51,470 nucleotides of DNA from NCBI RefSeq assembly GCF_001194135.2, contig NC_068984.1, forward strand, positions 72,333,305 to 72,384,774, written 5' to 3'. Shown piece after piece: positions 1 to 51,470 of this stretch. Each line of letters starts with the position of its first letter. Position 1 is the stretch's first letter. The DNA comes from Octopus bimaculoides. Its lineage: Eukaryota. The position numbers were made by a program, and so were the translations under genes. The notes beneath the pieces are model-generated. The model searched no databases, was not told the origin of the DNA, and saw nothing but the letters and a program-made list of their open reading frames with translations.

Positions 1-78
<78 letters not shown>
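1..78. repeat. (TA)n-(TG)n compound microsatellite
   Basis: Directly visible dinucleotide runs. Confidence 0.98.
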
Positions 79-1663
79 TGTGTATGGGTGTATGTACATG
101 TGCAAGTGTATATGTATGTATCTCTCTATATATATATGTATACATGTTATATATACTCATTCATGTCTGCTTATATGCCCGCAATGTATTCTATGCATCC
201 TATGTATATCTTTAATCTCGCAGCTGCATTTTAAATATTTACCTACATATCCTAATCAATTAAGATCGATATGTAAGTCCTATTTGTAATGAATCACATC
301 GACTATTTTTTTTAAATAACTTCCATCCATCCTCAATCATATTTATTTTATTTCAATATCCCAATACTTCATTCATCTTTTTATCTTTCTGTTTATATAT
401 TTGATTCTAAATTTATAGATAAAAAACTTTACTTTCCTCATGAAGCTTGATGTATATGTCATATGCTTCATCTATTTTTTTTTTTTTGACATTCTAAATA
501 ATTATATACCTCCCTCTAGATTTTTTTTAACAGATTCGCTGATTTTTCCTGTCTATTTTCATATGATGCATGTTTCGATCGAAACTTTTCTATACGGTGC
601 ACACATGAAACAATCCATTTTTGTTTTTTAATGTACTTTTAGACATTATTCATATTCACTACATTAGCCTTCAAAGTTCACAACTTGTATCCCCTTTAAT
701 TTCTGGACCCAACACCTTTTATAAAAAAACTGCCTAATGAAATCCTAATGCGTTGCGTACGTAACAGAATTTAAATTTCGTATTTATTTTTATATATCCA
801 AAAAATCTGTTACACTCCTACTCTCTTTCACAAAAAACATGTAGATAGTCTAATCACCGTATTCTTCCTCTTATTAATCTCATTTTGCCTTCTCCGTCGG
901 TTTTTTAGAATGTTAACATCATATTTGATAACCATATCTTCCTTATGAAATTTAATTCCTTAACGGGAACCTCGATATATTCTCATCCTAGTTTCTTACT
1001 GTTTAGCACGTTTAGCATAACATCTATTTCCATTTTTACTTATATCGAACCCGTGTACAACAAACTTAAACATAAGTAATTTATGGATCATTAACAACCG
1101 TATTCTTCTTTTCCCCCTGTCTTTGGTTAATCTCTCTTCTACAAGTCTTCCTACAGTCTAGTATTATTGGTTTTTAAGCTTCTATTTCACTTAACCTAAT
1201 AATCTACCTATAAATTAAATACCTATTAGAACCCCCCCCCCACACACACACACACTTTTTTTATTTTCCGAGTAAACCCCTCTTCCACTACATTTTGTCC
1301 GTTTCCCTACATATATAGGTGTATTTTTCCTGCATATCCATACGCTTGCATATATTTTTTCATATACGTGCATGCGTGTACTTATGTTTATGGTTCATGT
1401 TTATCTATACGCGTGCAACATGTGTTCATATGCATGTTTATTTATTTATTTTCGGGACATATATGCTCAATTAAAACACGTATGAGCCACTACATATTTG
1501 GTATTTCCTAGCCTATTCTCATTAACCTCTCAACTACTTTCAAATATGCACCTACATACCTAATCAAAAACAACCGACAATAAAGCTCCAATGGTCAAGC
1601 ATTACAACGGCTTTTTTTCAAATTTAAACNNNNNNNNNNCCAAGGAACATTTATAAATAGGAG

Positions 1664-1707
1664 GTCTTACAGCTGTTTCCAGGATATTTACTATATCCCT
1701 TCATCGG

Positions 1708-1708
<1 letters not shown>
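1664..1708 (-). ncRNA. Minimal type I hammerhead-ribozyme-like motif, partly degenerate
   Basis: Minus strand reads CCGATGA-agGGATAT agtaa ATATCCtg-GAAA-C(AGCT)G-TA-AGAC. It has a stem II hairpin, GAAA, a palindromic stem III and a GUA triplet. Core C-U-G is changed to C-C-G and the 5' arm of stem I is eroded. Confidence 0.5.
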
Positions 1709-1745
<37 letters not shown>

Positions 1746-3179
1746 CTGTGTGTGTCTGTGTGCTATGTATTAATTTGTTCCCTAATTATAATATTCTGCA
1801 TATTCATATAGTATATCCGCAAATATTCAAAACTTACCAATGAAATTAAATCTCTAAACATTTTTTAACTTTAACCTGCTAACCTTACAAACTTCCCTCA
1901 AAAGATATAATGATCACCCAAGTGGTGTTAGCGCTTTTTGAACCCTGAAGAAGTTCAACTATAAAATAGTATAAACGTATCAATTTCCTTCACATTAAAC
2001 AACATGCTTTGGAGATTTACATTTAATTATTAGTTTGGCAGAAACATATATATAGGTTTTTCATACGTTTTTCATTAACTTTTTGAGTTTCAGACTTCCA
2101 AATAATTTGTAATATTTTGTAAAAATCATCTTTTTACATCATGCAAATAAATCAATATTTACATCCATTTATACTCTATTTTCTGTTTTTCTTGCTTTTC
2201 CTTCAATATTAAAAAATTTCAAAAGCCCTAAACATATACAAATGACTTTGCTATTATATCAAATAGACTGAACCAGTGGAATACCCTGAATTATATAATC
2301 CCTCATGACGACTTAANNNNNNNNNNNNNNNNNNNNNNNNNNNNNNNNNNNNNNNNNNNNNNNNNNNNNNNNNNNNNNNNNNNNNNNNNNNNNNNNNNNN
2401 NNNNNNNNNNNNNNNNNNNNNNNNNNNNNNNNNNNNNNNNNNNNNNNNNNNNNNNNNNNNNNNNNNNNNNNNNNNNNNNNNNNNNNNNNNNNNNNNNNNN
2501 NNNNNNNNNNNNNNNNNNNNNNNNNNNNNNNNNNNNNNNNNNNNNNNNNNNNNNNNNNNNNNNNNNNNNNNNNNNNNNNNNNNNNNNNNNNNNNNNNNNN
2601 NNNNNNNNNNNNNNNNNNNNNNNNNNNNNNNNNNNNNNNNNNNNNNNNNNNNNNNNNNNNNNNNNNNNNNNNNNNNNNNNNNNNNNNNNNNNNNNNNNNN
2701 NTATATATATATATATATATCACCCAACTCAAGTTATGCGTATTCTAATTAAAAATTTATATTAACATATTTAGTGCAACAATCTATAAATCTTCACTCC
2801 ATAATGACAGATAATATTGATCAATGACTAATTACAAGTTAGATCACATTTTCTGCATATATCACATCTGCTGTCCTATTCGCAAATTCAGTTTTTTTTT
2901 TCTTGGAGTATAACTTGCTACATATATTTCCTTAGTTCCCCCTTATAGTTTCATGTACGAATCGTGTCTGTTTCCTTTATAACTGTGTTTTTCTCTTCAT
3001 ATATACAGCTTCAAAATCGAATGTTGAATCTGGATTATCGTTTGAAAATTAGATGCATTAAACTATTTGATTAAACGTGTGCATACATATATCTTTTATG
3101 CTTTATCTTTGAAATATTAATTGTGATAGTATCAACCTGTTATATAACAAAAAAATTTTTTTTTATTTCAGCAGATATC

Positions 3180-3288
3180 ATGTCCTCTGTTAGGAGTTTT
3201 GTTAATTCAGTGATGCCAAGGCTAAGGGCAACATTTCTTTATCAATTTCGCTATAGACAAGTGGCATTATTCAGAAAATATTATTCAG
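3180..3288 (+). CDS. Probable first coding exon with a mitochondrial-presequence-like N-terminus (MSSVRSFVNSVMPRLRATFLYQFRYRQVALFRKYYS)
   Basis: T-rich acceptor ttttttttatttcag/cag ends at 3171/3174, ATG is at 3180, the frame is open, and a consensus donor CAG|GTAAGT starts at 3289 (phase 1). The peptide is Arg-rich, has no acidic residues and ends in RKYYS. Confidence 0.6.
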
Positions 3289-3550
3289 GTAAGTAGAATC
3301 GAGCATATTTTGTCTCATTAGACTTAGCCATCTCAGTGCTTACCAAAAGTACGGATTATGATACCTTATTAACTAATGGAGAAAGGGAATCAGAAGATTA
3401 ATGTTTGCTTCACACTTTGTCTGTGCAAAGCATTTCTGTAAATTTGTTTTAAGCGAACATGCTTGTTTGAAGACATTTAGCCTGCCCTTGTTTCAAACGT
3501 CCTTAGTAATATGAAGCAATATATGTAAGATAATGCATATATTTCATAAG

Positions 3551-3595
3551 ACCAAATGAAGCTGAAGGTTAGAAATACGTATGGCGGCTCCTACC
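3551..3595 (+). CDS. Candidate 45-nt phase 1-1 exon (DQMKLKVRNTYGGSY)
   Basis: Weak acceptor tttcataag and a perfect donor GTAAGT at 3596. It continues the frame of the 3180-3288 exon without a stop. Confidence 0.3.
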
Positions 3596-3845
3596 GTAAG
3601 TAGTTACCACTTGCCAGGAATGTGCTTAACATGTCAACTGGTCAATCCAATAAACTTATTGGTTATTTAAGCAATGTGTTCGTGGATGGTTAACGGATTG
3701 GATGTCGTGCTGCAGGAAGGGTAACAACTGTTGAAATATGCATATACTCCTATAACGTATTTTCTATCGTTAATCTTATTGCTTACATAGACGAATTCGT
3801 ATATGAAACGTCCCATGTATATCCATACATATACACATACACACA

Positions 3846-3970
<125 letters not shown>

Positions 3971-5750
3971 GTATTTCGTTAACTGAATTTTAGTAACATG
4001 TGTTCGTTTTCACCATACTTAAGTAGTGTCATCAGCTACCCTTCTTCTTTTTGAACTTTACTTTTCTTAGAAGTAGAACATGTTTATATGCTATATCGGG
4101 ATGTCTTCCAATTTATTAGTTCTAGATTATGTGTGGTATATATTTTCATTGGAAAGCATTCTCAGATTCATTATTCAAATTATGAAGAGGCGATAGAATA
4201 TGCAACTGTAATACATTTATCACAAATATGTTCGGGACAGTGATTTATGTCAAGCAACCAATAATAGATATTAAGTTTTTGATATTATATTTTTGTTATA
4301 TATTTACCTCCTAACTAGTATTTCGCAATGTTAATCACTTAAATAAATTTCTGTGTGAAAATCATAGTTTACTCTAGGAAGTAAATGGAATTATATTTCT
4401 CACGTTTAACACAACAATCCCAATAGGTTTAACTTCAGCACATTAGACTTTGCCACTCTCGCCATAAAGAGAAAATTCGTAACTTGGTAAGTCAAGGAAC
4501 CTGGAGAATGCAAGTCATGGAAAGTTCTGACATATTGCGTCGTAAAGGAATTTTTATTGTAGCATTGGTAATATTACAGAACTCAACCAGATTTTGCTTT
4601 AAAAAGGAAGTGATTTGCAATTCTTGTCGAAATGGCGACATGCCGTTTCTAATAATCCGAGTTCAGCACTCAAACATAGGAATTCAGTTAGCAGGAAAAA
4701 TAAAAATACATGAAACAACATTTAACCTCCATCAATCACGTTAACTATCCCAATTCTCCATCCAAAGTTTTTAGAATGTTGTAAAAATATTTTCTGTGAT
4801 TGTGAATCCCAGATAATTAAATTATATGAAATATACTACTGGTGGGAAGGTAAAAACAGATATGATCAAAATGGCAATGATAACAACAGCAACAACAGTC
4901 AGACGACCTCTGCAATGCCGATGTTGATGATGACGACATTAAAATGTTATATTTGTAACAATAGTAGTGGATGAGTGCTACACGAAGCATTTACAAAAGG
5001 TTTGTTGATTTTAGCTGAAATCCAGTGAGTGGAAAACAGAAAGTGAAAAGAATATGCTAGTATAAACAGTACATGTAATTATCACACAATTACATTGATA
5101 CCTTGGTTAAATGAAATAACCTACCTCCTTAATCCTTAATTGGGATTACTCTCTTCAAAGAGTAGGTCTCCTTCGTCGGCATTCATTCCCTACCCCACAG
5201 GCGCATACAGGTAATCGGTCCGTCTGTTCGGGCAATGAATAACTCTTACACCTGCATTTGGATATATTTACTTGAAAGCAGCATTTCAGTCGTGCTACTC
5301 TTGCGTTTGTCGTAAAGTGGAAAAAAGGATTAACCAAGTGCAGGCTTCGTCAAAGAACAAAGTGTCGTTCTAACAAAAGATGAAACATATCTTACTTACC
5401 TCTACGTTACTAACTATAGTTAGATCATAACTATGTATGAAAAAGCTTCATGCAAATGTAGATTTTGCATTATTTGTCTCTGTGTTTGAATCATATCTGA
5501 TAGCGACGTCTTACACGTTTCACCTAAGAGTACAATTTTGTAACTCCTTTTAGTGAATGAAACACGTGTTTCAAATAAATAATACCAAACATTTTTTCTA
5601 ATCTAATCTCTTTTGATTTCTCGTCAAAGACATGTTTTCCAGAAGGTTCAACTCATAAGTAAACCTTACACAAATATAACATCTACCTGCGATTTTAGAG
5701 TACAAGAATAAGCAGAGGTGCTTCAAGAGGACACAATTTGCATTATAACC

Positions 5751-5796
5751 CTATGTATGTATGTATGTATGTATGTATGTATGTATGTATGTATGT

Positions 5797-5876
<80 letters not shown>
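5751..5876. repeat. (TATG)n-(TG)n microsatellite
   Basis: Visible runs. Confidence 0.95.
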
Positions 5877-5878
<2 letters not shown>

Positions 5879-6734
5879 AATGAATGATTTTGCTCAAGGG
5901 TCTGTATGCGCGTGTGCGATTAATACTTGTTAATACTTCAACGAAAAGTAAATTATCGAGTAACCACCTACGTGCATTTGATAAATTATTGATACATGTT
6001 GTGTGGTTATGTGTATGCACGTGCATGTCTGAGAGTTATATATGGGAAAGCACTAATCTACAATAGACTACAGTTTTCTATTTTACCATTTTTCTCTTGG
6101 TAATCACTGTAGAATCACGATTGCTGAACATACATAAACGAAAACATCAACAGTACACTCATATTTGTATTGCTCCAGAAATGTAGAGGATACAACGATT
6201 ACTAAAACGATGTAAAGAAAAAAATTAAAGACAATCAGAATTACAATAGCATAATAGCAAATGATTTTATATTTGAAATGATTATCTTGGAGAAATTGAG
6301 GCAAAACAATTTTGTTTTCATTTATTTCTAGTTAATTTTGAAAATAAAACAATATCAGAAAAAAGTCATAGCAGTTCATACCTTCGAGAAAACATAAAAA
6401 GCAATATTTGTATGAGATTGTATCTAATGATTATGCTAAGATTATTTTCTGTCACAAAAGATACAATATTAGTAATATCATTCCCTTAAGATTGTAGGTT
6501 CATTTGTTGTTAATAGAAGCGATATAAGCTAAAGAAATAAGTTATTCTAATGATTACAATTTTCTATAAACTATCTTTTATATATATATAAATATGTGTG
6601 TGTTTATTCACACACATATATATATATATTTGTGTATCTATTTATTATGTATGTGTATATATGTGTATGGTGCATACAAACACACACACACACACACATA
6701 TATATAGATATATATACATTTTTTATTCATTAAG

Positions 6735-6775
6735 GCCATGCGGCTGCGGCCATGCTGGTGCACAACCTTGATTTT
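6735..6775 (-). mobile_element. SINE 3' fragment
   Basis: gctgcggccatgctggtgcac is the reverse complement of the SINE tail seen at 51405-51430. Confidence 0.55.
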
Positions 6776-6859
6776 GCGTCTTTACTCATGATTCTCCATC
6801 GGCCTGTGGGTGGTGGGTTTCACCTCAGTACTCCTGTACGTCTTCGTTTTGGATGTGTA

Positions 6860-8600
6860 TCTGTCTAGTGTATGAGGGAGTTCGGCTTTGCAGACTCGTC
6901 CGCATCTCATACCGAGCCGTCGGCTTACCCAGTATGAAGGGGAGGAAAATGTCTAGGTCCGTTACGAAGACATTTACGTCTACATTGTATAGGTTTCTTA
7001 ATTTTTGTGGAAGTGCATTGAATAGCTGTGGACTTTTGAATCTTAGACTATTGCCTGTTCCTGATCCTGAATTTAGATGGAATGGACGGAACCATTGGTT
7101 TTATGCAACAGCATCATATTATGCAACATCGTCGCTATCCCTTTCAGAATTTTCTATGTGTAGTTTATAACATATCTATCGTGCCTTCGCTGCAGGAAGT
7201 AAAGTTGTTTTCAACCTTTCTTTGTAGCTCATTTGCTGCACTGTTACAATCATTTTAGTGCAATGACGTTGGAACTCTTTCAGTTCCGTTGTTAGTTTGG
7301 CACTATGCGGTGACCATAGCTGAGAGTAGTAGTCCAGGTGGCTGGGAGCAAAGGCTGCCATTTTGGTAATGTGCATATGAAATGATGCATCATTGCACAT
7401 TCTTATCCCCAAGCCTGTCACTGATTGTGACATTGAAATTTTGGCATCGTCGGATCCTATATATCCCAGATGCAGTGCATTTTTGAGCTGATAGTACAGT
7501 GCTTCAAATGTTTCAGCATTAAACAGCATGATGCTTACTTCAGCTCACTTGTACATTGCATTCAGGTCCTGCTATAAGCCTACGATGTTATCTGGGTTTT
7601 TGTTGCCTGCGATAATTATGTATCATCGGCGTAGTTATTGACAACGTACGTTTGAGTGATCATGGGCTGGTCTACGAAAGCTATTATAGACAGTAATGGT
7701 TGAAAGACAGTTCCGACAATGACTCCATTTAAAATGTGAGCTTCCTAGGGAGGAGGAATCATTGGCTGCGACTACCTGACTTCTGTCTTTTAAGATGTCA
7801 TACAGCCACACTCCAAATGTGGCAGCAACCCCAAGGTCTCGCAACTTGTGACATGTCAGTCCATAACCTACCTTATCGAAGGCTTTTCGAAGTCAAGATA
7901 TGTTACAATGACACCTAAATGATCAAGCAGATCTTTCAGAAGTCAGTCATAGTGCAATAAAAGTTGTGTAAGGCACTTTCTTCCTGGACGGCATTTATGT
8001 TGTGTATTGTTCAGTAAGTCACTTTCTACTATAAACATTATAAGTTTCTTTGTGATGATTCGTTACATGATTTTACTAATATATAAAGTAAGAAAGATTG
8101 GCCTGTAGTTTTTGACCTCTGCTCCTATCTTTCGGGATAGTGCATATAATACCTTATTTTAGCTTTTTATGAAGTTTACCTCTTGTAACTCTGGAAAAAT
8201 ATCTGAAGTGGTTTCGCTAAAGTTTACTTACATCACTTCAGGAAAATAGCTTGAACGCCATTGAAACCAGTTGCTGAGCTTGATCACATTTAACCAATAG
8301 CCGCTGTTACATCTGCCTCAGTGTAATTGGTGGTTGCTACTTTTTTATAGGACTGCAATATTAAAGACTTCAGCCGATTTTTTTATCTGAATTATCTGAA
8401 TATGTTCCAGGTGGGGGAGGTGAAAACAATTTTTAAATTGTTCACTGAGTATCTCACCGATCCCTTTTGAATTCGTGGTGAGTGAGCCATCCCTTGAAGT
8501 AATGGTCCAATTTCACATTGTATCGTAACTCTTCCTTTGAAAGTTTATAGAAAGTTTTAGGATTTGGTTTTATGCTTTCCTCAGTTCTATATCTCTCGCT
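6860..8600 (-). pseudogene. Decayed CR1-like LINE (RT core and C-terminus)
   Basis: Minus-strand translations give YADDT (about 7620-7634), WLYDILKDRSQVV, YYSQLWSPH...FQRHCTKMI...MSYKERLK and QLFNALPQKLRN...DLDIFL. These are typical CR1 ORF2 motifs, broken by stops and frameshifts. The right boundary is approximate. Confidence 0.8.
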
Positions 8601-8949
8601 CTGCTCTTTCCTGTTCATGAAACAGTTTGATTTGGTCTTCGATTTCCAGGAGCATCCTTATTAAAGTAGATTTATAAAATTTAAACTCCATATTTTATAA
8701 AATTTAAACTCTGGTCTAGCTCATATGAGGTCACAAACTGGTTTAAGAACCTCAATAACGAAAATAGATAAAGATTTATGCAAATTGCCAGCAATAACTA
8801 TTACGTGTGTATAAACCTTATCCTACTAAATAAAGTAATTCTATTTACTAGAAAAAAATTCCTAACTAATCACGGGACGAATTCGCGTGATTTTAGCAGC
8901 TAGAAAATCTATAAAACTGAAAGATACGTACTGGGTTAGAAAAGATAAA

Positions 8950-9980
8950 CAGGGAATACTTGATATTACTATGAGATCAACATACTCAGCACAAGTTACT
9001 GACTTGTAGGAATATACTTATAGATAGTGTAGCTTAAGCAAAGAGTTTTCTTATTTGGGAGGAAGTCTATAGGGGATGATGTATTTTTCACTCTAGAATA
9101 GGCAGATAGAGAAATACAAGAAGCGATTTCTTAAATTTGTTAAGAACCTAGGACTCTCCATCTCTACGGAAAAAGAACACAACGCTGCCAACTTTCTTGA
9201 TATCACTTTAGATCTAAGTGCAGAAACCTATACACCTAATCATAAGCCAAACACAAACCTAAAATACATAAATAGAATAGAAACTCTAACCATCCTAGAA
9301 ATATAACTCAGAAAATAATTGAAAACGTTTCTACACATTTCTAATTTATCAGCTAATGAAGAAATTTTTAAACAAAATGAAAACTATACAACGTAGCATT
9401 ATGTAAGGCAGGATATAGAGAAAAATAATCATTTAACAACAAAAATACAGATGTTGGAAAAAAAAGAAAAAGAAAAAGCATAATAACCGTGATGGTAGTA
9501 CTGTAATCAGCGCAAGTAAAAATGATAATAGCAAAAATAGTAAAAGAAAGGAACATATGCAAATTAGACAATAACCATAGAATACCAGTTACAGAGAGGA
9601 ATAATAATGATTTTAAGAAAATGGAGCCATATAAACTGATAAGAAATTTTGCTAGTAATAGAAACTTTAGTTCGAATTACCCTAACGAAGCAGATAATAA
9701 ATATGTAAACCTGCCTAGTAAAAATACACAAATAACAAATGTGATGAAAAGCAGACCAAATATGAAAACCAAAGTAATAGGATAAGTATTTTTAATAAGA
9801 AAATAAAAAAATCTCTCTAGGAATATACTATCTGATAATACGGAATGGTATATTATTCCTTTCAGTAAGCAAATTATTTCCAACATTCTGAAAGTATTCT
9901 ATTCGGCTTTCCAAACATAGAAAATATTATCGTATATTTAACAAGCACAAAATTAGAATAGCATTTTCCAATAATAGTAA
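8950..9980 (+). pseudogene. Penelope-like element RT C-terminal/thumb fragment
   Basis: Frameshifted YR-DD at about 9067, then KNLGLSISTE...NFLDITLDLSAETYTPNHKPN, SNHP, ISNLSANEEIFKQ, ALCKAGY and WYIIPFSK. These match PLE RT motifs (FLDxTxDL...KP...SNHP; WFNPPFS). Confidence 0.7.
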
Positions 9981-10747
9981 ACTGGAAGGAATCATTGCAG
10001 CACAGAACACGAAGAGATTAAATAATTTCTATGAGAAAGGTATTAATTATAACCGGAAGGGAAATAATAATTTAATATCAAACAGTAATGAAATAGGCGT
10101 TATTGATAGATATAGTAATATGAAACAGCTGCAATAAAGGAACCAATATATGGGAAGCAACTGATAATGATCCTAAGACGAGACTGGAGAGGGAAGGCAA
10201 GAACGCTTGAAAGTTCAGTACTGCGAAAGTAAAAAAATAAAAATAGAGCTAATAACCAAAGGTATAGCTAGAAGGAAATTAATAGAAGGAAATAACAAGT
10301 ACTAACACAAACACTACAATGGAAAGCGTTATTTAGAATGTAAAATATCAGAAAGGTATGAACAACTTACAACACCGGAAAAGTGACCCAGAGTATAGAA
10401 ATAAGCAAGTAAAAATTTGGGATATTACAGAAATATCAAAGTTATCTTTACTTTAAAAATATACACATATTAAATAAGTTTTATTTAGATAGGAAGATCA
10501 TATTTGAAATGACATAAGCTGAATTTCGAAATGCAGTAACTATATCGTAAATTTGAAAATTAGTCCTATAGAGAATGACTTCAGTTATACGCCATTTTCA
10601 TATTTTATTGTTCTGGTTAAATATGAAATTACCGAATACTGATGAAATGTTTACTCAAAATTGCGCTTTCAGATCCGTGTATCGAATTTGCGACGTGCTG
10701 TCGATCGTCAATAGGTAATCAACATCTTACCAGGATGTGTTGCTTAC

Positions 10748-10925
10748 CCTTTGATATATATATATATTAACAACAGAGGCGGTATTAATACCGACAAGTG
10801 GTAATATAATTGCCACATAAACGCGCATATTCCCTTTGTACAATCCCTAATGCGGCAGATATCATTAAAGAAACTATCATATTGGCATTTGTTGCAAAAT
10901 GCTCTGCTCAATACTACATTTGCCG
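10748..10925 (-). CDS. Candidate internal exon, Cys-rich then hydrophobic (ANVVLSRAFCNKCQYDSFFNDICRIRDCTKGICAFMWQLYYHLSVLIPPLLLIYIYIKG)
   Basis: Acceptor attttag and donor AGG|GTAAGC; one frame is open across all 178 nt. No family recognised. Confidence 0.35.
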
Positions 10926-11053
10926 CTAAAATATGTGTATGTGTGTGCGTGCGCATATGAGTGTGTGTGCGTGCGTGCGCATATGAGTATGTGTGTGTGT
11001 GCGCGCGCTTGTGTTTTTTGTCTATAGATATATAGGTGGATGTTTGAGCGTAT

Positions 11054-11222
<169 letters not shown>

Positions 11223-11408
11223 TATATTATTTATAAATGACTCAACGAGGAGAGACATTAGGTAACAGTACTTTAAAGTAAAGACTATTTGCCAAGCCAC
11301 CATAACGTGGCAGTCCCGTTTGAGACGAATGCTACTCTTGTTTAGCTGCAGGAAACACCGTCTCCCGCTGGCTATACGACACAATATCTGCGTCGTTATA
11401 TTTTCAAC

Positions 11409-11469
<61 letters not shown>

Positions 11470-12799
11470 GCGTATATATATATAGAAATTAGAGGTTGAT
11501 TCCGCTAATTATTTCACCATAAATAGGTATGAACATTCTAAGGTCGAAGAATAGTTCTAGCATATTCATTTGCTTTATATTAAGCGCAACATACACTATA
11601 TAACATCTTGTATTATATGATGTCATATAACTGCCTCAAATACATACTCGTTTGTCTCGCAGACAAGTTAGATCTTTATCGTAGCACGCTCATTGATTAT
11701 ATATCGCAGGACATTTCCAAATTCTTGTAGGCATTAAATATTAACGAAAATCAGAATTATGTGTATATATTATTGTTATTTTTTATCTTTTTCATTGGTG
11801 ATTCTCGTATTGCCTGGCTTCTGTTATTTTTCTTACCTTTTCATTCCATGAAAAAGTGTACGCACATATACCTGCAAGTAATTATGCATTCGAGTATAAG
11901 TTGTCACAAAATCAACTGCTTTGATATGTAACGTGCCCGACATTTATTTCCGACTTGCATCATCATTTGAAATACTGTTAAATATATATTGGAAGGCAAA
12001 TAGAACTAATGGAATTACGGAAGGTGCCGGGTAAAAACACACAAATTTATACATATTTGTTTTATCACCTATTATAATACTGCTTTAATATTTCCTCAAG
12101 AGTCACTCTCCTCATCCTTCCAAATTGCTGACGATGATTAAAATGAAAAAGCAAGTCACACTATTATCGTTCAACCAAGAATGACTTACTATTATGCAAA
12201 TATATATAAACCGAGACATATACTTGTTTCCATGGGAATAAATAGCTTTCACATTTAATTATTGGCTGTTGTTAAGAATGATGTTAGTGATATCTGATGA
12301 ATTCATATATAAAACTGATACCGATATACAATCCTCTATCCAAACTGTCAACAAGCACGCGTAAGCCTAATACGATACAAAGATTAACTATATAGATGTA
12401 TACATACACGACGCGACTGTATCGATTGCAGAACTTTATCCATGAGTTAAGGCAGGGTATCCAAAATATGTATAAGCAGCCTTTCACATAAAAACGCCAG
12501 TTAAATGCGAAACTGGAATACAGATAAAGAAGCAATTCAGTATAAAGTATACCCACATGACATTTTCATCAAAGAATGTCGATCTAATAATTCTCTTAGA
12601 GAAAATGATATACACATCGGAATAATATTTTCAACGATAAAAAGGAGCTAAGTAACAATGAATTCAGTATAATCAGTACGTGACTATCCACAGGCATTGC
12701 CTGCTTCAGTTTATAACACTTGTGCGGTATAAAACCAAAATTCATGATAGCCACACAGACACAGATTCACATATATCCATACATACACACATGTACATT

Positions 12800-12850
<51 letters not shown>

Positions 12851-13916
12851 CACGCACGCACGCACACACACACACACACATATATATATATANNNNNNNN
12901 NNNNNNNNNNNNNNNNNNNNNNNNNNNNNNNNNNNNNNNNNNNNNNNNNNNNNNNNNNNNNNNNNNNNNNNNNNNNNNNNNNNNNNNNNNNNNNNNNNNN
13001 NNNNNNNNNNNNNNNNNNNNNNNNNNNNNNNNNNNNNNNNNNNNNNNNNNNNNNNNNNNNNNNNNNNNNNNNNNNNNNNNNNNNNNNNNNNNNNNNNNNN
13101 NNNNNNNNNNNNNNNNNNNNNNNNNNNNNNNNNNNNNNNNNNNNNNNNNNNNNNNNNNNATATATATATGCATGTATCCATACATATCTATATATATAGA
13201 CATACATAAATATGTAATATCTATTCACATGTATCTAAATATAAATATATATATATATATTATATAATATTATGTTACATTATGTTATAGTATATAATAC
13301 TGCATTATATTATACTATATTATATTATATAAACAGGAAACCAGTTTTAAGTATAAAATGGTGATAGATATAACTCGACTACAGATTTATGTATTTATTT
13401 ACTTCATTGTTTCCTGCGACGTTAAATGAAAATGCATAAAAAGACGATATCAAGGAGGCACAAGGGAAATGTAAAAAAAACAAGAAGGTAATGATAATAT
13501 TAAAGCGAAGCGATTCTAAATGCATGCATTGCATTGAAGGTGTATATGCACATAGATATATATAAATATATACATACACATATATACCTACATACACATG
13601 CACACACATGCACACATACAAACTCACGCACATAAAAACACACATACAAACACACACACAAACACACACACACACACACACAAATATATATTTAGATATA
13701 GATATAAATATATAGATATATAAATATTTGTGTTTCATTAGGTGGAAAATGGTTTTCGAAGCAAAATATTATGGAGACGTATTACGTATGTATTTACACA
13801 CAAATGCACCCACAGGCGTGTACACACACGTGCTCACGCACACATTCACACACAAATACTCTCGTAGATACACACGCACATATTGACACACATGTGTGTC
13901 TGTTTGCGCATACATG

Positions 13917-13989
<73 letters not shown>

Positions 13990-14496
13990 NNNNNNNNNNN
14001 NNNNNNNNNNNNNNNNNNNNNNNNNNNNNNNNNNNNNNNNNNNNNNNNNNNNNNNNNNNNNNNNNNNNNNNNNNNNNNNNNNNNNNNNNNNNNNNNNNNN
14101 NNNNNNNNNNNNNNNNNNNNNNNNNNNNNNNNNNNNNNNNNNNNNNNNNNNNNNNNNNNNNNNNNNNNNNNNNNNNNNNNNNNNNNNNNNNNNNNNNNNN
14201 NNNNNNNNNNNNNNNNNNNNNNNNNNNNNNNNNNNNNNNNNNNNNNNNNNNNNNNNNNNNNNNNNNNNNNNNNNNNNNNNNNNNNNNNNNNNNNNNNNNN
14301 NNNNNNNNNNNNNNNNNNNNNNNNNNNNNNNNNNNNNNNNNNNNNNNNNNNNNNNNNNNNNNNNNNNNNNNNNNNNNNNNNNNNNNNNNNNNNNNNNNNN
14401 NNNNNNNNNNNNNNNNNNNNNNNNNNNNNNNNNNNNNNNNNNNNNNNNNNNNNNNNNNNNNNNNNNNNNNNNNNNNNNNNNNNNNNNNNNNNNATA

Positions 14497-14529
<33 letters not shown>

Positions 14530-16477
14530 TCATATACACACATACGTATATATATTCATTTTATGACGTATACATCTATTTGGCATATGTTGAGGTATTC
14601 ACGAAGGGGATATAATTCTGATGTTTTGTATGCTATGTATATACAAAGTATTATGCCGTGCGAACAAAAGGAAATTTCTGTGTTTTTTTTTCCATATATA
14701 TTTTATTATGTGTCCGAATGTTGACTACTCTAGTGTAAGAGTGCTACATACAATGGGGCTACTGATAGTTTACTCCCAAGGAGGATATTTTTCACTAACG
14801 CATAAAGAAGCGGAAAAATTATCCAAACACAGTTTGAAAGTATTTTTTCGTTTCGTTCATTTTATTTCTATTTTTCATTCATCTTATAATTCAGTATATA
14901 TATATTGTTCCAAATCTCCAACACCAATGGTTATATTTTCTAAATTATCGTAATCTACTGATGGAAGTAGATTTCACTGTTTACCAAAGGTATATATAAC
15001 GATGTATAGTTGATCCAAAATACTAATACGTTAAAATATTTGAAAATTGCCCCGATCTCCGTTTACAATTCCTTTCCATTCAGAGATTCATTTTTACAAT
15101 TTTAAGAGCTGGTCGACTGCTATATTTGCCTTCAAGTAACTTTCTTTCTTGGTGAGTCCTTCCAGAACAATGAACTACCTTCCGTACATTAGTTCTATAT
15201 ATAACACAAAATATAGCCAGATATCCTCTGAATTAAGTAAGAGTTCAGGAAAAATTATTCAAAAATAAAAAGAAAATCATCTTGTGTTTATATTTCCATT
15301 AAACATTTGATCTTTCGTGTTCAGAGGTATTCATCAAAGAATAATTATCTCTATTGACTTTGAAGGCAGCAGAATGGAAAGATGCCACTTTTGTTGTTAA
15401 CGTCAGGTCAATATTGATCGACGAAACACATGATTAACGGCACAGAATGTACTGTGTGGTTCATAATATCGATTCTGAACCTTGCGGTCTCTGATACCAC
15501 CATAATCTGCAGCCACCAGGGCACGATATTTTAACGATCTGCACAATTTGTCTAATCACTTGTAAGTGATACGTCCAAGTGGAATTTGGTGATAAAGTTG
15601 TGAGGTATCTTGTCGTATGTACAGTTGTGTGTCTGTGAGTGTGTGCGCGAATGTGTGTATGGATGCGTTCCTATGATGATTATCTTTAAGTTTTTCAACT
15701 AGTGATTTGTTCGTTAGATACGTGTTTAAAGGTGACGCTGTTGTTCAGAAAACTCATGTATTCAATCATTGACCATTGCCTTATTCAAGCATACATCTTT
15801 ATATTTTTCATATGCATTACTTTGTCTATTTGCTTTAAAATCAACGTTAATGTGCATCGTTTATTTTTCATTTCTTCACGTAAAACACATTAAATATCGT
15901 TGAAATTTGCATCGTAACGAATAAACAGTGTCCAAATTATTTAAATGAATTTCGAGATGGATGAAGTCGAACAGTTTGCTGTTTAGCTTTGACTACGATT
16001 GGTTAACGTATATCAGATAACTATCGGATTTTTTTAACTTTTCAAGGAATTGTCTACTGCAGAATCTGTCGTTGTGCTTCCAATTTGCATGCAGGGAAAT
16101 ACATTGTTTTTAAGAAAGATTTCATGAACAATATATACATATTCATTATACGTAGATCTTATGAGACTTTTATATTTGCTGTTCCATTAGGATGTAGTTG
16201 ATCAAGTTATCGAATACTAATTCGAGTGCATCCACGTAGAGGTTGATCATATTATTTACTGGTTGCTGATGGACAATAATTCTAAGACTGAATGAAATGG
16301 TTCAAGTTACAGTGAGAATTTTTACTAGATTTATTCTTAGTTTAAAATTCTCTTTTAGAAAGGAAAAAAGGCAACAAATCAGCAGAATCGTTGTCTTGTA
16401 TGATAAAATGTTTTGCGATATTTGCCCGTGTTATGTTTTAGATTGGAAATCACGTCAAATTTAATATCCTTTCTCTT

Positions 16478-16666
16478 TTAAATCATTAGCAGCAAATAGG
16501 AGCCGTGAGAAGCACGATGGCTTGCAAAATATTCTTCCGCTCTAAATTCACATTGCGCCGATGATTCACCCCAACAACTGGCCACGATGAAAGCGTCAAC
16601 GCTTGAGGTAGCATTGTACATTTTTACTACATCTATCCAGCTGGGATATATACCAACAAACATATA
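16478..16666 (-). CDS. Candidate terminal exon (YMFVGIYPSWIDVVKMYNATSSVDAFIVASCWGESSAQCEF...)
   Basis: Acceptor cgttttag is followed by 62 open codons to TAA. No homology recognised. Confidence 0.22.
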   Translation of the reverse strand, partial: YMFVGIYPSWIDVVKMYNATSSVDAFIVASCWGESSAQCEFRAEEYFASHRASHGSYLLLMI

Positions 16667-16704
16667 CTAAAACGATAACGACACGCGTACGCACGCATGC
16701 ATAC

Positions 16705-16746
<42 letters not shown>

Positions 16747-18021
16747 TACGATATATGTAAACAAACAAATGAAGTTTGCTTTTAGAAACGTTGAGATGTC
16801 TTAGAAAGTTAAAGAAGGGATTTTAAATTCTCAAACGCAGGATAATGCTAATAATATAGCGTGAACAGGATAAGCTAGCCCTATTTTGCAGAAAAAGTGT
16901 TGGCGGCCAGTAAAATATTACTCAGAAACGAAAGGTAGAATAAAATCGTAGGGATAAATTGGAGTGTTGCTAAGGGTTAAAAGAAAGTCTGATTTGCTAA
17001 GGGCATTAATTAAACTGGTGTTGGTGCTTTTAAATATATGTCTGCTTTTAAACATAAGTAGTTTCATGAAAGACGTTCTCTGTATGTGTCTACTGACATT
17101 TTAATGAGTTCTCGCTTTATTAATGTGACACGGTGTAATTTGAGAGTGCCTTCTACGAAATTTTCAGAAAGACCGAGCAACCGGAATTTAGTAGTTTTTG
17201 TAGTGTTCCATGCAACATGTGATGATGTTATATTTCTGTGCGGAATGTCAGAACACTCAAATATCGCCCCATTTCAACAAATAATAAAGGTGCTATAGAT
17301 GGTTACACAGAATGTATCATATACGTAATTCAAGCTACAAATGTATGAGAATTTGTAATTTCAAATAGGTATGCATAGCATATACGAAGAAGTCTATCAA
17401 TTTGGAACATTTAAAAGAGGGATATAGTTTTAATGAATTTTTAAAAGTTAATTTTCATGAGAATATTAGCTTCATAGCACCAGGTCAGAAATTATAACCA
17501 ACATATTGTTGTCACAAAATACCAATTCCCTTTTTGATAAATGTTTGCTTTGCGTTAGATTTAATTTCATTTTTTGCTGACTAATAATAAATTATAGAAG
17601 CTATTACAAAAAATGTTCACTTATACATAGATACAAAACTATATGTGTGTATACAAATATATGTCTGTGTACATATATGCATATGTGTATAAACACACAC
17701 ATGCATACACACAAACGCACACACACACACATATATATATATACACGTATATACATATATATGCATGTATATAGTATTAATATATGTAAGTATTATGTAT
17801 GCATATATGTATGTAAGTGTTAGATTACTGCTTACGTTTCATTTTCCATTTGCTGTACACGAAAATACTTGTGCATTGCATTGAAATAATCCAAACTTTA
17901 GGGTAGGTTTAAAATCTAAAATGCACAACGGATTATGTTCAAATTTTGTAAAGATACAAAATTAATTTAAGTATTGATATCATATCTATCATATAAATCT
18001 CTTGCAGTGAGATATATATCA

Positions 18022-18200
18022 GCAAAATAAGGAGACATTATACAAAACAATATAACATATCACACAGTCGTTAATGAATTCCATACCAAAACAATACTAC
18101 TGTAAAAAGGAAAAATATATATTACAGAAAAATAGCAATAAGCAGGATAATGTAAAAGAAATTAAAGAACACTACCAAGATATTGTGAAGAAGCCGTGAA
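18022..18200 (+). repeat. Left arm of diverged ~180-bp inverted repeat (partner 19188-19368)
   Basis: tattacagaaaaatagcaa, aaattaaagaacac and aatataacatatcaca match the reverse complement of 19188-19368. Confidence 0.8.
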
Positions 18201-18649
18201 CTTAAAATGTGTTGACGGCTTTATTTTGGATGTGTAATTGTCTTCATGCTTAAGAATTCTTCAAATGCATATACTAAAGGGAAATATTGCTTTTAGCTTT
18301 TATATGAAAGATAACATTTTTTCTAGAAAAATATATATTGTTGATAACTGTTTATTTACTTTAGTGGTATATTATCAAATGATGTGCTGAATCGAAGGTT
18401 CCACCTTATTTGGTTGCACTTCAAAGTATTATCTCGGGATTTATCGACGCTATCCACTTCTGTGTATACTTGCATACTTTCGTTTTGTCATCGGATGAGG
18501 CTTTTCTGGGTGTTTATACATTCACTTGTCATTATGCAACGTTTCTCATTGAAAGAAATTCAAATTCAGTCATGCATGTTAATGTATTCCACGGTGTTCT
18601 GAAAGAAAGCATGTGGTAAATTGTTTCTTCTGAACTCCAAATATTCTAA

Positions 18650-19370
18650 AGAGACTTAATAGGATTTGGTCCTCACTTTATGATTATAGACGCTTTACAG
18701 CAATGATGTCCAATCATTTGGAAAATATATCTTTATTGTTCCCCGGATACATTATTGCCGTAATAATTTTGAAAGTTGTGGGGTAACACACTATCGTTTT
18801 CTCGTTCATATGGGCGTGTATTCCTTCATTCGTGCTTACCTAATTGCTTACCTTCCGTCAGCCAGAGAAGCGTTGTATCCTGTTCATTCATCATTTGTTA
18901 AATATCATTTGAAATGGTTAAGAGTGTTTCTAAATATTTTTATCGGAAATTTGAGATGCTAAAACCACCTGTAAGTTCCTTCTGGTGAGTTTTGGTGTTG
19001 CCTTGTGTTGATGTCATCTGAAGACTCTATAGATATTCTGCTGGTAATCTTAATAATTTTTTTTCCGTTGTGATTGAATCACGTCTCCCCTATACTCTTC
19101 AAACTTCCTGTTCTTGGTACTGAATAATAATATATCTTTTGGCTTGAGTGAAAGATTCGTTTTCTACAAAATATCTTTGATATATTTTGTTTACAGCTTC
19201 TTTACAATTTCTCGCAGGTGTTCTTTAATTTCCTTTTACCTTTTTCCTCTTTGTTGCTATTTTTCTGTAATATCCTCTTCCTTTTTGCAGTAGTAATGTT
19301 TTGCTATGGACTTCACTAATAATCATGTGATATGTTATATTATTTTGTATAATTTCACTTTATTTTGTTT
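18650..19370 (-). pseudogene. Highly decayed non-LTR retrotransposon RT fragment, R4/Dong-like
   Basis: Minus-strand peptides LWLTEG, IVCYPTTFKIITAI and EQ occur in the order expected for WLTEG...RPITCLPTxYKxLT...EQKG. Many stops. Confidence 0.45.
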
Positions 19371-21717
19371 ACCGTGTTTGTTCTTTCATATTTTTCTACA
19401 TCACCTGGAGCTTCCTACTGTGGTTACGGCCTACTATCTACTTCAACAAGTGCTATTGAGTTTAGTCTACGTTTTCATTAAATCCATGCTTTCCATGTTT
19501 ACTGTTTCTATAAGCTAAGGTGCTTTCAGTGATAAATTGTATTCTTCGATCAGTACTTTATCTAGAGCATAGAAAGATATTATATGGGTTTTAAAACTTT
19601 ACAGGCTTCCAGATTTAGACACAATGTTCATTATTTTCACCTAGAACAGAGTCTTGTATTATAGAATCATAAACATATATAATAATACATGTTCAGATAT
19701 ATCACGTGTACGTGCATCTAATTTGTTAGTGGTTAATCTTTATAACATCACATTTAAGTAATACTTTGTATCCATTAAACATTTCATTCTTCCAATCAGC
19801 AATATGTGATTAATCATTTATATGGCATACGACAGATCTTATTTAAATCTACCCTCGCTTATAACATTTATAACTCATAATTATAGAAACCCAATTTTAC
19901 GAAATAGCATTCAATGTAGATTCGAAGACCCACATTATGTACAATCTCACTAGTGATCTATTGATATGGGATTGATTTTAAAAGCAAGCGTATGTGCTAA
20001 TGTTTGGTATGTAACACATGCATATATCCAATTCTTCGTATCTGAAATGAAACAGCATTCACAAATGTGTCAATTAATTGACATAGTAGAGAGTGCGGAG
20101 GGCTGAATCAATAAAGTGGTAGTCATATAATTTAAAGATAGCCAGTCACTCTTAAGAACTGCAATTATCCATGTTTAAGAAACGCTACTCTGTAAGTTTC
20201 ATGCCAACGTTTCATTCTCAGATTGGGACTGCGATTTTCAATTGAATTGAATTTATTAATGCATTTGTATAACTATATTTAGGAGGAACGCTTTATTGAT
20301 TGAACATTTATACTAAAACTATAACCTCCCTTATATGAAAGAAGGATGGGTCTTGTATCATCATTCTTCTTCATACACGTGTAAGTTCGATGGCTTCATT
20401 ATACAAAACTCCACTATCAAATGCTCCAGGTAAGTAAAATTGTGGACTTTGGGCTAAAATATAATAATAAATACGTCCTTAAACGAAAGTACAACAGATT
20501 TAAGTTATAAAATATTAGAGCAAATTGTTCCTTACTTTTAGTCACAATCCCCCAGAGGAAGAGCACTTATGAAAGGCATTTTTGCCATGACCCTCTCATC
20601 CTCCTAGATATATTTGATCTAAATTATATTGCCCTATATGTCTTTAACTGCAAATAGTCTAGAGCGAGGTTCTAGATAAATCTGGCGCATGTCGGACGGC
20701 CACTAGAAGTTCCGTTAGCCTCCTTATTAAGGGTTGTTAGTAGCCACATGTGCATATAACGGTAGCAAGAACAACTAAACAAACAAAATTATCAATTTGA
20801 TTAATATAAGCAATAAAGATTTAGTATACCCTAAAAATATCATATTTGATTTTTTTTCACCTAGTAACTATTTATGTCACGTTAACAAAGCAACTCGGTG
20901 ATTCCAGATAAAACATTCCCTAGATTCTTTTATAAATGCTGCTAGTTTGTCGGTATTCTTGCTTGTGTTTTTAATGTTCAGGATTAATCATTGGTTTGAA
21001 AACTGGCAATAAAACAGCAGGGACGATATCCTTATACTTGATGTTATTGCTGAACGATTTGTTTTCTTCGTTTAGTATTCACTTTCCCGTTGTTGATGTC
21101 CGATGTTGAAATGCAATCTCCACGTTGGATATCAACAAACATAATACGGGCAAAATAAAGATTCAATAAAATTTTAAAAAAGCTTATTTAAATTAAGCAC
21201 TAGAAGACGCGGTATATTTCTATCCCTCCTACTAAAAAAACCATAAAATAGAAAAAAAATTTAAATTATATGATTGACAAGGCTGTTAATAATCAATAAA
21301 AAATATCAATTATACAAGAATCCCTAGAATTGTGAAATGGGGAAAGCGAGATCTTGTGAGATATTGTTTTTAATTAATGGAAACTGACACATTGAGAGGA
21401 AGCCTTAGCATTAAAGGACATCGAATACATCACAAGTTATTGCCAATTAATAAATGTCAGAGAAGACATCGCAAAATTCTATGTTTTTAAGCGTTCGTTG
21501 ATATATTGCAGGTGAGCAGTCTTTAATGAGATATTGAATATTCTCTTAGTAACTGCGATTAAGATGAGTGGCTGTTTTAGGAACGCATTTATTAGATACA
21601 TGATTCGGTCCTCCGATCAGAGAGTGTTCGTCTTGTTAGAGTAAGGCTAGTTCAAAATTAGCATAGGAGGCAGTTTATGGTGAAACCTACCTTTACAAAG
21701 CGGGAAGCCTTTCAATC

Positions 21718-21749
<32 letters not shown>

Positions 21750-22162
21750 NNNNNNNNNNNNNNNNNNNNNNNNNNNNNNNNNNNNNNNNNNNNNNNNNNN
21801 NNNNNNNNNNNNNNNNNNNNNNNNNNNNNNNNNNNNNNNNNNNNNNNNNNNNNNNNNNNNNNNNNNNNNNNNNNNNNNNNNNNNNNNNNNNNNNNNNNNN
21901 NNNNNNNNNNNNNNNNNNNNNNNNNNNNNNNNNNNNNNNNNNNNNNNNNNNNNNNNNNNNNNNNNNNNNNNNNNNNNNNNNNNNNNNNNNNNNNNNNNNN
22001 NNNNNNNNNNNNNNNNNNNNNNNNNNNNNNNNNNNNNNNNNNNNNNNNNNNNNNNNNNNNNNNNNNNNNNNNNNNNNNNNNNNNNNNNNNNNNNNNNNNN
22101 NNNNNNNNNNNNNNNNNNNNNNNNNNNNNNNNNNNNNNNNNNNNNNTATATATACATATATA

Positions 22163-22375
22163 TAATCGTTAGCATGCCGGGCAAAATGCTAAAATGCTTA
22201 GAGGTGGTTTGTCCATCTTTACGATCTGACCTCAAATTCCTTGGAGGTCAGCTTTGACTTTCATCCTTTCGGAGTCGATAAAATAAATATCAGCTGAACT
22301 CTAAAGTAGATGCAATTGACATACCCCTTCCATTGAAATTGCTGGCTTTGTGACAAAATTTGAAATCAATATATC
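22163..22375 (+). mobile_element. tRNA-derived SINE (same family as 48913)
   Basis: gttagcatgccgggcaaaatgct...tcaaattcc...ttcatcctttcggagtcgataaaataaat matches other copies in the window. Confidence 0.8.
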
Positions 22376-22421
22376 GTACACTTTGTCAGTATACATAATA
22401 TCCTATGGTAATATGTACGGA

Positions 22422-22711
22422 TCAGCAGGACTCGTTTTGAACACTGTTGATTTCATCATCGACCGAGCATACACTTTCCGACATTGATTTTACACATAGT
22501 ATTTCTAAGGCATAAATGCACAGCAAATATCTGTAACTACTTTGAAGCTCAAATCCAAAACAACGTGGAGTTTTTATGTTCTTAAAAGTCATACGGTTTA
22601 CTGTAAGAGTGGAATTACTGGCCATAGCATATCCTGAAATTAGTAGCCGTACACTATAATCTTCGTAAGTGCTAACCCGCATATACACTAGTAGCAATAG
22701 TACGGTGAAAT
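22422..22711 (-). CDS. Candidate exon, 95 codons (FTVLLLLVYMRVSTYEDYSVRLLISG...CFGFELQ...)
   Basis: Strong acceptor tgtatttacag. Only one frame is open, running 290 nt to TGA, with a hydrophobic start. No family recognised. Confidence 0.3.
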
Positions 22712-22872
22712 CTGTAAATACACACGAACACACATCCACATACACTCAGCCACACAACCAGCACCAACACACGCATATAAAAAACACGGATATACTTATA
22801 TATTATATACATATACCTATATATATATACATATACATATACCTATATATATATATATGTATGTATACATAA

Positions 22873-22933
<61 letters not shown>

Positions 22934-22935
22934 TG
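22873..22935. repeat. (TG)n microsatellite
   Basis: Visible run. Confidence 0.95.
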
Positions 22936-23666
22936 AGTATGTGCGCTTGTGTGCGCGCGCATGTGTTTCAGATTGCTATGTTTCTGAATTATTTTTTAAC
23001 ATTACTTGCTGGCTCGCATAAGTATAAGATATTGAAACAAAATCTTAATGTAATGTCTACATCCTCCTAGTTTCGATTTAGAAACAGGGTTCATTTTTAC
23101 AAGTCAATACAATCATATTCGTCTAAGATCCTTCCTCGTTTTTTAGTTCACTACTATTCCATGAATGAACACTTCAAAAGCAATAAATACAATGGTTATG
23201 AAAATTAAATTAAAAGTATAAGAACATATTCCAAATGTCTCACATTTGTGTAGTAAGAAAAACAATATAATGCAGTTCATAAGAAGATGGATAACAAAAC
23301 TCTGAATGCAGAAGGTTTGCGTGTTAGAGAGGGCTTAACAATAAACAAATCTTGCACCTCAATTGAGCCTCAAGTGGGCATTTTACTAGTGGAGTCAAGC
23401 GTCCGGCCTACACACTTTTTCTACCTCTGTTTATCATTTTTTTCTCCTTTTTTTCGTTCTCACTCCCTTTTTTCTTCTCAATCCTTTTTGTCGAAGAGCA
23501 TAGACACGAGACGTCAAAGACATTTCCATTTTTCCTAGTGTCAAACTAATACACGTTTGTTCTTCTTTCACCTGTCTTCATCCTTTGTTTTCTGTAAATT
23601 TGAACTATATGTGTCTATGTGTGTGCGCCCGCGTGTATGCGCACACACATACATACCCATACGTAT

Positions 23667-23925
23667 GAGGCGGCGTGTAGTTAAGTCATTCGTTCGGGTG
23701 TCGGACTCATGGTCTTAAAATTGTGGTTACGATTCCTGCATCGAGCGACGGGTTGTATACTTGAGCAAAGCAGTTCATTTCACGTTGATCCAGTCAACTT
23801 ACCTGACAAAAATAATTAATCCTGCGACAGACCGGCGTCTGTCCAGGTGGGGGAATATACATGCCATGGAAACCGAGAAAACGGCCCTATGAATCTATAT
23901 GACACGCGAAGGCACATTTTGTTTT
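23667..23925 (+). mobile_element. tRNA-derived SINE (second family)
   Basis: A/B-box-like head (gtgtagttaag...ggttacgattcc), followed by cttgagcaaagcagttcatttcacgttg, a body shared with the minus copies at 28840 and 33935. Confidence 0.7.
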
Positions 23926-23932
23926 CAAATAC

Positions 23933-23967
<35 letters not shown>

Positions 23968-24804
23968 TGCATACATGCATGCACTCTCTTACACACGACT
24001 ATCTATGCTGTATTCTACAATATGTGGTACAGTACCAAAATTCTTCACCATAGATAGAATCTAATCCAATTTACATGGAACATTATCTATACAAAATATT
24101 CATTTCAGTTACACACCTTATCTCTACTTTCTCTTCTTTATCTCGTTCACTGTAGAAACAAATCTTTTGGAACTAATCAATCTTTTCCAAAACTTTACGT
24201 ACAAATTTTACGTAGTCTCTACTACCGTCATGATTTAATACTATAAACGAGACAACAGACATCTGTTGCAACTGCACTTGCAGTTAACTAATATTTAAAT
24301 AGACGTTACATTAGTAAGTGTATCAAAACTGTTTGAAGCATATTTCATGAGCAAAAGTTGGCTGTAATTTTTAAAATAAAACAATTAGAGCAGATGCACT
24401 CGCAGAAGAACGTGTGTGTAATTTAAGCAGAAATGATTTAACAGAAGAAATTAAAGAGAAACTGTAGCCTCACCTCAGAGCGGAGTGCGAATTATATAAA
24501 AAAAAAGACACTATAATCCATTTCCATAATTAAAAGCCCATGGAATAATACACTTTCTAAGGTAACTCAATTAATAATTACTGCTTAAATACAAGAGCAA
24601 ATACTTCATTTCGAAAAAGTAAAAGACAGCTTCGTAAAACTTTTCTCATTTTCCCAAGGCTGAATTTAATAGGATATACATTCCACATGGGTCCCAAAGA
24701 AATTTTGCGAATGTAGTACGGCAAAAAACAAGTACAATGGATTACGTACATACTCAGAAACGAAATAACTGCGCAATAATTACTATAAGTTTATATGTGT
24801 GTGT

Positions 24805-24871
<67 letters not shown>

Positions 24872-24940
24872 CATACATACATACATACATGAATAGATAG
24901 ATAGATAGATAGATAGATAGAGAAACATATNNNNNNNNNN

Positions 24941-24984
<44 letters not shown>

Positions 24985-25020
24985 ATTTACATATATATGT
25001 ATGTATGTATGTATGTATAT
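24805..25020. repeat. (AG)n/(GATA)n/(TA)n compound microsatellite
   Basis: Visible runs, with a 10-N gap. Confidence 0.95.
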
Positions 25021-25399
25021 GTGTGCGTGTGTGAATATATATTTTAAGTATAAAGAAAGAGGAAGTGGGGAGAATGCAAATTATCTAATTGTTGAAGTGA
25101 AATTTTATTCTTCTAGATAGTAACAAAAAAGAAAATAAACTACAATGATGCCTCGGTATACGAGTTAATCTTTCCCGGAAACCGCTCGTAAAACGAAAAC
25201 GCGTAAAACAGAGCAATAATTTCCCATAGTAGCAATATTATAAATTTTAATTAATTCCCGGAAAAATATTTCACTTATAAAATTGATAATGAATAAATAG
25301 CAATTTATCAACGATAAATTGTCAAAATATTTTATGCAACGAAAAAAGAATGTCAAAATCATTTATAATTAAAAGAACCCACATCACCAGTATGAAGGA

Positions 25400-27842
25400 A
25401 ACGACAATACGGGAGTATTAGGAGAGAGAGAAGACGCTTAATGCTCATACAACTTCCAGGTCACTAATAACAAGATCCCGGGACTGTATGGGCTACACAA
25501 GGACCATAAGACGACCGCTGACATAGTGACAGGACAACCAACGAAACCGGTCTGTGGAGCCAATGTTGCGAACAACTACCTGATCTCGTCCCTCCTCTTT
25601 ATGACGATACGCCCTCTGATCAAAATCTCTCCAGATGTGTGTGATAGCACAGAGGAGCTCCTCGGCAGAATCAATGAATGGAACCATGTTTACGTCCTGA
25701 GGAGATGCATAATTGTCAGTATGGACGTAATATACCTATGCCAATCCATTGATATTGATTTTTCTGTGGAGAAATGTGTGGAGGTGATCAGTGAGAGTCA
25801 CGTGGTGTTTCGTGGTGTTATCACATAAGAACTGAGCCTCTTCCTGAGACTGACATGCAACAATGATTACTTAGATAAACATGACCTTAGTCGTTTCTGC
25901 CCCACTAGAATTGGTAAGAGGTAGACCCCTACTATAAATTCTATCGCCAAGAAGACCCCTAGAGAGAAATAGAACGGGTAGCCCAGAGGTCTACGTAACC
26001 CCGAAAACGATGATCGGGTTAAATGGGGTGGTTGCGAGTAACATGACCACACCTAAGGGCCACTTATGTAATCTTTATGACAAGATATACACCCAAGAGG
26101 AAGGTGTAGCCTTCGGTGTCAGTATCACTGGTGATGCCGCTAACCTATTTATGGTATGGTGAAATAGGAAACTTAAAGGAAAATTAGCAGAGCTCTCCAT
26201 AATCCTAACCATGTACTCCCGCTTTGTGGATGATCTGAACATAGTAGCCAAAGCACCCTTACAAAACAATGTTGATGATCTAGAGGCTAACACTATAGAG
26301 AGCATACAGCAAATAGCTAACTCAATCCACCAGCGTATAAATCTAACGATAGACTATCCTAACAAGCACCGTAACTATGGCTTACCGTTTTAGACACGGA
26401 ACTCTGGTTAGAAACTAAGAACAGTAAGGTCCAGTGCCTTCGCTCCTATTCAGTCAGACCCATGGCCTCTATGTACCTTGTTCACACAAACACAGCTGTT
26501 GCTGACAACGCCAAGTTCAACGTCTTTATAGTTGACTTGGTAAGTGTGGTGAGGAATGTGTTTCGAATGTGCGACCCTATGGAATTGGAATGACACATGG
26601 TTCACTTCATCCACCGCATGCAGTTCTCTGGTTACAAAAAGACAGGATTAGAGGGTATAAAGGATCCAGGACTAAGTACAAAACCATCATAGATTGTGAT
26701 GCTAAGGGGATCTGCCCACTATACAGGATTAAATCCAGAAAAAGCACAGAAAGGACCAGAAATAAGACGGATGATGCCAACTCATGGTATGCCAACAAAA
26801 ATATCAGTCTCATGTTCGTTGATGCTACTTTTGGCAAAGAACTAGCATACCTTTTTAGAAAACATTAAGTAACGCTAATTTACGGAATAAAGTAGTAGAA
26901 AGGAATGGTGCCCCTGTAAAATTCCTGATCCGTAGAACTTATCCCTTTGATAAGTCCCCATGTAGGGGGAGAAATTGTACTGTATGTAAGATGAACCCAC
27001 AGGTTAACTAAAGTTAGAGATATAGTGTATAGCTTCCGATGTACTGAGGGATTGTGCAGAAACATGAAAACTACTTACATTGAAGAAACTGTACGTAGCA
27101 TACGGGAGCGTATATGTGAACACTGGTGAGATCTCAAAGAAGAGGCAGACCCTACCAACACACTCAAACAGAACACAGAGGCTCGATCAATAGAATAGAG
27201 GTTTAGGTATTATAGGCGCATAGACATGACATGGCGCTTAGACAGATCACAATGGCTACATACATTATAATAGACAGACTGAGCCTCAATAGAAATCCCG
27301 AATGGATCAGTAACACCCACCACAGCACCATACAACATGACGACTAAAGACAGAAGGGATGAGAGAGAGGGAAAAAGAAAGTAAAATAAAACAGATACAT
27401 ACAGGGTAATAAACACACAATAGACATATATGCACATACCTGTGATAGATATAAGAAATAGAGATAGGTAAGGAAAAATTTAAAAAAGAAAAATAAATAT
27501 AAGAAATAGAGACAGATACACATAAATAAATTTCTATAAAAGCACGGATACAAACAACATAGGAAGCGAACCCATATATACACACAAACACACGCACAGT
27601 AACTTCACAGGGAGCCGCAACAGTATCAACAATACGACTAAAAACAACAGCAACAGCGGTGACAACGATGGCAATAACAACTGCCACGACGGCACCATCG
27701 TGGGCGAACACACAAACGGAGAGATAGGAACTGTACAAAATTTCAGGCCCTAGGACAGCAGCAGCGACAACGGAGGAGGGAATGGAGTTGAGGGGAAGGT
27801 CATAGTACTACTAAGAACAATGACACAAACATACACACGCAC

Positions 27843-27910
<68 letters not shown>

Positions 27911-28130
27911 ACACACACGCAAACACGGACGCAAACGCATGCGAATGTAAGGAAATACATCGTAGACGAACAGAATGAAATAAGTGGAGCAAGAGGACAC
28001 TCGAAGACGTAAATTGTTGCTGAAGAGGTCACAGATGTGTTGGAAAATGTCCAGACAATGAACATGAGTTAGAATAAGAACAGTAATAAACGAGTGAAGA
28101 ACGAATATATAGTGTGTGTGTTTATTTGGC
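25400..28130 (+). mobile_element. Penelope-like retroelement pseudogene (RT + GIY-YIG) with long 3' region
   Basis: Ordered motifs PGLYGLHKDHK, PVCGANVA, SMDVIYL, GVAFGVSITGDAANLFMVW, YSRFVDD (26214-26234), GLPF-LDTELW, IVYSFRCTEGLC...TYIEETVRSIRERICEH (GIY-YIG) and LNRNPEW. Frameshifted. Confidence 0.85.
28014..28058 (+). ncRNA. Degenerate hammerhead-like motif in the PLE 3' region
   Basis: ttgttg-CTGAAGA-ggtCACA ga TGTGttg-GAAA-atgTC-cagacaa. Core and stems are recognisable but mismatched. Confidence 0.4.
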
Positions 28131-28177
28131 AAAGAAATACAGCCATCACTAAATGCAACAATATTATTATAATCGTT

Positions 28178-28471
28178 TTATGAATCACTTTCATGTGCAC
28201 TAGACTCGCGCACACCATCGTTTGTGGACATGATCACCGATTCACAAGCACTCCTAGGCGGACGTGTAGATTTCTTTTTAAAAAACAAGTCTGGAGTTGT
28301 TTGCTTACAAGCTTTTTTCTCATCGTTCTCTATAAATTTGTCGGTAACACGCAGAAGCATTTGTTGTAGTAGAAGAAACTTTTGCAATTCGTCCAAAATT
28401 TGATTTTTGCTAGAAAAATAAAACTTGTGAACCCGGGCTCTCTTAAAGAAGGTCCTCGTAAAATGAGACAT
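28178..28471 (-). CDS. Candidate 97-aa ORF/exon (MSHFTRTFFKRARVHKFYFSSKNQILDELQKF...)
   Basis: Non-repetitive open frame in AT-rich DNA, preceded by a possible acceptor tttaatacatag. No family recognised. Confidence 0.22.
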   Translation of the reverse strand: MSHFTRTFFKRARVHKFYFSSKNQILDELQKFLLLQQMLLRVTDKFIENDEKKACKQTTPDLFFKKKSTRPPRSACESVIMSTNDGVRESSAHESDS

Positions 28472-28839
28472 AACTATGTATTAAACTGCCTTTCAGAGAC
28501 AGTATATGCAGAGTAGGAAAATGTTAAAACCAGCAATTGTTTCAAATATTTGGACCACGTTTCTGAAACGGAACAAGCATTTTTGCCATAAAAGTTTCTC
28601 AAAACTAACAAAGTGAATTAATTAAAATGAGTATATTATCAAAAATAGACATTGTACCCAACAGAAAGATAGCTTCACCCTTCTCGTTTCCGGATTACCA
28701 GCCACCTACTGCTGGCGCTCCTTCGGTTCCAGTTGATACCCTCAACGGAAAAGCCTGCTCCTGAAATTAACGTGCAAGTGACTGAGCCCTCCACAGAAAC
28801 ACGTTCCTTTAATGTAGTTCCCTTAATGAGATTCAGCGT

Positions 28840-29025
28840 GATACAGAATGTGACAGGGATGGTCCTTTGAAATGCAGGTACTTCTCATTTTTGCCAGCTG
28901 AGCGGACTAGAGCTACTTGAAATAAAATGTCTTGCTCAAGGATACAACATGCTGTCGGAAATCGAACACATGACCTTAAGAATGTGAGCCGAATACCTCT
29001 AACCACTAAGTCACGCATCTTCACA
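28840..29025 (-). mobile_element. SINE (second family)
   Basis: tcttgctcaagga...aatcgaac...ctaaccact is the reverse complement of the SINE head/body at 23667. Confidence 0.7.
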
Positions 29026-32000
29026 GTCAGTCATCTAAAATATGGAATATGCTAAAGAAATATTTGTGTCTTAATTCACATCTATTTGTCAATATCGAAG
29101 CATGTCAGCTCAAAATAAAACCATGTGGTATACAAATATATCATATGCCATTAATTGGCACAGTATTAGAATATAGAAGGGAATAATTCCTGGTATATTC
29201 CACTACTCGTTGGATTAAATTCATGTCCCGTCGAATTCAGTCTTGTTGTTTAATACTTGTGTCGATAAACGGAGTACCAATTGATTGGTTTGACTGTATG
29301 ATAACCGATGCTGACGCCTCATGTGTGCAACCAAGTTCTTTGAGTTCTGATTTCAGTCCTCATTGGTTGAAATAAACCATCGCCCAATTTACCAACACTA
29401 CATGGCATCTTGATTGCATTTAGCGGAAGCCACTCAGTGACAAGAATTAACCTCAAACCTCTGTTTTTAGGATAGTCTCTTCTCTTCAGTCTTAGATGTT
29501 TTATAAAGTGGCAGGATACTGGTTTTCTTTCTAAATAAATTATAAGCAATCAGTATAGAATAATCAAATGCCTCAATGTTTTAAAACATGCATCCACCTC
29601 CAACACAAAAGATTAAATTCATCTTATTATGACCAACGAACGATAGAATATTACGTGCACACAAATACATAATTAGATGGATCTTATCTGACTAAACCAG
29701 CACGTGGAAAAACTTGCCAAAAAAAAAGAAAGAAATGACCTTTTATGACAGTAAAAACTTTACAACTATCAAAGGCTGTACTTGGTGTCGCTTTACTTAT
29801 TTCATTATAAAATTTCGATTATTTGATTTCAGCAACACAAAACAATCATCCTTTTGAAATACTTTTCGCACTTTCCAAGAACGCTATTCATCTGAATGAA
29901 TAAGCAAACAAAATATATACGTTAATTAGAATATATTGCATGGTAATAATCAGAATATAATGCATTTAGCACAGCAAGAGTATATTGAATTTGAGAAATT
30001 ATCAAAGCAGAGTAATTAATTACCAACAATTGCATATAAATTCGGAGTGTTTTGCTATTAATTTTCCAAAACATTTTCGTTGTAAGTCTAAAAGTCTTAT
30101 GTGAAAATAATTTTCTAAAACTCAATGTGAGTGAAACAACTTTAATAAAACGCATATTTTCTGAGAATTAATTGTATGCAAAGATGTCGAAAACTTGGAA
30201 TGTTCGAACGCAAGCTTAGCAGCCTGGATCAAGGGATCGCTTTGCAGTTGGTTCATTTCGCATAAAACTCGGGGGAGCAGAATATAGATTCGGTTCCTCC
30301 ATATAATTATGGGTGATGCTTGCAAGATTACACAGCATTTCATCGGCAGAAGAGTTGTTCTTAGTGCTAAAAATATTCGATGACCGTTTCAACAAAGCCA
30401 ACTGTTGAAACGCAACTTCAGTAGAGTCAATTCTGTTGTAAGCAGTCAGGCGAAGGAATGCGTCATTTCCGGACAACTTCCTACCTTCCCTCTGCTATCT
30501 ACGGAAGATTCAGTGAATTTATGAGCACTGATTGACCCTAGAAAAAATTAGAATACGCTGTAGTGGTATCAACAATCTGAATATTAAAGTAAATCAGTAT
30601 TGCTTTAATAGCATGAATATCAATGTTAAAGAGGAAAAGTAAATGTATCTGAAATTCTGGAATAATTTTCTTAATGGTCAGTTGTTTAAAACAATCGTAA
30701 TTTTATTAATTGCCAACACGGTGTTACCTACAAACGGTAGGTGTATATGTTGCAGCAAATCTTTAATACATCAATTTGTTGGCGTTTAATCTAGAACTTA
30801 ATGAACACATATAAGCAGTTTACATTAAAATTAAGCCTGCGTGGAACATATAGCCAAAGTCTCATTAAAAAAAATATGAAAAGTAAGTATCAACTAAGGT
30901 TCGCACAAATAACTCTCTTTCGTTTCAATTATGATTGTTTTTCTATTTACTACGAGAACGATAATTACCTAAATTATTATGATTATTTTAATTTCCTCGA
31001 AATATAAGAACGGCATATATTGCCTTTTAAGTGCCAATTCAGATACTCATTGTCTTGCTATTATTGTTGTCTAGAGTGATATCTCATTTCAAGGAGCATA
31101 CGTATCAACGAACACTTTCCAAAATCTCTATTCTTTATATTTAATTTCTATATAACTTTTTTTTAAATATGTTAACTAGTAATTTTGCGAGGTCTAAATG
31201 TTACAAATCTACAATATTGGGTGATTGTAGAATCAGTTCTGCTTTTAAGTTTGCGATTCATTTTAAAAATTTTAATTGACCGTTTTTAGTTGGGTGGAAA
31301 CAGATTCTTGTAGGACGGAGGATTCAATTCGAATGTGTAAATATTCAACAAATTGCATATTATAAGATGTGTGATCTTCAGAATCGAATATTATAACATA
31401 TATGATTTTACAATGTTCAAACATAGATATTATAGTATAAAAACCTAAATAGGTTTTATATATTTAAACATATATAACATATTAATAGAACTCCGTGGGT
31501 TTCGGTAATGGGTTCTCAGTTATTTGAATATAGGAACAGCTTGCTACTTAAATTAGTGTGCGAGATTCCTATGTATTCCACAGGAATGTGTACCCTTCAC
31601 ATGAACCCTAAGCAGAACTACTGTTAAATAGAACTTGAGGAGGCTAGACATTTGATTTAATAGCAAACTTAATTCATAAATCTCGGGGTAGCTTTACTGA
31701 ATCTGAATTGCTGGCGAAAGCCATTCTAAGCACTTCTACACAGATTCAAACTCACTGATTTTAGCAACATATCGATCAGTGTCCTTCAGTTAGACTTGCG
31801 TGAGTGACTTCGTGATTGTAAAATAAACGTCTTAATCCTTCGTCTTAGTACTGCAATTTCCCGTCACCACAATCTGGTGCAGTGCACAGATTTTTCAGCA
31901 TTTAAAGATCAGGCTCATACTTTCATACATCTTCCAGCCTGCTATTTGGTACAAACAAATTAGGATAATTTTAAAAAGTATTTGAATTATTTTGGATAAT

Positions 32001-32059
32001 GTTTTTCCATCTTTGTTTTACCTATAACATTGGTTTCAAATATTGCCACAAAGTCAGCA

Positions 32060-32220
32060 ATTTCGGGAGATGGACTCAGTCGGTAACATCGACCCCAGCG
32101 CTCAGCGGGTATTTATTTTATCAGTACCAAAAGGATGGAAAGAAAAGGTAACCTCGACGAAATTTGAACTGCTAAGCATTCTGTCCGGCTTGCTAACGCT
32201 TCTGCCAGCTCACCGACCTC
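32060..32220 (-). mobile_element. tRNA-derived SINE
   Basis: Reverse complement reads ggtgagctggcagaagcgttagcaagccggac...gttcaaattt...ggggtcgatgt, as in the 48913 copy. Confidence 0.8.
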
Positions 32221-33740
32221 ACTATAAGTACTATCAACACACAAATCACTGAGTATTATCGGTAAGAGACGTTAATTAGTCTAAGTAGTAAGTAATAGAG
32301 TGAGTTTCAAGAAAGACAGATATGTAGAAGGAAATACATTTGGTCACATTTGTACATATCACATTTCTGCTGATAACTTCTTTGAACAACTAAACAATTA
32401 CTTTTTGATTATTCTGCTACCTCAGTATTATACGTCAGGTATTATGTCACATATAGTAATTCAGAATACGAAATGACTTGTAACAGTTTCTATATCACCT
32501 ACCAAATTTAGGTTCCGTCCATACCGTGATTTACATTGGACTCACCTATTTAGTAAGACCAGCAGTAAAGTGCTGAGACACTTCCAGTTCAATTACATGA
32601 TGGTCCATCCGTTTTCAGTAGCGATAAAAAATTAAAATCAATGATGTGAGTTTCAATCATTAATTCATCATTTACTTTCTGATATCTTATGCTTAGCAAG
32701 GCTTTTAATTAAAATAGAATTAAGAACTATATCAAGTATAGTTAATAAATTATAAATACAGCGTTTTTGTAAATCCATTTATAATGATGTCCAAGATAGA
32801 TGGATATTTTTTTCATTTATATACATTTTCTTTCTGAGATACTGAAAGGCAAAAAACTCTAGGAAATACTGACAAATGTAAATATGAGGAGAAAAATATA
32901 AATATAAAATGAGAGAAAATAATTAAATTGGAACCCATAAAATGTCTACCGTAATAAAAATTTAAAATATATAATGCAAAAATAAAATCAAAATAGTTTA
33001 TTCAGAATAAGATTTTATCAATATTGAGTAGATATTTTTTAAAAAATTGGAAACAATTTAACTATAAAATAATATAAATAAAGATATTTTACATCATTAA
33101 AAAATGCAAAAACAAACACATTTCTTCCTATCTTGTATTAGTTTATCACATTTCATTCAGAATATCATAAATTTTAACGAATGATTACCATCGCAGAAGG
33201 CTTAGAAATTGACACTAACAAATCTCATGCTTATATTTCAGATTCTTAGTGGAGTGTTAAATATGATAAATAAAAGAAGATAAATGCAGCAAGATCCATG
33301 CTCCTCACCTATTAAGTGATCCAATGAATTTATAGCCGGAACTATATAACAGTAGACTACATTTCAAAAATATTTTAGAAATTACTAAAAGTATTTTAGT
33401 AATATCATAAAATAAGATGCAGTCATATGCAGTAATGAGGCGCGAGGTTCTTCTGCCAAAGCTATTCCTGAGAATAAAATATTTCAAATCATAGACCGGC
33501 AGTAAGAAACTATATATTAGAAGCATATGGAAAGGAAATAAAATATAATGGATGATATGTTAAGTGAAGAAGAAACGTGAGCTTAGCAGAGGGTTATTAT
33601 TATTAATAACGAAGTAAATGAAATTGTAAACAAAGTCGAAATATGGACTCTGCATAACTTTGAAATCGAATACGGCACATGGTAATTACATAAACTTATG
33701 TCTATAGGTATGTAGGTGTATAAATACATACATACATACA

Positions 33741-33771
<31 letters not shown>

Positions 33772-33934
33772 GTGTGTGCGTGTGTGTGTGTGCATGTGTA
33801 ATAGTGAGTCTGTCGTAGTGAGAGAAACGCGATTCCGCAATTTTTTGCTGATCACCCACACAAATGACTTGTTAATAGTAATCAATTATATGTGCATTAC
33901 ATCAAATCTATGCTGCCATCAAATCTATGTTGCC

Positions 33935-34102
33935 TTAAGAGGTGTATAGTGTACCACACATCAAGTCTGGAAATGATTGTAATGCGACGTGAGATGAAGG
34001 GTTATTTTCAAGTACACAACGCACCGCCCAGTCTAGGAACCTAAACCACGATCTTGCGATCGTGAGTGCGACCCCCTAATCACTAGACCACGCACCTTCA
34101 CA
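33935..34102 (-). mobile_element. SINE (second family)
   Basis: ccacgatcttgcgatcgtgagtgcgaccccctaatcactagaccacgc is a reverse-complement tRNA-like head. Confidence 0.65.
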
Positions 34103-36049
34103 TTTTTAATTTCCCGCTAATTTCATAGTTCAGTCATAAAAAAACAAAAATCTTTTTAAACAAATAAGTAAGAAAAAGAGACTAGCTGAATCATGAGGCT
34201 GCGTGTTTGGAATTGATAGGATATATTTCAACATGCATGCGTACAACTCTGATAGCGCACTCAAAAGCAAGATGGATGGAGAAGAGACAGATAGATTAAT
34301 TTCTAGGGGATGAATTAGTGAAGAAAGAGTGGCCAGTAGTTCGGGATACTGAAGTGAACAATGTAAGTCCAGCATTTCAAAATGCAGTCATTGTTTTGTG
34401 GACGTTAAATAGTTCAGAGTAATTGTTCAAGAAAGTCTGTTTTGTGAAGAATAGAAAATGAAAAATAACAAAAATTAGATTTTAAAATATATGTAATTTG
34501 TGGCTTAAAAATTAAATGACGAGAGAAGTATAAAAAGCGGTGTTAGCTGGTGAAGTTTATATAAAGTATATATCTAAATATCTACCTACATATATACAAT
34601 TCTGTCACCGTGAAAATATAATATAATACACACACACACACACACACACAAACACATATATATACATATGTGTGTGTGTGTGTGTGTGTTTATGTGTGTG
34701 TGTGTGTGTGTGTGTTCATGTATGTATATTTCTTCTAACCATATTTTGAACGTCAAAAACAGACATTTAAGAAGCCATCATTTTCTGAAATGTCAGTAAT
34801 TTTAGTAAGGACATCAACGAAATTATTTAAATATTTCTGTAATCAATAGTTTAAATATAAACAACGTCATCACCATCATCATCATCATCATCATAATCAT
34901 CGTCGTCATCATCATTATCATCGCTACCGCCACTGCCTGGCGGCGGCAGTGGTGTCCGAGGTGGTGGTCGTGCTCATTATGAAATTTATATCTTTAAGAA
35001 AGGCGGCGAGAGGCAACCGATAGTTTCAACAATAAATTTAAGATGGCTTTCACTAATTTTAACCAAATAGTTACACCAACTATTGAAGTCTTATGTAATT
35101 ACCAATTACAACTACATTAACAATAAACAGCCATGAGAACAACTTCAACAATTACGACATATAGAAAATGAAAATGAGAAGGATGCGAACAAATTAATTA
35201 AGAACATACATACTTATAGTACTAAGAACTAACATAATAGCTACCTCTGTTACTAGCATTAACGATAACACCATTAATACCGACATAATGAATGATGGCA
35301 AACCCAATGTTTCTGATTACATGAAAAAGCGGTTCGAATTCAAATATACATTTATCCATTCTGGAAGAATTTACAACCTACGCATACCAAATGTTTCGTG
35401 ATAAAGTTTCAACAGCGTCTGTGACTCCCTAACCAACTCAAAGTATTTTGGCAATTTAAGAACCAGAAGTCTATCACAAACGACAAAATAAAGAACTAAG
35501 ACTGGAATAGTTACAAAAGGCTCAGTCTCTAAAGTCACCAGTGCCGCCGTGATCTCTCTCTTATTTGTACAATATGAAAGATATACCACCAACATAGGAA
35601 GAAATTATGCCAATTTCAACTTTGAATATCTTTCAAAGTTAAGCGGCCAACAGAAACACAAATCGTGCTCAGACAACATAACAATACACCGATGCAAATT
35701 CTTCTTTACCTGCACTACTCCTAATGTTTTAAAGATTTATCCGCCCACAAATGGAAGAAGGTAAAGTTGATTCCATAAACTTCAAGCGTTGCGTCTAGAA
35801 ACGATTGGAAAGGTGATAGTTCTCAACATACCAAAAATCTCTTATTTCAGTTGGATGAATGTCTCGACATAACACTAAAATTTTTTTCACTACCTAGCGC
35901 ACAGAAGTAAGACCTGATCTGAAACCAAACGTTATCTGGTATGCATATATATAGAGTGTGTGTGACTGTGCGTCTTTGTGACGTGTGTGTGTATATGTGC
36001 ACATAGGAGTTTATATACACATATATGCGTATATATATATTAATATATA

Positions 36050-36119
<70 letters not shown>

Positions 36120-36428
36120 AGCATATGTATGTATATATATCGCTGCTTCCTACTACCCACCCCTCGACAACCTGACAGTTTTCTAATCGCCATTTGGTCA
36201 ATTTCTTGTTCGCCATGCGCTGTTTTCCAAATAAGTGTTACCCACACACCAACATCAAACCACGGCACCGCGTGACCTTCCTCGACCAATCGCACCCTAC
36301 CTTACAGTAATAACAATCGACTTCTGTCATTCAAATTCAAGATGACTGACGATAGCATCACACTTGAAAGTCAAGATTACCAACGAACTTTAATCAAACT
36401 GTTGTGATGCATACATACATACATACAC

Positions 36429-36486
<58 letters not shown>

Positions 36487-36920
36487 ATATATGTATGTAT
36501 GTATATATAGTACAGATAGGTTTAAAAGAGAAAAATAAACTATACGTGGTAGAAGTATGAGGAAAATAAGAAGAGAAAAGCGAAAATGCACATTGGGTAT
36601 AAAACAATAAAGGTAACGGTAAATATATACAATTAGATTAACTGCGGTACAATTAAGAGGAATAAATCTCATTATTTCGAATTGTTAAAGTGATTCAAAG
36701 TCATACTGGTTTCGTCAACTGCTGTTCACTGGCTTTGAATGCGCAACAATTACCAAACGGTGTCGGGTTTACTAGTACCTGAGTAAAAAGATGATATGCA
36801 AGTTATGTAAGGAGTACTGGGAGTGGTGCAATTAAGTTAGATGTAGTAATGTAATATGAATGGTGTATGGAATGTATGGGAATTAGTGGTATTAATGAGT
36901 TAGTAGTGTTGTATATAATG

Positions 36921-37457
36921 TTATGTGTTCATGTTGAGTTGTGGAGGATATTTATTAATGAAAGTTGCTTCTTTACTCATTCTTTGCTGAACTGAGCTGT
37001 TCTGTGAACATTGATATGAAAGGACAATTTGGAAGTTAGGATTAATGTGCCTAGCACACCTTTCTATGTGTTCACTGACCTGTAATTTTCTGTATTGTGG
37101 GTAGCGGATTTGCTCTTTGTGCTGAGTTGTTCTTCGACAGAGTGATATTCCTGTTTGGCCAATATAAGGATTGCCGTAACCTAAGTAGGTGACGGCATAG
37201 ATGAGGTTTTCCGTGGCACAGGTGAAATTTGATCTTATCTTAAAAATTTCGCCTTGTTTAAAGTTGAACTCTGTACCCTTCAAAAGATGGGGGCATATGC
37301 CACATTTAGGGCGACCACATCTTCTCATTTTTGGTTCTGTTGTCAATGGATATAGTCTTGCATTAGATAATATATTTTCAATGATTTCGGTTGCATTTTC
37401 TTCTATGCAAGCTTTACAAATATGTGAATGTTTGTGCATTTTAGGTAATCCGTAAAA
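36921..37457 (-). pseudogene. PLE GIY-YIG endonuclease domain fused to the RT motif FYGLPK
   Basis: The 172-aa ORF has the CxxC/H/H zinc motif and an LIY...YIG triad. FYGLPK (37440-37457) is in the same frame upstream. Confidence 0.85.
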
Positions 37458-37674
37458 AAATACTTCGTCTGTATTTAAAACTGGATAGTCAATTTCGTTT
37501 TCAGTGAGGCCCTTTGCATGTACTTGAAGAAAGGCGGATAAGTTTTTAACTGTCTTCTGTGGGTTTTATTTTACTATCTTCTCATAGTAAATATTGTTTC
37601 CCAAGAGAGATTATTAAATATTTATAGTACTCAGTGTCCATCACTAATATCGCACTTCCTTTATTGGCTTCTTT

Positions 37675-38348
37675 GGATCTTTTTTAAAACGGGGGCCACA
37701 TTTTTCATTAATGTTTTACGTAGTGTTTTTGGTACCGAAAGACTTTCAAACTTCGTATACTTATCTATTTTGTGTTATAGAACAGAAAAATATTTTTATA
37801 TTCGAATTTATTTCATGTAAAAAATTGTCTTATTTCGATAATTTCAACCAATCACTGACGTCCATTCAGCCGATATACATTAAGTGCCGACTACATAAAC
37901 AGACGATTCTTCGTTTTATTTGCTTTTTTCATTTTAAATTTGCTTTAACCCTAACCCTAACCCTAACTCTAACCCTAACCCTAACCCTAGGGTTAGGGTT
38001 AGAGTTANNNNNNNNNNNNNNNNNNNNNNNNNNNNNNNNNNNNNNNNNNNNNNNNNNNNNNNNNNNNNNNNNNNNNNNNNNNNNNNNNNNNNNNNNNNNN
38101 TTAGGGTTAATTGTTTCAGAATCGTTTGTTTATGTAGTCGGCGCTTAATGTATATCGGCTGAATGGACGTCAGTGATTGGTTGAAATTACAGAAATACGA
38201 CCACTTTAACATGGAATAATTTATGGATTTCTTTTTTTTTTAAGAAGACTAAGAGAAAAAGATGTTTTATATGACACATTCTACCAGTGTTCCAAGTTTC
38301 AAAGTGTTTCGTTAATGAAAAATGTGGCCCCCGTTTTAAAAAAGATCC
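37675..38348. mobile_element. Non-autonomous palindromic DNA transposon (MITE), Merlin-like, carrying telomeric repeats
   Basis: Perfect 37-bp TIRs GGATCTTTTTTAAAACGGGGGCCACATTTTTCATTAA at 37675-37711 and 38312-38348. The 8-bp flanks GCTTCTTT/GCTTATTT match 7 of 8, like a TSD. An inner 72-bp inverted repeat is also present. Confidence 0.85.
37946..38109. repeat. (CCCTAA)n-(TTAGGG)n palindromic telomeric tract inside the MITE
   Basis: C-rich repeats switch to G-rich repeats at CCCTAGGG (37985-37992). There is a 93-N gap. Confidence 0.9.
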
Positions 38349-39040
38349 GCTTATTTAATGGTGAAGTTTATATCATTTTTAACTCGATTAGGTTTTTCCA
38401 TTCATTTGTGTTTAGGCTGGATTTTAATTCGTTGTTTTTGCAGGGTATTGAAAGGAAAGTTGGTTATGTTTTCACAAAAATCATCAAGTCCTTTATTTCT
38501 GCCTTTTGTAGGAGAATGTTCGCTTTTGTTTTAACTATTGAGTCATCTTCGCTAGTGTAGTTGTGAAGTGCTTCTGTGCGGCGTAATTTTCGGCCAAAAT
38601 CCATAGTGTCATCTTTGATTTTATTCGGGTTCGATCTCCAAGGGGTTGGTGTAAACTTTAAACCGCTTGCTAGAATTTTAGTTTCTGCAGTACTTAGGAT
38701 TTTCCTTCATAAGTTGATTATTTTCGGTTGTCCTGGTATTACATCTACCCTAATTACACCACTCCCAGAACTACTTACCTCCCTTAAATCTAATCTTCTT
38801 ACTCAGGAACTAGTAGACCCGACACAGTTTGGTAATCGTTGCGCATTCAAGGCCAGTGAACAGCAATTGACGAAACAGGTATGACTTTGAATCCAATTAA
38901 CAATTCAAAATAATTACTTTTATTCCTCTTAATTCTACTTCAGTTCATCTAATTGTGTATATTTATCGTTACTTTTTATTAAAAAGCCTTTATTTTTATA
39001 TATCCAATGTGCATTTTTGCTTTTTTCTTCGTACTTTCCC

Positions 39041-39085
<45 letters not shown>

Positions 39086-39444
39086 TAGGTCTCATGCTAC
39101 TGCTATCTAGCACCTTCGGATGATCTCTACTCAACTGCTACACGACGGCTACTCAACTCCTCTACCATGGCTTTATTCATATGTCTTGGGCGATCCTATT
39201 TCTTCGCTTGGGGTCGTCGACACAATATATATATATATATATCAATTAGAAAATGGAGGATAATATGTTGAACCCAACTACTTGCAGACAGTGTATCCCG
39301 TTGAATTCATTAATTTAATTCATAGCTAAAGTGACAAAAAAAACACAAAGTACAGGTGTTTATGACAAACCATGTTATTTTGTCATCCGGGTTTACAGAT
39401 AGAAGTACAAAGTACATAAGGAATTAGAGAATGAACAGAAGTTT

Positions 39445-39573
39445 AATCTTACAGCTGTTTCGGCTTAGGTTTGGCATGCCCCATTCTATCCGAATAGTTC
39501 TTGCCGGAGTGATTATCGGATGAAATTTTGAAATGGGGTTGCATGCACGAACCGCTAGGCCTCTTCAGAGATT
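39445..39573 (-). ncRNA. Type I hammerhead ribozyme with extended stem II
   Basis: AATCT-CTGAAGA-GGC...GCC-GAAA-C(AGCT)G-TA-AGATT. Stem I is a perfect 5 bp, all core nucleotides are present, and predicted cleavage follows GUA at 39450. Confidence 0.7.
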
Positions 39574-40291
39574 CACAAAGGGTTTCATACAAATATAGAG
39601 TAAGAGATAAAAACAGAGGTAGAATAGAGACAAGAACAAAAACAATAGCAAAAATAAGATAAAAATAAAAATAGAAAATAAAATAAAAATAAAAATAAAA
39701 ATAAGGGTACAGCAGGAAAAGAATAATAATAAAAAAATAATGCATAAATGAAAAATGAAAATATAACATAAGGGAAATATAAAAATATATTTTTAAAAAA
39801 CTAAAAATATAAGGCACATAAAGATCCTACAAACATTACAAATAGCTATAGACACTCCAATGCATATATATGTGTGGGTTCATGTGCATAATCATACTCA
39901 GATATTCCCTTACTCACATGTATACATATACAAGTATTTATACACAGGCATTCTACTACATACGCGGTTTGTTGGCATCAGTGCTATCTGCCGTACTTAG
40001 AAAGTTGTAAGTGTTTTTTTTTTAAAAAGTAGTAGTAATTAACCCTCCCCATTAGCAGCTGAATGTTCGAACCGTTGGAAGAAGCAACAGGATATCGTAC
40101 ACCGCAAAGTTTGAAAGTTTGGCATATTATTATTGTTGTTGTTGTTGTCATCATCATCGTCATCATCACTGTTATTGCTACTAGAACATTAATAACTCGT
40201 GTAAAATGAACTTCCACATAAACCCTTCCAAAATATATAGAAATGACACACACACACTCAGCAAAACTTCTTTTAGAAAAAACCCTTTGTG

Positions 40292-40420
40292 AATCTCTGA
40301 AGAGGCCTAGCGGTTCGTGCATGTAGCCCCATTTCAACATTTCATCTGATAATCACTCCGGCAAGAACTATTCGGATAGAATGGGGCATGCCAAAGCTAG
40401 GGCTAAACAGCTGTAAGATT
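40292..40420 (+). ncRNA. Mirror copy of the hammerhead with GAAA changed to TAAA (predicted inactive)
   Basis: Same layout as 39445-39573, but 40401-40420 reads GGC-TAAA-CAGCTGTA-AGATT. Confidence 0.55.
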
Positions 40421-40785
40421 AAACTTCTGTTCATTCTCTAATTCCTCATGTACTTTGTACTTCTATCTGTAAACCCGGTTGGCAAAATAACATGGTTTGT
40501 CATAAACACCTGTACTTTGTGGGGAGCGGGGTTGTCACTTTAGCTATGAATTAGATTAATGAATTCAACGGGATACACTGTCTGCAAGTAGTTGGGTTCA
40601 ATATATTATCCTCCATTTTCTAATTGATATACAAATTTGGGGTAATCCCCACCCCTTTTACTCGGTCCCATTTGTTGCACTTGGTATAACACTAGTATAG
40701 CAATAATTGGGTACCCTCCCAACAGTATATTGGATAGATATTATCCCTTAGTGGGTTGAATCCTCAACCCCTAACTCTCTCGCAT

Positions 40786-40816
<31 letters not shown>

Positions 40817-40989
40817 GTTTTAGAGAAAATAACCAAGTTTCAAGAACTCATCGATGAAAATCCAGTATCACATATAGAAAAATTAATAATTAAAAGCACA
40901 ATAAATGAGTATAATATAACGTAAAGTAAATATCATAAGATATATATATATATATATATATATTTATTTATTTATTTATTTATGTGTTT

Positions 40990-41025
40990 CAGCCAAGTGG
41001 CTGCGGTCATGCTGGTGCACCACCG
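40990..41025 (-). mobile_element. SINE 3' fragment
   Basis: tttcagccaagtggctgcggtcatgctggtgcacc resembles the reverse-complement SINE tail. Confidence 0.55.
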
Positions 41026-43278
41026 TGTATATATACATTACTTAATTGCAAGGTTAAAACAAAAATATTTTCTAATAAATAGAACGGTGATTTTAACTCA
41101 CAGCATTCAATTATTAAGCATTCATAATTGGAATGAATAAATAAAATTGAATATGAAGTATTTATGGAATTCTGATTTATTGTCGGATGATTTTCGGCCA
41201 ACCCTGTATATATACATGCCTACATATGGATATACAAATATACATACATATATACATATATATATATATTTGAATATAATTACAGACACCAGTTATTTTC
41301 TGTCACTAAGTTTTGTGAGTTTGAAATTATTTTCTGTCGATTTTACCTGTCACTCAAGCATGTATTATGAAACTTTATATTGGTAGTTGAATAGTTTTGC
41401 ACCATTCCAAAGCCAAATATTTAGATTATGGCTATATAACGATTTCGAATGCTTCAAACGTCTTGTGAAAATAAATGCCTAAGAAAATAATTCCACATTT
41501 GTAAGTTTCATTGATTATTATGTTTAGAATACATTGACAATACTTTCCAAATCATTAATGTAAACGGTTATAGCATTGCAAACTTCAACACGAAATTGAG
41601 TTTTCAGATATAAATCTTTTAAAATGTCAATGTAATATTGAATTGTAGTTAGTTTAACAAATGTTTTGTTGGCTTTTACAATTTCTTTTACAATCATTTC
41701 TTCTTTTAGTTCCTGTATTCATTCATTTTTATAATTTGAAGTGTGTTTGTCTTGTGGCAAAATTCTTAAATGTCTTTGCGAAACATTTTGACTTGTATCT
41801 CCAAAATTAGATTAGGGAAGCTTGGTTAAAGAGATTAATTTTTATGAAATAAAATATAAACTATACACGTTTTATTAGAAACACAATTAATACAAATGTT
41901 TGTCAAGTGAGTATGAAACCATAGAAAAATACTGACAGTAAAACTGTTTAAATACTACATAAAGTATGGTCTGTGTGTTTTGGTGCTTGATTTAATTTAG
42001 ATTTTGATTGACTAGTATAAAAATACATTTTCTTCTCTTAAGTTGACAACAGTTAAAACAGGGTAAGCTGACTACGTATTTTCTTTTCCCTATTTCTTTT
42101 CCCTAATATTTTCTATTCCCTATATATGAGGCAGTTTTATAATAAAACACATAACTCACAAGTCTAAATGCAGATGCATATGAAAATAATACATAAAATT
42201 GTATAGGTTATTTAGTTACTGAGTCCTCATTGAGTAGAACCACGAACAAAATGTTCACGTTGTTCTTGATCCCTTCATCGTGTATTGAATTTGTTTGTAA
42301 ATGCAACTTTATATTTGTACACTGCTTTTGTCCTTATTCAAAGGGTAGGATGTTATTTGGAAAATATTTGAGAGTATTTTCATATTGAAATTATCACTGC
42401 CTTTTTCTTCATCTTTATTACAATTTTAACTTTCCTTACGACAACTGTTGGTTTTAAGCAGTGAAAGGAAGGATAAATTTTGAGATGAAATAGAATGAGA
42501 TACTGAGAGGGTAAGCTTCAAAGGAAAAGACTTAAATGGTAAAGAGACACATGGCGGTGTCTACTATATACGATTAAGAGAAACAGTGGGGTATATGTCG
42601 GTATTTACATTGCGGGAAATGACGAAACAGAAGATACTGCCACGAGAATTTAGTAGGAACAGAAATTTATGGAATAAGCAAAAGAAATAACAAGAGTAAA
42701 TTTTTGCTATTAAGAAAAATAGGTGATAATGAAAGGATATGCTGTTGCACACAAACCAATATTCAAGCTGTTGCATATACTCAAAATAAAGAAAGTAAAA
42801 TGTAAAATAACCAAGAAGCAAGAGATGAGACACAGTTAGGGATCACAGTTAGGAGACACACAATTAGGGATCCTTAAGTTGATCTAAACCGGAAATTAAA
42901 AAAATGCGATCTCAATATATTTTCAAGCACTACGGATTGAAGAACAAACAATGTAATGTGCCTTTTATATAAGCAGGTAGTGTCTGTTTTTTGAAGAAAT
43001 TTGTTTTTAGCGTTTGTAACATTGTGTGTGTCAATGGTATATGCTTCATTGTTGAATAATTGTCAATAATAGGGTGCTGTTACGAAATTGCGTATCTAAT
43101 AAACACATAAAAGCTTATCAAATGAGATTGAAACAGAAAGTGGGGGTTTATCGGTGGCAGTATTAGGCGGAGCACTGAAAATTTTCATTAAGAATTTTGA
43201 TTGAAAATTTCATCAATCATTTTCATCAAGAATTTTATCAAAAGTTTTCTTCAAAAATTTTCATAAAAAATTTCATCA

Positions 43279-44964
43279 TTAGGGTTAGGTTAGGGTTAGG
43301 GTTAGCGTTAGGGTTAGGGTAAGGGCTATGGCTAGGATTAGGGCTAGGGTTAGGGTTAGGTTTAGGGTTAGGGTTAGGGATAGGGATAAGTTTAGGGTTA
43401 GGGTTAGGGTTAGCGTTAGCGTTAGGGTTAGGGTTAGCGTTACGGTTAGGGTTAGCTTTAGGGTTCGGGTTAGGGTTAGATTTAGGGTTAGGTTTAGGGT
43501 TACGGTTAGGGTAAGGTTTAGGGTTAGGATTAGGGCTAGGGCTACGGCTACGGCTATGGTTAGGGTTAGGGTTAGGGTTAGGATAAGTGTTAGGGATAGG
43601 GTTAGTTTTAGTAATAACGTTAGGGTTTGTGTTTGGGGTTAGGGTTAGGGTAAGGGTTAGGTTTGGGGCTAGGGTTTGGGTTGGGGTTGGTGTTGGGGTT
43701 GGGGTTAGGGTTAGGGTTATGGCTAGGGTTAGGCTTAGGCTTAGGTTTAGGGTTAGGGTTAGGGTAAGCGTTCGGGTTAGTATTAGGGATAGGGTTACGT
43801 TTAGGGTTAGTGTAAGGGCTAGGGTTAGGGTTAGGGCTAAGGTAATGTTTAGATTTAGGGTTAATGTGAGGGATAGGGTTAAGGTTAGGAATAGGGTTAG
43901 GATTACGTTTAGGGATGGGCTAGTGTTAGGTTTAGGTTTAACACTAACCCTAACCCTAACCCTAACCCTAACCCTAACCTTAACCTTAAACCTAAACCTA
44001 AAACTAAACCTAAGCCTAACCCTAGACCTAACCTTAACCCCAATACTAACACTAAGCCTGAACCTAGCCCTAGCCCTAGCCTTAAAACTAAACCCAACCA
44101 TTAAACCTAACCCTAATCTTAACCTTAACCCTAACCCTAACCCTATCCCTAACACTAAACCTAACCCTAACCCTAACACTAACCCTAACCCTAAACCTAA
44201 CACTGACCCTAACCATAAGCATGACCCTAACGCTGAATCTGACTCTAACCCTGACCTGGACCCTAAACCTGACCCTGATCATAACCCTGAACCTACCTTT
44301 CACACTGACCATAACCCTAACATTAAATCTAACCTTAACTCTAACACTAACCCTAACCCTAACCCTAAACCTAACCCTAACCCTAACACTAACCCTAACC
44401 CTAACCCTAACCCGAACACTAAACCTAAACCTAACCCTAAACCAAATTCTAACCCTAACCCGAAACCTAAACCTAACCCTAACCCTAACCCTAACCCTAT
44501 CCCTAAGCCTAACGCTAAATCTAACCCTAAATCTAACCCTAACACTAACACTAACCCTAACCCTAACGCTAAAGCTAGCCCTAACCCTAACCCTAACCCA
44601 AACCCCAAACCTAAACCTAACCCTAACCCAAAACCAAACCCAAACCCTAAACCTAAACCTAACCCTAACTCTAACGCTAAAGCTAAAACTAACCCTAACC
44701 CTAACCCAAACCCTAACCCTAACCCTAAACCTAACGCTAAAGCCTACACTAACCCTAACCCTAACTCAACCCTATCACTAACCCTAACCCTAACCCTAAC
44801 CCTAACCCTAACGCTAACCCTAACCCTAACGCTAACCCTAAACCTAACCCTAACCCTAACCCTAACCCTAAACCTAACCCTAACACCAACCCTTACCCTA
44901 ACCCTAACCCTAACCTTAACCCTAACCCTAAACCTAACCCTAACCCTAACCCTAACCCTAAACC
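43279..44964. repeat. Interstitial telomeric sequence, head-to-head degenerate (TTAGGG)n then (CCCTAA)n
   Basis: G-rich arm 43279-43939 and C-rich arm 43940-44964, with many variant hexamers. Confidence 0.95.
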
Positions 44965-46099
44965 TTTTTTTTTTTTAGGCAGAATGGTATGCATATAAGA
45001 TTGCAGGTCCTTGTGAGTAAGTTCTAATAGCGTCTAAAACTGGTCATTCCCAGTATAGAGTTTGTACACGGTGTTACTGAATCGAGCGTTTTATATAAAG
45101 TAACTTAAACGTTTGGAACGTATTTGTAAGGTCAAATCTAAGCAGTTAGAAAGAAACAAAGAAAATATAAAGAAAAATAGGAAAAAGAAAAAAGAAAAAA
45201 GAAAAAAGGAAAAATAAAAGTAATGAAGAGATGTAAAGTGTAGTGGTTAGTGGTCAGCCAAGATAAATTGACAGAAGGAATGGGGATGTGAGGGTGATAA
45301 AGAGGGAAAGAAATATGCGTATAAAGAGAGAGAGAGAAAGAAATATGCGTATAAAAAGATGATAGTAAAGGAGTATCAGATAGAAGGAATGGGAGGGGGT
45401 GATGGGTGATAGAGAGAGAAAGTTCTGAGAATGTAAAGAGTAAAGGTGTGTCCGGTATGTAGTGATAGAGCCTAAGTTAGGGGCAGAGGTAGGGGGTAGG
45501 GGGAGTAAAATGGTGGAATGAAGAATTTGGGAATATAGGTCAGGTTCGTTAGAGGACAGGTCAGTGCTTAGTAGTAGAAGAATGTATCATTATGTGAAGA
45601 TGTACACATGCATATAGTAAACATTTATATATATCAACACCTACATATACAACACGTACTCTTATGTATATGTTCGTACGTACATACGGACACGCGTATC
45701 TGTATGTATTATCGCCCTTGTAAACGCAGGTATATATACGTGTGTGTGTGTGTGTGTGTGCGTGTGTGTATGTGAGCGTGTGTGTGCGTGTGTGTGTGTA
45801 TGCAAGGAATATATACCTGCGTATACATGGGCGATAATATGAAAAGCAACAGGAACTAAAGCATCCCAGTTGAGGAATATTCACCGAGAATCGAACCCCA
45901 AAAAAAAAACTATTCATTCTTTATTATCCTTACTGCCAGGGTTAATTGCACTGTCTTATACCAGCAATATTTTGAAGCTTATTTAGACGCACTCAAACTA
46001 AACAACCTCACCGAGTCAAACTCACCTGCTGCACCTGTATTTCAAGCATTTCACTGAAATGCAGCAATTCTTACTTCACTCTTATTTTGTATATCGAAC

Positions 46100-46145
46100 G
46101 GTGAAAATCGATGAGTCCTCACCGGAGAGAAATGTGGCTTTCACC
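46100..46145 (+). ncRNA. Degenerate hammerhead-like motif
   Basis: GGTGAAA-a-tcGATGA-gTCC tcacc GGA ga-GAAA-tgtg-gc-TTTCACC. A 7-bp closing stem surrounds an eroded core. Confidence 0.3.
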
Positions 46146-46599
46146 TTAGCTACTCGACAGAAAAAAATACCTGCTCTTTCTAGAAAAAGTAGACAGTGTG
46201 CCTATGCGCGACAAGACATGATTGATAAATCCGTCTTATCAAAAAATGCTTTGACACTGAAAACAGATGTTTGCAGAACGGTTCAGACGTACGGTGTGCA
46301 CCTCCGATAGGTTGTTTGAAGGTATTATATTTCCGTGGTGTTTACAACAAACCTAAAAGTTATCACCGGTAATATCGCAGAAGCAAAGGATTTTTAAATT
46401 CGTCTTAGTCTCCGAAATAGACTGTTCAGTCGAACTTTGTTGACGTCGTCGCTCTTGCGTGCCACTTATAACCTGAGTAATTACCCGAAGGGTAGAAAAC
46501 CTGAGCTTCTGAAAATATTCTAAGTAGTAATTATTTCTGATATAGTTGCAAGGACTGAAATTTGTAGAGTAGTGGTTAGTCATATCACTCCACACTTGA

Positions 46600-46740
46600 A
46601 CTTAAATAGTACCCCAAAATAATCGACACCGAAAGAATGAAAGGCCAATTTAACCTCGGCTGGATTTGAATGCAAAATTCAGAATTAGTGCAAATAAAAT
46701 AATGCCTTTTGTTGGACGCTCTAACCACTGACCTAACGTT
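46600..46740 (-). mobile_element. tRNA-derived SINE, decayed
   Basis: atcgacaccgaaagaatgaaaggc...aacctcggc...gatttgaa is the reverse complement of the SINE body. Confidence 0.65.
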
Positions 46741-47064
46741 CGAAGTATTAATAAAGACTGAACAAGAATAGAATAATTTGTATTTTCTTTTTTAATATCA
46801 GAAACACACCATAGAGACAGAATATCGATTTTATCTTATGTAATTAATGAAAATAAATGTTTCAGATAAAATCGATTTTATAAGGTTGTATATTGTTGTT
46901 GTTTTTAGAGAAGTTAGTTGTTGTTATCATTAACATATTTGTTGTTTATGCTCCATCCTTATTTCGTATACTATTTTTTTCCCTGCTTCTTTATTTTCAT
47001 CTTAATTATCCTGAGCAAATGATAATGATAAATGTTTCTCGGTTTACTGAAGTGAGACCGAAAT

Positions 47065-47077
47065 AATAATGATAATA

Positions 47078-47127
<50 letters not shown>

Positions 47128-47167
47128 GATAATAATGATAATAATAATAATAATATTAATAATAATA

Positions 47168-47205
<38 letters not shown>

Positions 47206-47540
47206 NNNNNNNNNNNNNNNNNNNNNNNNNNNNNNNNNNNNNNNNNNNNNNNNNNNNNNNNNNNNNNNNNNNNNNNNNNNNNNNNNNNNNNNNNNNNNNN
47301 NNNNNNNNNNNNNNNNNNNNNNNNNNNNNNNNNNNNNNNNNNNNNNNNNNNNNNNNNNNNNNNNNNNNNNNNNNNNNNNNNNNNNNNNNNNGATGAGGAT
47401 GATGGTGACGATGATGGTGACGATGATGTTGATGGTGATAACGATGATGTTGATGGTGATAACGATGATGTTGATGGCGACGACTACTTTGATTATAATG
47501 AAGAGGATGATGACGACTATGATATTGATGATGATCAGTG
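47065..47540. repeat. (AAT)n and (GAT)n-like trinucleotide tracts separated by an N gap
   Basis: Visible runs. Confidence 0.95.
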
Positions 47541-47799
47541 AATATACATAGTAAATTAACCTCTTGACATAAAATCTTAAATGATACAATAGCGACAAGT
47601 TGGCTGGGATATGCGCCGACAGAGCAGGAAAAGCTAATTGCACATTCGCTGCTGTATACTGCCAGCATTCCAACATTCTGATGATCAATCTAATTACCTT
47701 GATAGCCGTTATTGCGTATAGACTTACACACACACAAATAAAGAAAAAATTAAAATATTAACCCTTGCTTTTCTTGCATATTTCGAAACAGATTGATCT

Positions 47800-48045
47800 C
47801 TAAAGTAAGGCCATTATTTATTTTTATGTGGAGGGTAAAAGTTATTGACATTGACTCCAGGATTTATTCTTATTATTTAGCCTATCAGATATCCTATAAC
47901 GACCACGTTTCCAATGATACATTGTACCAAATGGCTGACGAAAAGCAAATGAGCACAAGGATAAAGGAATGCCGGCTGAGATGGATTGGTCACGAACTGC
48001 GACAATCCAAAGTTTCTCGCTGGCCTCAAACGCTCGATTGAATCC
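47800..48045 (+). pseudogene. RTE-like LINE ORF2 C-terminal fragment
   Basis: QISYNDHVSNDTLY...STRIKECRLRWIGHELR matches the RTE-type I-W-D-(V/I)SN...RLRW-GH-R motif. Confidence 0.6.
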
Positions 48046-48099
48046 AATCCATCCACATTCATGTAGATGGGTTGCAAAGAAACACAATGTGTCCCTTTT

Positions 48100-49792
48100 A
48101 CAAATGTGTCCATTTTTGCATGTGTGTCCTCTCTTGCTCAGAAACGCAATGTGTCCCTTTCCACGGTGTCCAAAGTTGTGAACAGGAATCTTGGCATGAC
48201 TAGTTATGTTCGACGACGCCGTCACCTCTTGACAGCCAAAGCAATCAGAGCCAAGAGTTTGTTATTCATCAAGCAAGGTGCAGGAAAAACTCACGTGTTT
48301 GTGGACGAGAAGTTCAGAGTGGACGCTGAGGTGAAATGCAGTAATTCTCGAGTGATTGCATACAACCCTTCTGACGTCCCCCCTGTGTTTGAGACTAAGA
48401 ATCTCGCATCTGTGATGGTAGTTGGTGCCGTGGCGAGTGATGTAATTTTTCATGAATCCACACTTCATTGAGTCTGGCTTGAAGATCGGCACAAAGGTAC
48501 GTCAGAACTTCATGAATAACTCTCTGTTACTTCGGATGAAGCAAATGATTGGGCTTAAAAATGTGGTGCTTAAGGCGGCGAGGTGGTGAAGTTAAAGTGA
48601 CTGTACAAGAAGTTTTGGGTTGTTTCTCACTGGTCACAATTATAGCAGCTTCTTCAACGCACCGTTTCAGTTCGTAATTTTCATCTGTGACAGTAGCCAA
48701 CTGTTTTGGGAGACTATCAGCAACTCTTTCTAATAAAGTGCGTGTTGGTTTCTTAGAGCAAAGTACTACGAGATGCACGTTAAGGTCTCCATGCAACAAT
48801 AATCCTTTTGGCTAATACCCCCAACTCGCATCACACCCTTCAAAGCTCGTGAACCATCATCTGTTTTTGTCCCTATTTTTTGCTGCTCCCTCTTTCTTCA
48901 CTTCTTTAGCTAAGGCGATGAGCTGGCAGAAACGTTAACACGCCGGGCGAAATGCTTCGCAGTATTTCATCTGCCGTTACGTTCTGAGTTCAAATTCCGC
49001 CGAGGTCGACTTTGCCTTTCATCCTTTCGGGGTCAATAAATTAAGTACTAGTTACGCACTGGGGTCGATGTAAACGACTTAATCCCTTTGTCTGTCCTTG
49101 TTTGTCCCCTCTATGTTTAGCCCCTTGTGGGCAATAAAGAAATAAGAAACGTTAGCAGGTCGGGCGAAATGCTTAATAGTATTTCGTCTGTCTTTATGCT
49201 CTGAGTTCAAATTCCGCCGAAATTGACTTTGCCTCTCATCCTTTCGAGGTCGATAAATTAAGTACCAGTTGCATATTCGGGTCGATCTAATCGACTGCCC
49301 CCCCCCCCAAAAAAAAATTTCGGGCCTTGTACCTACAGTAGAAAAGAATGTGGTGCTTATCCAGGATTCTGCACCATGCTATAGGTAAAAAGCAATACTG
49401 GTTTTCCTTGGTGAGAAGGTGCCAATTTTTGTGAGGGCTAAAATATACCCCAGTAACAACCCAGATCTCAACCTTGTCGATTACTTTTTTACGGGGCATA
49501 CTTCAAGCTAGGATCAATGCTTCACCATACTCCATTGTCAAGAGTTTGAAGACCTGCATCAAGCATTCGACACGCAAAATCAAAAAGGCAGAGGTAGCTG
49601 CAGCTGCAAAAAAGTTTCATTCTTGTATAGAGGCAGCAATTTCTGGAAAGGGCGGCCATATTGAGTGATAAATGCTTTTGTTAAAATAAATATTACATTA
49701 AAGTTATCTCTGTCTACCACCATTATTTTAGTATTTATAACCAGTTTTATGCATTGTAAAGAAGTGTCTCAATTTATCTGCAAGATCCTATA
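48100..49792 (+). mobile_element. Tc1/mariner DD37D (maT-like) transposase pseudogene, split by insertions
   Basis: HTH region LAQKRNVSLSTVSKVV...HLLT, FVDEK (first D) and KNLASVMVVGAVASD. After the inserts come QDSAP and PDLNLVD, with 37 codons (one a stop) between the last two Asp. Confidence 0.8.
48913..49340 (+). mobile_element. Tandem SINE pair (two related monomers)
   Basis: The head gagctggcagaaacgttaacacgccgggcgaaatgc and B-box GAGTTCAAATTCC occur in monomer 1 (48913-49147). The sequence from gaaacgttagc onward repeats in monomer 2 (from about 49146). Confidence 0.88.
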
Positions 49793-49939
49793 GAATGAAG
49801 TTGAATTTATTTTTAATGCTAACATCTCTCAAATATGATTTAATCTACACACAGAAATTACAAGGTAGTCGTGGTCGGGCTCCATTTGAGAACGGATGAG
49901 ACACGGTAAATAATTAGGTCCTTTTTTCATACATACATG

Positions 49940-49946
49940 CATGCAT

Positions 49947-49992
<46 letters not shown>

Positions 49993-50040
49993 AAACAAAC
50001 ACACACACACACACACATATATATAAATATATATATATAT
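49940..50040. repeat. (CA)n-(TA)n microsatellite
   Basis: Visible runs. Confidence 0.95.
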
Positions 50041-50256
50041 CAAAAGGATGTTTTATAAAACTATTACGCACATACAATAACAGCCATACCAACAATCTAA
50101 CACACCTCCATCATCAGCTGCCCCACGGATATCACTATGGTTTCGATACCTGGACAGTACCATTCATATATATATATATATACATATGTTAAATAAAATG
50201 AGAGAGAAAAACCCAATGCTGCGTGGAATTTAAAGGAAATTTATAAAGAAAAGGTA

Positions 50257-50305
50257 GCCTTACAGCTGTTTCTGGCATGTTGGAGATTTTCTTTCATCAG
50301 AGACG
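50257..50305 (-). ncRNA. Minimal type I hammerhead-like motif
   Basis: GTCT-CTGATGA-(21 nt)-GAAA-C(AGCT)G-TA-AGGC. The core is intact and stem I has 4 bp (one G-U), but stem II pairs poorly. Confidence 0.55.
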
Positions 50306-51274
50306 ATATGAAAGAGTTATGTAGAGGAAAATAGTAGAGTTCAATATAAGGGGTTATTTTGGAAAAATAACAGTAGAAATATATGTAGAATGTTACAGTA
50401 GCAGTTCCATTATCCAAAGAAAGTGCTGTGTAGAATGGGTAGAAGTGCTTCTTGTCCATATCTAGATTCCGATAGGTGTTCATATTTTTTTTTATTACAA
50501 GTAGATAGTGTGGAGACATAATTTCCATGTGATATTCATTCAAAGGGATCTTGTGGTGTGAATGAAATTTTGAGAATGTTCTGGTAGGTGTAAGTAGATA
50601 GAGAGAAAAGAATAGATATGTATGATAGGAGGAGAATGGTATTAGTCAAAAGGAATAGGGGAAGAAAGAAGAAGAAAAGAAGAAGAAAAAAGGAAAAGAG
50701 GTGAGCTAAATGGTGGTCAAGTTATTGTGAGGGGAATGGGAGTGAAAATCTATCAGGATAAAAGGAATAAGGGGAGAGATAGAAGGAAGAGATAAGAATG
50801 TAAGGAAGGAATATGTGTGAGAAGAGGGAAGTGGGGAGATAGGCAGCAAAATGTGTACAGGGGAGTGTACTAAAGTGAGTAGTAAACCTCAAAAGCGAAG
50901 GGGAGAATAATAAGATATAATGGTCAAGTTTCTAAACATAGACGTAGGTATTTATTGTACTACCTCAAATGATAGTTCAGAGAGAGAAAGATGCGGATAT
51001 AGATATACACGCGCGTGCACACATATGCGTATAAATGTGTGTATGCACTATTATATACGGTCACATGTATGGCGTTACTGTATGGTAAAAAGATTGTTTC
51101 TCAACCACATGGCTCCGAGAACAGTCCAACTACGTGACACCTCGGGCAAGTGTCTTCTAGTATAACCTCGGGACGAGAAAAGTATTATGAGTGGATATGG
51201 TAGATGAAACTGAAAGAAGCCTGTTGTATATATATATATATATATATGTTTGTTTTTGTGTCTGTGTTTGACAC

Positions 51275-51460
51275 GCCACCATCACTTGACAACCGATGTT
51301 GGTGTGTTTACGTCCCAGTAACCTAGCGTTTGCCAAAATTGACCGATAGAATAAGTACTACGTTTATAAAAAAATAAGTCCTGGGGTTGATTCGTTCGAC
51401 TAAAGGTGGTGCGCCAGCATGGCCTCAGTCAAATGACTGAAACATGTAAAAGAATAAAAG
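51275..51460 (+). mobile_element. SINE
   Basis: cttgacaaccgatgttggtgtgtttacgtcc...cgatagaataagtac...ggtggtgcgccagcatggcc...aaatgactgaaac; the tail is shared with the 6735 and 40990 fragments. Confidence 0.8.
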
Positions 51461-51470
51461 ACTATATATA

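Follow-up and report, generated by a model that had tools for sequence, protein, structure and literature searches.

A degenerate head-to-head telomeric array inside an octopus scaffold as a probable scar of an old telomere-to-telomere junction

The window, that is, the whole 51,470-nt stretch of Octopus bimaculoides DNA that was analysed, contains a genuine head-to-head interstitial telomeric sequence (ITS), whose status as a fusion site is unproven. We give a probability of roughly 60% to the reading that this array is the scar of an old telomere-to-telomere junction of the head-to-head type. The orientation of the arms, their independence and equal age, the pattern of decay from once-perfect repeats and the unrelated flanks speak for this reading. 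TTAGGG is, besides, the only telomere motif of cephalopods that has been determined by experiment (PMC13218726). The array would go back to two perfect (TTAGGG)n tracts, one of at least about 110 units and the other of at least about 171. With its 5' side, each tract would have bordered a unique sequence of its own, and their distal ends would have been joined end to end in one event. After joining, about 14% of independent point substitutions would have accumulated in place, together with few frame-breaking indels and minor local duplication. Telomerase would have made the tracts, which were presumably joined as capped ends. Counting against this explanation are a reversed purity gradient, an unusual substitution spectrum, and flanks that do not resemble subtelomeres. 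In its present state, the array is most likely inert, and any remaining role would be limited to that of a potential hairpin, G-quadruplex or site for shelterin binding.

The G-strands of the two arms converge on the junction, the left on the + strand and the right on the - strand (Table 1). Tandem Repeats Finder (TRF) returned 43279-43940 as TTAGGG x110.5 (76% matches, 0% indels, score 636) and 43939-44965 as TAACCC x171.2 (79% matches, 0% indels, score 1084), in agreement with the coordinates and the arm lengths of about 660 and 1020 bp given in an initial annotation of this DNA. The abrupt change of strand that it had placed at 43939/43940 is borne out by a strict partition of the units: there are 41 perfect TTAGGG and 0 CCCTAA units in the left arm, and 70 perfect CCCTAA and 0 TTAGGG units in the right. 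Likewise, a search of the whole window for the 18-mer (TTAGGG)3, allowing up to 2 mismatches, gave 140 matches compared to 0 in 100 shuffles. Within the array, all + strand matches fell in 43290-43842 and all - strand matches in 43942-44961, and the only matches elsewhere were seven at the core of an upstream foldback (37943-38004). All the variant units that had been named earlier, TTAGCG, TTACGG, CTAGGG and TTTAGG (equivalent to TTAGGT), were found in the array. The long open reading frames (ORFs) that run through it are not coding but a by-product of the stop-free frames of TTAGGG and CCCTAA. In particular, one ORF of 463 aa spans the junction; used as a protein query, it gave low-complexity matches only, and we consider it spurious.

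Table 1. Positions of the array, its boundaries and other features of the window
Feature	Position	Strand	Evidence or details
N runs (eight, 10 to 504 nt)	1630-1639, 2317-2701, 12893-13159, 13990-14493, 21750-22146, 24931-24940, 38008-38100, 47206-47391
Penelope-like retroelement	36561-39039	-	ORF relatives, tblastn, pseudo-LTR
Foldback inside the Penelope-like element, ~670 bp	37675-38348		Arms 37675-37945 and 38109-38348
Left boundary, AT-rich minisatellite (AAAATTTTCATCA; further periods of 25 and 38 nt)	43178-43278	+	TRF, sequence
Left arm, ~110 degenerate TTAGGG units	43279-43939	+	TRF, wraparound alignment, unit counts
Switch point, short imperfect hairpin	43921-43946	.	Sequence, DNA fold
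Right arm, ~171 degenerate TTAGGG units (CCCTAA on + strand)	43940-44964	-	TRF, wraparound alignment
Right boundary, a sharp transition at T12 (A12 on the G-strand side)	44965-44976	+	Sequence
ZFR-like DZF_N fragment	48527-48799 (DZF_N segment); 48584-48910 (pseudogene fragment)	-	Pfam E=4e-9 (48527-48799)

The switch reads TAGGTTTAGGTTT/AACACTAACCC, with TT/AA at its centre, and the two blocks abut with no spacer, in the orientation of fusion-type ITSs. The hairpin at the switch consists of TAGTGTTA, 10 nt, and TAACACTA, and a perfect 36-nt run of CCCTAA follows directly after the switch (43945-43980). When the 201-nt centre (43840-44040) was folded as DNA, we obtained -42.1 kcal/mol (z=-5.4). 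Read 5' to 3', both unique flanks lead into G-strand repeats that face the junction. Thus, the fusion-type geometry likened earlier to human 2q13 holds, as does the remark that these repeats are oriented opposite to the foldback core 5 kb upstream.

The eight N runs mark the window as a gapped draft scaffold, and most of them lie in or beside microsatellites. An assembly artefact, in which two telomere-like contig ends were misjoined or a tract was built from erroneous reads, would be in keeping with such gaps, and the perfect run at 43945-43980 offers a single point at which a mis-join by a small-k graph is conceivable. Nevertheless, we regard an artefact as highly improbable. As had been noticed before, no N lies inside the array, the nearest gaps being 38008-38100 and 47206-47391. 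No 45-mer occurs twice within the array and perfect telomeric runs in it do not exceed 36 nt, which puts its assembly within reach of ordinary reads. Moreover, the switch is located left of the perfect run, where the sequence is unique and heavily altered by variants, which means that reads must contain the inversion. A total of seven indels that are not multiples of six in 1686 nt rules out raw long-read filler, and the arms are not mirror copies, so a missed-adapter palindrome does not apply. Judging from the alignment, about 4 changes per 31-mer should not be obtainable from short-read error k-mers. Consequently, the scaffolding artefact listed among the initial alternatives is disfavoured by the absence of N, the absence of repeated 45-mers and the near-absence of indels.

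Decay of the units was followed by wraparound alignment of each arm to a cyclic perfect TTAGGG. Per-base identity to the perfect repeat was 85.6% in the left arm, with 95 substitutions and 3 non-hexamer indels, and 86.9% in the right arm, with 134 substitutions and 4 non-hexamer indels. The resulting divergences of 14.4% and 13.1% are not different (Fisher p=0.47). Mismatches per hexamer were distributed as 40/43/21/3 in the left arm (41.4/42.6/18.3/4.7 expected; binomial p=0.58) and as 70/70/23/5 in the right arm (72.9/65.3/24.4/5.4 expected; binomial p=0.75). Such binomial counts are expected from independent, in-place decay of repeats that were once perfect. There are 34 distinct variant unit types in the left arm and 36 in the right, about half of which are singletons. 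Some variants are clustered, with runs of TTGGGG and CTACGG in the left arm and a block rich in TCAGGG, a unit that is also clustered, in the right arm at ~44200-44330. For identical variant units of the left arm, clustering was significant between neighbours (p=0.009) and also over distances of up to three units (p=0.002); for those of the right arm it was seen between neighbours (p=0.02), with p=0.13 over up to three units. This slight clustering argues for some local slippage after mutation, though only a minor amount. No significant self-offset that would indicate a higher-order repeat was seen inside the arms.

The two arms are independent tracts of equal age and not copies of one another. 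Alignment of one arm against the other revealed no shared order of variants at any unit offset in either direction. At most 4 to 6 identical variant units were common to the two arms, which is within the permutation range, and in the palindromic register only 0 to 3 were common to both. Base complementarity between the arms was 71-78% at every in-phase register, approximately the product of two independent purities of ~86%. We therefore reject a local foldback of an already degenerate array, an alternative proposed at the outset for which this alignment had been the suggested check: the variants of the two arms do not follow a common order, and neither flank is an inverted copy of the other. 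A recent palindrome or hairpin-primed copy carrying a flank is excluded by the unlike arms and the unrelated flanks. Palindromic duplication in general, whether hairpin-primed or by sister-chromatid fusion, calls for arms that mirror each other and flanks that are inverted, and neither was observed. Duplication of a tract that was still perfect would be compatible with the arms alone, but mirrored flanks would be needed.

At both boundaries unique DNA changes sharply into near-perfect repeats. On the left, the minisatellite adjoins the first TTAGGG, and on the right, T12 separates the last repeat from unique sequence. We found no target-site duplication between the left and right boundaries, and no boundary microhomology or other duplication was seen. 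The flanks show no similarity to one another in either orientation except for low-complexity matches, and they have nothing in common with the rest of the window. They contain ordinary microsatellites, transposon fragments and a pseudogene, and no subtelomere-like features were found in them within the window. An exact scan of metagenome contigs with the left junction gave no match. About 400 bp to the left of the array, at 42831-42872, there is a 13-nt tandem repeat (CACAGTTAGGGAT x3) with single TTAGGG motifs, whose presence is probably a coincidence.

Purity varies along both arms. At a natural chromosome end, variant-rich repeats are expected by the subtelomere and pure repeats distally, and a fusion-type array is expected, although not by definition, to be purer toward the former tips. 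The opposite was observed in both arms, which are purest beside the flanks and most degenerate near the junction. In the left arm, mismatches per base rose from 12.0% in the outer half to 17.0% in the inner half (Spearman p=0.011), and in the right arm from 9.6% to 16.5% (Spearman p=0.0002). The exception is the right arm directly at the junction, where six units are perfect.

The spectrum of substitutions is also unusual. Transitions make up 34% of the changes in the array compared to 58% in six in-window repeat pairs (p=1.4e-5), which included the direct pair 48928-49079/49145-49296 and the inverted pair 18023-18208/19184-19367. G>T accounts for 39% of all changes in the array, mostly at the 3'-most G of GGG. 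From this transversion-rich spectrum, it follows that the tracts may not have decayed by an ordinary neutral process, or may have started out imperfect. Oxidative damage to G runs, and added mutagenesis in the middle of an inverted repeat prone to hairpin formation, can be offered as guesses. Neither the reversed gradient nor the transversion excess is well explained by any model of origin that we considered. Both can be measured, and they show how telomere DNA ages once it is internal.

The sharp boundaries and the content of the flanks bear on a purely local origin. At a local break, both 3' ends could have been extended by telomerase, or opposed telomeric fragments could have been captured, and the ends then rejoined, so that the flanks would always have been neighbours. 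Capture of a terminal fragment in inverted orientation was considered as well. The sharp transitions from unique to near-perfect sequence on both sides resemble those at telomerase-mediated insertions, the flanks resemble ordinary interspersed DNA, and the other telomere-like repeats in the window sit in non-terminal contexts. There is also a precedent at a horse locus, where a complex break-repair event with rearrangement made head-to-head telomeric stretches (PMC7215372). The array shares its sharp unique/telomeric boundaries and its ordinary interspersed surroundings with the short break-repair ITSs described by Nergadze and co-workers (PMC7215372). Those insertions, however, are usually near-perfect, and their units, which number from a few to some hundreds, all point the same way (PMC7215372), whereas the array differs in size and orientation, having ~282 units in two opposed blocks that have diverged by 13-14%. 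The insertions described so far are short and of one orientation; 282 units in two orientations would need two long extensions plus a rejoining. The boundaries lack the microhomology or duplication of such repair, and the inward rise in degeneracy is likewise left unexplained. Taking these points together, we consider a local break possible but unlikely.

The fusion sequence at human 2q13-2q14.1, reportedly described by IJdo in 1991 and by Fan in 2002, is in our comparison the closest known object to the array. Both are chromosome-internal, and in both (TTAGGG)n changes abruptly and head-to-head into (CCCTAA)n, with no spacer and with degenerate arms that are hundreds of bp long (PMC6410037, PMC7215372, PMC6800518). 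In contrast to the array, 2q13 is flanked by recognisable subtelomeric duplications, and its origin by fusion is proven by synteny among the great apes (PMC6410037, PMC7215372, PMC6800518). It has been described as the sole fusion site in human (PMC7215372). Head-to-head orientation was found in 0 of 1229 interstitial sites in C. elegans (PMC6800518). Other arrays share some features. The tandem-fusion sites of muntjac retain telomeric blocks of 168-837 bp at proven ancestral fusion points, but these blocks are all in one orientation and abut centromeric satellite I, with no head-to-head case among them (PMC2760882). In Caenorhabditis, degenerate ITSs of up to ~1.2 kb contain both degenerate and perfect units, lie on chromosome arms, and have been read as decayed tracts that were once perfect (PMC6800518).

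One specific form of the telomere-to-telomere junction is a karyotype-level fusion, in which the array would mark the place where the telomeres of two ancestral chromosomes fused and each flank would once have been a subtelomere. It accords with the head-to-head geometry and the two independent, equally old arms, and with hundreds of units per arm, as break-repair insertions typically have tens. Elsewhere, few interstitial arrays are head-to-head (PMC6800518, PMC7215372). In addition, the ~30 chromosomes of octopods are derived from about 46 (PMC13218726). On the other hand, unlike the prediction for a former chromosome end of the 2q13 type, purity in the arms is highest where the subtelomere boundary should be and lowest at what would have been the distal ends. 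The flanks have no common repeats and are ordinary microsatellite, transposon and pseudogene DNA, and the ancient octopod fusions have been described as followed by mixing (PMC13218726), which would not be expected to preserve a clean junction. On balance, we think that this sub-case is unlikely. That the array is a preserved fusion junction in a cephalopod lineage, either from an octopod karyotype-reducing fusion or from a younger lineage-specific one, strikes us as quite unlikely. Of the fusion interpretation in the initial annotation, the geometry stands; the step from geometry to chromosome fusion finds no support in the window, and both the reversed gradient and the absence of subtelomere-like flanks weigh against it.

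A decision between these origins would matter, because head-to-head telomeric arrays, rare as they are, are the only sequence-level mark able to pinpoint an end-to-end fusion. If synteny showed different ancestral chromosomes on the two sides, the array would date and place a fusion in a group where the evolution of karyotypes is being actively studied. It would then be an invertebrate counterpart of human 2q13, and its inward-rising decay and G>T-rich spectrum would record how a buried pair of telomeres mutates. If the flanks instead proved to be collinear in relatives, it would follow that long head-to-head arrays can form locally and that geometry is not proof of fusion.

The gradient is also relevant to an origin from a transposon, in which terminal inverted repeats of telomere-like hexamers would belong either to one foldback (FB-like) element or to two paired elements. 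With their unequal lengths and their highest purity on the outside, the arms of the array would resemble FB-type inverted repeats, and another foldback in the window has a telomere-like centre, (TAACCC)7-(GGGTTA)n. However, an FB-like element or MITE should belong to a multi-copy family and be bounded by a target-site duplication, and no such duplication was found; nor was there a second copy in the window or any inverted similarity beyond the hexamer arrays. The array is oriented opposite to the core of the upstream foldback and has no sequence in common with that element, and its mismatches per unit fit perfect repeats that decayed at random better than they fit a repeat with internal structure. 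We therefore judge a transposon-borne origin very unlikely.

The upstream foldback lies inside a Penelope-like element. ORF 37439-36921 on the - strand had 1163 relatives by HMMER, the long ones of which carry RVT_1 together with a GIY-YIG domain at the C terminus, identifying the element as a canonical endonuclease-bearing Penelope-like element. The ORF itself is a decayed C-terminal GIY-YIG endonuclease domain; it found no match in a word-index search, in contrast to the full HMMER search. By tblastn, residues ~2-122, 94-225 and 580-817 were placed on the minus strand between 38751 and 36918, with N-terminal residues mapping to 38751-38321 and 37674-37377. When 26 Penelope-like proteins were compared to the window by tblastn, matches were confined to 36918-38751. 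These placements belong to one copy, from which the reverse-transcriptase core has been deleted. An inverted pseudo-LTR is present (36606-36848 versus 38980-38737, 85%), and (TG)n lies on both sides of the element, at 36444-36484 and 39047-39085, which suggests that it inserted into a microsatellite. This would fit the bias toward insertion into microsatellites that has been reported for Penelope-like elements (PMC8557442).

Within the ~270-bp arms of the foldback, two blocks are conserved, one of 105 nt (90%) and the other of 37 nt (100%). At the centre lies a telomere-like palindrome in tail-to-tail arrangement, (TAACCC)7-(GGGTTA)n-N93-TTAGGGTTA, which is interrupted by a gap of 93 N. The foldback may be a foldback MITE that inserted there, or else a palindrome by which the retroelement primes itself. 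The repeats that had been called a MITE core are thus confirmed in their orientation, opposite to that of the array, and are now located in a foldback inside the Penelope-like element. A link of the array to either the element or the foldback was rejected, as neither shares sequence with the array or its flanks. An exact scan of metagenome contigs with the foldback arm gave no match.

To the right of the array, the ZFR-like DZF_N fragment continues without interruption across the site of a 1.28-kb GT..AG intron in a relative (L002), and it contains two frameshifts inside the conserved MRVGVLAKGLLLHG motif. Coding sequence for DZF_C is absent anywhere in the window. On these sequence features, we read the fragment as a processed pseudogene, and a test of gene collinearity across the array by way of the ZFR-like gene is for that reason void. 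Across the protein searches with sequences of the window, the best relatives are distant fragments. No known RNA families, including hammerhead motifs, were detected in the window at gathering thresholds.

Several other repeats and fragments were observed. A LINE-like C-terminal fragment with the motif ...RLRWIGHELR... was identified by eye at ~47754-48038, and a Tc1/mariner-like transposase fragment at 48067-48471 was recognised by eye and by a weak Pfam match to HTH_Tnp_Tc3_2 (E=0.11). The two copies of the direct repeat at 48928-49079 and 49145-49296 have 83.6% identity, and those of the inverted repeat at 18023-18208 and 19184-19367 have 80.9%. Finally, an inverted pair of 352 nt with 93.5% identity (39238-39585 and 40280-40631), whose copies are ~700 bp apart, looks like a separate and younger foldback or MITE-like element.
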